IMG/VR virus record: IMGVR_UViG_3300029267_001718 | Span: 1-64,000 of that record | Source of the DNA: a virus | DNA: 64,000 nt | Strand: one strand, 5' to 3' | Part shown: positions 1 through 64,000 of the stretch, one piece after another | Numbering within the stretch: position 1 is the stretch's first letter | Layout: the number at the start of each line of letters is the position of its first letter | Made by a program: the position numbers and the translations under genes | Notes under the pieces: generated by a model | Told to the model about the DNA's origin: nothing | The model's input: only the letters and a program-made list of their open reading frames with translations | The model's database searches: none

Positions 1-697
1 ATATACAATTCGGATCATTCCTGCCCTTCATCAAACGTTGTTCCCATTCTTCCCCGGTAATATATTCAACCGTCAATTCAACGGGGTCTTCCCCAACCAA
101 AATATAAAGCCCGGGTTTTCCCGCGGGAATTAGCGTAAAGCAAATGTCTTCGGCGAATAACTCATTGAATCTTTTCAACGTGGCGTCGTCGAAATAATGT
201 GAGTAGTGGTGGCGGGAAGGCCCCGCGTTTTGATGTAACATTCTGGGCGGTTGTATTCCGAACTTACTCCAAACCACACGCAGACTCGGTCTGAGTTGTT
301 CAAACGGAATCACGTAATTCGCTCGGAGTTTTCCGGTTTCGGGACTTATGAGAAATTCTTTTTGGAGACGTGCAAAATGATGCCACCCATAGTGGTCTTC
401 AGATTTCTGGGGTGGGTTTGCTACAACGTCCGCGAACGGTCGTTTTCGTAATGTCGGGCAGTGTAGCCAACCCGATATTGCACGGTCCCAAACGTTTCGA
501 ATTACTGTAAATTTCCAGGCGTCTTTGAACCATTGCTGATCTTCCCATAGTTCAATTTCGAAGGCTCCGATGACACAACAATCCCAACGGTCGTAGTGGT
601 GCACTTGCTCAGGTCTGAGTGCTCCTACGTTTTGTTTCAACATGCTGCGGATGGACGTTCCCGCACACTTCGGTTTGCGTAAGAAAATGACAGCCAT
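1..697 (-). CDS. Sulfotransferase (Sulfotransfer_2-like, PAPS-dependent), 3' end outside window
   Basis: Manual translation from ATG at 697 (RBS AAAGGAG): MAVIFLRKPKCAGTSIRSML (5'-PSB motif), WKFTVIRNVWDRAISGW (3'-PB motif), YVIPFEQL, LHQNAG..HYSHYFDD. No stop codon before position 1. Confidence 0.85.
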   Translation of the reverse strand, partial: MAVIFLRKPKCAGTSIRSMLKQNVGALRPEQVHHYDRWDCCVIGAFEIELWEDQQWFKDAWKFTVIRNVWDRAISGWLHCPTLRKRPFADVVANPPQKSEDHYGWHHFARLQKEFLISPETGKLRANYVIPFEQLRPSLRVVWSKFGIQPPRMLHQNAGPSRHHYSHYFDDATLKRFNELFAEDICFTLIPAGKPGLYILVGEDPVELTVEYITGEEWEQRLMKGRNDPNCI

Positions 698-765
698 GCG
701 TGACTCCTTTGTAATTTTGGGCACAACGCCAAGTCTAGCACAGTGTTGTGCGGCTGCAAAGTGGA

Positions 766-794
766 TTGACTTTTCCCCACTAGTGAGCTATTCT
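766..794 (+). promoter_or_regulatory. sigma70-type promoter
   Basis: TTGACT-17 bp-TATTCT in the divergent intergenic region. Confidence 0.55.
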
Positions 795-858
795 ATAGCT
801 TTACACGGTTCAATGAATTTTGTGAATGCGGAACGCAAAACTGAAAGGAGAATGAACC

Positions 859-1155
859 ATGCGAGGACTGTTGGTGGTCGCTGTTGTTTGTCTCGTGACG
901 TGCGGGGTTGCAATGGCGGACACCCAAGCGAAGACGTACGACAATGGAACGCAAACACTGGTCGTCGAGGCCACGGCAATTGTGCAGTCCCCGGGGGTGA
1001 CTGCTTGCGAGCGGGGCGTCTGCCCGATGCCAACGATGAAGTCAACGAGTCACACGAATTTGAAAACTTGCAGCACTACGGTCGGACGGCGAAAAGCACG
1101 CCGGTTTCTTTTCCGAAGGCGGTGTTCACACGGCGGCAGATGTCGGGGCGGATAG
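859..1155 (+). CDS. Small exported Cys/Arg-rich protein
   Basis: AAGGAG upstream, signal-peptide-like N-terminus ending AMA, basic C-terminus RRKARRFLFRRR. Confidence 0.6.
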   Translation: MRGLLVVAVVCLVTCGVAMADTQAKTYDNGTQTLVVEATAIVQSPGVTACERGVCPMPTMKSTSHTNLKTCSTTVGRRKARRFLFRRRCSHGGRCRGG

Positions 1156-1230
1156 CCCCGTACGTTGCAAGTGACACTGAACTTCGATACGATAGGAGCC
1201 AGGGGAACGTTTCCTCTGGCTCCATTTCTT

Positions 1231-1246
1231 GTGCACCCGGGGACAC
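1231..1246 (+). repeat. 16-bp quasi-palindromic dispersed motif GTGCACCCGGGGACAC
   Basis: Copies at 1231, 8403 (reverse), 18091, 29307, 42474, 44819, 57466, 60665. Confidence 0.75.
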
Positions 1247-1260
1247 CGGAAGGGAATACG

Positions 1261-1644
1261 ATGCCACAAACTTTTTTGGATAACGAACAAGTAGTTGCTG
1301 CGGTCAACGATCTGCAGGAAGTGATGCTGGAACTAGACGGCTCGGTCACTGTCGGAATGACGGGCGACGGTCAGCCGCATCTTGGAAGCATGTTGAATCT
1401 GCTCATGGAAGTGAAGCAAACGATCATCATGCTGAAGCATCAAAATCTGATCTTGCTGTCGTTCTTCGACGCAGTCATCAAGTCGTCGGAGGATGATATT
1501 TCTGACGCGGTGCTGAGTGACGCGGTGATTACGATGCGTGAAATGATCCGCGAATTCAAGGAACAAATCGCAGCCCGCCCGCCGAAGTCAAAACTCGCGA
1601 TGCCCGCGAAACCTTCTTCGATCATCACACCGCCAGGAGTGTAA
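1261..1644 (+). CDS. Hypothetical helical protein
   Basis: ATG after GGAAGGG, ends 1 nt before the next gene. Confidence 0.6.
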   Translation: MPQTFLDNEQVVAAVNDLQEVMLELDGSVTVGMTGDGQPHLGSMLNLLMEVKQTIIMLKHQNLILLSFFDAVIKSSEDDISDAVLSDAVITMREMIREFKEQIAARPPKSKLAMPAKPSSIITPPGV

Positions 1645-1645
1645 C

Positions 1646-2254
1646 ATGGGGACGTTTCTCGTTGTCGGCGGTAGCCGGGGGTACGGTTGCCAAATCGCGT
1701 TCACGTTGCAGGGCACGAAGCACAAAGTTTACACGCTGCAACGCACGCCTCCGCCTGATGGCATTTGGGGCGAAATGTGGTTTGAGCAAGATCTTGAAGA
1801 CTTCGCGAAAACGGCACTGACTGTCCACGCATTCGTCAGCGACGAAGTCGTTTTGGACGGTGTGGTCTTCGCGGCGGCAGCGAACGAGAAACGGGATCAT
1901 CGGGTGCTAAACGCGTTCGATCTCAGGGACCACCTTGAGACGAACGTGATAGCCCCGACTCTGATGCTCCGATATCTCGGTGAGCACGGCGTGCTGAAGC
2001 CGAATGGCGTGGCGATCTTCCTGTTGGATGACCGCGAGTTGGAGCCTGATCGACTTCCCTATATGGTTTCGAAGGCAGCGATCCGTCCTGTGGTCGACAC
2101 GTTCTTTCGGAGTTTTCACCACCAGATTCGGATTGTCTACGTTTGTCCACCCCCGTCCACGGTTCCCGGTTCGGAGGATATCGTCACCGAGACCATTCGG
2201 AAAGTGCTGACGGGTGAAACGGAAATCCTTGGGAATCTGATCGATTTAAGATAA
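1646..2254 (+). CDS. Short-chain dehydrogenase/reductase (divergent)
   Basis: GGSRGYG Rossmann motif, LDGVVFAAA, YMVSK catalytic motif. Confidence 0.75.
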   Translation: MGTFLVVGGSRGYGCQIAFTLQGTKHKVYTLQRTPPPDGIWGEMWFEQDLEDFAKTALTVHAFVSDEVVLDGVVFAAAANEKRDHRVLNAFDLRDHLETNVIAPTLMLRYLGEHGVLKPNGVAIFLLDDRELEPDRLPYMVSKAAIRPVVDTFFRSFHHQIRIVYVCPPPSTVPGSEDIVTETIRKVLTGETEILGNLIDLR

Positions 2255-2261
2255 ACTTGGG

Positions 2262-2290
2262 TTGACACGGTCGCCGATACCGGCTATACT
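2262..2290 (+). promoter_or_regulatory. sigma70-type promoter with palindrome GCCGATACCGGC in the spacer
   Basis: TTGACA-17 bp-TATACT; same spacer element at 54190, 57558 and 63276. Confidence 0.85.
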
Positions 2291-2326
2291 GTGGGGAAAT
2301 AAACACCACAAACCGGAGTAAGCCCA

Positions 2327-3418
2327 ATGCAACAATTGACGCTGTGGGAGGATGCTGTGTCGGATGAATTGCAACCATATTCGAAGGACGAAAAACCCAA
2401 TAAGAATTGCTACTACGTAGCAATTTCCTGTCTCCAAAAATGCGTGCGTCGGGGGTGGGTCGAGGGTGCGGTCAACTGGGCGAAAGTCGCTTGGCGGATC
2501 GATCCATATAGGTTGTTCTGCCGACTCTGGACAATCACGTTTGAGGATTGCGGGCGAGACTTGGAAACGCTACTCGCTCTGTATCGTCATCGGGGCGGGG
2601 GCAAGAAGTGGGAACCTATTGCGAAACTCGTCGAACAAATGGCGGGGGGAACTCACTGCAGGGCGGTTTCGCACGCTTCGCTGATAATGAAAAAGATCGG
2701 CGAAATCAACACGTCTCACCTGTTTGATTGTCTCAAGGACACCGAACATCGGCGGTTTATCAACCTCTGCTCAGATTGGGATTCGGAAGAACCGAATTGG
2801 GACATTTACGATGTCTGGGATTATGGGATAGGCGGGAAAAATTACGACTGGACGATTGAACTCGCACAACGGGCGAAGACGTTCGATTGGAGTGCGTTCG
2901 GGTGGTCCCTGCCGTATTTCTTCCAACGCTCGACATTTTGCCCCACAGAGACCGTATCGGACGAATGCGAGCCGCTCACGCTCTGGAATGACTTCCTACC
3001 GTTGGAAGCGTTGGACGTTCACACGCAGCCGGGAAAGCTCGCAATAGGTATTCTCTACAAACACAATCCTCTCGACTATTTCACCAAGGATCAGGCGGGG
3101 GATGCGTTGTTCTTCGCGGAGGGCTGGTTGCTGCGGAATCATTCTCCGTATCCGTACGATTGGGCGAGACTGCTGTGCGAACTCCGGAAGGATGACAACC
3201 CGGGTGGATCTTGGGCGTGGTATCTGGACCCCGAAGTCGTCGCACACACAAAAGCGGATCTGATTCCTGAGATTCTGTCGATTCGGGAATGGATGTTGGA
3301 AAAGGGCTCGATGGTGAAAGACGGCGAACGTCTTCAAATCGAATATTACAAGGATCACATTGAACTGGAGGATGCCACCCATGCCAGTCGTGGAGAAATC
3401 GAAACTGAAAGTTGCTGA
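2327..3418 (+). CDS. MgsA/RarA C-terminal-like protein without AAA+ domain
   Basis: ISCLQKCVRRGWVEGAVNWA and RLWTITFEDCG resemble RarA ISALxKSxRGxD and RLxxxAxEDIG; ALDVHT motif. Confidence 0.55.
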   Translation: MQQLTLWEDAVSDELQPYSKDEKPNKNCYYVAISCLQKCVRRGWVEGAVNWAKVAWRIDPYRLFCRLWTITFEDCGRDLETLLALYRHRGGGKKWEPIAKLVEQMAGGTHCRAVSHASLIMKKIGEINTSHLFDCLKDTEHRRFINLCSDWDSEEPNWDIYDVWDYGIGGKNYDWTIELAQRAKTFDWSAFGWSLPYFFQRSTFCPTETVSDECEPLTLWNDFLPLEALDVHTQPGKLAIGILYKHNPLDYFTKDQAGDALFFAEGWLLRNHSPYPYDWARLLCELRKDDNPGGSWAWYLDPEVVAHTKADLIPEILSIREWMLEKGSMVKDGERLQIEYYKDHIELEDATHASRGEIETESC

Positions 3419-3563
3419 TCGCGTGACGTTCGTCAATGCGTCACGCGTGGAAATCGGAACCATTTTGAAGATCCGCGAGGGTATCGCGTACGTGCGTGCG
3501 GACAATCCTAGAATTGTGCGTCTTGTGGAACGACCACTTGATGAGTTAGAATCTTTTGGGTAG
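3381..3563 (+). CDS. Small beta-rich (SH3/KOW-like) hypothetical protein
   Basis: GGAGGA RBS; LKVADRVTF...GTILKI pattern. Confidence 0.5.
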   Translation: MPVVEKSKLKVADRVTFVNASRVEIGTILKIREGIAYVRADNPRIVRLVERPLDELESFG

Positions 3564-3564
3564 T

Positions 3565-3747
3565 TGGCTTGCTGGCTCAGCCACCGGAGCACTACGGGGT
3601 GAGCGTTGCGATTTGGCGTGTAGGATGAAGCATTGTGCCCCTGTGGGGCAAGGATCAAACGCGACGGAACACCCTCGGGCGATTGCTCGGCTTGGAGGAA
3701 AATGAGTGTCACTATCCTAGCGGGAGAGAACATCCGACACTCCCGCT
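3565..3747 (+). ncRNA. Putative structured RNA or cis-regulatory leader
   Basis: Nested complementary segments, a possible pseudoknot and two competing 3' hairpins in a ~200-nt intergenic gap. Confidence 0.4.
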
Positions 3748-3772
3748 GAATATTTGAACCGGAGTATGATTG

Positions 3773-4444
3773 ATGCAGTATTTAATTACTGGAACGTCTT
3801 ATGGTTTGGGGGCAGCGATTGCCGAAGCGGTTGTGGGGAAGGGCAACGCGGTTCTGACTTGTTCGCGGACTGAACCCAGGAAAATGAAACTGCAAAACTG
3901 GGTGCGGTGCGACATGTCCCGAAGTCAGGATATCAACCACGTGATTGACTTCGCTCGTGCAACGCAATACCACTTTCAAGGCGTTGTTTTCAACGCTGCA
4001 ATCGCGGACAAATCCGTAGACCAATGGAAGCCTGAGCAAATTCGTCGGCACATGGAGACGAATTTTTTCGGGATCGCGGAAATGTTCCACAAGTTGCGGT
4101 TGTTCAATCTACTCCATAGCGAAGTCTGCAATGTGGTCTTGCTGTCTTCGTTTCTGCAGAATGGTAACGCACGCCAACCCGCATACGCGGCGAGCAAGGC
4201 AGCGTTGTGGTCTTGGATGCGATCCTTCACGTTGGCACAAACGGCCAGCGGAAATGCCGAGAACATCCAGATGAACATGATTTGGCCTGGACGCGTGGAA
4301 ACGCCAGCGAATCCGAAGCGTGAGCTACCTGATGGCGATCCGAATCTATTCCGCAAACCCGAGGAAGTAGTGCCGATTGTGATGCACTATTTGACACTGC
4401 CAAAGGGCGGTCCTCGTGGAACCGTTTACGACATGGGAAGATGA
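3773..4444 (+). CDS. Short-chain dehydrogenase/reductase
   Basis: TGTSYGLG, NAA, LLSS, YAASK, PG motifs. Confidence 0.85.
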   Translation: MQYLITGTSYGLGAAIAEAVVGKGNAVLTCSRTEPRKMKLQNWVRCDMSRSQDINHVIDFARATQYHFQGVVFNAAIADKSVDQWKPEQIRRHMETNFFGIAEMFHKLRLFNLLHSEVCNVVLLSSFLQNGNARQPAYAASKAALWSWMRSFTLAQTASGNAENIQMNMIWPGRVETPANPKRELPDGDPNLFRKPEEVVPIVMHYLTLPKGGPRGTVYDMGR

Positions 4445-4525
4445 ACTAATATGGAGGGGCTGGCTTCTCCGTCTAGCGTGGAGTCCCCCCCAACTCCACG
4501 TGGTTGGCCAAACAGTAGGTGAATC

Positions 4526-4867
4526 ATGTACGGACTTATTCTGGTCGTTGCGTTGTTGGGTGAGACTGAACGCGAAGCGTGTGAACGTCTCGCTCCGCAA
4601 ATGAACGGTAAGACTGAAGTCTTGATGCCTGACGAAACGCGGTGCGATATTCTCACGGAGTCGACGGCGTGGGAAGTGGATTGGGCGGACAAATGGGCGG
4701 AGGGCGTTGGCCAAGCGTTGCTCTATTCGATCTGGACGGGCAAAGATCCCGGGTTGTTGCTGCTTGTGAAGGATTGGCGAAAAGAAAAAGTTCATATCTT
4801 GCGGGCGAAAATGGTCTGCGAAAAAGTGGGCGTGAAATTCCGAATTGATTTCAGCGATAAGGATTAG
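4526..4867 (+). CDS. Hypothetical protein, PD-(D/E)XK-like fold with hydrophobic N-terminus
   Basis: TRCDILT..AWEVD..KWAEGVGQALLY pattern. Confidence 0.5.
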   Translation: MYGLILVVALLGETEREACERLAPQMNGKTEVLMPDETRCDILTESTAWEVDWADKWAEGVGQALLYSIWTGKDPGLLLLVKDWRKEKVHILRAKMVCEKVGVKFRIDFSDKD

Positions 4868-4870
4868 GAA

Positions 4871-5326
4871 ATGTATCGCGAACCTCGCTCGAAAATACTT
4901 GAGACATCCTGCAATCCCGTCACGCTGGACGACGGGCGAGGCGGAATCTTCACAGGGTTTCCGGTATTCGAACAGAAGATCGTGGAATTCAACGCTATCT
5001 TCACGAACCCGGGCAAGCAACGCGGTTTTCACATGCATCCGGAATTCAATGAATACGTGTTAGTGATGTCCGGACATGGAGCGTATGTCGAATATGACCC
5101 CGGGTGCACAAGCGAGTCGGTGATGGGTGGTGAGGATCTTGTTTTTGAACCGACGAAACACGTCTTCAAGATGGGTCCAGGCGACTGCATTTATTTTCCG
5201 AGAAACACGTATCACACGTTCTACGCGATCACTGAAGTAGCGATGGTTGCGATGTTAGATAAGAAATGGGACGATTGCGACGTTCCGCTTGTTCCTCTCG
5301 ATGTGGAGGCTTTTGTCGATGGCTGA
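4871..5326 (+). CDS. Cupin-domain protein (possible NDP-sugar isomerase/epimerase)
   Basis: RGFHMH...EY and GDCIYFPRNTYH cupin motifs; sugar-pathway context. Confidence 0.75.
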   Translation: MYREPRSKILETSCNPVTLDDGRGGIFTGFPVFEQKIVEFNAIFTNPGKQRGFHMHPEFNEYVLVMSGHGAYVEYDPGCTSESVMGGEDLVFEPTKHVFKMGPGDCIYFPRNTYHTFYAITEVAMVAMLDKKWDDCDVPLVPLDVEAFVDG

Positions 5327-5498
5327 GTATCGATTTTTGAAAAAGGACGAGATCATTCAGGAAGGCGACGAAGTCGACGCGTGTGGGGACGGTTGGCGGG
5401 ATGACCCGAAGTGGGAGCCTGCAACGTGCATCGGTCAACCCGCTCCTGATCCTGCGTACCCGAGTCATCGGATATATCGACGGAAAATTTCAGAATGA
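5319..5498 (+). CDS. Small hypothetical phage protein
   Basis: GGAGG RBS; overlaps both neighbours. Confidence 0.55.
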   Translation: MAEYRFLKKDEIIQEGDEVDACGDGWRDDPKWEPATCIGQPAPDPAYPSHRIYRRKISE

Positions 5499-6931
5499 GA
5501 TTTCTCTACGATCACTATTTCTACGCGTCGAAAAGCATCCACGGGATTAGTTCGTTCTCGCTGATCCGTAGTTTGGCTCATGGTTGTCGGCGACTCGGGG
5601 AAACGGTTGCAATTGACTACGCGGCTCCGAAGGTTGCGAAGGATTCGATTCAGTGGGATGCTGACGACTTGCGGGGGTGCGGTCTGTTTCCGCATGAGTT
5701 GGGACCGTCGAAGATGCCTCGCGAACCTTATCCGTTCTTCGAACCTGAGTACGTGCGATTCATTCGTGACAAGAATTATGCAGCGGACTTCCTTCTGACG
5801 AAAACGTATGCCCATGTTCCGAGTCTCTGCACGCTACAGCACACTCTCGCGTCGAAATGGGAGTTGTTCCTGCCGTTGCCGATCATCAACTATTTCACGG
5901 AGACGACGCTGGACGATGCACTGTGCAAGTGGGGACTGAACGAGGACTATGCTGCGGGATCGATTGCGTTGAGTGCGGCGTGCTGTCCGATGTTTGTGTT
6001 GAATCCGTTTGACATTCAGGAAGTTCGGCGATTGATTCGACGATACCTGTCGTCGTCGCTGGTTGGCAAAGCGTTGGAAAATATCCACGTTGTTCCCCCG
6101 TCGTTCGAAGCTGACTATATCGATTCTCAAATCCCGCTCTGGGAAGCTGAACGGCGTGAGCGTCGGTTGTCGGGACGGATCAACGTTTTTCACGGCGGGG
6201 CAGTCGATCCGAAACGACACGTCACGGATCTAGTGAACGCGGTTGAGGAAGTGCGTCGTACGGGTGCGGACGTGCATGTGCATTTGGTCACGCAAACGAG
6301 TCAAAAATTTGAGCAACCTTGGGTGCACTGTGTAAACAACTGCAGCGGGCGGGACTACATAGACCAATTCGGCAAGGGTGACATTCTCTGGATGGCAGCG
6401 GACTACGAAGGCACGGGTCTGGGGTATATGGAAGCGATGCGTTCTGGCATGATTCCGATCTGCAACGAGAAAGCGTTGTGGGTTGTGCACCGAATGCCAG
6501 GAGGTTACCCGTTTTTCTTCAGAAATTTCTCGTCGGAACATCACCTGATGCTTGGGGCGATGGTCAAGCGGTTCGCGGAGTTCAAGGATTCGTGGCAACC
6601 TGAGATCATTGCCAAGGCGGGGGAGTGGTCGTCTGAACCTGTCGCCCGCACGTTTCTCGACACGGCGGCGAAGGTTATCAAACCTTACACAGAGAGTAAC
6701 ATCGAAACCGCTAAACGCTGTTTCGCTTTCAAGTTTTTGCGTACGGCGGATGAGCGTGGTCTACTCCCTGAACGTGTGACGCTCGCGGACGTTCTTCCCA
6801 TTATGACTTCAGTGACGGATAAGGAATTTCCGTTTGAGTGGGTAGGTCATCGCGGGATCAAATACATGCTTCAGGCGTTGGGATATTCGGACACGTGCGA
6901 ATCCTCTGAGATCATTATGGAAAGGACTTAG
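5495..6931 (+). CDS. GT-B (GT4-like) glycosyltransferase
   Basis: FHGGAVDPKRH and YEGTGLGYMEAM (EX7E motif). Confidence 0.75.
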   Translation: MRFLYDHYFYASKSIHGISSFSLIRSLAHGCRRLGETVAIDYAAPKVAKDSIQWDADDLRGCGLFPHELGPSKMPREPYPFFEPEYVRFIRDKNYAADFLLTKTYAHVPSLCTLQHTLASKWELFLPLPIINYFTETTLDDALCKWGLNEDYAAGSIALSAACCPMFVLNPFDIQEVRRLIRRYLSSSLVGKALENIHVVPPSFEADYIDSQIPLWEAERRERRLSGRINVFHGGAVDPKRHVTDLVNAVEEVRRTGADVHVHLVTQTSQKFEQPWVHCVNNCSGRDYIDQFGKGDILWMAADYEGTGLGYMEAMRSGMIPICNEKALWVVHRMPGGYPFFFRNFSSEHHLMLGAMVKRFAEFKDSWQPEIIAKAGEWSSEPVARTFLDTAAKVIKPYTESNIETAKRCFAFKFLRTADERGLLPERVTLADVLPIMTSVTDKEFPFEWVGHRGIKYMLQALGYSDTCESSEIIMERT

Positions 6932-6933
6932 TT

Positions 6934-7863
6934 GTGAACGTTTTGATAACTGGTGGTGCGGGATTCAAGGGCGTGGTCTTGACTGAAATGCTGGCGAGAT
7001 TGTCGGCGGGTCACGAGATCGTGGTCATCGACAATTTTCGTTGGGGGTTGAGTCCAGTATTGACATTGTTTCAATACCCGAACGTGAAAATCGTTAAGGG
7101 CGACGTTCGCGACAAGCAACTGATGGAAGGCTACGTTCTCGGGGCGGACGTGATTATCAACCTTGCAGGGATCGTCGGCTATCCGGAATGTGCTCGGTTC
7201 GAACGCGAAGCCCGCGAAGTCAATGTCGATGCGGTCTATCAATTGGCGGATATGGTGAAGCCGTCGCAGAAATTCATTCAAGCCTCGACGGGATCTGTCT
7301 ACGGCAAGTTGGATGACACGTGCACCGAAACCAGCGGGACGAATCCGCTGACGGTCTACGGCGAGACAAACTTGGAAGCGGAAACTCCGGTCTTGGGGGC
7401 GGGTGGGATCTGTCTGCGATTCGCGACAGCGTTCGGCATTAGCCCGTGTATGCGGTTTGATCTTCTGCCGAACTTCTTCAGCTTTCGGGCAGTGCATGAT
7501 CGATACCTCGTTGTGTACGAAGCTGAAGCACGGCGGACGTTCATCGACACCTACGACATGGCGAGGGCTTACCTCTTCGCAATAGACCACTACGAGGCTA
7601 TGAAGGGCGGAATCTTCAACGTCGGTGACGAACGTCTCAACGTCAACAAGGGCGATGTCGCCGAGTGGGTCTGCGAACTCACCGGGGCGGATCTCTTCAT
7701 CGAATCAGTGGGCAAGGATCTGGACGCTCGCGATTACGAAGTCAGCTACGCGAAAATCAACGCTCTCGGCTACTTCTGCCAGCATACTGTGCAGGACCGA
7801 CTTCCGCTGATCGTCAAAATTGCCGAGTTGTATGATCGGCGGGACAATTGGCGAATTGGTTGA
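6934..7863 (+). CDS. NAD-dependent NDP-sugar epimerase/dehydratase
   Basis: TGGAGFKG, NLAGIVG, ASTGSVYG, LRFATAFG, RTFID, FNVG; catalytic motif reads YGETN. Confidence 0.9.
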   Translation: MNVLITGGAGFKGVVLTEMLARLSAGHEIVVIDNFRWGLSPVLTLFQYPNVKIVKGDVRDKQLMEGYVLGADVIINLAGIVGYPECARFEREAREVNVDAVYQLADMVKPSQKFIQASTGSVYGKLDDTCTETSGTNPLTVYGETNLEAETPVLGAGGICLRFATAFGISPCMRFDLLPNFFSFRAVHDRYLVVYEAEARRTFIDTYDMARAYLFAIDHYEAMKGGIFNVGDERLNVNKGDVAEWVCELTGADLFIESVGKDLDARDYEVSYAKINALGYFCQHTVQDRLPLIVKIAELYDRRDNWRIG

Positions 7864-7984
7864 AAATTCTTTTTAGTGTGTGAAACCCGAACGAAAAGGC
7901 ACTTCCGAACTAGACACTTTGGAAAATGTGAATAGTAGCAGTGCCTAAATTGCTAGCAGCCTAAGAATTGGGCAGGAGCGGAAA

Positions 7985-9115
7985 ATGTTGGAGGGATTGA
8001 AGGTTTCATTCACCCCTGCGGTGGTCAATCAAGCTGTGGCGAACGTTCGAAACTGCTTGGAGTCGGGGCGGCTCATTCACGAGCGATATGTGCCGGAACT
8101 GGAACAGAAAATTCTTCGGATGATTCCCGGGGCGATGTATGTCGTTACGACGTTAAGCAACACGGCGGGGCATGAGGTTTTGTTCCACGTACTCTCGCAC
8201 AATTACGGGGCGAGGGGTTGGAAGATTGTTTTTCCAGCGAACGCGTTTGCGGCTCCGGTCTTCGCGGCGGAGCGTGCGGGATTCAAACCGATCTTCTGTG
8301 ATATCAACCCAGAGACGACGGACTACAATCTCGATGAGCTATCCAGCATCTTGGCACTGCATCGTGATGTCTTCGCGATTTCAGTGCTGTCCGGAAATGG
8401 TCGTGTCCCCGGGTGCATTCCTGAACTTCACACGTTGGCACACCACCACGGAGCGAAACTGATCGAAGACGCGGCTCATTCGTTCGGGGCGAAACGCGAG
8501 GAATTCTACTCAGGCAATTGGGCGGACTTTACGGTTTTGTCGTTCAATCCAACGAAGCCTGTAGGATTCGGTCAAGCGGGTGCGGTCGTCGGGTTTGATC
8601 CTTCGGTGATGGATGACGTACGGCAGTGGGCACATTACGGTAAGACGGCGATGTTTGGAGCGTCTTCGCCCGTTGTCCCGGGATTCAATTTGAAGATGGT
8701 CGATATCTACGCGGCGATTGGTTGTGCAGTGTTGGACGACGCACCACGCATTCTCGCGGCAAGGCGTGTAGTCGCTGATTGGTACGCGGAACATCTTCCG
8801 CACATGGTGAGACAATTCGACAACGCGGAGTCGACGTTCTACAAGTTTCCGGTTGAACTTCCGGAAGGCATCGACCGCAAAAAATTTGAGGATCTCATGC
8901 GTGCACGCGGGATCGGTTTGTCGGGTAATACAATCACTGAGCCGACACCGTTCCAGCCAGCGTTGTCGGGCGAATGGGACACCGAAAAATTCCCGGGCGT
9001 TGAGCGGCACCTTGCACGCACGGTTTGTTTGCCGATGCACGAGGGCGTGAGCCTCGACCATGTGAAGTCAATCTCTCGTTTGATTCCTGATGTTTTGGAC
9101 AGGATGACACACTAA
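7985..9115 (+). CDS. DegT/DnrJ/EryC1/StrS-family PLP sugar aminotransferase
   Basis: IEDAAHSFGA, SFNPTK (PLP lysine), GFNLKM, CLPMH. Confidence 0.9.
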   Translation: MLEGLKVSFTPAVVNQAVANVRNCLESGRLIHERYVPELEQKILRMIPGAMYVVTTLSNTAGHEVLFHVLSHNYGARGWKIVFPANAFAAPVFAAERAGFKPIFCDINPETTDYNLDELSSILALHRDVFAISVLSGNGRVPGCIPELHTLAHHHGAKLIEDAAHSFGAKREEFYSGNWADFTVLSFNPTKPVGFGQAGAVVGFDPSVMDDVRQWAHYGKTAMFGASSPVVPGFNLKMVDIYAAIGCAVLDDAPRILAARRVVADWYAEHLPHMVRQFDNAESTFYKFPVELPEGIDRKKFEDLMRARGIGLSGNTITEPTPFQPALSGEWDTEKFPGVERHLARTVCLPMHEGVSLDHVKSISRLIPDVLDRMTH

Positions 9116-9243
9116 TGCAGTCAGTAAATGATGTTCCAAAGGTTGTGATGATTATGCGTCCGGTCGACGGCGGGCGTGCAGTCATTGGTTCGGTCGATTG
9201 TCCACACTGCGGGTCTTGGGTGGATGTGGAGACAATTCAATGA
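9115..9243 (+). CDS. 42-aa hypothetical protein with CPHC motif
   Basis: Fills the gap with TAATG and ATGA overlaps; below ORF-track cutoff. Confidence 0.4.
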   Translation: MQSVNDVPKVVMIMRPVDGGRAVIGSVDCPHCGSWVDVETIQ

Positions 9244-10631
9244 GGTTCGCAATTCTACCTTTGATTTCGGTCAAAAAGAAAATCCTAAAAGAATCCGATT
9301 GGGTCACGTGGAAACAACTGATCCACACATGGCGTGAGGAAGTGTTTTGCTACGTGCTTCTGCATGAGAATGCGGACGTGCCGGAAGATTGTGAATTCGA
9401 AAACGTGGAGTACGTTCGGCTGAAACACTGGTCTCCGTACGCGTCGGATCAAGCGACGATTAGCTCGGAAGTTTACGAACTATTCAATCCGGTCAATGGA
9501 AAATACCAAGTCGATGCGTTCTGGACTTCACGCAGTCCGGTAGCGGCGAATCTGAAACGACTTCTGGACTACAACGGGCAGACGGCGGTCCCTGTTTATC
9601 TCGTGGAAATGTGGGTTCAGGAGTACGCGAAACTGACGGATCTGGATCACAAATTGCGGGCGGTCAGCTACAGCGAATGTGTGACGCTGTTTCAATCGGA
9701 ACGGGAGAAAAAAATTGCTCTCGACTCGTGCCGCAAATACTTGGCTCCAGCGGAATTTATCAAGGCCGAAGGGCTCGCACGCGTACGCTCGGGCGGGATC
9801 AATGCCCACAGGATCGCGAAACTCGCAGACAGCACGCCTAAATTCGACACACAGACGTTGCTTTTCGCAGGGCGACTCAACTCCAACAAACACTGGAAAG
9901 ACGTTCTGGAGGTTTACCAAGATCTATTTCGCATGGGTCACGATATCGAAATAAAAGTCTTGAGCGGATCGGCGGAACCCACCGAACACTTCGACAAGGT
10001 GGAAGTTGTCAAACCTCTCGGGTATGCGGAATATTTGGAGTTTCTCTGCAAATGTCACGTGTCGGTTTCGATGAGCCGGGAAGAGGGATTCTCGTTCGGT
10101 CTGTTGGAGCAAATGTGCACGGGGAATCCAGTGCTGCTTCCGGACACGTGGTGGGCGTGGGACTTGGCAGGATCGAAGGATTATCCGTTTCTTTACAAGA
10201 ACAAAAAAGAATTGTATGCTCTACTGACTTGGGTTCTGCGAAACTACGCGGACGCCCGCACGCGTATGGTCGAGCACACGGAGCGAATTGTCGAGCAACA
10301 CGACGTGTCGGTTGCTGCGGCAGAAATGCTCGGCGTGGTGGATGGGACGTTTGTGGAGTTCGGCGAGTGGGATGAAAAATTTCACGCGGTTCTGGCTGAG
10401 ACGCCTCCGCTGTTCTCGTTGCTTGAGTTCTGTAACATCGCGGCGAAGATGTACCCGGGGACTGCTTTCGGAACTTACCTGATAGTGATTGGGGCATACC
10501 GAAACATTTACCATTGGCTCCGCAGCAACGCGGTTGAAGTGCGTGTTGCGTCCATGCAATTCGTCAAAAACAAAGAGGAAATGTCGAAATGGTTGACGAC
10601 GGCAAGATCGAGATCATCAAGCCCGAAATGA
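9240..10631 (+). CDS. GT-B (GT4-like) glycosyltransferase
   Basis: LFAGRLNSNK and EEGFSFGLLEQM..G.PVL motifs. Confidence 0.8.
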   Translation: MRFAILPLISVKKKILKESDWVTWKQLIHTWREEVFCYVLLHENADVPEDCEFENVEYVRLKHWSPYASDQATISSEVYELFNPVNGKYQVDAFWTSRSPVAANLKRLLDYNGQTAVPVYLVEMWVQEYAKLTDLDHKLRAVSYSECVTLFQSEREKKIALDSCRKYLAPAEFIKAEGLARVRSGGINAHRIAKLADSTPKFDTQTLLFAGRLNSNKHWKDVLEVYQDLFRMGHDIEIKVLSGSAEPTEHFDKVEVVKPLGYAEYLEFLCKCHVSVSMSREEGFSFGLLEQMCTGNPVLLPDTWWAWDLAGSKDYPFLYKNKKELYALLTWVLRNYADARTRMVEHTERIVEQHDVSVAAAEMLGVVDGTFVEFGEWDEKFHAVLAETPPLFSLLEFCNIAAKMYPGTAFGTYLIVIGAYRNIYHWLRSNAVEVRVASMQFVKNKEEMSKWLTTARSRSSSPK

Positions 10632-11335
10632 TTCCGCTGGATCGGTTGCACCCTAATCCTTGGAATCCGAATGTTCAGGATGAGGAAACGTTCAATCAAC
10701 TGGTCGAGGAAATTCGGGCGGACGGGTTTGAGCATCCGTTGAACGTCGTTCCCTGCACGTGCGATGAGATCGACGGCGAACACTGGATGATTATCGGCGG
10801 TGAGCATCGATTCAAGGCGGCGACGTTCCTCGAAATGGAAGCGGTCCCCTGTTGCGTTGCCAATTGGGACGAATTGGAAGCGAAATTCAAAACGGTCAAG
10901 CGGAATCTTTTGACGGGCGAATTGAGTGCTACGAAATTCACGGCACTTGTCAAATCGTTGGAGGATCGCGTAGACCCCGGGGCGATGCCACACGCGTTCG
11001 GCTTTTCGTCGGAGAAAGAATTCAAACGGTTCCTCATCGAAGAAAAGGATGATAGGGATCGCTCGTTTATGGATTCTCTGTTGGATGAAACACGCAAGGG
11101 AAAATTTGCAGTCGATTCGATCTCGGATATCATCTCCACCATATTTGGGGAGTGTGCCGAAACAGTCGACCAAAACTTCCTATTCTTCACATATCGCGGA
11201 GCTATCCAGTGCGTGTGTCTCTGTGATGATGCTTGCCTGAAATCGGTCAAAAACATGGTGCAGCATCTCAAGGACACGGGCGGGGATATCACGGTCTTCA
11301 TGCAGGAAGCAATCGACGCCCGTCTTGAAGGTTGA
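10589..11335 (+). CDS. ParB/Sulfiredoxin N-terminal domain protein
   Basis: LHPNPWNPN...LVEEI..DGF..PL...IIGGEHRFKA. Confidence 0.85.
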   Translation: MVDDGKIEIIKPEMIPLDRLHPNPWNPNVQDEETFNQLVEEIRADGFEHPLNVVPCTCDEIDGEHWMIIGGEHRFKAATFLEMEAVPCCVANWDELEAKFKTVKRNLLTGELSATKFTALVKSLEDRVDPGAMPHAFGFSSEKEFKRFLIEEKDDRDRSFMDSLLDETRKGKFAVDSISDIISTIFGECAETVDQNFLFFTYRGAIQCVCLCDDACLKSVKNMVQHLKDTGGDITVFMQEAIDARLEG

Positions 11336-11394
11336 CACTCCCCTGGAAATTGGGTATGACTATCAGTAGTCTCCGATTTTTCTAGGGGAATCCT

Positions 11395-12066
11395 ATGTCT
11401 ACTGCATCGCCCGATTCGTCGACAGTTCTGCCTCTGACGGGACTGTTGCGTGAACTCGACAAAGATCCACGCGAGGCATCCCCCGAAGAGTTGGCACTGG
11501 TCCCCTCGGATGAGGCGGAAAAGGTTCGCAAACTTCGGGTCATGTCCGATTCTGAAAAGCGGGCGGAAGCATTTCTGATGCGGATGGATGGTGTTCCGGT
11601 CAACGCTATCGCCAAGGGGTTTGGCGTGAGCACGAGTACGGTCTATCGCTGGCTTCACGAACACGCGGACGAATTTCGAACGCACTTCGAACAGCGGCCA
11701 GCGGCGAACGTGATTGTCGAACACATGCAGTGGCTCGGTCGGCTGGAGGAAATGTGTCTGTACGAAGCGAACCAACTGAAGGACGATGGCACAATCATCG
11801 ATCCGAAAACAGGCACGGTGACGCGTATCGACAATGGACGTGCGAAGTCCATGAAGAACAAGTTTCTGCAGTCGGCAATGCGTGCTCGTCGAATGATGAT
11901 TGAGCTACAATTGGACACGGGTGTATTGCCTCGTGAGCCGTCCAAGCATTATCATTCTATGGTGAATGACGGACGTGCAGCCGACGAGGAAAAAACGGCT
12001 CACAGGACTCCCGAACAAGTACGGGAAGAAATCCTAAAACTCGCCGAAACCACCCGCACACTATGA
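11395..12066 (+). CDS. Putative terminase small subunit (HTH)
   Basis: HTH IAKGFGVSTSTVYRWL; directly upstream of and overlapping TerL. Confidence 0.65.
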   Translation: MSTASPDSSTVLPLTGLLRELDKDPREASPEELALVPSDEAEKVRKLRVMSDSEKRAEAFLMRMDGVPVNAIAKGFGVSTSTVYRWLHEHADEFRTHFEQRPAANVIVEHMQWLGRLEEMCLYEANQLKDDGTIIDPKTGTVTRIDNGRAKSMKNKFLQSAMRARRMMIELQLDTGVLPREPSKHYHSMVNDGRAADEEKTAHRTPEQVREEILKLAETTRTL

Positions 12067-13748
12067 GCACCGCAGTAGATCCCGCTGAACCTCTTTCCGA
12101 CTTCGAAATGCGTCAGCTTGAAGTCATGGAAAAACTTCTGGCGATCCGCAAGGCCCGTTTGGAGTTTGCGACGGAGCACCATTTGAACACCAAGGGTGAG
12201 CGAATGGACTTCGAACACTATCCGCACATCCGAGCGTTATACAACAGCCTCGCGGCGGATATTGTTCTGCAGGGCTCGGTTCAATGTTTCAAATCGGAAT
12301 GGTCAGTGATCGATCATTTCGCGTCAGCCTATGTCGGCCTGTCGATCTTCTACGTGGTTCCAAAATTTGAAGCACGAACGACCTACGTGCAGAACCGAAT
12401 CAACCGAGTCGTCGAAAACGTTCCGGAGTACAAAAAGATCGTCAAGGATGGGTTCTTCGATTCGGTTGCGATGAAAAACTTTGGAGCGGGTGTTATCAAG
12501 TACGTTGGTTCGAACGTGCTCGCTGACTTCAAGGAATTTCCTGCCGACATGCTATTCGTTGAAGAGGTTGACGAGTGCGACAAGCAAAACGTTGAATACG
12601 CTCTCGACCGTTTGCGAGCTTCGAAATTTCAGTTTCGTCGATACCTCGGCAACCCGAAATTACGCGGGCGGGGGATCAATGGTTTCTTCCAAATGTCGGA
12701 TCAGCGTGAGTGGTTCGTCCCCTGTTTGGAGTGCGGGAATTTCCATGAACTCGATTGGTTCGAAACGGTTGTGAAGGCTGTATACGATGAGTCGGGCGAA
12801 GTGGTCGACTATCTTCTGCGGGATGAAATTTGGGAGCCTGGGTGTAGACGCGATATCAAAATCATTTGTCCGGACTGTGGGGGCGAACTGGAACGGGCAA
12901 GCATTCGCGGCGAGTGGCGACCGAAAAATCCGAAAAGCCAAATCGAGGGTTATCACATTAGCATGTTGTGCAACCCTATCAACTCCGTATCCGGAATGTG
13001 GGATCGGTTTCAGAAGGGTCTAACCGATCCCGGGAAGATGCAGCAATTCTTCAATTCGGATTTGGGATTGCCTTATTCGGCGATGGGTAGTAGGGTGACA
13101 ACCGAAGTGTTGGACGGTTGCGTGGAGGATGGGTTCTCGTTACAAATTCAGCCCGACTGTGCACACGTGCGAGGAAACTCTTCGGACGGTCCCTGCACGA
13201 TGGGAGTTGATGTTGGCGGCGTGCTCGACGTTCAAATCTCGCAACTGGTCGAGCGTAATAATCGAAAGAAATTGTTCTTCGGAAAGGTTCGGACGATTGA
13301 CGAATTGGTCAATCTGTGTGAGCTATACAACGTTGAAGTAGCGGTCATGGATTCGATGCCCGAGGCGACATTGGCCCAGGACTTTCAGGAACTTGCCCCG
13401 TGCGACGTTTGGTTGTGTCGTTATCGGAATGAAGGAACTGATCGTCGGCGAACCTACGACACACGAGACCGGATTATAAACATCGACAGGACGGAAGCAC
13501 TCGACCGTTCGTTTGCGAAGTTGCGAGCACACCGAACAATTCTTCCGGAGAATTATGAGTTGGTGCTTGGCGGTGCATTCCTTCGCGAAATGTGCAACCC
13601 TGTCCGCGAAGTTGTTGAGGACACGAAGGGCAACGCAAAATACGAATGGAAAAAATGCGTAGACCACCAGCGGCACGCGGACACGTACGATCTGTTGGCG
13701 GCTGAGTTGGCTATCGAATCGGTTCTGGACGCAATTGAGGTAGGATGA
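12063..13748 (+). CDS. terL: Terminase large subunit, GpA-like
   Basis: SVQCFKSE and EEVDE ATPase motifs, SDQREWFVPCLECG and CPDCG, FFNSDLGLPY, nuclease MGVDVG and DHQRHAD. Confidence 0.85.
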   Translation: MSTAVDPAEPLSDFEMRQLEVMEKLLAIRKARLEFATEHHLNTKGERMDFEHYPHIRALYNSLAADIVLQGSVQCFKSEWSVIDHFASAYVGLSIFYVVPKFEARTTYVQNRINRVVENVPEYKKIVKDGFFDSVAMKNFGAGVIKYVGSNVLADFKEFPADMLFVEEVDECDKQNVEYALDRLRASKFQFRRYLGNPKLRGRGINGFFQMSDQREWFVPCLECGNFHELDWFETVVKAVYDESGEVVDYLLRDEIWEPGCRRDIKIICPDCGGELERASIRGEWRPKNPKSQIEGYHISMLCNPINSVSGMWDRFQKGLTDPGKMQQFFNSDLGLPYSAMGSRVTTEVLDGCVEDGFSLQIQPDCAHVRGNSSDGPCTMGVDVGGVLDVQISQLVERNNRKKLFFGKVRTIDELVNLCELYNVEVAVMDSMPEATLAQDFQELAPCDVWLCRYRNEGTDRRRTYDTRDRIINIDRTEALDRSFAKLRAHRTILPENYELVLGGAFLREMCNPVREVVEDTKGNAKYEWKKCVDHQRHADTYDLLAAELAIESVLDAIEVG

Positions 13749-15592
13749 TGTCTGACGAACACGAAAAACCTGAAGTGGTTGAAGACGGTCCACTCGCCGA
13801 AGCGATTCGGGACGCGGCTGTCCCCTGGGACACTGCGGAAGAATTCGAAATCAACGAAGCCTTCATCACGGAAGAGGGACGCGTCACGTCGGCGGATGAC
13901 TTTGCCAAGGAAGTCATTCGGAAATCGATGCGGTGTTTCGACACGGATCGGATTGAGTCCGAAGATACGCGACAACTGATGTCGAAATCATTGGTTGAGG
14001 GATCGACGCAGTCGGATCGCGAAATCGGGGACGCTGACATTCAGATGGATAAGGTGAAGGTGATTGAACCTCCGTACCCACCCGAACTCTTGTCAGCATT
14101 CTTGGAGGTTGACGAAACGCACTTCCGTTGCGTTCGGACGAAAGTCACAGACGCGGTTGGTCGTGACTACTCGTTTTCTCCTGCAGTGAATCCGGGCGGG
14201 TTGCAGCATGATCCTTCGAAATTGTCGGACGCTGAAAAGGCGGCAATGCGGAAGGAACTTGAAATGATTCAGGCGTTTGTCGAAGACGCCAACGACATGA
14301 TTCATTTTGAAGGTGTGCTAGATCGGGCGGGGATGGACTACGAGGCAATCGGTTGGGCGGGCGTCGAAGTCGTGCGATCTCTCGACATGAAAATTCGGAA
14401 GCTCGCACACGCACCCGCGACACGCCTACGCGTGCTGAAGGGTTGGCGGGGATTCGTGGAGATTCTCGGGGCGAACAAATTCGTCTACTATCAACCGTTC
14501 GGTCAGAAAGTCGTATCGAAACGCATCGATCCGATCACGAAGAAAAATGAGCCGTACGATCCTCGCCAGGACGGTCCTCTGGAAGCGTCGAATCCAAAAC
14601 TGAAATGGAACCTCATCGACCGCGAGACGGGCAAACCGACAACCGATATGTCGCGTGCGGCGAATGAGTTGATTTGGTTGACGAAGCCACATCCGAATAC
14701 GATCTATTACGGAATGGCAGACGTGCTTCCCGCACTAGGTTGGCTGTTGGCGAACGTACACATTCGCGACTATGTTTTGCAGTTTTTCGAGCACAACACG
14801 GTTCCTCGATACGCGGTGGTGATTGAAGGTGCTCGGCTGTCGGAACCCGTGAAGAAAACGATCACTGAATATTTCGGTTCGCAAGTGAAGGGGAAGGCAC
14901 ATAAAACTCTGATTATTCCTGTGCCCGCACGCGGGACGGAAGTGAAAGTGCGGTTCGAAAAACTCGACGCGGACGCCCAAGAGTCTTCGTTCCAAGAAAC
15001 CAAAAAGAACAACTCTCAATCCATTATGACTTCGCACGGAGTCAGCCCTGCGATCATCGGAATTTCGGAACATTCCGAACTCGGTTCTGGCAAAGGATTA
15101 TCCCAAGCGGAAATTTACAAGGATCGGATCGTCACCCCGTCACAGCGACTTTGGGCACGCGGGATCAACCGCATGTGGAGACTCGGTCTCGGAGTGACGC
15201 TGGTCGTTCTGAAATTCAGCCCGTTGGACGTGCGGGATCGCAAGTCTGAGCAAGAAATGTATGTCGGCTACATGGAACGCGGGACGATGACAATCAACGA
15301 GATTCGGTTGAAGCTGGATCTTGAGCCCGTGGAGGGTGGGGATCGTCCGTTCATTATGACCCCGCAAGGCCCGTTCTTCATCGACGAAATGACCGAAGCG
15401 TCGTCGGCGGACAAGCAAGCCTTGGAAGACGAAATTGAGGCGGTCAAAAACGACATGGCGGCGAAAGCGATGGCGGACAAGGTGAAAGCCGACGCTGAAC
15501 GCAAAGCCGCTGCGGAAAATGGACCCCCGCAAAATGGCAACGGTAAACAACCCAATTCCGGACCTCCGAAGCCACAGCCTGCAGCTAGTTAA
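13745..15592 (+). CDS. Portal protein
   Basis: YYGMAD, FFEHNTVP, HGVSPAIIG, TINEIR..LDLEP.EGGD; follows TerL. Confidence 0.9.
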   Translation: MMSDEHEKPEVVEDGPLAEAIRDAAVPWDTAEEFEINEAFITEEGRVTSADDFAKEVIRKSMRCFDTDRIESEDTRQLMSKSLVEGSTQSDREIGDADIQMDKVKVIEPPYPPELLSAFLEVDETHFRCVRTKVTDAVGRDYSFSPAVNPGGLQHDPSKLSDAEKAAMRKELEMIQAFVEDANDMIHFEGVLDRAGMDYEAIGWAGVEVVRSLDMKIRKLAHAPATRLRVLKGWRGFVEILGANKFVYYQPFGQKVVSKRIDPITKKNEPYDPRQDGPLEASNPKLKWNLIDRETGKPTTDMSRAANELIWLTKPHPNTIYYGMADVLPALGWLLANVHIRDYVLQFFEHNTVPRYAVVIEGARLSEPVKKTITEYFGSQVKGKAHKTLIIPVPARGTEVKVRFEKLDADAQESSFQETKKNNSQSIMTSHGVSPAIIGISEHSELGSGKGLSQAEIYKDRIVTPSQRLWARGINRMWRLGLGVTLVVLKFSPLDVRDRKSEQEMYVGYMERGTMTINEIRLKLDLEPVEGGDRPFIMTPQGPFFIDEMTEASSADKQALEDEIEAVKNDMAAKAMADKVKADAERKAAAENGPPQNGNGKQPNSGPPKPQPAAS

Positions 15593-15605
15593 TTTGCAGC
15601 GATTG

Positions 15606-17978
15606 ATGATTCTGAAATCGGCGGACGTGGACGCTCGCCGATACGCAGAACGCCAATTTGAACAGTGGTTGCGTGGTTTCTATCATCGCTGGTTCGAAAA
15701 GATTTCCAGGCGTTTGACGCTGTCGGGATTCTTCTCGGCTGCGGTTCGGCACGCACATCTCATCAAAAGAGTTGGGGAGCCCATAAAAGAACGTCGCAGG
15801 CGTGTGGACGACGCATTGGGGGAAATCTTCGACCCGATAGTCAACGAGCTATTTGGAGAATCTGAGCGGCGGATCTTCGCGTCGAAACATCGACCCTATT
15901 ATCGGCTGATGTACGAGTTCGGGGCGGTGGAGGGTTTGCGGTCTATGGGGTTCAAGGCCACATCACGGCGTGTGAAGCATGTGGAAGACGTTGCGAAGGC
16001 TGTTCGTCCGGACGGGACGGTTGTCTTTCAATTGACGGACAGCGAGCTAATACACTCTCTGGAGACGCGTACGATACGCGTCGGAAATGGACTTGCCCCC
16101 GAAGTCGTCAAGGATGTTCGCGGGATGGTTCGCGACAACGTCTATTTGGGATCGGCGGACACTCAGGATATAGCCCGTATCGTGGCGAGCGGTGATGGTG
16201 TTCCGGAATGGCGTGCGTTGAAAATCGCCCGCACGGAATCTCAGGCCGGATTCAACACAGCAAAAAACGAAATGTATAAGCGGTCGGGTGTGAAGAAAAA
16301 GGAATGGTACACGGTCGGGGATAGTCGGGTCCGTCCTCCGCATTCGCTGAACGAAGCAACCGGGGCGATCCCCATGTCGTCACCTTTCCCGAGCGGGCAA
16401 ATGCACCCGGGAGACGGAGTTCTGTCGGTCAATTGCAGATGCTCAATGATGCCTGACTTATCTGATCCGAATCTATTGCTGGAGCCTTGGGACGGCGGTC
16501 CTGTGCCCATGCCAAAGGGAATCCCACCCGCTGATCTTCTCGGCGGGGCGAGACCCGCTGGAGCCCCGACAACTGAACCTCCGGTCTCGTTTTTGGATAA
16601 GCCCCCCGTCGAACTGCCGGATGACCGCGTAGCGTTGATAAAACTCCGCAATCGATTGGTTAAGGAAGGAACTGATCCTGACGCATTGGCAGCGGCGGAA
16701 GCGAAACTCGCAAAACTGCGTGCGGCTGATGATTTGGGACAACCGAAACCACCCCCGAAACCTAAGCCGACTCAAAAACCAACGGACGCAGATCTCGACC
16801 GTGTGGGACTTGAACATGCCGAGGATCTCGGCGAAGAACACGCCAAACTTGCGAAACGTCCTGCTGACACCGACGAACTTCAGTGGGTCAAGGAAATGAC
16901 CGAAGACGAGTTTGAGCACGTCGCTGGTTGGATCTACGGCGACGAGATGGGCGTGAATGGATCGTTCTGGACAGGGGACGAAGCCCTCACAGTGAAAGAA
17001 GCGGCGAAACGCTACTACAAACCTGTGCGTGACTCGATTGCTGCGGGTAAGCCGACGCCGGAAGCAAAAGTGTTTATGCGTGCGATTGAAAAGGGACGGG
17101 AAACTGCACCGTTTCGCGGCAAAGTTTATCGCGGTCTACACAATCTTACTGATGACCAATTGCAGGCATTTCAAAAAGGAAGCGTTGTTGAACTCAATGC
17201 TCCAACGTCTTCGGCGGAGGGGATCGATCAAGCGTTGCGATTTGCGAAGGGTGAGTTTTCGGATCTCGCGTTGGGGAAGGGTAAGAATCCGGTCATTATG
17301 GAACTCCGCACGCGTACGGGCGTGCGTCTGCGGGAAGTCACGCGAAATTTCACGGGCGACATTTTGGATGAAGTGATTGTTCAAGGCAAGTATCGTGTCG
17401 TTGGGGTGGTGGACGACGTTCGCGACGGATTCAAATTCAAGCGGGTTATTCTGGAGGAAGCAAAAGCGAAACCGAAACGTGCTCCACGTATCAAACTTTC
17501 AGAGGCGGTAGCCGAGGAAGCTGCGGAAGCTGGCGTGCACCCTACGGATCTTCGTGGATTTCTCGACGACATTTATGAGTCGGAAGTGCAATACGTTCGT
17601 GAATACCAACAAGCGAAGGAAGGGATTCATCGGGCAACGAATTTGAAGGCATCGGATCTTGCACATCTGGAGAACCGTGGATTCGATCACGCGTCGAACA
17701 TTCCAGGCAAACTCGGTGAACGCGTTGCACGGTTGGACGTTCAAGCGTCGTCGCTCGCACGCGAATATCCGATCTTGGAGTTAGGTGACCCTGATAGTCC
17801 GACTGCGGATCTAACTGCGGCGTTGTGGGATAAGTTGCGGGAATCGAAACCGCTCATTCCGAAGAAAACTGATCCCGAGCTATTGCGGCAAGCATCACAA
17901 CTGGCGTACGACGCGGGAAGTCGTTCGGGTCAATCCATTGGGCAAGCGGTTGAACTTGTTGAGGAAATTCCTTTCTAA
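15606..17978 (+). CDS. MuF/SPP1 gp7-like head protein fused to an ADP-ribosyltransferase-like domain
   Basis: IARTE, KEWYTVGDSRVRPPH, HPGD..VNCRC; Pro-rich linker; then VYRG, PTSSA, DEVIV. Confidence 0.8.
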   Translation: MILKSADVDARRYAERQFEQWLRGFYHRWFEKISRRLTLSGFFSAAVRHAHLIKRVGEPIKERRRRVDDALGEIFDPIVNELFGESERRIFASKHRPYYRLMYEFGAVEGLRSMGFKATSRRVKHVEDVAKAVRPDGTVVFQLTDSELIHSLETRTIRVGNGLAPEVVKDVRGMVRDNVYLGSADTQDIARIVASGDGVPEWRALKIARTESQAGFNTAKNEMYKRSGVKKKEWYTVGDSRVRPPHSLNEATGAIPMSSPFPSGQMHPGDGVLSVNCRCSMMPDLSDPNLLLEPWDGGPVPMPKGIPPADLLGGARPAGAPTTEPPVSFLDKPPVELPDDRVALIKLRNRLVKEGTDPDALAAAEAKLAKLRAADDLGQPKPPPKPKPTQKPTDADLDRVGLEHAEDLGEEHAKLAKRPADTDELQWVKEMTEDEFEHVAGWIYGDEMGVNGSFWTGDEALTVKEAAKRYYKPVRDSIAAGKPTPEAKVFMRAIEKGRETAPFRGKVYRGLHNLTDDQLQAFQKGSVVELNAPTSSAEGIDQALRFAKGEFSDLALGKGKNPVIMELRTRTGVRLREVTRNFTGDILDEVIVQGKYRVVGVVDDVRDGFKFKRVILEEAKAKPKRAPRIKLSEAVAEEAAEAGVHPTDLRGFLDDIYESEVQYVREYQQAKEGIHRATNLKASDLAHLENRGFDHASNIPGKLGERVARLDVQASSLAREYPILELGDPDSPTADLTAALWDKLRESKPLIPKKTDPELLRQASQLAYDAGSRSGQSIGQAVELVEEIPF

Positions 17979-18002
17979 CTTCTTAGCGTGTAGGTGGTTA
18001 CG

Positions 18003-18152
18003 ATGGCGGACACGCCGAATCCAAACGAGCGACGGTACGGTGAGCGGTTTGGTGACTCTGGGGAAGATCTGGCTACGTTTTATCGCGTGCGTGCACCCGG
18101 GGACACTGAAAAATCTGAAGAATCTCTTGACGAGCGTTCTGACAATCCTTAG
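18003..18152 (+). CDS. 49-aa acidic hypothetical protein
   Basis: AGGTGG RBS; MADTPNPNERRYG...DNP*; below ORF-track cutoff. Confidence 0.35.
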   Translation: MADTPNPNERRYGERFGDSGEDLATFYRVRAPGDTEKSEESLDERSDNP

Positions 18153-18155
18153 ATT
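18127..18155 (+). promoter_or_regulatory. sigma70-type promoter for head genes
   Basis: TTGACG-17 bp-TAGATT, 20 bp downstream of a 16-bp motif copy. Confidence 0.55.
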
Positions 18156-18183
18156 AAGGGCAACTCTTGCCGAGGGTGGGTCT

Positions 18184-19785
18184 ATGCCAAGCGAATTAGT
18201 ACGTGAACTTCTACGTGTCCCTGCTGCTATTCCAGTGGCGGTGGTTCCCTCTGATCCTGAAGCCGATACTGTAACGGTGAAGGGATTTGCATCGGTTGAA
18301 ATCGAAGACCGTTCGGGCGATCTTGTTGCTCCGGAGGAATTCGATATCGATCAATTCATGGCAGCACCGAGCCTGATGGTCAACCACAAACTGTGGGTAG
18401 ACCCTATGGGCAACGGAGTGGCCGTTGGTCGTCCGATGGAAATGTACGCGTCGAAACTCGTCGACATTGGTAGTGACGACAATTGGGGCGTGTACGATCT
18501 GAAGACACGCGAACTCGTCAACGAATATCCGAAGGTCAAAGTCCCGAAACTCAAAGCGGGGGATCGCGGGCTGTTCGTTGTGGTCGAAGTGACCGAGTAC
18601 GATGTCGTGAAGATGGTCAAACGTGGCGAACTGTCTTCCTTCTCTTGGCGTGGTCTAGTTCAAGTCGACTACCAAACAAATCCGGACGGCACTGTTTCCC
18701 GGGTGCTGAAGAACATCGATCTCTACGAAATTTCCCTCGTGAACGTAGCGGACAATCCGAGTTCGACGTTTATGGTCGGGAAAATGGTGGCGGGGAAATT
18801 CGAAGGTGAGCCGTCCGAGGATACCTTGGCGGTTCACGTCGTTCGACTTGACAAGAGTCGCTTCGAAACTGAAGTAATGGCTCTTGAATATCTGAAGAAT
18901 CACGATTTGGATTCTGAATCTGTGCGGTCGACTGACGAGGCATGGTTCGCACGTCAAAAACCCGCCGACGATTTCAGCAGTCTGAACGATCTTGTATCTG
19001 TGAAAATGAGCGACGGCGTTTTCGTTGTAGCTGGCCCGCTCACTGCCAGATTCTCTCCGCGTAAGGGTTTGAAAGATCCGCAACAACACTGGATCGGTCA
19101 ACTCCTTGGGAGTGAAGCTGCCGAAAATCTGACCAATTTGTATTCGCCTGGATCGGCTGGCGAGGACGCATCGAAAGATGGTCATACTTCATCCGCAAAG
19201 GAGAAAACGATGGCGGACGACGCTGCGGACAAGGGCCAGACGGACGATCAAACCGACGCTGGCGAAGACAAGGAAACCACCGAAACGCAGGAAACCCAAA
19301 CCGACGTGGAAAAGGGTCTTGCGAAATTGGCGGACGACGTTTCGACGAAAACGGCCAAGGCCGTCGCCGAAGCAATCGAGCCGCTGTTCGGCGGAGTTAC
19401 CGAATCCCTCAAAACCGTCTCGACTGGACTGGAGCAAATTTCGTCCAAGATGGCGACGGTCGAACCCGACGCGGACACCGAGACCGCGACGAAGGACGCA
19501 GACGAAACGGAAACCGAAACGGACGAAACGGAAAATACGGAAGACACGGAAACGGAACCCGATGGCGACACCAAGACCATCGAGAAAACGTTGGCGGGAC
19601 TCACCGATGGTCTCACCAAACTGAACGACAAGGTCGCGGAAGTTGCGAAGACCGCCGAGGGTCTCGCGAAAGCCGCCCCTTCCGGAACCGAACGGGACGA
19701 GAAAGTCGAAACCGAAAAGACCGGCGAGAAAGACCCGAACAACTGCTTCGACAGCACGTTCGCGTTCCTCGGCGGATCGGAGTAA
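18184..19785 (+). CDS. Prohead protease (HK97-type) with C-terminal scaffold region
   Basis: GFAS..EDRSGDLV, NH, LSSFSWRG, LYEISLVNVADN; acidic coiled-coil C-terminus. Confidence 0.85.
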   Translation: MPSELVRELLRVPAAIPVAVVPSDPEADTVTVKGFASVEIEDRSGDLVAPEEFDIDQFMAAPSLMVNHKLWVDPMGNGVAVGRPMEMYASKLVDIGSDDNWGVYDLKTRELVNEYPKVKVPKLKAGDRGLFVVVEVTEYDVVKMVKRGELSSFSWRGLVQVDYQTNPDGTVSRVLKNIDLYEISLVNVADNPSSTFMVGKMVAGKFEGEPSEDTLAVHVVRLDKSRFETEVMALEYLKNHDLDSESVRSTDEAWFARQKPADDFSSLNDLVSVKMSDGVFVVAGPLTARFSPRKGLKDPQQHWIGQLLGSEAAENLTNLYSPGSAGEDASKDGHTSSAKEKTMADDAADKGQTDDQTDAGEDKETTETQETQTDVEKGLAKLADDVSTKTAKAVAEAIEPLFGGVTESLKTVSTGLEQISSKMATVEPDADTETATKDADETETETDETENTEDTETEPDGDTKTIEKTLAGLTDGLTKLNDKVAEVAKTAEGLAKAAPSGTERDEKVETEKTGEKDPNNCFDSTFAFLGGSE

Positions 19786-19843
19786 CGTCCTCGGAGCCGG
19801 ATCGTATTTTCCGAAAATCAACCTCCATTTAAGGAGATAAACT

Positions 19844-20860
19844 GTGGGTTCTGAAATCAAGCTGCCGTTGGATCAACTCATGCAGAAGTCGGCAATCGAC
19901 GAGACTTCGCTGCCGAACTCTGTGTTGAACCGTCAGCAAGCGAATCGCTTCATCGATCTCGTTGTCAACGAGTCGGTGTTGCTCCAAGAAATTCGCGTCG
20001 TGCGGACGAACAACTCCAAGGGCGAAATCAACAAGTTGGATCTCGGTACGATTGTGACCGAGGGTGCACACACGACGAGTCGTGCATCGACGCGGACTCC
20101 CACCGAGTCGGTTGTCACCTACGACATGGAAAAGTATCGGTCGGCGTTCGATCTGAAGACCGATTTCATGGAAGACAACCTGGAACGGTCGGGCATTCGC
20201 GACACGCTTCTGAGCATGTTCACGAAGCGGATCGCAATCGACACCGAACTCGCGAGCATCGAAGGCGACGACTCTTTGCCCACTGGCGACAGCCAAACGG
20301 CGGAGAACAACCTTCTCGGCGTGAACGATGGCTTCAGCAAGATTCTGGGTGCGGAAGTTCCCGCTGCTCAGATCCTCGACGCTGGCGGTGCGGCTCCGTC
20401 CAAGAAGCTGTACTACGACGCCAAACGTCTCGTGCCGAGTCGCTACCGAGCGGCCAAACCCAACTACGTTTGGATCGTGCCGAGCGGTCCTGCGGATAAG
20501 TGGTCTCTCGACTGGAGCGACCGCGAAACTGCGGGCGGCGATGCAGCGATGCGGTTCAACAACCTCAAGTCGCGGATGCAGCCGGGACCGTGGGGCATTC
20601 CGATGTTGGAAGTCCCTCTCATGCCCGAGAATCTGTCGTTCGGCACTGCCGGGACGGACGGGAGCGAGATTTGGCTGACTCCGCTCAAGAACCTCGTCTA
20701 CTTCGTGAAGCGTGACATCACAATCGAGTTCGACCGACAACCGCGAGCCGACGTTTGGGAAGTGACGATCCACTTCCGCGTGGACTTCGAAGTCGAAGAA
20801 CCCGAAATGGTCGTCATCATTCAGAACGTCAGCATGAGTGGATCGGACTACACGGGCTAA
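19844..20860 (+). CDS. Major capsid protein
   Basis: AAGGAG RBS; LNRQQANRFID, EDNLE, NDGF, PLKNLVY..RDI; position after protease. Confidence 0.9.
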   Translation: MGSEIKLPLDQLMQKSAIDETSLPNSVLNRQQANRFIDLVVNESVLLQEIRVVRTNNSKGEINKLDLGTIVTEGAHTTSRASTRTPTESVVTYDMEKYRSAFDLKTDFMEDNLERSGIRDTLLSMFTKRIAIDTELASIEGDDSLPTGDSQTAENNLLGVNDGFSKILGAEVPAAQILDAGGAAPSKKLYYDAKRLVPSRYRAAKPNYVWIVPSGPADKWSLDWSDRETAGGDAAMRFNNLKSRMQPGPWGIPMLEVPLMPENLSFGTAGTDGSEIWLTPLKNLVYFVKRDITIEFDRQPRADVWEVTIHFRVDFEVEEPEMVVIIQNVSMSGSDYTG

Positions 20861-20908
20861 CCCGTCTTTCGATTCGCCAAGCAGGGGTTCCTACCTATCC
20901 GAACCTTC

Positions 20909-20949
20909 AAGGGCTCGGCGGGGTTTATCCCTGTCGAGCCCTTTGCTTT
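20909..20949 (+). terminator. Rho-independent terminator after capsid gene
   Basis: AAGGGCTCGGCGGG / CCTGTCGAGCCCTT stem followed by a T-rich tract. Confidence 0.75.
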
Positions 20950-20960
20950 AGGAGTTCGAA

Positions 20961-22160
20961 GTGGACGGGTTTCGGCACATTACGAAAGCGTCGGAGCCCT
21001 TAGTTGAACTGCCGGATGATTGGTCTTGCAAACGGATCTGTCTGAGGTTCACTGGAGGAATCGGCGATGTGCTCATGGCAATCGGCGGGACAGCGAAAAT
21101 GCTGAAGTCCCGCGAGTGCCATGTGACTGCTGCCGTTATGCCTCACATTCGCGGACTTGCGAAGCAACTGATCGGCGTAGATGACACGATTGAAACCACC
21201 GCTCTCAACTCTCCCGAGACACGTTTCAGCTTCGACATTGTCATCGAATTCAAGCGTGTGTTGAACCACATGCGATCATTGCGTGCGGAGGACTATTACA
21301 AACTCATCAGCGAACGTGTAGGGCGTACGGTCGAACCCGGGCAACTGCGGATCGAATACGCTCCGGAATTCCACGAGAACGCTCAAGTGATCGCGTTGCA
21401 TCCTGGGGCGTCGAATCCAAACCGTCGCTGGAGTGAGGAACGTTGGGAAGAACTAGCCACGAAGTTGGTCGCTCGCGGGCTATTTGTAATCTGGTTGGGA
21501 CCGAAGGATGAGTTTGGATTCACGAATGAACGGATGTTCAAGGCAAGCGACAAATCGGATTGTCTCGTGGATCAATCGAAACTATTAGCAAGCAGTCATT
21601 TTTTCATAGGAAACGATTCTGGTTTCTGTCACGTAGCGGGTTTGTTGGGCGTGCCAGGGTGTGTCATTTTTTCGGCGACTCATCCCGACACTGTCATCAA
21701 GCATTATCCGCTATTAACAGGGGTGCACGCGTTTGATAAGTTGGGGATCGAACCGACACGGAGCCTCGATGTTAAAGATTCCGTCTCGTTGTGGGCAGCT
21801 GACTCGGTGCTAGTTGACGAGGTTTTGAATTCAACACCTTACGGCGATTGGCCCGAAGTCGTGAAACCGCCAAGCGGTGAACGACACGCGACACGACATA
21901 CACTGTTGGCATTGGAGCCGACGACACTGAAGGCCGCAAGCTACTTGGATGATTTGGAGGAATTTTTCGGCATTCATCGTTTTCCGACACTTCCGGACGA
22001 CTGGAGCGGATTCGACGCAGTAGTCACGGTGGATGTTCCGAATACAACACTATTCAACGGTGAACCGTGGAAGCCGAACGTTTACCTGTCGACGGCACAA
22101 CCCATCGAAGTTGCTCGGCGAATGATTCGCGAAGTCATAAATTCCGAGGATGTGCAATGA
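20961..22160 (+). CDS. GT9 (ADP-heptose:LPS heptosyltransferase-like) glycosyltransferase
   Basis: GGIGDVL, IALHPGAS..NRRW, FIGNDSGFCHVA. Confidence 0.9.
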   Translation: MDGFRHITKASEPLVELPDDWSCKRICLRFTGGIGDVLMAIGGTAKMLKSRECHVTAAVMPHIRGLAKQLIGVDDTIETTALNSPETRFSFDIVIEFKRVLNHMRSLRAEDYYKLISERVGRTVEPGQLRIEYAPEFHENAQVIALHPGASNPNRRWSEERWEELATKLVARGLFVIWLGPKDEFGFTNERMFKASDKSDCLVDQSKLLASSHFFIGNDSGFCHVAGLLGVPGCVIFSATHPDTVIKHYPLLTGVHAFDKLGIEPTRSLDVKDSVSLWAADSVLVDEVLNSTPYGDWPEVVKPPSGERHATRHTLLALEPTTLKAASYLDDLEEFFGIHRFPTLPDDWSGFDAVVTVDVPNTTLFNGEPWKPNVYLSTAQPIEVARRMIREVINSEDVQ

Positions 22161-22522
22161 GTGACGCAGCTGCAAATACAAATGATTCGGTATTCTCCAA
22201 AGAGGCTTGTGACAATCGCCACAAGGAACTGGAGAAAACGATGGCAACCCGACACACTTTCAATAAGTGGATGTTGAGTATCATCCTTGGCATGATGACG
22301 CTGTTCGTCGCGGGGGCGGGCGTGTCTGTATTCAAGGGTGGCGTTGCTCACGATAAAGCGACCAGTGTCGAATACAAATTGGAAGCAAGCAAGGAGGTTT
22401 TGTCTCAACAAATAACCTCCGTTAAGGAAGACGTGACTGAGATCAAGGAAGACATGGCAAAACAAACTCGCATGATTGAGGAAATCTGGCGAAACGGACA
22501 CCTTCGGGAAGCGGAAAATTGA
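22157..22522 (+). CDS. Single-TM coiled-coil membrane protein (holin-like candidate)
   Basis: Hydrophobic WMLSIILGMMTLFVAGAGVSV followed by heptad repeats. Confidence 0.5.
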   Translation: MSDAAANTNDSVFSKEACDNRHKELEKTMATRHTFNKWMLSIILGMMTLFVAGAGVSVFKGGVAHDKATSVEYKLEASKEVLSQQITSVKEDVTEIKEDMAKQTRMIEEIWRNGHLREAEN

Positions 22523-22668
22523 TTAGCGGAATTCTCAAAGGGAAATTGCGTAGGATCGCTGCGGGGGACACTTGGAGTGGGACTAACGAAAGTGCTCCTG
22601 GGTTGTTGGAATTGGATTTTCATTTCCCGATTGATACTGAAGGATCTCGACAGGAGTTTGTAAAATAA
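22519..22668 (+). CDS. 49-aa ORF, possible C-terminal gene remnant
   Basis: TTG overlaps the upstream TGA; LISGILKGKLRRIAAGDT...LLELDFHFPIDTEGSRQEFVK*. Confidence 0.4.
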   Translation: MISGILKGKLRRIAAGDTWSGTNESAPGLLELDFHFPIDTEGSRQEFVK

Positions 22669-22675
22669 GGAGTGA

Positions 22676-22963
22676 ATGATGCCGAACACTGGCACGCAAA
22701 CGTTGACAGCTTCCGAGGATCTGATTTTCAAAGATCCAGCTGGTTGCACGTCCTATTCGATCAAAAACTTGAGTTCGTCGGCGGGCAACGCTCAGATTCA
22801 CGTGGACACGCTTCACGACGATGGTGAGTTCTTCGAAATTGAGCCCGGGGATGAGTACATTTTCCGACTCAATCATTTGGGGATTCGCCGAATCACGGGC
22901 AAGGCTCCGAGTGGTGCTGACATTCTCAAAGGGGTTGTCGCGAAGACCGTACCCGAAGGCTAA
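22676..22963 (+). CDS. Small beta-rich putative virion protein
   Basis: TAAGGAG RBS; coupled to the LamG-like triplet. Confidence 0.6.
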   Translation: MMPNTGTQTLTASEDLIFKDPAGCTSYSIKNLSSSAGNAQIHVDTLHDDGEFFEIEPGDEYIFRLNHLGIRRITGKAPSGADILKGVVAKTVPEG

Positions 22964-23727
22964 TGTCTGATGCTCTTGCTACAGGATTGGCAACGCATCG
23001 AAACAAGATGCGTCCGTACCCACCACCGTTCAAGACTGGCCTAGTCGGATGGTGGGACGCTGCCGATCTGTCTACGATCACGGAGTCGGGCGGAAAAGTC
23101 AGTCAATTCGATGACAAATCAGGTCTCGGCAATCATCTTGTGCAGGGGACGGGGGCGAATCAACCAAGCACCGGATTAGTGACTCGTAATTCTCTGAACA
23201 CTCTCTACTTCGCGGGCGGAAACAACGCAGTCGGAAGTTGGATTCGGAAACTCGGTTTCAACCAAACGAGTGCTCAAGAATTCTTTGTCGTGTTTCAACC
23301 GTACAGCACGCAACCGTTGGGCGGAATTGCGGGATTGTGGTCGGCGGATAATGACCGAGGTAACGTGCGAGCTAGTGCTGCAGGACTTCGGTTTCGATAC
23401 AACAATGATGTTGTGATCCCGGGAGCCCCGGGCGACAAAAACGAATTGGGGCATCAAACCGGCGAGTGGAATCCGAACGGCACAATCGGTAGCGTGGTGA
23501 CAGATCTTGACATAGCAAATGATGTGTGGTCACGCGTGCACATGACACGAGGAAATCCAGATAGCGGTGGGAGCGTTTACACGACGTTTCGACTCGGCGG
23601 GGACAAGGTTGCAGGCGGACGACACTTGCGTTTTGATTTTGCTGAGTTGCTGATCTACAATCAAACTCTGACGACAGCGGAGCGTGCGGAAACTGATCTT
23701 TACCTCCGACTGAAGTGGGCATTATGA
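22963..23727 (+). CDS. LamG/ConA-like putative virion lectin, paralog 1
   Basis: WWDAADLSTI...DDKSG.GNH..Q...NQP and AELLIYN..L...E...YL..KW. Confidence 0.7.
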   Translation: MSDALATGLATHRNKMRPYPPPFKTGLVGWWDAADLSTITESGGKVSQFDDKSGLGNHLVQGTGANQPSTGLVTRNSLNTLYFAGGNNAVGSWIRKLGFNQTSAQEFFVVFQPYSTQPLGGIAGLWSADNDRGNVRASAAGLRFRYNNDVVIPGAPGDKNELGHQTGEWNPNGTIGSVVTDLDIANDVWSRVHMTRGNPDSGGSVYTTFRLGGDKVAGGRHLRFDFAELLIYNQTLTTAERAETDLYLRLKWAL

Positions 23728-24440
23728 GCGACGGACTTGCAACTGGACTGGCGACTTCGAAAGGTGGGAAGGGATTGAAGAGTCCCAAAGTCCTGGCCGA
23801 TCTGCTTGCGTGGTATGATGCTCAAGACTTGGGTACAATCACCGAAGCTGCGGGGAAAGTTTCGCAGTGGGATGATAAGTCAGGCAACGGATACCATGTG
23901 TCGCAAGGTGCGGGTGCGAATCAGCCAAGTCTGAGCACCTTAAACGGTTTGAGTGCGATTGAATTTGTGAAAGCGAACAACACGCACTTGGATGGGGTGA
24001 GTTGGTCGCCGCAGTCGCCTACAACGATATTCCTTGTGTATGAGCTTACAAGCCCATTGAATAGTGCGTTTGGACGAGTGTTCTGGGGCGGGAGTGATGA
24101 CAGACTTCGATACCAGAAACGAAGCGGCAGTAATGCACATGGGCGTTGGATGCACGAGAATAGCTCGATCAACGGTTCATCGTTTAGCACCGATCCTGAG
24201 TACGCTTCGCTTGTCTATAATGCGGCGAGTAGTTTTGGACGAGTCAACGGTGTGCAAGACTTGTCGGGAAATGTGGGAACGAGGACACCTTCTGCAACAG
24301 GGTTGTCGATTGGTGCGGAGGCTGACGGATCAATTGCCCTTGATTTTACGTTGGGAGAATTCATCTGGTACGATAGACTTCTCACTGATAACGAGATTTT
24401 GCTGATGGAAACTTATCTCGCGAATCGTTGGGGTATTTGA
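23724..24440 (+). CDS. LamG/ConA-like putative virion lectin, paralog 2
   Basis: Same terminal motifs (WYDAQD...WDDKSGNG; GEFIWYDRLL...YLANRW). Confidence 0.7.
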   Translation: MSDGLATGLATSKGGKGLKSPKVLADLLAWYDAQDLGTITEAAGKVSQWDDKSGNGYHVSQGAGANQPSLSTLNGLSAIEFVKANNTHLDGVSWSPQSPTTIFLVYELTSPLNSAFGRVFWGGSDDRLRYQKRSGSNAHGRWMHENSSINGSSFSTDPEYASLVYNAASSFGRVNGVQDLSGNVGTRTPSATGLSIGAEADGSIALDFTLGEFIWYDRLLTDNEILLMETYLANRWGI

Positions 24441-25174
24441 TGGATGAGTTAGGACTGGCAACTGGAATCGCGGTACGACGCTCGGAGTCTCGCTGGAGAT
24501 CTCTGATGCGTTCTGTAGTGATTGGTTGGTGGGATGCGTCTGACTTGTCCACAATTACGGAAGCCGCTGGAAAGGTGAGCCAACTCGATGACAAATCGGG
24601 CAACGGTAATCACATGACGCAAGCGAGCGGGAGTCTGCAACCCACGACAGGAACGCGAAGTCAAAATGGTTTGAACGTTCTCGATTTTGTTCCGAGCAAT
24701 CGGTTGGCGAGTCCGTTACATCCAACGAAACCACATACCATGTTTGCGGTGGGAAAAGGCGACGGCGGCGTAGCCAATGCATTTGACGACGGGTTTTTGG
24801 CGGCACGTTGGAAGAACGGGATCGATCATCATATTTCGTTCAATCAGCGGGGGTGGGGGCGATTTCAAAACGGGCAAAATAACATGGTAGCGGCTGACGC
24901 TACAGTACCTCGATTGCTGAGTGGTTCGGAAGTATCTGGCGGTTCTCCTAATGCTCGTGCGTGGTTGAACGGAAGTTTGATCGGCACAAATAGCGGAGCG
25001 ACGTTGGATTGGAACGCGAATCTCCGTTGGGGACTTGGCGGACCAGCCCCGTTGCCCCTATCGAGACACTATTTGAATGGATGGATCGGAGAGGCTATAA
25101 TCTGTAGTGTTGAATTGGCGGACGCGGATCGCCAACTGTTTGAGAATTATCTCTTAACGAAGTGGGGTATCTGA
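24440..25174 (+). CDS. LamG/ConA-like putative virion lectin, paralog 3
   Basis: Same terminal motifs (WWDASD...DDKSGNGNH; IGEAII...YLLTKW). Confidence 0.7.
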   Translation: MDELGLATGIAVRRSESRWRSLMRSVVIGWWDASDLSTITEAAGKVSQLDDKSGNGNHMTQASGSLQPTTGTRSQNGLNVLDFVPSNRLASPLHPTKPHTMFAVGKGDGGVANAFDDGFLAARWKNGIDHHISFNQRGWGRFQNGQNNMVAADATVPRLLSGSEVSGGSPNARAWLNGSLIGTNSGATLDWNANLRWGLGGPAPLPLSRHYLNGWIGEAIICSVELADADRQLFENYLLTKWGI

Positions 25175-25533
25175 TGCTTGCCTACGTCTTTGCGACTGAA
25201 GCCGATGCGAATACTGCAGTCCCTCAAATTGAGGCGGCGATGCGTGGTATCTTGGCGAGTGTGGGATTCACGATTGACGAGGATGGTCACCTAGTCGGGA
25301 AGCGTGCTTCGACGGGTGAGGATCGTCCGGACGCACAACACACGGAGAAGTGGGGAGATCCGTTTATTTTGACGGACGGGAAGTGGGCGATTGCTTCCTA
25401 CCGTGAGAATTTCTCACGTGAGGTTGAGGGCGTTCCGCTCTGGCAAAACATCGATGCTGCGATCACGGTAGCATTCAATCATAAGGACGTGTCGGATCTC
25501 ATTCCGATACCTCCGGAGTACCCCGAGGACTGA
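25174..25533 (+). CDS. Hypothetical protein
   Basis: TGATG overlap with the upstream gene. Confidence 0.6.
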   Translation: MLAYVFATEADANTAVPQIEAAMRGILASVGFTIDEDGHLVGKRASTGEDRPDAQHTEKWGDPFILTDGKWAIASYRENFSREVEGVPLWQNIDAAITVAFNHKDVSDLIPIPPEYPED

Positions 25534-25534
25534 C

Positions 25535-26230
25535 ATGGGAAACTACGTCACTGTCGCTGAAGTCCGAGCATTCAAAATCGCGGGCGAAGTGATCGATTTG
25601 TCTGCCTACACGGATGACGAAGTGGAGGAACACATCGGTCTTTCGGAATCGTTCGTCGAGGCGATCTGCAATGATATCTTCTACGCGAAAGATGAGACGA
25701 ATCGTTTCGATGGCAACGGTTTGACGCAGCTACATTTTCAACCGTTGGTTGTCTACCCATTGATTTCGATTGTCAGCTGCAAGGATATTGATATCGATGG
25801 GGCGGAACTGGAAGAGTATGTGGAGGGGGATGACTTTGTTCGATACGATCATTACATTCAGACTGCTCTCGCATTCCCCGAAGATCGCCCGAGACGTGGT
25901 GTTTTTCGCGGCGGCGTTTGGCCAAAAGGCCAGAAAAATATTGTGGTTGAAGGACGTTGGGGACGTGAAGAAACCCCTCCGGAAATCAAGCGGGCAGTCA
26001 TGCTACTGACGTTGGAATCGTTGCAACCGGGATCGACGAAGCAAGTTCCGGTCGACGCACAGCAAATCATTTGGCCTGACTTCACTGTCACGTTCAAAGG
26101 TACGGCGGAAAGCATTGGAATGGAGACTGGTTTTCCTCAAGTTGATCGGTTACTCTACAACTACGTCAACTGGGTGGATCTATTCCAAGTGGTATCCGAC
26201 AAACGTGGAGAACATGACCGTGATTTATAG
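25535..26230 (+). CDS. Head-tail adaptor-like protein
   Basis: YVTVAEVR start, NIVVEGRWG..ETPPEIKRAV. Confidence 0.7.
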   Translation: MGNYVTVAEVRAFKIAGEVIDLSAYTDDEVEEHIGLSESFVEAICNDIFYAKDETNRFDGNGLTQLHFQPLVVYPLISIVSCKDIDIDGAELEEYVEGDDFVRYDHYIQTALAFPEDRPRRGVFRGGVWPKGQKNIVVEGRWGREETPPEIKRAVMLLTLESLQPGSTKQVPVDAQQIIWPDFTVTFKGTAESIGMETGFPQVDRLLYNYVNWVDLFQVVSDKRGEHDRDL

Positions 26231-27194
26231 AATTCCGAAGTGGTTCGGACGACTCGGCAATAATCTGATTCAGATCAGCAATTGCCTCTGGTCTGCGTAC
26301 ACGACACACGGGGCGTTTGAGATGCCTGAGCATGATAATATCGCTCAAATCTCGGAACGTTTTTGTATGCCTGGGCAGATCAATCCCGAAGTGGTTTCGG
26401 AAGCGACGGCGGCACAAACGTTTCACGGTCCCCCGCTCAGTGGGCGAACTCCAAAATTCTTTGAGTTCGTTCGTGACGCTGCACGGTCGACGCTTTATCA
26501 GGCGTTGGAATTCCCGCTGAAGAATCAAGATCCGTTGCCTGAGAACACGTTGGTTGTGCACGTGCGGTCGACGGACATTGTGAGGTATCGTCAATCGTCA
26601 AAAGTCAACAAGACTTACATGTGCAATCCGATCACATTCTTTGACGATGCAGCGAAACAATTCGACCATGTGATTGTTCTCTCTCAATCGGATCAGCACC
26701 CGTTGCTGACTTATTTTCAGGAACGCGACTGGGAGATCCGGACGGGTGGCACAATCGAAGAGGACGCGGCTCTGATCCTTCGTGCACAAAATCTTTGTAT
26801 CGGTAGCACATCGTCATTCAGTGCGATGCTCGGGTTGTGCTCGCAGCATTTGAAACGGATCTACCTGTCTTCGTTGAGTCATCAGCAATGGAAGTGCCCG
26901 ATTGATTCGTTTTTCTATCATGTGTCGATTGAGAAGCATTTCTATCTGTACCCGATGCAGTGGATTGAAACACAAAAGAACACGCATGGGGCGGCATTCC
27001 TTCGGATGCTCGTCGAGTTTCCTGTTCGCAAAATGTCGAAGCTGCGGTTCAATCGTCGGCAACTGGTCGACGCGAGTATTCCGAGGCTGATCGAATGGCA
27101 GAAATTTCACAAACGGACGGACAAACCTGATCCCCCATTTCCAGTGAGTCTTGACGTGGAAAAACCACCCGAAGGTGAGTCCGATGCTGTATAG
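26214..27194 (+). CDS. GT11-like (alpha-1,2-fucosyltransferase-like) glycosyltransferase
   Basis: GRLGNNLIQ, VVHVRSTD, ED..LI, SSFS motifs. Confidence 0.7.
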   Translation: MTVIYRIPKWFGRLGNNLIQISNCLWSAYTTHGAFEMPEHDNIAQISERFCMPGQINPEVVSEATAAQTFHGPPLSGRTPKFFEFVRDAARSTLYQALEFPLKNQDPLPENTLVVHVRSTDIVRYRQSSKVNKTYMCNPITFFDDAAKQFDHVIVLSQSDQHPLLTYFQERDWEIRTGGTIEEDAALILRAQNLCIGSTSSFSAMLGLCSQHLKRIYLSSLSHQQWKCPIDSFFYHVSIEKHFYLYPMQWIETQKNTHGAAFLRMLVEFPVRKMSKLRFNRRQLVDASIPRLIEWQKFHKRTDKPDPPFPVSLDVEKPPEGESDAV

Positions 27195-27579
27195 CGTTTA
27201 TCCTCTCTACGGAATGGTCAACAAGATGACCGTGGTTCGCATCGCCAACGCGGATGACGGAGCGGGTGGGTTGACTCCAAGCGGATCGGAAACAGTGATC
27301 TATGAGGATCGCGACTGTCGGATCGCGTTGATGAGCGACGAGGATCAACAGCAACTTTTCGGCAACGCATCTCGCTACCGTTGGAAGTGCTTGTGTCCCT
27401 ATTCTCCGGATATTCAAAAGTCTGATTTCATTCGCATCGCTGCGGGTGCGTATCCGTACGACTTGACAGGACAAACCGACTATCGAGTTTGTTGGGTGAG
27501 ACCGCAACAAGACGACCGTGGTGGATTGCACCACACGTCTTTCGTGATGGAGTTGGAAGACCAAGATACGGGTGTCTGA
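27184..27579 (+). CDS. Head-closure (stopper)-like protein
   Basis: DDGAGG motif, size and position. Confidence 0.6.
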   Translation: MLYSVYPLYGMVNKMTVVRIANADDGAGGLTPSGSETVIYEDRDCRIALMSDEDQQQLFGNASRYRWKCLCPYSPDIQKSDFIRIAAGAYPYDLTGQTDYRVCWVRPQQDDRGGLHHTSFVMELEDQDTGV

Positions 27580-28094
27580 TGGCGACTGGGTTCTTCATTA
27601 CTGAAATCGGGATAGACCGTGCAGCCCGAACGCTCGCGAAGTGGGCGAAGTTCGCTCCGATGGTCACGGCTCAAGCTATGCACACGTCGGCGGAAATGAT
27701 CCTCGTTCCAGGTATCCGAGCGGAAATCCGGAAGAATCGGTCGATCTTTCGGGGGCAACTCTCACAAAAAGTCGACGTGCGTGCTATCGTCGTCGGCGGG
27801 AACCCGGGCGTGGAGGTTGGGTCTTTGGGGGTTCCATACGGGGAAGCTGTGGAAAAGGGCACGAAGCCGCATTCTGCCGACATGTCGAAATTGGTACAAT
27901 ACGCCCAGAAAAAGATGGGGGCGACGGGGGATCGTGCGATATCATTGGCGGCAGCGATTCATGCGACAATCGAAGAGGAAGGGACCAAACCGCACCCGTT
28001 CATTATCCCTGCGTGGGTGGCTCTGAAGGATCTGTACTACAGAGACACTGTGCGGCGTTTGCGGACACTCTTTTTAGGACTGGCGTCTGTCTAA
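27579..28094 (+). CDS. HK97 gp10-like neck protein
   Basis: YGEAVEKGTKPH and GTKPHPFIIPA. Confidence 0.8.
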   Translation: MATGFFITEIGIDRAARTLAKWAKFAPMVTAQAMHTSAEMILVPGIRAEIRKNRSIFRGQLSQKVDVRAIVVGGNPGVEVGSLGVPYGEAVEKGTKPHSADMSKLVQYAQKKMGATGDRAISLAAAIHATIEEEGTKPHPFIIPAWVALKDLYYRDTVRRLRTLFLGLASV

Positions 28095-28552
28095 TGGAAC
28101 ATCAGGAAAAGCTCAACAAAGCGATTGCGGACGTTCTACGAGCGGATACCGGGGCGGGGTCACTGGTTGAACTGACAGGGCACACTCCGACGAACATCCG
28201 GATAGCTCGTGATACCCCACCCGTGAAGGGCATGAAGCCGTTTCTGGGGTTCCGGATTGGTCCCTCGGTTCCACTGAACAACGAGACCACGTTTCTGCAG
28301 GAATCACGTGTTGAATTCTGTTGCTGCAGTACACAGGAATTGACGGCAATGCGGATTGCCGATAGACTTGAGGAATTGGTGCACAACACCACCCCCGCGA
28401 GCTATTGGAATTTTTCCAACGGCGACATTAGCAACCGTTCAACACGGTTCGCGAATCGCGGAAAATCGATGCACGACGAAGATACGGATGTGTGGACTGT
28501 CCAAGTGGATTTGGATCTGATCTGGTATGGTCAGCCTTGTCCAGTACCCTAG
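28094..28552 (+). CDS. Tail terminator/completion-like protein
   Basis: Position between gp10-like and tail tube; IADRLEEL pattern. Confidence 0.6.
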   Translation: MEHQEKLNKAIADVLRADTGAGSLVELTGHTPTNIRIARDTPPVKGMKPFLGFRIGPSVPLNNETTFLQESRVEFCCCSTQELTAMRIADRLEELVHNTTPASYWNFSNGDISNRSTRFANRGKSMHDEDTDVWTVQVDLDLIWYGQPCPVP

Positions 28553-28566
28553 TTGGAGGGTTTTTC

Positions 28567-29046
28567 ATGCCGAATGCCGACAACATTATCATCGGGGCGG
28601 CTCAAGTCTCCATCGGTGGTAGCGATGTGGGCTACACCAAGGGCGGTGTCACTGTTCGGTACGAACCTGAGTTTGTCGATGTCATTGCGGATCAGGCCGT
28701 TGGCGTGGTTCGCAAGGGTCGCTCTCTGGAACGTATGTACGTGATGACCACCTTGCTGGAAGTGACGTTGAATCAGATTCGACTCGCTTTCATGCAGCCC
28801 CAGGCAAACCTCTCAGGGCAAACTCTCACGCTTGGCTACGATGATTCGTGTTGGGTGGACGAAGTTGCAATCGTGTTGGTTGGCGTAGGTCCGTCTTGCG
28901 GGACGCGTACCTTCACCTTCAGCAAGTGCGTGACGTTCGGAACTCGCGAATACACAATGCAGCGTGAAGAGGAAACTGCTTTCGAGGTTGAGTTCGAAAT
29001 TCTGAAGGACTCCAATGGAGCCTTCGGGACAATCGTGGACTCCTAA
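28567..29046 (+). CDS. Major tail tube protein
   Basis: NIIIGA..DVGYTKGGV, TTLLEVTL..I..A. Confidence 0.75.
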   Translation: MPNADNIIIGAAQVSIGGSDVGYTKGGVTVRYEPEFVDVIADQAVGVVRKGRSLERMYVMTTLLEVTLNQIRLAFMQPQANLSGQTLTLGYDDSCWVDEVAIVLVGVGPSCGTRTFTFSKCVTFGTREYTMQREEETAFEVEFEILKDSNGAFGTIVDS

Positions 29047-29059
29047 AAAGGAGGGAGTC

Positions 29060-29302
29060 ATGGCGTCATCTGAATTTGGCAATGCGGTTCAATCTGAGTT
29101 GCAAGCACTCGGAATCAACACGCAGCCTGAAGTTCAAGACTTTCGTGTTCCCGGTGAACGCCGGAATGAACAAAAGACTCCAACGGCGGGCGACATGCAC
29201 ACCGTAATCACGAACATCCAAGCTGCTCGCGGGCAGTATTGGATTTCGCGAAAGCGGATGCGACATGACGCTTTGCGGTTGTTGCACGAAGGTCAACTCT
29301 AG
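29060..29302 (+). CDS. Hypothetical protein
   Basis: AAGGAGG RBS. Confidence 0.55.
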   Translation: MASSEFGNAVQSELQALGINTQPEVQDFRVPGERRNEQKTPTAGDMHTVITNIQAARGQYWISRKRMRHDALRLLHEGQL

Positions 29303-29367
29303 TTCTGTGCACCCGGGGACACTCGGGAGCTTTACTAAAATTGCGACACGTAGCAAGGGAGTCCAAA

Positions 29368-29742
29368 ATGGGACACGATTATGCTACCAGTGGTGCGAGC
29401 AACAACATGGGCGACTTCACGGTCACCAAGTCGAACCCGGGGACGACGGTCGTTCGTTTCACGGTCAGCGACGGTTGCTCCCGTCTCACCACTTCCAAGA
29501 TGATTCGTGCGGTCCTGGCCGATGCTATCGACCAGTGGATTGCTGACGAACGCAGCGATCTCGATGCGAACGGTGACGCGAGCGTCAAGGGTTCGGACGA
29601 GTATCCTCTGCCGGGCGATGGCTTCAGTGCCTTCACGTGGAACTTCAGCGGCAAGTACGCGGAAGTGACGCTGACTGCTCTGACGAACATCAGCACGAGC
29701 GGCGATATCACCGTCTCGATTCCGTACGCGGACGTAGCCTAA
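29368..29742 (+). CDS. Putative virion structural protein
   Basis: GGGAG RBS; Ser/Thr/Gly-rich beta composition. Confidence 0.55.
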   Translation: MGHDYATSGASNNMGDFTVTKSNPGTTVVRFTVSDGCSRLTTSKMIRAVLADAIDQWIADERSDLDANGDASVKGSDEYPLPGDGFSAFTWNFSGKYAEVTLTALTNISTSGDITVSIPYADVA

Positions 29743-29786
29743 GCACTGCGGGGTAATTCCCGCACGTGCTGACGGAGGTAAAGATT

Positions 29787-30080
29787 ATGAGTACGACGGA
29801 CAAACCGAAAACTTCTTTCCGAACTAAGAACCTGAACGAAGCGGCATTCATCTGGTCACAAGACGGCGTGGATCTGAAGAACGTTCAGGGAAAACAGGGT
29901 CGTGGCACAACGATCTATTTCCACTTCGATGTGGAAATGTCGGAAGAGGAATTGACGAAGATACTGATAGACTACGCAAATGGAAAAACGCTGGTTGAAC
30001 CCCTAGCATTCTGCGAAAGTTTGCGGAAACTTCGCGATGCTCTACACGGCGGTCTCCAGCATCACCGAAAGTCGAAGTGA
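29787..30080 (+). CDS. DUF5659-like protein
   Basis: FRTKNLNEAAFI...VEPLAF...LRKLR pattern; GGAGG RBS. Confidence 0.55.
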   Translation: MSTTDKPKTSFRTKNLNEAAFIWSQDGVDLKNVQGKQGRGTTIYFHFDVEMSEEELTKILIDYANGKTLVEPLAFCESLRKLRDALHGGLQHHRKSK

Positions 30081-30538
30081 TGTCTGACGCTGATACTGTT
30101 GAACTGACCGAATCGGAGCGAATGGCGAACGTTGGCGTTCCGGTCGAAACGAAGAAACTCGGTACGATTCGCGTACGCGAATTGACTCTTGAGTCGCTGC
30201 TAGGATTGTCAACCGACATTGCGGTTCTTCTGCAAGCCATGCAGGACGAACGCAAAACGTCGGACGACGCTGACGGGTTGGGATTCCTAGCAATTCTCGC
30301 GACGAACCCGAACACTCAGGAAGGGTTGCGACGAATCGCGTCTGCAGCGACTAGCGAGCCTATGGATTCCTTCAAAGAGATGGGAATCGGCGACTGGTTG
30401 AAGATCTCGGTCGCACTGAAGGAAGTCATGGATTGGGAGGAACTGCGGGGCCTTTTTACGCAGCTGATTCCACCGAAGACCTTTACGGCTCTGCGGGAGG
30501 GATTCGCGGCGGCGACAAGCGAGCCCTCGCAAAGCTGA
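30080..30538 (+). CDS. Tail assembly chaperone (gpG-like)
   Basis: Upstream of tape measure; IRVRELTL. Confidence 0.7.
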   Translation: MSDADTVELTESERMANVGVPVETKKLGTIRVRELTLESLLGLSTDIAVLLQAMQDERKTSDDADGLGFLAILATNPNTQEGLRRIASAATSEPMDSFKEMGIGDWLKISVALKEVMDWEELRGLFTQLIPPKTFTALREGFAAATSEPSQS

Positions 30539-30804
30539 TCGATTCCTTTGCATCGGAGTATGGTTGGACGCTGCAACAAATCCTGTCGCACACAATTTTT
30601 CAGCTGAATCGATTGAGTTGGGCGGGTTTGGTTCGGCGTGCACAAAACCGGAAGGAAATGTCGAACGACTTCCGCACTGCACAACACGCAGACCGGAGAG
30701 AATTCGATACGTACGTTGGACGTTTTGACCAAGTGGGTGATGTCAAATCGGACGAACCTGTTAGTGAAAACTTGCCTGACGGTTTGTTGTATTCCAAAGG
30801 GTAA
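30433..30804 (+). CDS. Tail assembly chaperone C-terminal part (gpT-like, -1 frame)
   Basis: Overlaps the TAC in the -1 frame, no good start; FASEYGWTLQQI. Confidence 0.55.
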   Translation: MGGTAGPFYAADSTEDLYGSAGGIRGGDKRALAKLIDSFASEYGWTLQQILSHTIFQLNRLSWAGLVRRAQNRKEMSNDFRTAQHADRREFDTYVGRFDQVGDVKSDEPVSENLPDGLLYSKG

Positions 30805-30807
30805 TCG

Positions 30808-33800
30808 ATGGCACTCGGCGAAGCAGTTCTACGAATCTGGGCAAACGTTCGCGGTCTGCAAGCGGGATTAGCTGCGGGGACTGCGAAACTCAAAGCGTTT
30901 AGTGCATCGGTTTCCAAAGTCGGTGCTTCGCTGACCGCTCTCGGTGCGTCTGCTGCAGCGACGGGTGCGATCCTTCTTGGTGCTCTATCGCCGATTGTCG
31001 TCGTTGGGGCGAAGTTTGAGAAAACCATGTCAGCCGTGAAAGCGGTTGTGGGCGATCTCGCTCCCGCTGCCGAGAACGCGGGCAAAAACTTCGACAAACT
31101 ACGTGCGAAGGCTCAAGAGCTCGGCAAAACGACTGCATGGTCCGCATCGCAAGTCGCGGAAGCGATGAAGTTTCTCGGGTTGGCGGGTTTTCGGACGATT
31201 GACATTCTCAACGGCGTGGAGGCAACGTTGAATCTTGCCTCTGCGGGGGCACTAGATCTTGCCCGAGCGTCTGATATTGCGTCGGATACTCTGACTGCGT
31301 TCCGGATGAATGCAGCGGACCTAAATCGTGTCGCGGATGTTCTAGCGATCACGCAAGCTAGTGCGAACACGACGGTCGAAATGCTCGGCGAGTCGATGAA
31401 ATATGCAGCCACGGTTTCGGCTGCGTACGGTCAATCTCTTGAAGACACTGCAGTAATTCTCGGGTTGCTTGGAAACGCTGGTCTTAAAGCGAGCATCGCA
31501 GGGACCACGTTTGCGAATATGCTGCAGATGCTCACGAAAAACGCGGATCGTGCTGATCGCATTATGCGGAAGTACGGGTTGACGTTTGAAGATATCGATC
31601 CGTTGCTGCACTCAATCACTGACATTATGCGAACGCTCGACAAGGCGGGCGTTAGTGCGGCTGATGTCTTCGACATGTTCGGGAAACGAGCTTTCAAGGG
31701 CGTCCAGGCTGTCTTGGGGCAGATGGAACAAATGGAGTTGTTGGAGCGGGCTATCAACGGGTCAAAACTCGCAGCTATGGAAATGGCTACGACTATGATC
31801 GACAACGTTGCTGGAGCTTTCACACTTCTCAAGTCGGCGGTCGAAGGATTTCTGAATGCACTGTTCGACATGATTCGGGCGGATTTGGGAGCGTTCATTC
31901 ACAAGGTGACGGAACTGGTTGGCAAGGCCCAAGACTGGGTGATGGCGAACGAAGCAATCGTCAAATCAGTCATCGGTGTTGTTTCGAAAATCGGGGCGTT
32001 TATGCTCGCGGTTGGGGTAGCCCTGATTCCATTCGGCGGGTTTATCGCGTTACTTGGAAAAGCGATTGGTGTGATAGCGTCGGTTGTTGCTGCGGTCGTT
32101 TCGTTCAAAGCAATTCTGATCGGTCTTGCGGTCGGTGCAGTCAGCGGTGTGCTGATTCCGGTCTTCGTTGCGTTGGGTAAAGCGTGGCAAAAACTCAAAG
32201 AAATTTTTGTTGCGGTCTGGAACGGATTCATTAAGCCGATCATTGTCGGAATGAAGGAAGGATTTGTTGAAGCCTGGAACAAATTCCTCAAGCCCGCAAT
32301 TGCACGACTCGGCGAAGCGTTTAAGTCGCTGTTCGCTGAGATCTCGATACTCTTTCAAACGATGGGGCAAGGCGATGGGATCTTCAAGAAAATTGCCAGC
32401 GTAATCACATCAATGGTTGTGATTGCGGTTGCGGCACTAGTGCACATCATTGAAGTTCTCGTGGTGGTTGTTAAAAGTGCCGTGCAGTCGTTCACGGCGT
32501 GGAACGATGACTTAATTCGAATGGGGAGACGATTTGGGTGGTGGACTGATAAGGTTAAAACGTCAACTGAACTACTCGCCGAACAGAAGAAACAGGCGGC
32601 GGAAACTACGAGTCAGTTTGGCGATCTCGCTGCACAAGTTGAGAAAAATATTCACGCCAACAAGAATAAAGTCGCATCGCAACAAAAGATCATTGGTCTG
32701 CTACAAACGCAGTCCCGTTGGACGGTCAACGAACTGAATCAATTGGAGGAAGAACTTGCGAAGCATGGCGATCTGAAAACGGCGATTGACGATCAAGTTA
32801 AGGAACGGCAAAAAGATGTCGACGCATTGAAACAACTGATCGACGCGAAGAAAACTCTTGGGATCTCGGCGGCAGCGGAAGAAAAACAATTGAAAGCTGC
32901 AAAGTCGTTGTTGTCTGATGCGTCGTCGGCTCAAAAGCGTTTCAATGAGGACACGAAGGATCTTGTTCGTGAGCAATACCTGTCGGTCGATGCTGTGCGT
33001 GCGGCGAAGGCTGAAATGCAAGCACACACGGAAATGATGGAGGCTGCGGAGCAAGCACAAGGTCGTCTCAAAACTGGGACCGAAAAATTCAACGAACTCT
33101 ATAAGGAATTAACGCAACAAAGTCTTGAGGGATTTGCGGGTGAGATTCAAAAAATTGAGGAAACCCGGGTTGCACAGATTGAACTTACAAAAGCACGCAT
33201 TGCGGATCTTCAGGCAATCCGCACGCGGATGGTGGTGCAACGTAAAGCGGCTGATGAAGATATCGCTACACACATCGCCGAACTTGAAGCGGAACGTGCT
33301 GCGGTGTCGGCAAGCGGTAAAACTACGGCGGAAATCGACGCTAACATTAAGAAATTGTCGGCTGCTCGTAAGGCGGCGAGCGAAGAGTCTGCGGCGGAAA
33401 TTGATAAGATCGATGGGGACATTCGGCAAGCTGCAACTGCTCTCGGATTGATTGAGAAACGTGCGGCGGAAAACATTGCAAAGTCGTTGCAAAAACAATC
33501 GGACGCTCGACGAAAACACTTGCGTCAAATGCAGATCGATGATTTGAAGGCCCGTGAGGAAACGGTTGCTGCGGCTCGATTGGAATCTGACGCGTTGTTG
33601 GAAGAAGAACAAAAACGGATTGATAAGCTGTTCGCGACTCATGCGAAAATGAGTCCCGAGGAAATTGCACGCGTTGAAAATCAACGGGCGGAAGCGATTG
33701 CACTGGCTCGGAATAAGGCTGCGAAAATTATCGAAAAAGCGGAAGAGGATCAAGCGGACAAGAAGGAAAAGAAACTGACGGTTGCTGCTCGCGAAAAGAA

Positions 33801-34662
33801 ATTGGAAACGGATGTCACGTCGCAACTGGTCAAGCGGGTGCAAACGGTTCAGGATCTCTACATTCTCTATCAAGCGTTGGCGAATATTCGACAGGCCCAG
33901 GAAATGCGGGCGTGGCGTGCGGCGGATGCTGCTCTGAAAATGGAGCAACAAATCGTGACGATGAAGGAACGTCGCACGAAAGCCGAAGCACTTGGAAACG
34001 ACGCGGAAGCAACGCGGTTGAACAACCTCATCCAACAGCGGGAACAGCAAGCACTATTCGCTCGGTCGATTGCGGGCAAACGTGCGGGCGAGGCTGGTTT
34101 GGAAGGCATGGCTCATGCGGGGATGTCACAAGAACAAGCCCAACTGAAAAACGTTCTCGATCAAACCGTTCAGAGCATCACGCTCGCACGCGGGAATTTC
34201 AAGATGCTGTTCGACGAAGTCAACGTGATGTTCGGACAAGCACCCGTCAACTGGATTTCATCCTTTCTCACGGCGTGGCACGAGCAAGCCCCGGCTATGA
34301 TCGATGCGGTGTCGGCGACGATGGCGAATCTGAAGTTGGAAATGGACCCAACGACGCAGCATTCTCCTTCGCTAGTGCAAGTTTGGAAACAAAACGTGCG
34401 TGCGGTTTCGGAGGGTGTTGCTGGAATCGGATCGGCGATGCAAAACGCACAGCCACGGTTGCGTGAAGCGGCGTTGTCGCACATGACTCCACGTATTCGC
34501 GGCGTGAGTGCGGGTGGATTTGTCCCCGGGGTTTCTGCGAACGAAATCAACGATAATCGGCAAGTTCAAATGGAAATCCATAGCCAAGTGGACTTGGATG
34601 ATGTACGGAGGAACATTGGCAACGCTCTGAATACTGCCGGAATGAACGCGGAGGGGATCTAA
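30808..34662 (+). CDS. Tape measure protein (TP901-family core)
   Basis: 1284 aa, Ala-rich helical; FEKTMSAV...AQELGKTT..SASQVAEAMKFLGLAG; central hydrophobic stretch. Confidence 0.92.
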   Translation: MALGEAVLRIWANVRGLQAGLAAGTAKLKAFSASVSKVGASLTALGASAAATGAILLGALSPIVVVGAKFEKTMSAVKAVVGDLAPAAENAGKNFDKLRAKAQELGKTTAWSASQVAEAMKFLGLAGFRTIDILNGVEATLNLASAGALDLARASDIASDTLTAFRMNAADLNRVADVLAITQASANTTVEMLGESMKYAATVSAAYGQSLEDTAVILGLLGNAGLKASIAGTTFANMLQMLTKNADRADRIMRKYGLTFEDIDPLLHSITDIMRTLDKAGVSAADVFDMFGKRAFKGVQAVLGQMEQMELLERAINGSKLAAMEMATTMIDNVAGAFTLLKSAVEGFLNALFDMIRADLGAFIHKVTELVGKAQDWVMANEAIVKSVIGVVSKIGAFMLAVGVALIPFGGFIALLGKAIGVIASVVAAVVSFKAILIGLAVGAVSGVLIPVFVALGKAWQKLKEIFVAVWNGFIKPIIVGMKEGFVEAWNKFLKPAIARLGEAFKSLFAEISILFQTMGQGDGIFKKIASVITSMVVIAVAALVHIIEVLVVVVKSAVQSFTAWNDDLIRMGRRFGWWTDKVKTSTELLAEQKKQAAETTSQFGDLAAQVEKNIHANKNKVASQQKIIGLLQTQSRWTVNELNQLEEELAKHGDLKTAIDDQVKERQKDVDALKQLIDAKKTLGISAAAEEKQLKAAKSLLSDASSAQKRFNEDTKDLVREQYLSVDAVRAAKAEMQAHTEMMEAAEQAQGRLKTGTEKFNELYKELTQQSLEGFAGEIQKIEETRVAQIELTKARIADLQAIRTRMVVQRKAADEDIATHIAELEAERAAVSASGKTTAEIDANIKKLSAARKAASEESAAEIDKIDGDIRQAATALGLIEKRAAENIAKSLQKQSDARRKHLRQMQIDDLKAREETVAAARLESDALLEEEQKRIDKLFATHAKMSPEEIARVENQRAEAIALARNKAAKIIEKAEEDQADKKEKKLTVAAREKKLETDVTSQLVKRVQTVQDLYILYQALANIRQAQEMRAWRAADAALKMEQQIVTMKERRTKAEALGNDAEATRLNNLIQQREQQALFARSIAGKRAGEAGLEGMAHAGMSQEQAQLKNVLDQTVQSITLARGNFKMLFDEVNVMFGQAPVNWISSFLTAWHEQAPAMIDAVSATMANLKLEMDPTTQHSPSLVQVWKQNVRAVSEGVAGIGSAMQNAQPRLREAALSHMTPRIRGVSAGGFVPGVSANEINDNRQVQMEIHSQVDLDDVRRNIGNALNTAGMNAEGI

Positions 34663-35051
34663 TGCCGTACCCAACTCTAGCAACGCTCGACGGAACTGAT
34701 CTGCCCCCGCAGTTTTCGTATAAGCCGTATGTTCCTCGTAAACGGAACTCGACGACGCCAACGGCAAACGCGGTAGTCGTGCAAGCGAGTAATCCTCAAA
34801 TCGTTCACGGCGACGGGACTTTGGCGTTCACGATTGAAGCCTGTTATCCTTCCGAGTTTCAAACACTCTACGATCTCTACGACACAAGCACCTTGACTCT
34901 CTACACGTTTGAGGGATACTGGGGTGAAGTGTTGGAAGTCTACTTTGCTCGGTTGGATCAACCCGGGGTTCGCGGACGACTCTTCAGCGTCTCGGGAATG
35001 TTCCAAGTGATGTGTGTAACAACCCCGATGGCCGCAGTCTGTAGTCCATGA
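34662..35051 (+). CDS. Distal tail-like protein
   Basis: Directly follows the tape measure gene; size. Confidence 0.5.
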   Translation: MPYPTLATLDGTDLPPQFSYKPYVPRKRNSTTPTANAVVVQASNPQIVHGDGTLAFTIEACYPSEFQTLYDLYDTSTLTLYTFEGYWGEVLEVYFARLDQPGVRGRLFSVSGMFQVMCVTTPMAAVCSP

Positions 35052-36784
35052 GTTGTCCCGAAATCCGGCAATCGATCTACACGTATGTCGAACAGCCTGC
35101 AGTTGTTTGGCGTAGCGATGTAGTTTTGGAACCTCCGGTTCTTCTAGCACCGGAAAACGAGTCGACGGTTTGCCCGAGCAACACGGGCGGATACGACAAT
35201 CCTTCTGGGATCACGCTGGAGTGGGAAGATCCGGTCGACGCGGATTGGATCATCATTCAAGTCTGTGATAATTCCAGTTTCAACGGTCCTACGCTTCGCT
35301 CGGTCAAAGTGCTCGCCGGGGAAGAATCGTATCAGCTTTCACTGATTTCGGAAATCCGACACGGTGAAAGCGTCTATTGGCGGGCGATGGCGTATAGCAA
35401 TTCGGGCGGTGTTTCCCCGAAGTCGGACGCGTGGCAATTCACTTACGATTGTGGTTCGCCCGGGAAGAAAGGTGGTTCGCCCCCGAGTCCTGCCGGTCGA
35501 CGCCCGTCGCTGTGTGAACTCTACGAAGTGAAGATGGAAGTCGCCGGTCCCGATGTGATAATGGCGTGCTCTCAGGAGAATTTCAATGCAAACGTTGTGT
35601 GGACTTGTGAAGACGGTGACGGTAATGAGATTCTCCGTTTGGATAGCGTTCAGTGGTCCGTTGAAAATGATCCTGCTCACCCTGGACAAATAACGACGCA
35701 AGGCCCGACGAACGGGATGGAAGTGATCGTCAATATAGACTGTGAGTTTTCCGGTCTATTCGCGGTTGTCTTCTGTGCGACGTTCACGCACATTCCAACG
35801 TCTCAGCAATTCGTGTGTTGCGAACGCAAAAAGTTTCGTGTGCACGAGCGGGACATTCCGCAAAACAAACCGCAATTTCAACTGAACGATCCGACGAAGT
35901 TGAAGATATACATGCACCCTGACTACACATCGTTAGGGTCAGGCACGTACATGTATCCTTCGGACGCAAATAAATCAGTGCTTGGTCGCGGTTCGAATGT
36001 GGTTGCGAAGGGTCCGGTGATGCTCGTCAGTCAGGACGTTGCACCCGAACAAAAAGCACGTTGTAAAATTCCGACTGGCGATTCTCAGATGGTGGGAATG
36101 GAGTCGGTTGTCAACATTCCAGTCCCTTGGGTTTGCGATCACATTAAGAAGGAAGGCAAAGCCGATTCCGGTTTGAAATGCGACGATGAGACCCCCTCGG
36201 GTTTGATGGTCGACAACGAAGCCGAGTGCACGTTTGGAATCAATTCGGTGACTGGTCTCAGCATGGTGTTGAAACCGGGGGGTCACCTTGTTGTGGATCT
36301 AGTTGGGGATAGTTATGATTTTGGTGTGACTGAGCACGGGCTTGTTGTTCGTGATGATTGCGAAAAGGATTTGTCTTGGTCGATTCGTCAATACGTGGAC
36401 ATTAAGGATTGGGCAATCAGCGGCGGTCTGGTCTTCGACATTTGCAACTATTGCTATGGTTGGTATCCAGGCGAAGAATTGCCTGATCCTGCCGGATGTT
36501 CGGATACGATGGTAGTGTCGGGCGGTGACGATGAAGGGATCAATGATAACTACACTAAATCGGGCACTTACAACGGCGAGCCCGCTTGGGTCAACAGTTC
36601 TTCGCCTCCGTACCAATATTGGATTTGGTGGGATTCAACTGCGGGCGAATGGCGAGTGAGTCAAAACAAGGGTGATGATTTCGACTATTACGCGGGCGGT
36701 GGCGATGCGAATTGCCCGAGTGGTGGCGGAGCGTATACCGGATTCGGAGTACATACCGGAACTATTCTAGTGCAAGAGGGTTAG
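35048..36784 (+). CDS. Tail or tail-tip protein with FN3/Ig-like N-terminal domain, Cys-rich
   Basis: PVLLAPEN, ITLEWED, YWRAMAY...SDAWQF. Confidence 0.6.
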   Translation: MSCPEIRQSIYTYVEQPAVVWRSDVVLEPPVLLAPENESTVCPSNTGGYDNPSGITLEWEDPVDADWIIIQVCDNSSFNGPTLRSVKVLAGEESYQLSLISEIRHGESVYWRAMAYSNSGGVSPKSDAWQFTYDCGSPGKKGGSPPSPAGRRPSLCELYEVKMEVAGPDVIMACSQENFNANVVWTCEDGDGNEILRLDSVQWSVENDPAHPGQITTQGPTNGMEVIVNIDCEFSGLFAVVFCATFTHIPTSQQFVCCERKKFRVHERDIPQNKPQFQLNDPTKLKIYMHPDYTSLGSGTYMYPSDANKSVLGRGSNVVAKGPVMLVSQDVAPEQKARCKIPTGDSQMVGMESVVNIPVPWVCDHIKKEGKADSGLKCDDETPSGLMVDNEAECTFGINSVTGLSMVLKPGGHLVVDLVGDSYDFGVTEHGLVVRDDCEKDLSWSIRQYVDIKDWAISGGLVFDICNYCYGWYPGEELPDPAGCSDTMVVSGGDDEGINDNYTKSGTYNGEPAWVNSSSPPYQYWIWWDSTAGEWRVSQNKGDDFDYYAGGGDANCPSGGGAYTGFGVHTGTILVQEG

Positions 36785-36785
36785 A

Positions 36786-38201
36786 ATGCACAATGTGTTA
36801 CTGTCGGCTATACATGAGGAATTCGTAAGGAGTCGAATCTTTCAAGCGGTGACTCCCGAACGCGGTGTTCGGTTCATCAATTTCCTCAAGCACAATTCCG
36901 TAGATGACATTCGCGGTGAGTTTGACTGGTGGAATGTTTCCTACGATTCTGAAAAGCAAGTATTCACCTTGCAACTCCAACGGGACGGCAAAGTCGCGGC
37001 GTTGCTGACGATGGATTCGAAGGGGATCTGGCGAGGACGTTCGCGGGTGTCGAACGGGACGCTGGTTCTGACTTCAACGGTCAGGGGCGAGCACTGGAAA
37101 ATTCTCGGGAGTCCGGTCAAATTCTACGCGACGATTGAAGTCGATCCGGATGAGCCAACGTTTCGATACGAGGATCATCTTCCACCGCAGCTTGACTGGT
37201 CTGAAGTCGGGTTGAATCTTCGGAAACCTCCGTATTGGAATCACATCCGAGAGTTTCCGAAATCGGACACGGCGATTGCTCTGGTCGGACACGATAGACC
37301 CACGTATTTTGAGCGTGTGGTCAAATCGCTCGCGGCGAATAAGGGAGTGATTGAAGGCATCCCGGTTTACGTGTTCCTCGACGCGTGCGATCCTGATGTG
37401 ATGCGTGAGCAGGAAAACTTGGCGAAGGCGATCCTGCCGGTTGTGCTCGTGGTAAAGCGGCCAGTCAATTTCGGCTGCGGGCGAAACCTGATTGACGCAC
37501 GTCGACAAGTGTTTGATTTGCTCGGGTATCGTCAAGCGTTCATCTGTGAAGATGATTTGGTGTTGTCGGAAACCTACCTTTCGACGTGCCTCCAATTGTA
37601 TAGATGGGCGACAGAGACCTACAGCGACGTTGGAGCGGTTCAAGCGTGGAACTTCTGTACGCTTCCCCTCGACGCTAAACGAGAAGCACACAGCCTCGTG
37701 AAAGCCACTTGGACGAATTGGTGGGGTTATCTGATGGGGCACGAGACTTGGAGACGGATTCGGGCGTTCCTCTACAAGTTTGAGCGGCTGTTTCTCGGTG
37801 GTGTCTATGCTCGTCGCCCGCATCGGTCGGTCAAAAAGTGGTTCCAGCTGAAGTATAGCTCTGAACGAGATCCGATTGGTGTCTCGGATCACTATCCGGT
37901 CGACAGCGAATTCTACACCCGTCGCGAGGCATATTTGAACGGTCCTCCCACTGGTCAGGACGCAGCGACTTCGTATGCGATGGATCTGGCGGGGTACGTG
38001 CGACTGTGCACGCTAGTCAATCACGGGGAGTACATTGGGCAGCAAGGGATTCACATGAATCCGAAATGGTTCACGCGGGAAGGTTTTGGGAACATCCGCC
38101 TGGATGAACTTGGGACGCCTAAGCAATTCGTTCCGCTGAAGGAAGGGCAATCCTTCGAACGTCTCGACTCGGCAATCAAGGGGGGTTTGGAGTTCAAATG
38201 A
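36786..38201 (+). CDS. GT-A glycosyltransferase (GT2/GT13-like)
   Basis: HDRPTYFERVVKSL, NFGCGRN, ICEDD, WWGY, GQD. Confidence 0.8.
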   Translation: MHNVLLSAIHEEFVRSRIFQAVTPERGVRFINFLKHNSVDDIRGEFDWWNVSYDSEKQVFTLQLQRDGKVAALLTMDSKGIWRGRSRVSNGTLVLTSTVRGEHWKILGSPVKFYATIEVDPDEPTFRYEDHLPPQLDWSEVGLNLRKPPYWNHIREFPKSDTAIALVGHDRPTYFERVVKSLAANKGVIEGIPVYVFLDACDPDVMREQENLAKAILPVVLVVKRPVNFGCGRNLIDARRQVFDLLGYRQAFICEDDLVLSETYLSTCLQLYRWATETYSDVGAVQAWNFCTLPLDAKREAHSLVKATWTNWWGYLMGHETWRRIRAFLYKFERLFLGGVYARRPHRSVKKWFQLKYSSERDPIGVSDHYPVDSEFYTRREAYLNGPPTGQDAATSYAMDLAGYVRLCTLVNHGEYIGQQGIHMNPKWFTREGFGNIRLDELGTPKQFVPLKEGQSFERLDSAIKGGLEFK

Positions 38202-38485
38202 TTGACGACATTCGCGTTCCGAAAAATATTTTTCAGAAAGCGTTGTCTGCGATTAGTGCCTTGGTTTCGGGTGAAACCGTTGGTGAAATGCAGATGCGAA
38301 AACGCGTTGAGGTTTGTGCTCAATGTGAGTACGTGCGTGAAGCGAACGGCGAAATGCGATGCGGGATCTGCGGATGCAAAATCTCAGGAGATCGTGGAAT
38401 TTTGAACCTCGCGAAGTTTGTCGAAACTGACTCCTATGGATGCAAACATCCGAACGGTAGTCAGTGGAAAGCGAACGGATGCTGA
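38198..38485 (+). CDS. Small Cys-rich (zinc-binding-like) protein
   Basis: R...CxxC...CxxCGC...C.HP...W. Confidence 0.65.
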   Translation: MIDDIRVPKNIFQKALSAISALVSGETVGEMQMRKRVEVCAQCEYVREANGEMRCGICGCKISGDRGILNLAKFVETDSYGCKHPNGSQWKANGC

Positions 38486-38500
38486 GAACCGGAGTATGAA

Positions 38501-40240
38501 ATGAAAATTGCGATGATTGGTGAGTCGTTGGGAGTGCCGTCTGGTTTTGGCGTTCAATCTCGGATGATTGCTGAAGGATTGGCAAAACGCAAGCACGAGG
38601 TTGTGGTCATCGGAACTCCTTCGGTTCCGTTGAAAGATCCGGTCGACAATCTTACGGAGATCCGTTGCGAACAGATCAATGATTTGGAGGCGGTGGATCG
38701 CATCCTGCATAGGATTAAACCAGACGCGGTGATTTGTTTTTACTACATGGGCATGTGCGCACACTGGTCGAAGCTATCATCAGCCCCGCCAAACTGTCCT
38801 ATGTATTTCTGGATGCCTTGGGAAGCGAGTTCGCCGGAACACGATTTGGATCTGCTACTGAAGACAATTCCGGAAGATCACATCGTGCATCTGACGAAAT
38901 ATGGTCAGCAATTGTGGGAGGGTGTCTTTCAATCGAAAAACATCATTCCGCACGGAGTCGACTTGTCGATCTTCAAACCTCGAAACGTTTCGCAGTCGGC
39001 ACTTCGGCGGGAGTGGGCGGAGAAACTGCGGTTCCCTCTGTTTGAGGATTCGCTGATCGTGTTGAACGTCGATAGAAACGTGTGGCATAAGCGTTGGGAT
39101 GCGACGTTTGATTTTATTCGGCGACTGCAGGAAACTGAGAGTCGCACGGTTCAACTGATCGCACACACGCGGATTCACGAAAAGGGTGAGCACGGTCATC
39201 CCAAGGGCTACAATCTCCCGAAACTGGAAGCACTCTACGGACTGACGGGCAAGGTCTGCTACACTCATTTTGAGTGGGCGACGGGGTTAGACCGTCAAAC
39301 GTTGGCGAAGTTGTATCGTGTAGCTGATTTGCGGATCTCCACATCGATGGGTGAAGGGTTCGGCGTTCCCACAATTGAAGCGATGGGGATCGGTCTCCCT
39401 CAAATCGTCAACAAGCAAACAACGATGCCGGATATCCTTGGTGAAGACTGTCCATATATGGTCGAGCCCGCATTCACGCAGGAGCAATCTGGTCACCTTT
39501 GGCAAGTGCCTGATGTGATGGCGATGGTGGATCGTGCTCGGTATTTGATTGAAGACCCGAAAGTGGTCAAAGCGGAACGCACCAAACATCGACGGCGGGT
39601 GCAAAAGTTCGACTCGGAAAAGGTGGTCGACGCTTGGGAAGAACTGCTGAAAAAGGGACGGCGTAGCAATCCTCCGGAACAATGTTGGCGTTTCCACCGT
39701 TGGGGCTATGGGGCGAAGCATTTCAATATGGATAAGTTGAAGGCTACGGCGAAGGTTGTCAGCCGACTCGGGCGACTCCCGAAAACGTTGGTCGTCGGGG
39801 CATTTGATGGTAGAATGTTGGAGTTCTGCCTAGATGCGGGTTGTGATGTCTTTGGAATCGAATACGATGCAGAAGTCGTCAAAACTGCAGCGGCGATAAT
39901 TCGCGATTCGATTAAGGTGATTACTGATGCCGATCCTTGGCCGGATGCAGAAGTTGCGGTGGTGACGGACGAATTATATCGGACGAACGACGCGGAAGCA
40001 CTTCTCGACAAGCTATCTGAATACGAGTGGGTGGTGTTGCGAAATCGGCGGATCTTTTTGTGGGATCGCGATGAGTTGGACGTTGATAGCCTGATGAAAT
40101 ATTTCAGGACGCAAGGGATGACTCGGCGACACGACTTGGAGAAAATGGCTCGCGAGAAAATCGACGATGAGTTCGATCACGAAATCTGGCAGCGTGGCCA
40201 GGACACGTCGAAAATTCCACACGCGTTTGCGAAGGCATAG
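38501..40240 (+). CDS. GT4 glycosyltransferase with C-terminal methyltransferase-like domain
   Basis: SGFG, IPHGVD..F.P, RNVWHK, STSMGEGFGVPTIEAM; C-terminal LVVGAFDG...GIEYD. Confidence 0.85.
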   Translation: MKIAMIGESLGVPSGFGVQSRMIAEGLAKRKHEVVVIGTPSVPLKDPVDNLTEIRCEQINDLEAVDRILHRIKPDAVICFYYMGMCAHWSKLSSAPPNCPMYFWMPWEASSPEHDLDLLLKTIPEDHIVHLTKYGQQLWEGVFQSKNIIPHGVDLSIFKPRNVSQSALRREWAEKLRFPLFEDSLIVLNVDRNVWHKRWDATFDFIRRLQETESRTVQLIAHTRIHEKGEHGHPKGYNLPKLEALYGLTGKVCYTHFEWATGLDRQTLAKLYRVADLRISTSMGEGFGVPTIEAMGIGLPQIVNKQTTMPDILGEDCPYMVEPAFTQEQSGHLWQVPDVMAMVDRARYLIEDPKVVKAERTKHRRRVQKFDSEKVVDAWEELLKKGRRSNPPEQCWRFHRWGYGAKHFNMDKLKATAKVVSRLGRLPKTLVVGAFDGRMLEFCLDAGCDVFGIEYDAEVVKTAAAIIRDSIKVITDADPWPDAEVAVVTDELYRTNDAEALLDKLSEYEWVVLRNRRIFLWDRDELDVDSLMKYFRTQGMTRRHDLEKMAREKIDDEFDHEIWQRGQDTSKIPHAFAKA

Positions 40241-40242
40241 CC

Positions 40243-42474
40243 ATGAGTTGTATTGCTGATGAAACTCTGATGAATGACCTAGTCAACTGGTCGATGACTA
40301 GTGCGATGGGCGGGCAATATTCTGGAAGCGTTCAACTGATGAACGCGAGCGGGCAATATGACGAGTCGCTCCACTGGACGCCGTTGAGGATCTACCTTGC
40401 AGCGACGGCGGTCGGTTCGGGTGGCGTGGATGTGAGTGGGTTGTGGGGAACAACGCACTGGATCAACGGATTGATTTCGTCAGTCCGCGAGGGTGAAGGA
40501 TTGTCGGCGGGACAAGTTTCGCTGTCAATCGTTTCTTACTTCACGCGGTTGGGGCGTAAGCCAGTCAATACCGAATTCTTCAACGCGTTGTCTCGGGGTG
40601 ATTACTTCGCTTCAGGGAATTCGAACAGTAGCTATGCGGAAGGCGGGTATTATCTTCAAGACGGGGGTGGATACGCGAGGGCGGGATCAACGCTCACGGA
40701 ACTTGCGGGGACGTGGACGATTGAGGACACGGACGGTAAGAAATGGACGCGTGTCGGCTCGGTCACAGGAACGTATACGGCAGCGGGCGGGGGTGCAACT
40801 GGTTCGCTGACGGTTGAAGGCACGTTGAACGTCGGCGACATATTGGCGGAGTTAGCCAGCCGTTACGGGACAACTCCACCCTGGCTCTACGATTTCAGCG
40901 AACTCGCTTCGGACGATCATCTGATTCGGGGAGTCGTGACGGGTAACAATTTGCTGGCGGAAATGCAAGCCGTCGCGGAAGCGGGCGAGTCTGATCTGTT
41001 CGTGCAAGCGGATGGTATTCTCACGGCGGGGTTGTGGAAGGACGCGAGTGATTCGGTCGACTTCGTGATTCCTGCCGAGGCTGTTATCGAAGCGAACATT
41101 TCTCACGAACAGGACTTCGGTCCTTCGATCTTGAAAGTCAGCGGGCGGTTTTTCTCCGAATACGAATGTGGCGATCAGCAAATGATCTGCGGGGGCGGGG
41201 GTGGTGGCAAGCCTGGGGGATCGGGCAGTGGTCTTCCCGCACGTCGCCCGACGCGTGGCGAGCAGAAAATTTGTGCGAAGGTTGGGATTGCTGAACCCGA
41301 TGCTCGGGCGAGACTGCAGGGGATCAAGGTTGGTGCTCAATCTGGAAACGTCGATGGAGCAAACTTCGAAATCACTGACGGCGACGGTGATTATGAGTCG
41401 GGTGATGAAGCTACGATCACGGTGCGACAAGGCTCGGACGGTGAAATCGAAATGGTTCCGACTACTCAAGGTTTTCTCGCTGCAGGGGATCATTCGGTGA
41501 CACTCGGGGCACGCGGGCGGGCGAAACCTCCGGAGTCAATCGACGGTCCTGGGGCGAAGAAAAAACTCGGGGCGGAAAAAGCGAAGGCGGTCGAAAAACA
41601 ACTCAAGGCGATGGTCAAAAAATTGACCAAAGGCAAAAAGGCTGCGGTCGGTGGTGCAGGTGGCGGTGCGGGCGGTGGTGGTAGTGGCACGAGCGGCGGT
41701 GGTGCGAACGCTGGAACGTCGGCGGACAAAGCGAATGATGAGAAAGATCCGAATCGCATCGAAATGATCGTCACTGATCCGGACTTGCAGAATGAATTCG
41801 GAACGGTAGTGGAGTCGATTGATAACCTCTACATCTCCGACAAAGAAACTCTTTTCGACGTGGCGGTTCATCGGTTCCAAGAATTCAAACGTCAGCGGAA
41901 AGTGTGGACGGTGAAATGTACGCACATCGATACGCTTCGACTCAACCAAGTCGTGCAGTTCCGGACGCCTAAGCAAAATACTTTGGTGACGGGTCTGTTG
42001 TCTCAGATCGCAGGTGGTTATAATCCTGAACCCACTGCACAAATGACTTTGCTCGTCGAATCCTTTGAAGACATTGGAGCGACCGAATACACGTCGGACA
42101 ATCTTCTCTTGTGTGGCGAGTTTGAGGGCGTCAACGAAATTGGACAAGGGACGGTTTGGGTTTGCGATGACGATGAGCGGATCTGGGCGGCTGACGGGTA
42201 CATGGTTGTCGAGGGAGCGGGGATTGTCTATCAGTGGATTAACGTGGATGTCAATGCTACTTACGACGTTGAGGTTTTTGGGTTCAAGCCTGGAGGCGGC
42301 GGTGGTGTGGCTACGTTGTCCTTCGGTGGTTCGTCAACGAACTGTCTCAGCAACTCCACGACGAGCATCACGGGAATCACGCCAGCGTCGTCGCCCGCTC
42401 AATTCAAACTCGACGTTACTTCGGGGCAGTGGGAATTCAAAAAGCCACGACTTGTCAAACACATCACTGCTTAA
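40243..42474 (+). CDS. Tail tip/hub-like protein with Gly-rich linkers
   Basis: Last gene of the tail module; beta-sandwich-like C-terminus. Confidence 0.55.
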   Translation: MSCIADETLMNDLVNWSMTSAMGGQYSGSVQLMNASGQYDESLHWTPLRIYLAATAVGSGGVDVSGLWGTTHWINGLISSVREGEGLSAGQVSLSIVSYFTRLGRKPVNTEFFNALSRGDYFASGNSNSSYAEGGYYLQDGGGYARAGSTLTELAGTWTIEDTDGKKWTRVGSVTGTYTAAGGGATGSLTVEGTLNVGDILAELASRYGTTPPWLYDFSELASDDHLIRGVVTGNNLLAEMQAVAEAGESDLFVQADGILTAGLWKDASDSVDFVIPAEAVIEANISHEQDFGPSILKVSGRFFSEYECGDQQMICGGGGGGKPGGSGSGLPARRPTRGEQKICAKVGIAEPDARARLQGIKVGAQSGNVDGANFEITDGDGDYESGDEATITVRQGSDGEIEMVPTTQGFLAAGDHSVTLGARGRAKPPESIDGPGAKKKLGAEKAKAVEKQLKAMVKKLTKGKKAAVGGAGGGAGGGGSGTSGGGANAGTSADKANDEKDPNRIEMIVTDPDLQNEFGTVVESIDNLYISDKETLFDVAVHRFQEFKRQRKVWTVKCTHIDTLRLNQVVQFRTPKQNTLVTGLLSQIAGGYNPEPTAQMTLLVESFEDIGATEYTSDNLLLCGEFEGVNEIGQGTVWVCDDDERIWAADGYMVVEGAGIVYQWINVDVNATYDVEVFGFKPGGGGGVATLSFGGSSTNCLSNSTTSITGITPASSPAQFKLDVTSGQWEFKKPRLVKHITA

Positions 42475-42500
42475 TGTCCCCGGGGACACTGGAGCGAACG

Positions 42501-43013
42501 ATGTCTAATCCGTCAGCAACGGTTAAGGAAATGTTGGCACGTGCGGAAGCACGTAAAAAACGCGTTGCGGATGACGTTCTTCAGGATGCGAAACCAAAGC
42601 GACGGTGGAAACCGAAAACGCCGAAGCAGCGGGTTTGGGATTACTTCATCAGTGAGTTTCGCGATAGATGGCCGATGTCGTTCGCGTCAACGGAGCGGTC
42701 AATGCCTGGGGGTGAGGACGCGGGCAATCAACGAACGTACGCGGCGGAATATCGGCGAGTGAATGCGATCTTGAAATTCTGCAACGCTGACGAAGGTCTG
42801 GCCAAGCGTATGGTAGCTTTCGTTTTCGATAATTGGGATAAATTCAGCACGACGGATCGCGACGTGCCAACGTTCAATCTAGTAGGCACCGTGGGGTTTC
42901 TTCAGGTGGTACGAACTCGGATGCTGAATGGGTTTCCGAAGAAACGTGAAGATGAACGGATGCTGACGCGGTGCGATGAAGAGGCGATGGACGCGGAAAC
43001 GTCTGAGTGGTAA
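42501..43013 (+). CDS. Hypothetical protein, possible replication initiator
   Basis: Precedes DnaC-like and DnaB genes; GGAG RBS. Confidence 0.45.
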   Translation: MSNPSATVKEMLARAEARKKRVADDVLQDAKPKRRWKPKTPKQRVWDYFISEFRDRWPMSFASTERSMPGGEDAGNQRTYAAEYRRVNAILKFCNADEGLAKRMVAFVFDNWDKFSTTDRDVPTFNLVGTVGFLQVVRTRMLNGFPKKREDERMLTRCDEEAMDAETSEW

Positions 43014-43585
43014 TGGACGAGAAGATTTTAGAACGTATGCGACTCCCGCGAAATCATTGGGGGTCGAGACTTGCCGAGATTCCGGATGCGTGCGAACACA
43101 AGGAAAAATTTCAACGTTACGTTGAAGACATTTCTGAGCACGTGCGGGACGGTCGGGGGTTGCTACTGCTTGGCAAGTATTCTACGGGCAAGTCCGCATG
43201 TGCAGCAATCTGTTTGAAGGCTGCGGCGGTTGCTGGTCACCTTGGGTTGTGGATCAATGCCCGCGAGATTCTATCACACAAAATACAAAAGACTCCATTC
43301 GATGAAGAATTCACACTGTATGAGCGTGTGCTGGTTGTTCCGGTTCTGGTCGTCGATGAAGTGACGGTTGCATCGACGGCGACACAAGTTGAGGCTGAAA
43401 TTGAAAACGTTGTTCGCTCTCGGTTGGAGGATCGGCGGGCGACGATTGTCACGACTAACGAGATCAAGACAACGTTTACAAAACGGATGCCTGGATTGGC
43501 AGCAGCGATGAAGGAATGTATGTTTCCGCTGAAATGTGGTGGACATGACTTTCGGGAGGAACGGAAGGCTACGTGGGAGCTCTAG
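43013..43585 (+). CDS. DnaC/IstB-like helicase loader ATPase
   Basis: GKYSTGKS, VLVVDEV, R...RRATIVTTN, GHDFR. Confidence 0.85.
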   Translation: MDEKILERMRLPRNHWGSRLAEIPDACEHKEKFQRYVEDISEHVRDGRGLLLLGKYSTGKSACAAICLKAAAVAGHLGLWINAREILSHKIQKTPFDEEFTLYERVLVVPVLVVDEVTVASTATQVEAEIENVVRSRLEDRRATIVTTNEIKTTFTKRMPGLAAAMKECMFPLKCGGHDFREERKATWEL

Positions 43586-44868
43586 GAAAACGATTGATTG
43601 CGGCGTTGCTGCATGAGAAAGATTCTGCGGAACTCACCCGTGCGGGTGTGGGCGAGCACAATCTTTTTGATGACGCGAAGACTGCTTACAATTGGGCGAT
43701 TTCATTTCACGACGCAGAAGGATTTTGGCCGACTGCCGAAATGCTTCACGAGAATACAGGAATCGAACTGCCCGATTCTCCTGAGCCGCTGTCTTATCTC
43801 GCGGATCTTGTTCGTAAGCGAACACTCGGCAAAGCAATCGAAACTCGGATGAAGGATGCGATTGCGGAACTGGAAGGCCGAGATCCTGATGAAGCCCTCC
43901 GGTTGCTGAACGAAACTGCGTCGGCGTTGCGTCCGTTGAGTGTTCGGTCGAAGGTGACGAAATTCGTTGAAGACGCTTCGAAACGTGTCGGCGATTATCT
44001 TGAGGAAAAGAAACTCGGCGTTCGTGGAATGCCTACACCTTGGAAGTCGCTGGATCACGTTATTCAGGGCTGGATTGACGGAACGCTGAACGTCTTCACA
44101 GCGATGCAGAACACTGGAAAAACTTGGGCGATCTGTGTCTGTGCGGATAACTCACTTGAGCAGAATCAACGCGTGCTCTTAGTGACGATGGAAATGGCAG
44201 CGGCTCGGATTCATCGACGCTTGGATGCGATCCACTACAGGATGCCTTGGAAGGATCTGCGTGATTGGGAACTCGATGTCGGAACGGTCGAACGTTGGGA
44301 ACGTGAAGCATCGAAAATGGACTTCAGCGGAGACATTCTCATCGCCGATAAAAAACTTGTGCGGCGTGTGTCGGATGTCACGGCGTTAGTCAACGAACAC
44401 AAGCCCGATATCGTCTATATCGATGGCGGGTATCGATTCGAAGGGAATCAGGCGGGGAGTTCGGGCAAATGGGAAAACACGGTCGACATTGTCACGGATC
44501 TGCAACTAGCTGCGGAAGTGACTGAAATTCCTTGGGTGGTGTCGACTCAACACGGGGACGCACAAACGACAGGGAAAGACCCGAAGCGTGGACCGAAAAT
44601 GCGGGCGTGGAATGTTCGCTACGGTAAGGAATGGACGATCAACCCCGACAATGTGATAGGGCTGTTTGCCAACGAGGACATGCGGCTGATGCAGCAACTT
44701 GAGATCTCGTTTCTGAAGATTCGGGATGGTGCGGGCGAAACGTTTGGATCGGAATTTCGAATCAATTGGAATATGAAGAAAATGGACTTCTCGGAGATCG
44801 TCGTCACCGAGGACGACGGTGCTCCCGGGGACACTGACGAGGGTGCGGCTCACAAGGTGGATTTCTGA
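43573..44868 (+). CDS. dnaB: DnaB-like replicative helicase
   Basis: TPWKSLD, NTGKT, VTMEM, IVYIDG, STQ. Confidence 0.85.
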   Translation: MGALGKRLIAALLHEKDSAELTRAGVGEHNLFDDAKTAYNWAISFHDAEGFWPTAEMLHENTGIELPDSPEPLSYLADLVRKRTLGKAIETRMKDAIAELEGRDPDEALRLLNETASALRPLSVRSKVTKFVEDASKRVGDYLEEKKLGVRGMPTPWKSLDHVIQGWIDGTLNVFTAMQNTGKTWAICVCADNSLEQNQRVLLVTMEMAAARIHRRLDAIHYRMPWKDLRDWELDVGTVERWEREASKMDFSGDILIADKKLVRRVSDVTALVNEHKPDIVYIDGGYRFEGNQAGSSGKWENTVDIVTDLQLAAEVTEIPWVVSTQHGDAQTTGKDPKRGPKMRAWNVRYGKEWTINPDNVIGLFANEDMRLMQQLEISFLKIRDGAGETFGSEFRINWNMKKMDFSEIVVTEDDGAPGDTDEGAAHKVDF

Positions 44869-45209
44869 TGTCTGACACACCCCCAACGGAGGGGAAAAAG
44901 CCCTCTGATACGATCCTGGCGATGCTCCGCGAGACGGATTCGGGCGAGTCGGTCGTCACATTGGCCGAAAATAGTACGAAACGTGTCTCCTGCGTCCGTT
45001 TCAGCGATCCTCGGGTGCGTTCGGCATTCTATGCACTGTACGAGGCAGGCCCGGGAAAGGGCTTTCTGATGGGTTCTACGTGGTACTCTGCAGCTTACGC
45101 AAAATACCTATACGACTACCTTCGCGAGATCTACGATGGAGTGGACCGAACTCAAGCTGATTCTGAACCAGATCGGGGTGAACACGGAGCATCTGTATCC
45201 GAACGGTGA
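44868..45209 (+). CDS. Hypothetical protein
   Basis: TGATG coupling with the helicase gene. Confidence 0.5.
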   Translation: MSDTPPTEGKKPSDTILAMLRETDSGESVVTLAENSTKRVSCVRFSDPRVRSAFYALYEAGPGKGFLMGSTWYSAAYAKYLYDYLREIYDGVDRTQADSEPDRGEHGASVSER

Positions 45210-46113
45210 CCACGTTCAGATCCCTTGCCCACTTGCCCCGTGGTTCCACAAAAAGCGAACGGATCACCACCCGTCGCTGTCGATCAAGTTCGGCGAGCCT
45301 CCAACGCTCTGGAAATGTTTCTCGTGCGGCGAGGGCGGCAAGCTGTGGTCGCTGGTCGATTCTGTTGCTACTCTCGGCGAACGTTCGGACCTTAACGCGT
45401 TAGCCGATAATCTGACGGTTAGCGATGAGCCATCGTTGGGAACTCGGCTCGCGTCGGCGATGTCTGGAATCGATTCGTGGAGTCTTCCAACGGTCAAAAC
45501 TCAAGTGCGTGTTTTGCAGCCAACGGTGCTCGATAACTTTCGGTTTATTCGGCCAGGATCGGACCCACATCGGTACGTTGTCGACCGAGTGCCTGAGTCA
45601 CGGATTGACGAGTTCCAACTGAAGTATGATCTGCACAAAGATAGGGTTGTGTTTCCGATCTTCAACCAAGCACATCAACTGCTCGGGGCGGTCGGTCGAA
45701 CGTTGGCCAGTGACCCGCGAAAATATTACAACTACTTCGGTGTCGAAACGGGCAAGTGTTTGGGCGGAGCCGACAAATTTACTGATCGTCCCAGACTGTT
45801 CATCGTTGAGGGATATTTTGACTTGTTGCGTTGTTGGGAGTGGGCGGCTGAACGTGACGCGGATGTGGCGTGCACGTTCAAAGCGGAGATCTCTCCGGAG
45901 CAAGCGGAACTGATCTTGGGTCTCGACAAAACAGTCTCGGTTTGGTATGATAATGACGTTGCTGGAAATCGTGGTTGGGATAAGGCTGAGAAAACAATTG
46001 GAAAATATTTGATCGGTCTGAAACGAGCACGACTTCCGGAAGACAAAGATGTGGGTGCATTAAGCGAACGGCATTTCAAGCACCTAGTTGACTCTCTTTA
46101 TGGAGAATTGTAA
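45136..46113 (+). CDS. DNA primase (CHC2 zinc finger plus TOPRIM)
   Basis: CPL...H...PS...CFSCG, RVVFPI, KY, IVEGYFD, YDND.AG, KDV. Confidence 0.9.
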   Translation: MEWTELKLILNQIGVNTEHLYPNGDHVQIPCPLAPWFHKKRTDHHPSLSIKFGEPPTLWKCFSCGEGGKLWSLVDSVATLGERSDLNALADNLTVSDEPSLGTRLASAMSGIDSWSLPTVKTQVRVLQPTVLDNFRFIRPGSDPHRYVVDRVPESRIDEFQLKYDLHKDRVVFPIFNQAHQLLGAVGRTLASDPRKYYNYFGVETGKCLGGADKFTDRPRLFIVEGYFDLLRCWEWAAERDADVACTFKAEISPEQAELILGLDKTVSVWYDNDVAGNRGWDKAEKTIGKYLIGLKRARLPEDKDVGALSERHFKHLVDSLYGEL

Positions 46114-46820
46114 TGAGCGACGAGCGACCCGATTGGCTGATCGGAACTGGGATCGATGACGCGGACATGTCAGGCGATCCAATTCCCGGGGGTGGAGCCT
46201 TCCAACGTCTCTGGATTCCTCGCGGCGAATCCAAGAAAATCATCTTCGTCACTGGGGGCGGTGAAGCCCCAATTCTTTGGGAACATCAATTCAACGTTGG
46301 CGGTTCGTGGCAGAACTGGGTGACGTGCGTTGAGCCCTTCGGAATGCCTTGCCAACTCTGTCGGTGGGCGGATGCGACAAGCAAGTTCCGGCGTTACAAG
46401 GGTGCGTTCTTCACGGTCATCGACTGCACCGAATTCAAAGACAAATCCGGTAAGGTTCGGAAGAACGAAAAACGGATTCTGTGTGCGAAGAAAAAGACGA
46501 CCGAAATTCTCAAACGGAAACGTCTCGCCCGGGTGGAGGAAGGGCAGGGGTTGAAGGGGGCGATGTTCAACGTTTATCGAACGAACGACGAACAATCGCC
46601 GAGCGTCGGAGACGACTACGAGTTCATCAAAATGGTGGACTTGAGTGACCTTCCGGTGGATACCGAACCTCACGATTTCAGCACGATGCTGAAGCCTGAT
46701 CCCGACAAGGTTGCTGCTGCTGTGCAAAGGCTTGCACGTGAGAGCGGCGGCAAATTTCCTTGGGAGTCGGGTGAAGGGGCGACGACGGCGGAGGGAACGG
46801 ATGCCTCCGTCGATTTTTGA
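46113..46820 (+). CDS. Single-stranded DNA-binding protein (putative)
   Basis: H...C...CxxC zinc motif, acidic/aromatic C-terminus DASVDF, between primase and polymerase. Confidence 0.65.
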   Translation: MSDERPDWLIGTGIDDADMSGDPIPGGGAFQRLWIPRGESKKIIFVTGGGEAPILWEHQFNVGGSWQNWVTCVEPFGMPCQLCRWADATSKFRRYKGAFFTVIDCTEFKDKSGKVRKNEKRILCAKKKTTEILKRKRLARVEEGQGLKGAMFNVYRTNDEQSPSVGDDYEFIKMVDLSDLPVDTEPHDFSTMLKPDPDKVAAAVQRLARESGGKFPWESGEGATTAEGTDASVDF

Positions 46821-46833
46821 TCGGCTGTAGCCA

Positions 46834-46895
46834 GGGATAGCACTTGGGTTCGGTTTGTGGTGAGCCTGTTTCCCCCAAGTGCTATCCCGATTTTT
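46834..46895 (+). terminator. Long stem-loop or terminator-like element
   Basis: 15-bp perfect inverted repeat GGGATAGCACTTGGG / CCCAAGTGCTATCCC followed by GATTTTT. Confidence 0.6.
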
Positions 46896-46908
46896 ATCGG
46901 ATGGTGGA

Positions 46909-48870
46909 ATGAAGACGATGGGCGTCGATACATTCATCGAAATGGCCGAAGAACACGGTGCGTTTGCGTTTGACGTGGAGCACCTTGATACTATCCAATT
47001 CAATGCGGATGGTTTCAAACTCATAGGCTGCGGATTCGCGACTGAAGGGGCGGAATTCTTTGCGGATACGGACGCGGATATCGAGCGTATCTGCAAAGCT
47101 CTTTTCTACAATCACAACATTCACGCGGTTGCACACAACGCGAAGTATGATATCAAGTGCCTACGTGCGGCGAAACTTATCACGCGATATCCAGTCAGCT
47201 TGCGGTGCACAATGGTCGCGGCGAACCTGTTGGATGACAATAAGCATCCGAATCAACTAGGTTTGAAGCCGCTAGTCTACGACACGTTTGGTCATCGGAT
47301 GATGACTTACAAGGAAGCTATCGAACACGGTCCTCGGTCGAAGGAATTTTACGAGTATGGGTTGGATGACGTTCGTTGGACGTTGAAGCTGTGGCATAAG
47401 TATCATCCGGAACTTGAAAAGCAAAATCTTTGGAACTTGTTCTCTAAGATTGTGATGCCCGCATTGAACGCGTTCTCGGATATGGAGATAGTGGGTGTCG
47501 GTTGGGATCTCTCGGGTGCTCGCGGATTGCTGACGGGGTTCCAGAAACTTCGCGATGATATGGAAGATGCAGTGTTGTCGGAGATCGGCGACTTGAATCT
47601 CGGCTCGGGGGATCAACTGGCGAAGCGACTGTTTGACGAGTTGGGATATTCGACACGGGGTATTCCGATGACGGACAGCGGCAAGCGGTTGTCGGTCGAC
47701 GCGAAGGCGATGGATACGTTGGCGAAACGCTATCCGGTTTGTCACAAAATCAAGACGTTTCGCACAGCGTCGAAAATGATAAGCACTTACATTGAACCTC
47801 TCACGCGGATGTGTCTTGAAGACCCGAAGCGGCGAGTGCATCCAACGTTCTGGGTGGTCTCTTCGACAGGGCGAACCCGCTGCACGAATCCGAACTTCCA
47901 AAACATTCCAGCGTATCTGGCGAAGGAATTCAAGCATCTGAATATTCGGCGGAACGTGATACCGGCAGACGGTCGACGTTTCATTGTCGCGGACTTGTCG
48001 CAGATCGAACTCCGGTTGTGTGCACACTTCACCCAAGACGCGGCGTTTATGCGTGCCTATCGCGGATGGCAGTGCACGGCGTGCGGAGCGGCGGGGGATT
48101 CAACGGTGATTCTGCACACGTGCCCCGAATGTGGTGCGGACGAAAACGAGAAAATTCTGAATACTTGTCCGAAGTGTGGGGCGAAGCACGTTCATGTAGA
48201 TAAGAAGGCTGGAACGTGTGCAGTTTGTCGTGGGGATTCTTCGTACGATCTTGCGAAGATCCGAGCGTTCTGGCATGGTCTCGACATTCACACCGAAACA
48301 ACTGAAAGCATCGCGGCGTTGCACGGTGACCGGCAGAACGGTAAGCGTGCGAACTTCGCACTGATCTACAATGCCACCGCGAGGAAGATGCATGACGAAT
48401 ATCCGGACTTGTCGGTCGATGAGTGGCAGGATGTCATCACGCAATTCTTCGAACACTATCGCGGAGTCCAACGTTGGCACATGCAGATGCAGCGTCAACT
48501 CTACGATACCGGAGTTTGCACTGACATTTTCGGACGACGGCGACGGATCACGGCGAACGAATTACGCAAGTCACCGAAGCACGCGTTGAATCAATTCGTC
48601 AATTTTCCGATCCAGGCGAGTGCGTGCAATCTCATCATGCTGGCAATCGTGAAACTGCGTGAGTTGTTCATCGATAAAGGATGGTGGGAGCGTCGGGTTT
48701 GGCTGACGAACTTCGTTCACGACGAGATCATTTTGGAAGTGCCGGATAAGGATTCGGTAATCGCGGATGTGATTGACGACGTGCAAGCGGTGACGGAGCA
48801 CGTCGTTCAATTGCGAGTACCTCTGCGAATGGATTTCGACATTGCAGACAACTGGGGAATCAAAGGATGA
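46909..48870 (+). CDS. polA: Family A DNA polymerase with 3'-5' exonuclease and Cys-rich insertion
   Basis: FDVE, HNAKYD, YGLDD; TGR..PNFQNIP; DLSQIELR; KRANFALIY; VHDEI. Confidence 0.95.
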   Translation: MKTMGVDTFIEMAEEHGAFAFDVEHLDTIQFNADGFKLIGCGFATEGAEFFADTDADIERICKALFYNHNIHAVAHNAKYDIKCLRAAKLITRYPVSLRCTMVAANLLDDNKHPNQLGLKPLVYDTFGHRMMTYKEAIEHGPRSKEFYEYGLDDVRWTLKLWHKYHPELEKQNLWNLFSKIVMPALNAFSDMEIVGVGWDLSGARGLLTGFQKLRDDMEDAVLSEIGDLNLGSGDQLAKRLFDELGYSTRGIPMTDSGKRLSVDAKAMDTLAKRYPVCHKIKTFRTASKMISTYIEPLTRMCLEDPKRRVHPTFWVVSSTGRTRCTNPNFQNIPAYLAKEFKHLNIRRNVIPADGRRFIVADLSQIELRLCAHFTQDAAFMRAYRGWQCTACGAAGDSTVILHTCPECGADENEKILNTCPKCGAKHVHVDKKAGTCAVCRGDSSYDLAKIRAFWHGLDIHTETTESIAALHGDRQNGKRANFALIYNATARKMHDEYPDLSVDEWQDVITQFFEHYRGVQRWHMQMQRQLYDTGVCTDIFGRRRRITANELRKSPKHALNQFVNFPIQASACNLIMLAIVKLRELFIDKGWWERRVWLTNFVHDEIILEVPDKDSVIADVIDDVQAVTEHVVQLRVPLRMDFDIADNWGIKG

Positions 48871-48881
48871 ATCGATGCCCA

Positions 48882-48940
48882 GCACTGGTCCCTGGAGCGG
48901 CTTTTGGCATCCATCCCCGTGAAGGGGGCCAGTGCCTTTT
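48882..48940 (+). terminator. Stem-loop or terminator-like element after polA
   Basis: GCACTGGTCCCT / GGGGGCCAGTGC followed by CTTTT. Confidence 0.5.
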
Positions 48941-48945
48941 GTAAC

Positions 48946-50316
48946 ATGACGCACGAACTAAAACTAGACCGACTATTGTGGATTCCGGAAGCTGCGGCGG
49001 ATGTAGAAAAGCTGAAGTCGGAACTGACGATTCATACCGAAACCTACCGAGGGGCGTCGGCGACACTGGAACTCTATGAGCATCCCGGTGAAGTCATTGG
49101 CGTTCCTCGCATGTGGGGTTTGGATCAGTTCAAGAATGATCCGACTGTTCACGTGGTGGATAATACTTCGTATCCACACATCGAGTGGCCGGAACCGAAG
49201 TGCGATTGGCGTAAGGGTCAACTCCCTGCGGTGACTGAACTCGTAGCGTCGTTCAATCCAATAGACAACGTTTATGGTGCTCGACTTGAAGCGGCGTGCG
49301 GATTCGGCAAAACGTTGGTTGGTTTGGCAGTAGCATCGTTGCTGCACACTCCGACTTTGATCCTCGTTCACAAGGAAGACTTGGCGGGACAATGGCACAA
49401 GACTGCCGAGGATCTGATCCCGGGTGCACGGGGCGGACACGTCCAAGCAAATAAATGGCGATATCAGGATTGTCATTTCGTTACAGCGATGGCACAAACG
49501 TTGTATTCGCGAAGGCTGGAGCTACCGTTGGATTTCGCTCGACACTTCGGTTTGGTCATCTACGATGAGGGTCATCGATATCCAGCAAAAACGTTTGAAC
49601 GCGTGATGCGAATTCCCGAGGCACGCTATCGGTTGGCGGTGTCGGCGACGTGGAGACGTAAGGACGGGTGCGAGTGCATCTGGCACTGGCACGTTGGCGA
49701 CATTCAACACCGAGCGAATGCGGAAACGCTCTCAGGTGAATACGTTCAAGTGTTGTGGAAGACCAACGTTCGTGATTCGATGTTTCGTTTCGGGCGGAAG
49801 ATCAACACGGCGAGATATATCAATTCGATTTCAAAGAACGCGAAATTTAACGCGTGGCTCGCGGAGCAAGCGGTCGCGGGCGTGAAGGCTGGTCGTCGCG
49901 TGCTCTTGGTATCTGATCGGCTCGACCAATTGGAGTGGATTCGTGCACGAATTCTGAAGGATGGCGAGTCGCTGACGATTGGACGATACACGGGTAAAAT
50001 TCCGAACGGTAAAAAGGGACGGCGACCAACGGAAACTGAACTCAAGGAAGCGGCGTCGTGCGATCTGATCTTGGCGACGTATGGAATGATGGCGGAGGGA
50101 ACAGACATTCCGGAACTCGATACGCTGATCTTCGGAACACCCCGGGCGGACGTTCAGCAAGTGGTTGGTCGGATTCAACGTCCGGTTGACAAGAAGCGAT
50201 TGCTGATCGTCGATCCCGTCTTCTCGACTCCGTATAATCAGAACCTTGCGACGAAACGGGAAAAGACCTATCAAAAACTTGATTTTGTACCTCAAATTAA
50301 GGAGCGACGGAAATGA
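48946..50316 (+). CDS. Superfamily 2 (DExH) helicase
   Basis: CGFGKT, DEGH, SAT, EGTDIP.LD, QVVGRIQR. Confidence 0.92.
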   Translation: MTHELKLDRLLWIPEAAADVEKLKSELTIHTETYRGASATLELYEHPGEVIGVPRMWGLDQFKNDPTVHVVDNTSYPHIEWPEPKCDWRKGQLPAVTELVASFNPIDNVYGARLEAACGFGKTLVGLAVASLLHTPTLILVHKEDLAGQWHKTAEDLIPGARGGHVQANKWRYQDCHFVTAMAQTLYSRRLELPLDFARHFGLVIYDEGHRYPAKTFERVMRIPEARYRLAVSATWRRKDGCECIWHWHVGDIQHRANAETLSGEYVQVLWKTNVRDSMFRFGRKINTARYINSISKNAKFNAWLAEQAVAGVKAGRRVLLVSDRLDQLEWIRARILKDGESLTIGRYTGKIPNGKKGRRPTETELKEAASCDLILATYGMMAEGTDIPELDTLIFGTPRADVQQVVGRIQRPVDKKRLLIVDPVFSTPYNQNLATKREKTYQKLDFVPQIKERRK

Positions 50317-50690
50317 GTGAGAGCAGTGATGTCGGTTCGAAAATCTCAACGGATGCTTTGACTTCTGCGAAGTCTGAGCGTCGAATGTTGACGGTCACGA
50401 AAATGTACCACCGTAGCGGCGTGCTCGACCGCGAGGAAAGCGATGACGAACCTCTTGAGGTTGAAGTCCCCGCTGCGGATGTTCCTCTCGCGTCGGTAGG
50501 GTTCGGCGTGCGGATGACGGTGAACATGGGAAACTACGAGACGGTTCAGGTTGGAGTCAATGCCCAACTGCCGTGCTACGTGGAAGAAATGGATGACGCA
50601 CTAACGACGGCGAAGAATTTCGTGGACGTGCGTTTGAACAAGGAAGTGAAGGCACTGCGGGACTACCGAAAGGAACGGGACGCATCGTGA
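50313..50690 (+). CDS. Conserved phage hypothetical protein
   Basis: TVNMGNYET motif, often seen near phage recA genes. Confidence 0.6.
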   Translation: MSESSDVGSKISTDALTSAKSERRMLTVTKMYHRSGVLDREESDDEPLEVEVPAADVPLASVGFGVRMTVNMGNYETVQVGVNAQLPCYVEEMDDALTTAKNFVDVRLNKEVKALRDYRKERDAS

Positions 50691-51781
50691 GCGATTCTGA
50701 CGAAACGACATTGGATCGCGTGAAGTCGTGGATGGATGCGATCAACAAAACGTACAAGGGTGAAGTCGTTGAAGTCGGCGGGAATTTCGGTGCGTTGAGT
50801 TTGCACCGATTTTCCAGCGGGGTTATCGACTTGGATTGTGCTCTTGGTGGAGGTTGGCCGTTTGGACGGACGATGGTCATCGCGGGCGACGAGTCGACGG
50901 GGAAAACGCTGAAGGTTCTGAAGGCGTTCGAACAAATCGAAAACTACGATCACAAGACGCGGCTCCACAGGTCGCTGGTCGATCCGGAAAAGTTCGAACC
51001 TGGGAAGGGTCTCTTCATCGACTTGGAGGGTGCGTTCGATATTGATTGGGCGATCCGAAACGGATTCAATCCGGATAGCCACATAGTCGCCCGTCCCGAA
51101 TATGCGGAGCAAGCGGTCGATATCGTCACTGCGGCTATTCGCGAGAACGTCTTCGATCTGATCGCAATTGATTCCATTGCCCAAATGACCCCCGCGAAAG
51201 AGATCGAACAGTCCTCTGAAGATACGCTAGTTGGTGCAGCCGCGAGGTTGCTCAATCGGGCGATGCGTACGTGGACGGCGAGCCTCAACCGTATGAGCCA
51301 GGAATCTTCCACGGGCGGTCCAGCGATTATTTGTCTGAATCAATTCCGTATCAATATCGGGCAGATGTTTGGCGATCCTCGCACACTCCCGGGCGGACGT
51401 GCACAGCGATTCGCGGCGTCGATTATCGTCTACACGAAATCGGCGAAAATCAGCGACGATACGGACAAAGAAACAGCCATCGGCGAATACGGCGGGGTGG
51501 TGCATAAGAATAAGACTTACATCCCCCGATTGAACTTCGCCTATCGTATGGCGTTGAAGGAAACGGACGGATGGCCAGCGTGCCAAGTCGACAATCTTTC
51601 GCGGATGCTGAAAGCTGGAAAACGTTACGGGCTGATCGTCACTGAAAAGGGCAAGACCCTGTTTGGCGATCTGAAATTTCCCACTCAAAAAGCACTGATG
51701 GAACAAGTCGCCAAGGATGCCGAACTGTATCGACTCTTGTGGTTGGCGATCTGCGAAGCTGCTGCAGCCAAACGAAGATGA
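50687..51781 (+). CDS. recA: RecA-like recombinase
   Basis: SSG...LD.ALGGG.P.GR, GDESTGKT, FIDLEG, IDSIA, NQFR, PGGRA. Confidence 0.92.
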   Translation: MSDSDETTLDRVKSWMDAINKTYKGEVVEVGGNFGALSLHRFSSGVIDLDCALGGGWPFGRTMVIAGDESTGKTLKVLKAFEQIENYDHKTRLHRSLVDPEKFEPGKGLFIDLEGAFDIDWAIRNGFNPDSHIVARPEYAEQAVDIVTAAIRENVFDLIAIDSIAQMTPAKEIEQSSEDTLVGAAARLLNRAMRTWTASLNRMSQESSTGGPAIICLNQFRINIGQMFGDPRTLPGGRAQRFAASIIVYTKSAKISDDTDKETAIGEYGGVVHKNKTYIPRLNFAYRMALKETDGWPACQVDNLSRMLKAGKRYGLIVTEKGKTLFGDLKFPTQKALMEQVAKDAELYRLLWLAICEAAAAKRR

Positions 51782-52224
51782 CGAAAGAATTTCGATTCGC
51801 TGATCGGGAACCCAAAAAGCCGGGAACCCAAACACCACTTGGCTCGCAAAAACACAAGTCTGTGAAAGCTCGGACGCTGCAGACGGAGCGTGACGCTGCG
51901 GACACGCTTGGTGGTGTCGCTCAACCGGCGAGCGGTGCTATGGAAGCCCACAAGGGCGATATTCGCTTGGATGATATTCTTTTGGATTCGAAGGAAACCG
52001 AAGGGCAAGTCATCAACGTAACCAAACGGGATCTCGTGAAAATCTGTCGGGAAGCGTTTGAGATCGGCAAGCACCCGGGAATCGTTGTCAAAATGAACGG
52101 GGTAGCAACTACTGTCCCGAAGACCTGGGTCATGCTGCCGATTACGGTCATTGCTTACATGCTGGAACGTGGACAAGGCGAGGGCTTATCCGATGTCGAT
52201 TCTGGATGGGATGAGGGAACTTGA
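51778..52224 (+). CDS. Holliday junction resolvase-like PD-(D/E)XK nuclease
   Basis: ER..A..LGG...PASGA...KGDI...LDSK. Confidence 0.65.
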   Translation: MTKEFRFADREPKKPGTQTPLGSQKHKSVKARTLQTERDAADTLGGVAQPASGAMEAHKGDIRLDDILLDSKETEGQVINVTKRDLVKICREAFEIGKHPGIVVKMNGVATTVPKTWVMLPITVIAYMLERGQGEGLSDVDSGWDEGT

Positions 52225-53224
52225 CGCCGAGCGGAAACGTGATGTCGAAATCGACTCACCCGCGAAGTATTGTCACCTTGAAAAAGCAATCAAGGTTTGG
52301 CTGAACTCACGTCCCCCACGTGAGCCGGGAACGGACTGGCTTAGGGCGTCCGGTCTTCATTCGCTGTGTCCTCGGCAGTTCGTGTTGAATTATTGGCATC
52401 CTCGCCCACACGTGCAGTTTGATTGGGCGAGCATCCTACGGATGAACATCGGATCGTATCTGCATTATTTCATGCAGAATCAAGTGCTAGGGCCGATGGG
52501 CGTTCTCTACGGGACATGGTGGAACAAAAAGACTGGGGTGAGGGTTGGCGGATTTCACCCTGAGCCCGAAGTCGATTGGGATACGACGGAAATCACCTGG
52601 GAATTTCAAGAGGAAACGGTTCGCGACGAACACCTTCGAATTGAAGGGCACTTGGACGGAATGGTCAGCGTGGAGCGGATAGCGTACCTCTACGAAATGG
52701 GCGATCTGCACAAACGCGATCCAGAGGAATGCATGAGGCGAATGTGGTCGATGTCGGCGGGGACACTCGTCCCGTTCGAACTGAAGACCGTGAGCAATTA
52801 CGGCTACACTCTCTTGGAAGGCCCGAAGGATATCGCGGGCTATTACAAAATGCAATCGTGCATCTACCAGAAACTCAAGGGCGAAAAACGGATGGTGTTC
52901 CTCTTCATCAACCGAGACACGGTCGCCAGCAAAACGATGCTCTACAACTATGAGCCTGGGTGGTGGCGTGATGCGAAACGAAAAGCACAAATCGTTTGGG
53001 AAGCAATTCGTGATGAGACGCTTCCGGAAAACGGAATGAAGTGTCATACACCTACAGACAAGCGTGCGAAGAACTGCCTGTTCCACCACCCGTGTTGGCT
53101 GGCGGAACCGAGCGACTTTCGAACGTACGTTGAGGAAGGAAAAATTCGTGCTGACGAATCTGGTCGCAAGCTGCTTGACTTGTCGAAGTGGAGCGGTCGG
53201 GTTGACTTGATTGAAGTCCTGTAG
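52193..53224 (+). CDS. Cas4-like/PD-(D/E)XK exonuclease
   Basis: RAS...CPR, G..H, GHLDG, ELKT, Q..IY, C-terminal C...C.F...C. Confidence 0.8.
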   Translation: MSILDGMRELDAERKRDVEIDSPAKYCHLEKAIKVWLNSRPPREPGTDWLRASGLHSLCPRQFVLNYWHPRPHVQFDWASILRMNIGSYLHYFMQNQVLGPMGVLYGTWWNKKTGVRVGGFHPEPEVDWDTTEITWEFQEETVRDEHLRIEGHLDGMVSVERIAYLYEMGDLHKRDPEECMRRMWSMSAGTLVPFELKTVSNYGYTLLEGPKDIAGYYKMQSCIYQKLKGEKRMVFLFINRDTVASKTMLYNYEPGWWRDAKRKAQIVWEAIRDETLPENGMKCHTPTDKRAKNCLFHHPCWLAEPSDFRTYVEEGKIRADESGRKLLDLSKWSGRVDLIEVL

Positions 53225-53236
53225 TATTCTCAGGTT

Positions 53237-54031
53237 ATGAATACTACAGTACATAACAAACGTGTCTCGGATGATGACATTCGCAAGGCTTACAGACTGG
53301 CACCGACTTTGCGTGTTGGTGCTCAACTCGTAGGATTATGTCCGCAATCATTCCACGAACGGGTGAAGCGATTGATTCCGCAGGATGAGCAACGGAACAC
53401 CAATTGGACTGCTGCGGAAATTCAGCGACTTCGCGACTACTACACAAATACGGATTCGAAACGATTCAGCATCAAAACGATAGCGAAACGTTTGCAGCGT
53501 CCGTATTCGGGCGTAGCTCTCATGGCTTCGCGACTCGGGTTGACTCAACAGAATCGACCAATGAGCGATGAGCATCATCGGAAAGTCACCGAAGCCAATC
53601 ACGAACGCTGTGGATCGTCCCCATTTTCACAGACCAAAAAAGGGCGGCGATCCGATCTTGGCGATGCGTTTTTCCGTAGTGCCTGGGAGGCAAACTACGC
53701 TCGATACCTTAACCTCATGGTCGAGGAAGGACTTATTTGGAAGTGGGAATACGAACCGGAAACGTACTGGTTCCATAAGATCAAGCGGGGAACGCGATCC
53801 TATCTTCCCGATTTCAAAGTTTGGCCGATTCCCAACGCAGAGGGGATTTTCTATCTCGTCGAAGTTAAGGGTTACATGGACCCTGTTTCAAAAACAAAGC
53901 TCAAGCGAATGCGGCGATACTACCCGCACATCACGCTTTTACTTTTGGAACGAAAAGTTTATAGGCGAATGTCGAAAATCTACGGTGAACTCATTCCAAA
54001 TTGGGAGTTCGCCAAGTCCGAAAAGAAATGA
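53237..54031 (+). CDS. HTH plus T7 EndoI-like PD-(D/E)XK endonuclease
   Basis: FRSAWEANYA, WEYEP, YLPDF, VEVKG. Confidence 0.75.
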   Translation: MNTTVHNKRVSDDDIRKAYRLAPTLRVGAQLVGLCPQSFHERVKRLIPQDEQRNTNWTAAEIQRLRDYYTNTDSKRFSIKTIAKRLQRPYSGVALMASRLGLTQQNRPMSDEHHRKVTEANHERCGSSPFSQTKKGRRSDLGDAFFRSAWEANYARYLNLMVEEGLIWKWEYEPETYWFHKIKRGTRSYLPDFKVWPIPNAEGIFYLVEVKGYMDPVSKTKLKRMRRYYPHITLLLLERKVYRRMSKIYGELIPNWEFAKSEKK

Positions 54032-54189
54032 CTTTTGGATTCTTTGCAAAAATTTTGCCTTGCCGACGATGCTCAAGTGGTAGAAGTGAAAGCCCGTAAA
54101 ATACGCACTTCAGAGCCATGCATCGTAGTCCGGATAGATGAAATCCGGCCAGCCCGCTGAAAAATTTTTGGATTTTTCAGGAATTCCCC

Positions 54190-54218
54190 TTGCAATCATC
54201 GCCGATACCGGCTATATT
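54190..54218 (+). promoter_or_regulatory. sigma70-type promoter with GCCGATACCGGC in the spacer
   Basis: TTGCAA-17 bp-TATATT. Confidence 0.8.
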
Positions 54219-54266
54219 TCAAACATGCGAAACACATTCACCACCACCGCAAACGGGACCAAAACC

Positions 54267-54656
54267 ATGTCGCTTAAATCGCAAGCCCTCGCACGTCAAC
54301 AAAAAATCGCCGAATTCAACGAAGCCGAAATCGCGAATGAAATTGCTGCAATCCGCAAGGAGATGGCGAAAATCAACCGCATGATTGATCGTGCAACCGA
54401 TCCCGTGAATAAAGCCGTGCGGACTATCAACCGTTGGATCGATCTGAACAACTACAACGGGTTTGACGACGACGCCCAAAAGCGTGAAATGGCGACAGCC
54501 GCTCTCAACGCGTGGAACGGTCTGACCGATCTGGAACGGTTGAGCATCCGATCCACCAAACGCATTCTCAACGAATTGGTGAAGTGGTCGTCTGATCCCT
54601 TTGCTTACGCTATTCCTCGGGACCGTGTAACGGATGCTCACATTCTCCGACGTTAA
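54267..54656 (+). CDS. Hypothetical early protein
   Basis: First gene after the promoter; conserved CACCAC leader. Confidence 0.6.
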   Translation: MSLKSQALARQQKIAEFNEAEIANEIAAIRKEMAKINRMIDRATDPVNKAVRTINRWIDLNNYNGFDDDAQKREMATAALNAWNGLTDLERLSIRSTKRILNELVKWSSDPFAYAIPRDRVTDAHILRR

Positions 54657-54697
54657 ACCGAACGCGAAACGAATCACCACCATACCGGAGCCGAACG

Positions 54698-54997
54698 ATG
54701 AACCACGAAAATCAAAATTTCGATCAGCTGGCCGACAAACTACGCGAATCCTTCGATCTGCCAATCGAAGCGAAATCGGTCGAAGATGGCGTGCTCTTTC
54801 TGGAGCGATACTTCGATGACGACGCTAACCTCACCCACGATTGCGAAGTCGCTCTGAGCGTGCTGTGGGATGACGACTCGTTCGGCTACGTGCTCGGCCA
54901 CAGCAACCAATACCGGGGACGGCGAGGCTTGCCCCGTCTGGCATTCGATACCGTAGAAGACGCGGTCGACTTCGTTCTCTCTTGCGGCGTGATCTAG
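54698..54997 (+). CDS. Hypothetical early protein
   Basis: CACCAC..CCGGAG leader. Confidence 0.6.
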   Translation: MNHENQNFDQLADKLRESFDLPIEAKSVEDGVLFLERYFDDDANLTHDCEVALSVLWDDDSFGYVLGHSNQYRGRRGLPRLAFDTVEDAVDFVLSCGVI

Positions 54998-55031
54998 GAA
55001 ACAACACGCACCACCACACGGGATTGAACCG

Positions 55032-55412
55032 ATGAAAAGCGAACACGAAAAAGCGACTGAACTGCACGCGAAACTCGCCGAAATCGTCAGCGGCGAACTC
55101 GCCAAAACAGTGCCGGTCATTTGCACGGATCGACACATCCCCCGCAAGGAACAGGCCAAACTCGCACGCAAACTTTTCAAGATCCTCGGAATCAGAGGCG
55201 TCAGCGTTCGCACGCCGAACTACTCAATGGCCCGAGTGGTTGACGTGAGACTCCCGCAACTCGGCGATGACGTGGAACGGGAAGCACGACGCAAGGCGAA
55301 TTGGGAAGCACGTTGTCGGATGAAGGATGTGTTGGAATTCGCATTCCCTTGCCACGATGACCGCAGCGACCCGATGACAGACTATTTCGATCATTGCTGG
55401 TCGATTGACTAG
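55032..55412 (+). CDS. LPD29-like small protein
   Basis: AKLARK...VSVR..NYS...DPMTDYFD pattern. Confidence 0.5.
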   Translation: MKSEHEKATELHAKLAEIVSGELAKTVPVICTDRHIPRKEQAKLARKLFKILGIRGVSVRTPNYSMARVVDVRLPQLGDDVEREARRKANWEARCRMKDVLEFAFPCHDDRSDPMTDYFDHCWSID

Positions 55413-55452
55413 GAAACCAACTATCACCACCTTCACCACACGGGAGCTAACA

Positions 55453-55641
55453 ATGGCACAGCACATCGACACGAACGCACGCGGGATCAGCGTTGTCACC
55501 CCCGCACAACTCTTCGGTCCTCCGCCCGAGCCTGCACCGACTTATGAGGAAGTCTTGGCGATGGGATACCCACGCAACTGGGAGTACATGCAGGGTATCA
55601 AACCTATCGATTGGGAACGTTCACAGGAGTTGCCACGATGA
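55453..55641 (+). CDS. Hypothetical protein
   Basis: CGGGAG RBS with CACCAC leader. Confidence 0.5.
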   Translation: MAQHIDTNARGISVVTPAQLFGPPPEPAPTYEEVLAMGYPRNWEYMQGIKPIDWERSQELPR

Positions 55642-56139
55642 CCGTCAAAACAACATACGAGTGGGACTGCGAACTAGTCGACGAGCACGGCGACATTCAG
55701 GATCACAATCACTTCGATAAGCTGGTGGATGCGTTAGCCTACCAACGCGAGCATGACGGCGACGGCGGAGCGATCTCCATCGTCCTCGTGCGTGACACGG
55801 TTGCGTGACACGGTCTGCGAGTTTGATGGGCTTATCCAGCGGTTCTGGGCGTACGTGGAGAATGGCGTGCTGCCGGATGTCATGTATTCGGCGGACGACT
55901 CCGAGACGAACACGCCCAAGCGATATCTCCGCGAGGCCGAACGCGAACTTCCCCTGCCGAAACTCTCGGAGGTTCTGGAGGCTCTGGGGTACACTCACGA
56001 GCGAGCCGGGGAACACACCTACGCTCACTACATCTACAAGGACGGAGAGCACGTATTCACGGGTACAGCGGCGGATGTGTGGGAGTGGCTTGTCGAACGC
56101 GGTGAATCGAAGAACGGGAGACCATATCCGAATGGCTAA
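55638..56139 (+). pseudogene. Gene interrupted by a 13-bp tandem duplication
   Basis: TGCGTGACACGGT twice at 55789-55814; removing one copy joins the two ORFs. Confidence 0.7.
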
Positions 56140-56470
56140 ACGTTACGGCGTTGCCGATCTGATTGGAGTTGGTGGAATGCAATACCGCAGACTGAAGAAA
56201 AAATGTTGCGAACTTGGCGTGCTGCTGTTCATCGACGAGCACGCCCGAACGTTGGCAGCGGAAGCCCCGACAGGATTTTGTTTTGACGCACACGGGGCAC
56301 ACGTCCTAGAACATAACTATTCGCTCAAGAGTCCCTTAGCGGATGCGGTGGCGAGAATGCTCTTGGATGTGACTCACGGGCTAGTCTCTTGTCCTGTGGG
56401 TGACTCGTGTACGTTCTGTGGTGATTCGACTCGATTTCAAGAAAAGCGAGGGGACCGATGCCTGACTTAA
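56132..56470 (+). CDS. Hypothetical protein
   Basis: Overlaps both neighbours; C-terminal C....C..C. Confidence 0.5.
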   Translation: MAKRYGVADLIGVGGMQYRRLKKKCCELGVLLFIDEHARTLAAEAPTGFCFDAHGAHVLEHNYSLKSPLADAVARMLLDVTHGLVSCPVGDSCTFCGDSTRFQEKRGDRCLT

Positions 56471-56772
56471 CCGAGCAAACCTTCTGGGCGTGCCAAACGG
56501 CGATTGAATGGTCTACAGTAGTCGTCGGAAGCACGGGCGATAATCACGTGGTTCGTTGGGGGTTCACGCCCGAAGGCGATACCGAATATGCGTACAGCTG
56601 CGATTGCAAGGGATTCAAATATCGCAAACGTTGTTCCCACGTTAAGCGGGCGAAGGAACGTCGCTGTGGGTGGACACAATTCGTGGACGGCGGCGAGCCT
56701 CACACGGTAGACGGGAAGCACTTCTGTCCCGAATGCGGTGGTCCGGTCGTTGCCCAAAGATTTGGAGTTTGA
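56458..56772 (+). CDS. SWIM zinc-finger protein
   Basis: CDCKGFKYRKRCSH plus CPECG. Confidence 0.75.
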   Translation: MPDLTEQTFWACQTAIEWSTVVVGSTGDNHVVRWGFTPEGDTEYAYSCDCKGFKYRKRCSHVKRAKERRCGWTQFVDGGEPHTVDGKHFCPECGGPVVAQRFGV

Positions 56773-56773
56773 A

Positions 56774-57103
56774 ATGCTCTGTTCAATGTGCCAGCACGGA
56801 ACCACTCAACACTGGAACTGCACTGAGTGCGGTGAGCGTCACTGCAAACACATTCGGTCTTGCTCGTGCAGCACGCCCGAGGAACGTGCAGCGTGGCACC
56901 ACCCGGGGTGGGAATCGTTCGTTGAGTACATGAATCAATTCCCCTGCGTGGATCAGCATGACTGGGAGCAACTGGAGCCCCACTGGAATATGTGGGTCAC
57001 GTCCTGGCAATATGCGATTAACTTTGCGGAAAGCCAGCAACCGCTATGCTGTCGTGGTAAGAAATGCGAGGGTTGCCGAAATCCCGATTGTCCTTTGGAG
57101 TAA
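56774..57103 (+). CDS. Cys-rich hypothetical protein
   Basis: Multiple CxxC motifs. Confidence 0.5.
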   Translation: MLCSMCQHGTTQHWNCTECGERHCKHIRSCSCSTPEERAAWHHPGWESFVEYMNQFPCVDQHDWEQLEPHWNMWVTSWQYAINFAESQQPLCCRGKKCEGCRNPDCPLE

Positions 57104-57106
57104 ATC

Positions 57107-57313
57107 ATGTCGACTGACGTAGACGAGAATGGGTATGTCAAACGTGCATTCTTTCAAGGCCCGAAAAGGAGCATTTGGAAGATCTGCGATATGTTGGGCA
57201 TTCCTCGGTGGGAAACCAAAAAGCGAATCCTGACGTTGAATGTCTTTCCTTCGGATCAGGTGACGCCGGAACAATTGCACGCGGCTCAAGAGGTTTGGCG
57301 AAACGAGGAATAA
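57107..57313 (+). CDS. Hypothetical protein
   Basis: GGAG RBS, tight spacing. Confidence 0.5.
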   Translation: MSTDVDENGYVKRAFFQGPKRSIWKICDMLGIPRWETKKRILTLNVFPSDQVTPEQLHAAQEVWRNEE

Positions 57314-57465
57314 TGATGTTTAGACTCGGTCGATTTCAACTGCAGCTTTGGCGGAACGACGACTGGCGATTCTGGCAAGTCCTGATTGGCAGGGACGGCA
57401 TTCGCTACGGATGGTTGTCTTTGTACTTTGGGCGAGTTGGGGTATTCGTTGCCGTTTGGCGGTAG

Positions 57466-57481
57466 GTGTCCCCGGGGACAC
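57466..57481. repeat. Perfect 16-bp palindrome GTGTCCCCGGGGACAC (consensus copy of the dispersed motif)
   Basis: Self-complementary and intergenic. Confidence 0.8.
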
Positions 57482-57557
57482 TGGAATTTTTTTTTGAGTC
57501 TCAAATGCGAGTGGGAAGTGAATTGTAAAAAATTTAGCCGATTTCGGTGAAATCGGG

Positions 57558-57586
57558 TTGACGCGGTCGCCGATACCGGCTATATT
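57558..57586 (+). promoter_or_regulatory. sigma70-type promoter with GCCGATACCGGC in the spacer
   Basis: TTGACG-17 bp-TATATT; related GCCGATTTCGGT site upstream. Confidence 0.85.
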
Positions 57587-57633
57587 TCAAACATCGGAAA
57601 CAAATTCCACACCACCAAAACGGGAGCGACACG

Positions 57634-58353
57634 ATGGAAATCACACTACGCGGGAAAACGATTGTCTCGGAACACAGCGACACTGAAGCGTGTGAACTGC
57701 TCGCCGATTGCAAAGGCGACTTCGCTGCTTCCCTCTACCGGCAATATCGCACGTCGAAGCGTGGGTTGTCGCAGAAGCAACTCGACTGGGTTCATTTCCT
57801 CGTCTACGAAATGGAACACCCCACCCCCAAAGCCGACAAGATCGATTTGGGCGTCAGCCTCTCGGAACTCGTTGCACGTTTCGATCTGGCGGGCAGCAAA
57901 CTCAAGTACCCGAAACTGCACTTCGATGTGGACGGGCAGCACGTGATGCTTGGTCGTGCTGGCAATCGGGCGAAGTTCCCGGGATCGCTGAACATCACCG
58001 ATGGCGGACGTTACGGTGAGAACGAGTGGTTTGGCCGAATCCACCGCGATGGTCGTTTCGAACCGTCCCGAAAGTGCACCCCCGAAATCGTTGCGTTTCT
58101 GAAATTCTTTGCGGACGATCCCGAAGCGGCACTTCTCAAGCACGCCAAAACTGGCAACTGCCCGTTCTGCAATTCCAAGTTGTCCGATCCGATCAGCGTC
58201 GTGCTCGGCTACGGTCGCACTTGCGGAAAAAACTGGGGACTGAAGTGGGGCAAAAAGTTGGCCGTCGCGGTCCTCAAAGCCGCTGGCAAATCGGACGATG
58301 AAATCGAATCCACGCTGAACCCCGAAGTGGCAACCGAGCCCGTCGCGGTCTAA
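57634..58353 (+). CDS. DUF6011-like zinc-finger protein
   Basis: CPFCNSKLSDPISVVLGYGRTC. Confidence 0.7.
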   Translation: MEITLRGKTIVSEHSDTEACELLADCKGDFAASLYRQYRTSKRGLSQKQLDWVHFLVYEMEHPTPKADKIDLGVSLSELVARFDLAGSKLKYPKLHFDVDGQHVMLGRAGNRAKFPGSLNITDGGRYGENEWFGRIHRDGRFEPSRKCTPEIVAFLKFFADDPEAALLKHAKTGNCPFCNSKLSDPISVVLGYGRTCGKNWGLKWGKKLAVAVLKAAGKSDDEIESTLNPEVATEPVAV

Positions 58354-58368
58354 CTGAAACTGATCGGA

Positions 58369-58398
58369 CTGCCCCGAGCAAATGCCCGGGGCGGTCCT
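58369..58398 (+). terminator. GC-rich hairpin after gene
   Basis: CTGCCCCGAGCA / TGCCCGGGGCGG; weak U tract. Confidence 0.4.
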
Positions 58399-58470
58399 CT
58401 TGATTCACGAGTTTACCTTTGATACGTTCGAACCTCTGGCTCACCATAACCAAACTAGGAGCGACGACAC

Positions 58471-59463
58471 ATGAGCGAAACTGAAACATCAACGGAACTG
58501 ATTCTCGGCAGCGGCGTAGCCGGGGACATTTGGGAGGGAACTGCTTCGACGTTCGTTCCCATGCTCAAGCAGGACATGCCGATTGCCGAACGCAAGGAAG
58601 CGGTGCGAAACATCCTGCACGCAAGCGGCGAGATCGACGACAAATTGAATCTTGTCGCGGGCGAAATGCTTTACGAGGTTCACGCCAACGAGTATTGGAA
58701 AGACTGGACGATCACAGTCGACGGCGAGGATCGTCCGTACTCGTCTTTCGAGGAATACTGCGAAGTCGAACTGGCGATGAAAAAACGCAAGGCTTACACG
58801 CTGCGGCAAGTCTACGAGCGTTTCTGTGTCGAACTCGACATTCCTCTCGAAACCCTACGCGGGCTGCAGTGGACGAAGGCACGGGCGATCCTCCCGGTGG
58901 TCACTGATGAGAACTGGGAAGAACTTCTCGGCAAAATCAAAACGCTGTCGAAATCCGAAGTCGAAAAACTGGTCAAGTCGATGAAGGCGGACGACGATGA
59001 CGATGACGGCGAGCCCGATGAGCTAGCCCGCATCGCCTTCAAACTCCACCCCGAACAATTCGAAGTGGTCACGTCGGCACTGAAGGTTGCCGAGTCGATG
59101 AGCACGTCTGAAGTCCCGGGAAATCAACTCCATTTGATCTGTATGGATTTTATCTCGGGTGCAGCCGGAACGGGCTTAACAGGAGCCCTGGCGAAGCTGG
59201 ACGTGGTTGTCAAAAACATCGAACGAGCGTTTGGTGTCGAACTCGAAATCAAGGGAGTCGACGAAGACCGCTATTCGGCGTTGAAGGGTGCGGCGGACGC
59301 GGAACCCATTGATACCACATCGACGGACGCCGAGCCCGACGAGGACGATACAGACGTTGTGGGCGATCTGGATGACGTGGACGACGAGGAACCGTCTGAC
59401 ACGGATCTGGAAAGCGTACTCGCCGACGCGGAAGCGGCTGAAGCCGCTTTGGGGGACGACTGA
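58471..59463 (+). CDS. Helical putative DNA-binding protein with acidic tail
   Basis: GEMLYEV...YSSFEEYCE.EL..KKRKAY; AGGAG RBS. Confidence 0.6.
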   Translation: MSETETSTELILGSGVAGDIWEGTASTFVPMLKQDMPIAERKEAVRNILHASGEIDDKLNLVAGEMLYEVHANEYWKDWTITVDGEDRPYSSFEEYCEVELAMKKRKAYTLRQVYERFCVELDIPLETLRGLQWTKARAILPVVTDENWEELLGKIKTLSKSEVEKLVKSMKADDDDDDGEPDELARIAFKLHPEQFEVVTSALKVAESMSTSEVPGNQLHLICMDFISGAAGTGLTGALAKLDVVVKNIERAFGVELEIKGVDEDRYSALKGAADAEPIDTTSTDAEPDEDDTDVVGDLDDVDDEEPSDTDLESVLADAEAAEAALGDD

Positions 59464-59468
59464 TCTAT

Positions 59469-59622
59469 GGTTGCGAAGATGCCATTGCCGAGGACGTGCA
59501 GTATTGGCGGTCGGGCGGTCCCCGAGCGTCGGGTAACGCTGACACGTTGGGCTAAGTGGAAGGGTGGTTTCCCGGGGCGGAGTGCACGCCAAACCGGGGA
59601 GGTAGGCTGGATCTTCGCAACC
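59469..59622 (+). ncRNA. Putative 154-nt structured RNA
   Basis: 12-bp perfect closing stem, internal hairpins, followed by TCTTTTT. Confidence 0.5.
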
Positions 59623-59635
59623 TCTTTTTCTACTT

Positions 59636-59932
59636 GCGAGGGTAGCTCAATTGGCTGTTCACGGAGGGCGGCGGTATTAGGGACGCTGAACCCGTTTGCC
59701 TCAAGGCTCACTGGTTATCATAGCCGATTCGTGAACGACGCGGTGCGGACTTCGGTAGAGAACGTTGATACTGCCACTCCGCCCAAGCCCAATGAAAGTC
59801 CACGTGGTGACTGCGGGCGAGGGAGCCGTTGTGTGAGCACGGATTCGGAGCATACGAAACGGAAGAATCCCTCTTCCGTATTGCGTTACTGCTACGGAAA
59901 CGAGGTTGGAGGTTCGAGTCCTCCCCCTCGCA
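59636..59932 (+). ncRNA. tRNA-like RNA with ~245-nt structured insert
   Basis: Acceptor GCGAGGG / CCCTCGC-A, TAGCTCAATTGG D-arm start, perfect T arm GGAGG-TTCGAGT-CCTCC. Confidence 0.7.
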
Positions 59933-59979
59933 CTTTATTTTGAATTGAAACGCTTCACCATAGAACCGGAGTAGGAAAA

Positions 59980-60687
59980 ATGGCGATTGGCAGTGTATCG
60001 GATCTGCGGAAATACCTGGACGAGCGGGCACGTAAAACGAAGAAATTGCTCGATGAAATCTCTACGGCTCAATTGAAGCGAGCCAAAAGTTTCTGGACAT
60101 TGATCTGGAAGCTCACTGATCTTTGGGACCACATTCAATCGGGTTATCGACACGAGGGCAAACAGGGGCAAGAACTTCGAATGCTCACATACACTGCCTA
60201 TCTCCGACAACTGAAGGGACGCGTCAACGAACCCGATGCTATGTGGGGGCGTCAGGTTTACAAGCGTTGGGTGTCGGACGCGGATCGGGATACGATCCTT
60301 GAAGGGTGTACCCCCGAAGCGTTGCTGCTTGTGGAATCCAAACGTCCTGTGTGTCATCGGCGGAAGATCATCACGAGGTTGCGTGCTCACGTCAAACGTG
60401 GAGCAACGTTGGTGACGGAAGACACGGTGCGACGTTGGTGGCAAGGATACATCGACGGCGAAGCGTTGGCGGAAACTCCCCCGCACACAATCGGGGAGGA
60501 CGATCCGGATGTGTGTGCGTTCAAAATTCGAAAGCGTCGTAGTTCGGTTCTGAACGAATTGGAAATTGCGGAGCGTGTGGTAGAATTGGCGAAGAAGCAT
60601 CGGGCGTTGATCGCTTCGCTATTCGAACTCTACGGCGAGGATTGGCGAACGGCGAAATCAGTGAAGGCACCCGGGGACACAAAATGA
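59980..60687 (+). CDS. Hypothetical basic protein
   Basis: CCGGAG RBS; 235-aa ORF. Confidence 0.6.
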   Translation: MAIGSVSDLRKYLDERARKTKKLLDEISTAQLKRAKSFWTLIWKLTDLWDHIQSGYRHEGKQGQELRMLTYTAYLRQLKGRVNEPDAMWGRQVYKRWVSDADRDTILEGCTPEALLLVESKRPVCHRRKIITRLRAHVKRGATLVTEDTVRRWWQGYIDGEALAETPPHTIGEDDPDVCAFKIRKRRSSVLNELEIAERVVELAKKHRALIASLFELYGEDWRTAKSVKAPGDTK

Positions 60688-60983
60688 AATACACAGTCCG
60701 CGAGAATGCTGACCACACGCACACGTTGCTTCGATATCACAAGGAAGTGCCGCGATTGATTAACAACGCGGAGCTAGAATTCTGGTTTGAAATCGAACGA
60801 CTTCGTGAAGCACTGCAAGCGATTGCGGATCGTGGCGATCCACCCCCAGGACCGCGAGCGGCGGTGTGTGTAACGACCACAACTCTGGCGACGATGGCGA
60901 AGCAAGCGTTGGCGGAAACAACGTTGTCGGTTCCAGACACAGATGAACGCGAAATTTCTGACGTTCGAATGGAAGGATTTTGA
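60684..60983 (+). CDS. Hypothetical protein
   Basis: ATGA overlap; EIERLREALQAIA. Confidence 0.55.
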   Translation: MKYTVRENADHTHTLLRYHKEVPRLINNAELEFWFEIERLREALQAIADRGDPPPGPRAAVCVTTTTLATMAKQALAETTLSVPDTDEREISDVRMEGF

Positions 60984-61500
60984 AATGCGGAAGGGATTGT
61001 TCGAAGAACTGACTGCGATCATGCCGAATACCGTCTATGTGTTTCAGGAACACCCGGGCGGATACGTTTGTGACAAACTCACGAAGCCCGACGAGGGCAC
61101 AGAGTTCGAACGAAAACGATACCTCATCACGGGCGAAACGCAGTGCACTTGTTTGGGGTGGATGAAGTTTCGCGACTGCAAACATCTGAAGATGCTCCGA
61201 CGTGACATGAGTTGGGTCAAAAATCCCCCTCCGTTCTCTTTTGCAGTGGAGGAATTCGAACGACTCTTTGTTGAATTGCAGAAGCGATTCACATCGTTCG
61301 CCGAACGGGATCTGCCCGACTTTCTTAGCGTGTTGGAAGACGCACATCCGGACACTGTTCGGGTGATGGAGTTGTGTTTTCCAGAGTCGGAATATCCGCC
61401 GAACATGGTGCTCGCGGTCTCCATAGCTAAGTGGTCCGAGGGTTACGATATGGCGATTGCGTGGGAAAAAATTTCGGCGGATTCTGAAGCCTCAGAATAA
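60943..61500 (+). CDS. SWIM zinc-finger protein
   Basis: CTCLGWMKFRDCKH. Confidence 0.7.
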   Translation: MNAKFLTFEWKDFEMRKGLFEELTAIMPNTVYVFQEHPGGYVCDKLTKPDEGTEFERKRYLITGETQCTCLGWMKFRDCKHLKMLRRDMSWVKNPPPFSFAVEEFERLFVELQKRFTSFAERDLPDFLSVLEDAHPDTVRVMELCFPESEYPPNMVLAVSIAKWSEGYDMAIAWEKISADSEASE

Positions 61501-61551
61501 TTAAGCTTTGTTTTACGGGATTCAGAGGCCGGAAAATATTTTCGAAATTTC

Positions 61552-61592
61552 GCCGATATCGGCTTGATTTCTGAGCGAGGATGTGCGATAAT
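61552..61592 (+). promoter_or_regulatory. Extended -10 promoter preceded by perfect palindrome GCCGATATCGGC
   Basis: Palindrome at 61552-61563, then TTGATT-17 bp-GATAAT with TGn. Confidence 0.65.
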
Positions 61593-61673
61593 TCAATTAT
61601 TGGAAAACGGGAAACGGGAAACAAAACCACCACGGGAAACAAAACCCACCACACCAAACCGGAGGATTTTACG

Positions 61674-63245
61674 ATGGCGAAAACAGACATGGCGAAACCG
61701 ATCTACATTGGGTTCAAACTGGCGGAAAATCAGTACCACATTTTCCACGCGATTAGCTGGAAGGTACGCACCGAATATCGCATCAAACTGGAAGCCGGTA
61801 AGCCGACTTGCGGTTGTGCGTTGTTCCGTTTCGATGGCGGTTGCGATCACGCCGCATTAGTTGAACGTGACGCAACGGTTTTCGCGGGAGCGTGGGGCGA
61901 TGACGATCTTGATGTCGACGCGTTTCGCTGGCAAGCCGAAGATCCCTACGCATTCGTTGCGTTTTTCGACAAAGCAGGGGATCGTTTCGGTGTCTTGCGT
62001 CCGAACGTCGGCAACCTCTCGCTGGAGGAAGCCCTGTCGCTGTTGAGCAACGGCACGATTCCAGCGGGGGCGGACACAGACGGCGTTTTGAATCCGAATC
62101 GTCTCTACGCGGAAGCGGTCGAATCGTTCGACAAGGGAATCGACGTTTCGCATCGTGACGTGGTCGAAGCGGGCGAGGGGGCGGATGAACCTGTCGCCAC
62201 TGACACAGCGGACGATGACGCGGACGATTTTGAGGAAGACGTGGTCGACGCTCCTGCGGTCGACACTCCCGCCGAGGAACCGAAACCCGAAACGAAATCG
62301 GAACCCAAACCCAAGGCCAAAGCGGACCTACCGATCTGGCGACGGGTCAAGCGTCCGAATCCGAATCAGTTCTTTGTCGACAAGGATGTGTGGGAACAAC
62401 TACTCTACAGCATGTGCAACGGTGGGAACGTTCTGCTGATCGGCGAGTCGGGATCGGGCAAGTCGGAATTGTGCTACATCGCAACCAAGGCTCTGCATCG
62501 CGAGTTGGCCAAAATTGCCGAAGCGATCACCGATGACAGCGAGCCCAAAAACGTTGAGCCGCTCGATCCGTACAACTGCGGTGCGATGTCGGAACCCAGA
62601 ACGGCACTGATCGGCAACGTCAAACTTCGCGGGGACAAGACCGAATTTGAGCCCGCACGTTTTGCGAAATCGGTGCAGCGTGACGGGGCAGCGATCCTGT
62701 TGGATGAAATCACCCGGGCGGAGCGGGGAGCATTCAACATTCTCTTGCCGTTGTTGGATCGCCAAGGCTACTTGCCGTTGGATGAGGATGAGGGTGGCGG
62801 TGTCGTCAAACGGGGCGAGAAAGTCACGTTTCTCGCTACTGCGAACCTCGGAATGATCTACGGCGGAACGGACGAGTTGGACAAGGCTCTGAAGGATCGT
62901 TTCGACACGGTTATCGCTCTTGACTTCCCACCCGCAGACGCCGAGGCGAAGGTGCTCCTAGGTCGCTGCGAGGGTCTCACGCGAGCGGACGCGGATCGTC
63001 TGGTTGAAATTGCCACCACTCAGCGACGGTTGGCGGTCGACGGCGATTTCGCGGGCGGTGAGCAAATCTCGACTCGGATGCTTCTCAACGCGGGCGAAAA
63101 GATTGGGGCGGGCATGAGCTTCAATGCTGCCTGTCGGTTCTCGATTGCCAACGCGTTCAGCGACATGGGGGGCGAAACCTCGGATCGTGCGAAAATCCAG
63201 CAAATCATCCAAAAGGGTGACGTGGGCGAATCCTCTGGATTCTAG
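61674..63245 (+). CDS. SWIM-like domain plus MoxR/CbbQ-type AAA+ ATPase
   Basis: CGC...CDH; GESGSGKS, LLDEITRA, ATAN..YGGT..LD.AL.DRF, ISTR. Confidence 0.85.
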   Translation: MAKTDMAKPIYIGFKLAENQYHIFHAISWKVRTEYRIKLEAGKPTCGCALFRFDGGCDHAALVERDATVFAGAWGDDDLDVDAFRWQAEDPYAFVAFFDKAGDRFGVLRPNVGNLSLEEALSLLSNGTIPAGADTDGVLNPNRLYAEAVESFDKGIDVSHRDVVEAGEGADEPVATDTADDDADDFEEDVVDAPAVDTPAEEPKPETKSEPKPKAKADLPIWRRVKRPNPNQFFVDKDVWEQLLYSMCNGGNVLLIGESGSGKSELCYIATKALHRELAKIAEAITDDSEPKNVEPLDPYNCGAMSEPRTALIGNVKLRGDKTEFEPARFAKSVQRDGAAILLDEITRAERGAFNILLPLLDRQGYLPLDEDEGGGVVKRGEKVTFLATANLGMIYGGTDELDKALKDRFDTVIALDFPPADAEAKVLLGRCEGLTRADADRLVEIATTQRRLAVDGDFAGGEQISTRMLLNAGEKIGAGMSFNAACRFSIANAFSDMGGETSDRAKIQQIIQKGDVGESSGF

Positions 63246-63275
63246 GAAATTTTAGCCGATTTCGGTGAATGGGTG

Positions 63276-63304
63276 TTGACTCGTTCGCCGATACCGGCTA
63301 TATT
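63276..63304 (+). promoter_or_regulatory. sigma70-type promoter with GCCGATACCGGC in the spacer
   Basis: TTGACT-17 bp-TATATT. Confidence 0.85.
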
Positions 63305-63348
63305 TCACACAACGGGAAACGAACCACCACACAAACGGGAGCGACAAA

Positions 63349-64000
63349 ATGCCTTGGACAACTCACTACAAACCAATCGAGCGAGACGACCGCGAGTTCG
63401 GATTCATCGATGAATCCCTCCGGATGAATGAAGCCGCTGATCGTCGGATGCGAGGCTCGTCGATGTCGGCGGAATGGTTTCGCGGACGTTCGAAAAAATC
63501 GTCGGCGGAGGGCGTGGTTTTTGAGTTGATGCGAATTCGCGAAACGATTCGTAATCTTCTCAAAATTCACGGAGTGCCGAACGGCACGCGGATCGATATC
63601 GCGACAATGGCAGCGGGTGCACGGGGAGCCGCTGGTTTTGATCGCATCAGCGATTTCTCAGGTCCGCATCTGGTTCTGGACAAAACGATTTACGAGGTCT
63701 GCGAGTCGAACGAAATGCTCGACGTGTACTGCGGTGCAGCGATCCACGAGGCAGAACACCTGAACGAAACTCGACTCATGTTCAATCTGATGGAGTCGGG
63801 TGAGTTGCGTGGTGTTCTCCAACTGTTCTATAACTTGTGGGAGGATGAACGGATCGAGGCGACGGGTCGCGAGCGGTCTCCTGGGTACGCTCCCTACCTC
63901 CAAGCGTGCAAGCGTGCGTTGTTCGAAAAGAAAGAATTCGGATCGGCTATCGATAACTGGAAGAATCTGCCTGATAAGGACAAGATCCTGGCTATCATCT
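63349..64000 (+). CDS. HExxH metallopeptidase-like MoxR partner (CobT/VWA-type N-terminus), truncated by window
   Basis: Manual translation MPWTTHYK...GAAIHEAEHL...YNLWEDERIE; not in the ORF track. Confidence 0.75.
   Translation, partial: MPWTTHYKPIERDDREFGFIDESLRMNEAADRRMRGSSMSAEWFRGRSKKSSAEGVVFELMRIRETIRNLLKIHGVPNGTRIDIATMAAGARGAAGFDRISDFSGPHLVLDKTIYEVCESNEMLDVYCGAAIHEAEHLNETRLMFNLMESGELRGVLQLFYNLWEDERIEATGRERSPGYAPYLQACKRALFEKKEFGSAIDNWKNLPDKDKILAII

Follow-up and report, generated by a model that had tools for sequence, protein, structure and literature searches.

A 297-nt tRNA-shaped element with a probable D-loop insertion and no anticodon arm in a bacteriophage genome

It has long been known in outline that phages encode tRNA look-alikes without an anticodon, the stable RNAs of T4 and T5 being the examples. 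The species 1 and 2 RNAs of T4, as well as RNA1 and RNA2 of T5/BF23, are tRNA-like and stable and have no known function. Introns are also found in bacterial tRNA genes; these lie in the anticodon loop, belong to the self-splicing group I and measure about 200 nt or more.

Anticodon-less look-alikes recur in phage genomes, where they are missed by tRNA finders; they too have no known function. In Paradiddles, a Streptomyces phage of the BE cluster, an unannotated 280-nt gap a few genes upstream of an RNA ligase gene matches the T arm of the element described below. The gap contains an unannotated 134-nt tRNA (Rfam score 32.8 bits) in which 72 nt replace the anticodon stem-loop. This 134-nt RNA is 98% conserved in six BE-phage genomes, with one compensatory change in an internal hairpin, and the changes in its acceptor stem preserve the pairs. 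The phage studied here belongs to a group from sediment and seawater, several members of which carry other non-canonical tRNA-like RNAs: one related record (G002) has such elements of 101 nt and about 121 nt, and another (G001) has a 145-nt tRNA-like RNA and a 74-nt one that is called by no tool. Unannotated anticodon-less tRNA-like RNAs lie at L001:1397-1530 (Streptomyces BE phages), L076:4072-4193 and L238:1501-1601. A tRNA look-alike with a replaced anticodon arm is not unique to our phage.

The element that we describe here is 297 nt long (59636-59932) and can be assigned to the phage anticodon-less tRNA-like RNAs, a loose kind defined by function and not by homology, as its acceptor and T arms are intact, its anticodon arm is replaced and it lies at a tRNA site. 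In general, it is like the other phage tRNA-like RNAs in occupying the place of a tRNA gene, in keeping the acceptor stem, the T arm and the elbow nucleotides intact, in carrying a folded module instead of the anticodon stem-loop, and in being missed or badly called by tRNA finders. The other RNAs, however, measure 100-145 nt, their D arm is uninterrupted and their Rfam scores exceed the tRNA threshold (32.8-36.1 bits), whereas the element has an extra insert of about 178 nt in its D-loop and reaches 17.4 bits over positions 59891-59932 only, the family threshold being 29 bits. It has no sequence in common with those RNAs except the T arm, which resembles phage tRNAs and the BE-phage RNA over 33-36 bp at 89-94% identity. 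What is new here is its size and the insertion in the D-loop, and these make the element the most elaborate of the look-alikes compared. It is a curious single example of phage tRNA look-alikes and not a demonstrated new RNA class. The initial annotation had put forward such a class; for a single example without homologues there is no means of demonstrating conservation or covariation, and the proposal is not supported. The features of the locus are listed in Table 1.

Table 1. Features of the tRNA-like element and its surroundings, with coordinates in the window (MFE, minimum free energy).
Feature	Position	Strand	Evidence
154-nt closed RNA: perfect 12-bp end stem around two arms, then a U-rich run	59469-59622	+	Fold compared with shuffles
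Acceptor stem, 5' strand GCGAGGG	59636-59642	+	7/7 Watson-Crick pairs with 59925-59931
U8, A9, D-stem 5' strand GCUC, D-loop start AAUUGGC (including G18 and G19)	59643-59655	+	Read from sequence
Insert A, about 178 nt, variable part of the D-loop after G19-C20-U	59656-59833	+	MFE fold
Second GCGAGGG, possible alternative acceptor 5' strand	59817-59823	+	Read from sequence
Candidate D-stem 3' strand (U)GAGC and A26-like A	59834-59839	+	Pairs with GCUC(A) 59645-49 in the MFE fold
Module B, 69 nt replacing the anticodon arm and variable loop	59839-59907	+	Fold compared with shuffles
T arm GGAGG-UUCGAGU-CCUCC	59908-59924	+	5/5 Watson-Crick stem pairs, UUCRANY-type loop
Acceptor stem, 3' strand CCCUCGC, and discriminator A	59925-59932	+	Read from sequence
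orf235, ORFan	59980-60687	+	Coding signal

The DNA analysed (the window) comprises the first 64 kb of an IMG/VR contig (G000) from an uncultured phage. The contig measures 79.6 kb, is estimated to be 73% complete and carries almost every gene on the + strand. Its phage genes include those for a GpA-type terminase, a portal, a capsid, a DnaB-like helicase, a DnaG-like primase, a family A polymerase (PolA) and a bacterial RecA; since the RecA, DnaB, DnaG-like primase and PolA are of bacterial type, the host is a bacterium. The same phage sequence was present in nine DNA runs from seven studies of sediment and seawater, with no RNA run among them. In the four DNA runs that were compared, the 297-nt stretch was identical, with no variants and no joints; runs without variants cannot serve for covariation.

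The element lies in a 516-nt gap between genes, which ranks among the largest of a genome with a median gap of 15 nt. The gap is covered from end to end by an open frame of 158 codons (59467-59943), which we rejected as a gene: its codon usage scored -0.02 and 0.03, where the phage genes average 0.29, and its GC content by codon position was 0.53/0.62/0.57 against 0.58/0.41/0.60 in the phage genes. The gap is non-coding, and a search for promoter-like or terminator-like sites adjoining the tRNA-like element found none.

All motifs listed in the initial annotation are present where it placed them, and its account of the tRNA ends (a 7-bp acceptor stem, U8, A9, a D-arm start, a T arm, a discriminator A and no CCA) was confirmed in every part. 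U8 corresponds to T59643 and A9 to A59644; the D-arm start reads GCUCAAUUGG, with GCTCAATTGG at 59645-54. The discriminator A59932 is followed by CTT, which means that CCA is not encoded, and the trailer is CUUUAUUUU.

The first 21 nt (59636-59656) are identical at 20 positions to cellular tRNA-Ile(GAU) genes with the same acceptor stem. When 185,579 species genomes were scanned for tRNAs with GCGAGGG/CCCUCGC, this stem was found in cellular tRNA-Ile(GAU), tRNA-Phe(GAA), tRNA-Ile(UAU), tRNA-Arg and archaeal tRNA-Leu; the exact 3' 25-mer of the element had 0 matches in the same genomes. The element shares with bacterial class I tRNAs, in particular tRNA-Ile(GAU) and tRNA-Phe(GAA) with this stem (RF00005), an identical acceptor stem, A73, a canonical T arm, U8, A9 and the D-arm start GCUCA.UUGGCU (the 20/21 match given above), GAGCAC after the D-loop and the variable-loop sequence AGGU(U/C). 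Unlike a class I tRNA of 73-74 nt, it has no anticodon arm, measures 297 nt and receives no call from ARAGORN or Rfam. Judged by their sequence, both ends are those of a tRNA beyond reasonable doubt.

Between these ends, about 245 nt had been described as replacing both the 3' strand of the D stem and the anticodon arm. The anticodon arm is indeed missing, whereas a candidate for the D-stem 3' strand is present at 59834-38. A contiguous D arm (a 3-4 bp stem with a 7-11 nt loop) is absent, although G18 and G19 are there; the first GAGC able to close the stem is met 178 nt further downstream. In cellular tRNA-Ile genes with this acceptor stem, GAGCAC likewise comes after the D-loop: the order there is GGCU-AGAGCAC, and in the phage element it is GGCU, about 178 nt and then U-GAGCAC (59834-59840). 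We estimate the chance of meeting such a 5- to 6-mer within 250 nt at about 6-20%. As the MFE fold closes the D stem GCUCA/UGAGC across the insert, two insertions are preferred to a single 245-nt replacement. In this model of the fold, two insertions are probably the better description and the D stem is probably kept.

The fold closes insert A with UGGCU (59652-56) and AGCCG (59824-28). G18 and G19 are paired in it, which would block formation of the tRNA elbow. The stretch 59652-59830 (179 nt), which contains insert A, is no more stable than chance, with an MFE of -64.0 kcal/mol against -63.1 +/- 4.3 kcal/mol in dinucleotide shuffles (z = -0.21); 78 of the 200 shuffles were equally stable. 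No sequence similar to insert A was found among phages, plasmids and the ten related phage records.

A large pseudoknotted core had been proposed for this region, and it is not borne out. The complementary words are real: GTTCACG (59657) with CGTGAAC (59730), GGACTT (59747) with AAGTCC (59796), and GGCGGTATT (59670) with GATACTGCC (59767), the last forming 9 bp that include 2 G-U pairs. Such words, however, occur at chance level for this composition, and the pseudoknot is therefore unsupported. The 252-nt core has 9 Watson-Crick helices of at least 6 bp against 5.4 +/- 2.3 in shuffles, 10% of which reach 9, and 3 helices of at least 7 bp against 1.4. With G-U pairs allowed, its longest helix is 13 bp; the shuffle mean is 10.3, and 13 is reached in 6.5% of shuffles.

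The second GCGAGGG reported at 59817 is present. The word occurs 13 times in 79.6 kb, so that 0.047 copies are expected per 290 nt, which makes the second copy marginally unexpected. The fold that uses it as an alternative acceptor strand reaches -105.2 kcal/mol against -116.2 kcal/mol for the MFE fold of the 297 nt, that is, 11 kcal/mol worse.

Within the element, significant structure is confined to module B (z = -2.83, with 2 of 200 shuffles equally stable). It forms an irregular rod with an 8-bp apical hairpin, ACGGAAGA/UCUUCCGU. The initial annotation had seen two competing hairpins here, TTCCGTA (59874) with TACGGAA (59893) on the one hand and ACGGAAGA at 59859 on the other. Both exist, but the two-hairpin form is the weaker, at -13.0 against -23.3 kcal/mol. 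A scan of all hairpins with a 5-bp stem and a 7-nt loop revealed no anticodon arm (with U33 and R37) in place, and the sequence ahead of AGGUU, where its 3' strand should be, finds no partner following A26.

The view that the element is neither a tRNA nor a canonical tmRNA was upheld: ARAGORN called 0 genes in it, and Rfam returned nothing at the gathering score. The best matches below threshold were to tRNA-Sec (21.5 bits, E 0.12, 59817-59931) and to the tRNA family, the latter with the partial score given above. ARAGORN also found no tRNA and no tmRNA in the whole contig, and no Rfam family reached its gathering threshold anywhere in the window. Additionally, no tmRNA or intron family of Rfam matched 59400-60100 even at E<10. 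These results support an element that derives from a tRNA and is shaped like one but belongs to neither the canonical tRNAs nor the canonical tmRNAs.

In the bacterial Y RNA YrlA, too, a tRNA mimic is joined to another structured module; there the tRNA-like part lies inside the molecule, and the stem that binds Ro60 is made by the ends of the RNA (Chen et al. 2014, PMC4201824). The element is like YrlA in this joining and in having a closed-stem RNA next to it. It differs in that the contig (73% complete) has no Ro60 (TROVE) gene and no RtcB ligase gene, and Rfam gave no Y RNA match; a Y RNA/Ro60 or RtcB system was rejected.

No homologue of the element was found in 50,697 phage records, in plasmids, in pattern scans of IMG/VR or in ten related phage records. 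BLAST matches in the 50,697 phage records were limited to the T arm and came from the Streptomyces BE-cluster phages. In IMG/VR, an exact scan with the junction 20-mer gave no useful match, and the matches to a gapped pattern of the architecture were all either tRNA arrays or tRNAs whose D arm is intact and which carry long insertions, probably group I introns. A 22-mer from the T arm matched numerous phage tRNAs as well as further long tRNA-like genes, but a D-loop insert was absent from all of them, and no interrupted D arm was seen among the long tRNA-like genes from the IMG/VR scans. One of the loci (L257) has 27 nt around the T arm in common with the element and an acceptor stem that is out of register. 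The ten related phage records gave only chance or T-arm matches; one match of 18 nt, in L355, falls inside a coding region. The tRNA-like RNAs of G001 and G002 share no sequence with the element.

The surroundings of the element were compared among 28 loci that encode homologues of the upstream gene (330 aa, phrog_17202). In close relatives, this gene is followed directly by a homologue of orf185 (60943-61500 in our phage) and then by a gene for a MoxR/CbbQ-type ATPase. As the close relatives lack the intervening stretch, the two RNAs and orf235 (together with orf113) make up a lineage-specific cassette of about 1.5 kb (59464-60942). In distant relatives, the 330-aa gene is followed by tRNA-Asn, tRNA-Asp or tRNA-Trp, and L076 has at the same site a tRNA (Rfam 36.1 bits) in which 61 nt replace the central anticodon stem-loop. 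Going by the genes found there, the cassette occupies a tRNA site.

The other RNA of the cassette, 154 nt long, ends 13 nt upstream of the 5' end of the tRNA-like element. It folds with z = -2.72 and has a GC content of 0.64 against 0.53 in the genome; it has no Rfam match and no BLAST match in phages. Special pairing between the two RNAs was rejected, as RNAduplex gave -119.3 kcal/mol against -121.9 +/- 6.4 kcal/mol in shuffles, and a 10-nt complement between 59575-84 and 59775-84 is at chance level.

We put at about one in two the chance that the element is the gene for a processed, stable tRNA mimic that takes no part in decoding. This is suggested by acceptor and T arms that are flawless, with no mismatch in 7 + 5 stem pairs and a canonical T-loop, by the structured module B and by the fact that so compact a genome has kept 0.5 kb of non-coding DNA, and also by the recurrence of such RNAs in related and unrelated phages. 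Several points speak against it: selection on structure cannot be shown from one exemplar with no homologue, insert A gives no thermodynamic signal and its pairings are at chance level, and the D-stem 3' strand is a matter of 5-6 nt. The pairing of G18 and G19 in the MFE fold, the absence of variants in the DNA runs and the lack of an adjoining promoter-like or terminator-like site count against it as well.

Such a mimic would be built on a class I tRNA frame of the Ile/Phe type, in which the acceptor stem, U8, G18-G19, the T arm, A73 and probably the D stem are kept. Two parts would be replaced or expanded, with about 178 nt placed in the D-loop and a 69-nt irregular hairpin taking the place of the anticodon arm and variable loop. 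We infer that the element is transcribed together with the surrounding + strand genes. RNase P would be expected to cut at 59635/59636, which would also free the 154-nt closed RNA upstream together with its U-rich tail; at the other end, the trailer after A59932 would be trimmed by RNase Z or exonucleases, and CCA would then be added. The product would offer an acceptor/T-arm half for recognition by enzymes and, having no anticodon, would read no codon. Its predicted role is that of a stable mimic, which could, for example, act as a decoy or sponge and capture proteins or other factors, of the host or of the phage, whose target is the top half or elbow of tRNAs. More generally, look-alikes of this kind could be decoys against tRNA-targeting defences or handles for processing enzymes.

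The main rival, which we hold less likely, is a functionless relic. A phage tRNA or tRNA-like gene at a tRNA site would have been disrupted recently by illegitimate recombination or by the insertion of unrelated DNA (insert A), and the intact stems would reflect only the recency of this event. An insert that folds like shuffled sequence and matches nothing is what such a history would leave. The absence of the cassette (59464-60942) from relatives, with an ORFan as its protein gene, points in the same direction, to a recent lineage-specific acquisition. Additionally, downstream of the second GCGAGGG the words AGC..GTT..CACGGA recur in their 5'-end order, which could be a recombination scar. 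Decay is harder to reconcile with zero mismatches in the acceptor stem, T stem and T-loop, or with the significant structure of module B (z = -2.83). Phage genomes in which gaps have a median of 15 nt also seldom retain 0.5 kb of dead DNA, and the sequence is identical in runs from several sediment and seawater studies.

It is unlikely, in our estimate, that the element is a functional two-domain RNA. Here the tRNA top half would recruit RNase P, the CCA-adding enzyme or other tRNA-binding proteins, while a new functional domain would sit in the variable part of the D-loop, which is exposed to solvent; the 154-nt RNA and orf235 would join it in a new phage RNA-protein module, for example an anti-defence decoy. 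If this were true, it would be the first known tRNA scaffold with a domain borne on the D-loop.

We give a low probability to the element acting in cis, either as a leader that processes or stabilises the orf235 mRNA (tRNA punctuation) or as an att-like recombination site. It ends 47 nt before the start of orf235 and is followed by a GGAG/AGGA ribosome-binding site, which would suit a leader, and the 3' parts of tRNAs are common attachment sites. An att site, however, needs only the 3' part of a tRNA and not a matching 5' strand 290 nt upstream. The 79.6-kb contig (73% complete) has no tyrosine or serine recombinase; an attP was rejected as a reading, with no integrase or resolvase in the contig.

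It is very improbable that the element is a working tRNA gene whose D-loop and anticodon region each carry an intervening sequence that is removed to leave a decoding tRNA. Group I introns do occur in phage tRNA genes (L082, L107 and L190 are candidates), and the genes that they interrupt are like the element in measuring about 300 nt with an interruption of 180-250 nt. Those introns, however, interrupt the anticodon loop, possess a conserved catalytic core and, once removed, yield a normal tRNA, whereas here it is the D-loop that is interrupted, by a sequence with neither a core nor a fold signal, and an anticodon arm is missing. The absence of group I core motifs, remarked on at the outset, agrees with the lack of any Rfam intron family at E<10 in 59400-60100. 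A group I intron or other ribozyme was rejected, given no Rfam match at E<10, the D-loop position of the insert and its z of -0.21.

After insert A was deleted in silico, ARAGORN with introns allowed did report a "tRNA-Thr(CGU)" with a 31-nt intron. This is a poor model: the D stem has 3 bp, the anticodon stem contains a G.G mismatch, the anticodon is split at 35/36 and the variable region is an unstructured 21 nt. A double-intron tRNA-Thr(CGU) is contrived and was rejected; with no group I match, an insert without fold signal and no credible anticodon arm after its removal, the earlier suggestion of an unusual intron is not supported. An archaeal-type bulge-helix-bulge intron was rejected as well: the junctions form 2-nt and 6-nt loops around a 5-bp helix, where such a motif has 3-nt bulges on opposite strands of a 4-bp helix, so that there is no such motif at the insert, and the host is bacterial and not archaeal or eukaryotic, with RecA, DnaB and PolA of bacterial type and no RtcB in the contig.

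Barely credible is a tmRNA analogue, that is, a tRNA-like domain with an internal frame, charged with an amino acid other than alanine, and we rejected it. The element does resemble tmRNA (RF00023 and permuted forms) in having tRNA-like ends around a long core, no encoded CCA (as in some lineages) and a size near that of small tmRNAs, but it differs in that pair 3:70 is G-C, so that the G3-U70 alanine determinant is absent as first reported, the D stem is probably present, the pseudoknot-like pairings are at chance level, and neither an ARAGORN call nor a match to any Rfam tmRNA model at E<10 was obtained. Short stop-ended frames occur in two reading frames; they do not resemble known tags, and no tag with an end such as Ala-Ala was seen.

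Should the element prove to be expressed and processed, it would be evidence that a D-loop can accommodate a large domain within the tRNA frame; as a relic, it would illustrate the decay of such genes. Being a single, unconserved case, it has modest weight on present evidence.

The protein gene of the cassette, orf235, had no relatives among 5.8 billion clusters or 1.84 billion representatives, and an Atlas search gave only weak helical leads of the DUF3102/ParB-like type. The possibility that it is a diverged copy of the upstream gene was rejected (hhalign probability 0.1%). orf235 is also carried by five other contigs.

Upstream of the tRNA-like element we predict a closed RNA of 154 nt with a fold z-score of -2.72 and a GC content of 0.64, for which neither Rfam nor BLAST against phages returned a match. 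Since this RNA ends 13 nt before the 5′ end of the tRNA-like element, an RNase P cut at its neighbour would give it its 3′ end.

The orf235 gene shows a clear coding signal, and no relative of its product was found among 15 billion proteins. The Atlas gave weak leads only, to helical DUF3102/ParB-HTH-like proteins. The identical orf235 sequence is recorded on 6 contigs, the longest of which measures 101 kb, so the full genome of this phage probably runs to about 100 kb. Downstream of the cassette lie a MoxR/CbbQ-type ATPase and, after it, a protein of 799 aa that has a weak VWA domain; together they form a CobS/CobT-like pair (phrog_249) that is kept in relatives. As for the other large gaps (580–680 nt each), no frame within the three passed our coding score, itself a crude measure, and they may contain weakly scoring genes or further RNAs.

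Coordinates of the features discussed (G000, the full contig; L-numbers, loci from other phage records)
Feature	Location	Strand	Remarks
Predicted closed RNA	window 59469-59622		perfect 12-bp end stem, two internal arms, U-rich tail
orf235	window 59980-60687
MoxR/CbbQ-type AAA+ ATPase	window 61581-63245
799-aa protein	G000 63349-65748
Gap	window 25534-26114
Gap	G000 71125-71803
Gap	G000 74640-75294
tRNA-like gene, Streptomyces phage Paradiddles	L001:1397-1530 (MF347637.1 ~101071-101204)		134 nt, unannotated; Rfam tRNA, 32.8 bits
tRNA-like RNA, related phage	L076:4072-4193
tRNA-like RNA, related phage	L238:1501-1601
tRNA-like RNA, related phage	L241 ~1501-1621
Two tRNA-like RNAs, related phage	L351 ~1494-1638, ~1889-1962 (+ coordinates)	minus
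tRNA element	L257 (IMGVR_UViG_3300044712_000786, 203-kb contig)	minus	184 nt
Interrupted tRNA gene	L082:5603-5885		break just 3′ of anticodon-stem region
Interrupted tRNA gene	L190	minus	280 nt; break as in L082
Interrupted tRNA gene	L107:2796-3100		break as in L082

Phages related to that of the window carry several non-canonical tRNA-like RNAs of 74–145 nt, two of them within a non-coding stretch of ~1.2 kb in the related record G001 (locus L351). Rfam called only some of these RNAs, and ARAGORN called none in the two loci scanned, L076 and L351.

In the Paradiddles gene, 72 nt take the position of the anticodon stem-loop, and an RNA ligase gene lies a few genes downstream. BLAST located the T-arm segment that it shares with the window's element in 22 records of the BE cluster; six aligned copies of the gene share 98% identity and reveal one compensatory stem change.

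In the long tRNA of L257 the D arm and the anticodon arm (loop sequence CUAGUAA) are both intact, but AT-rich sequence takes up ~100 nt of the variable region. Around the T arm, this tRNA and the window's tRNA-like element have 27 nt in common. In the three interrupted tRNA genes (280–305 nt), the break falls between ...CCUCAAA and GGGGGCGU..., and we regard them as candidate phage tRNAs that probably bear group I introns.
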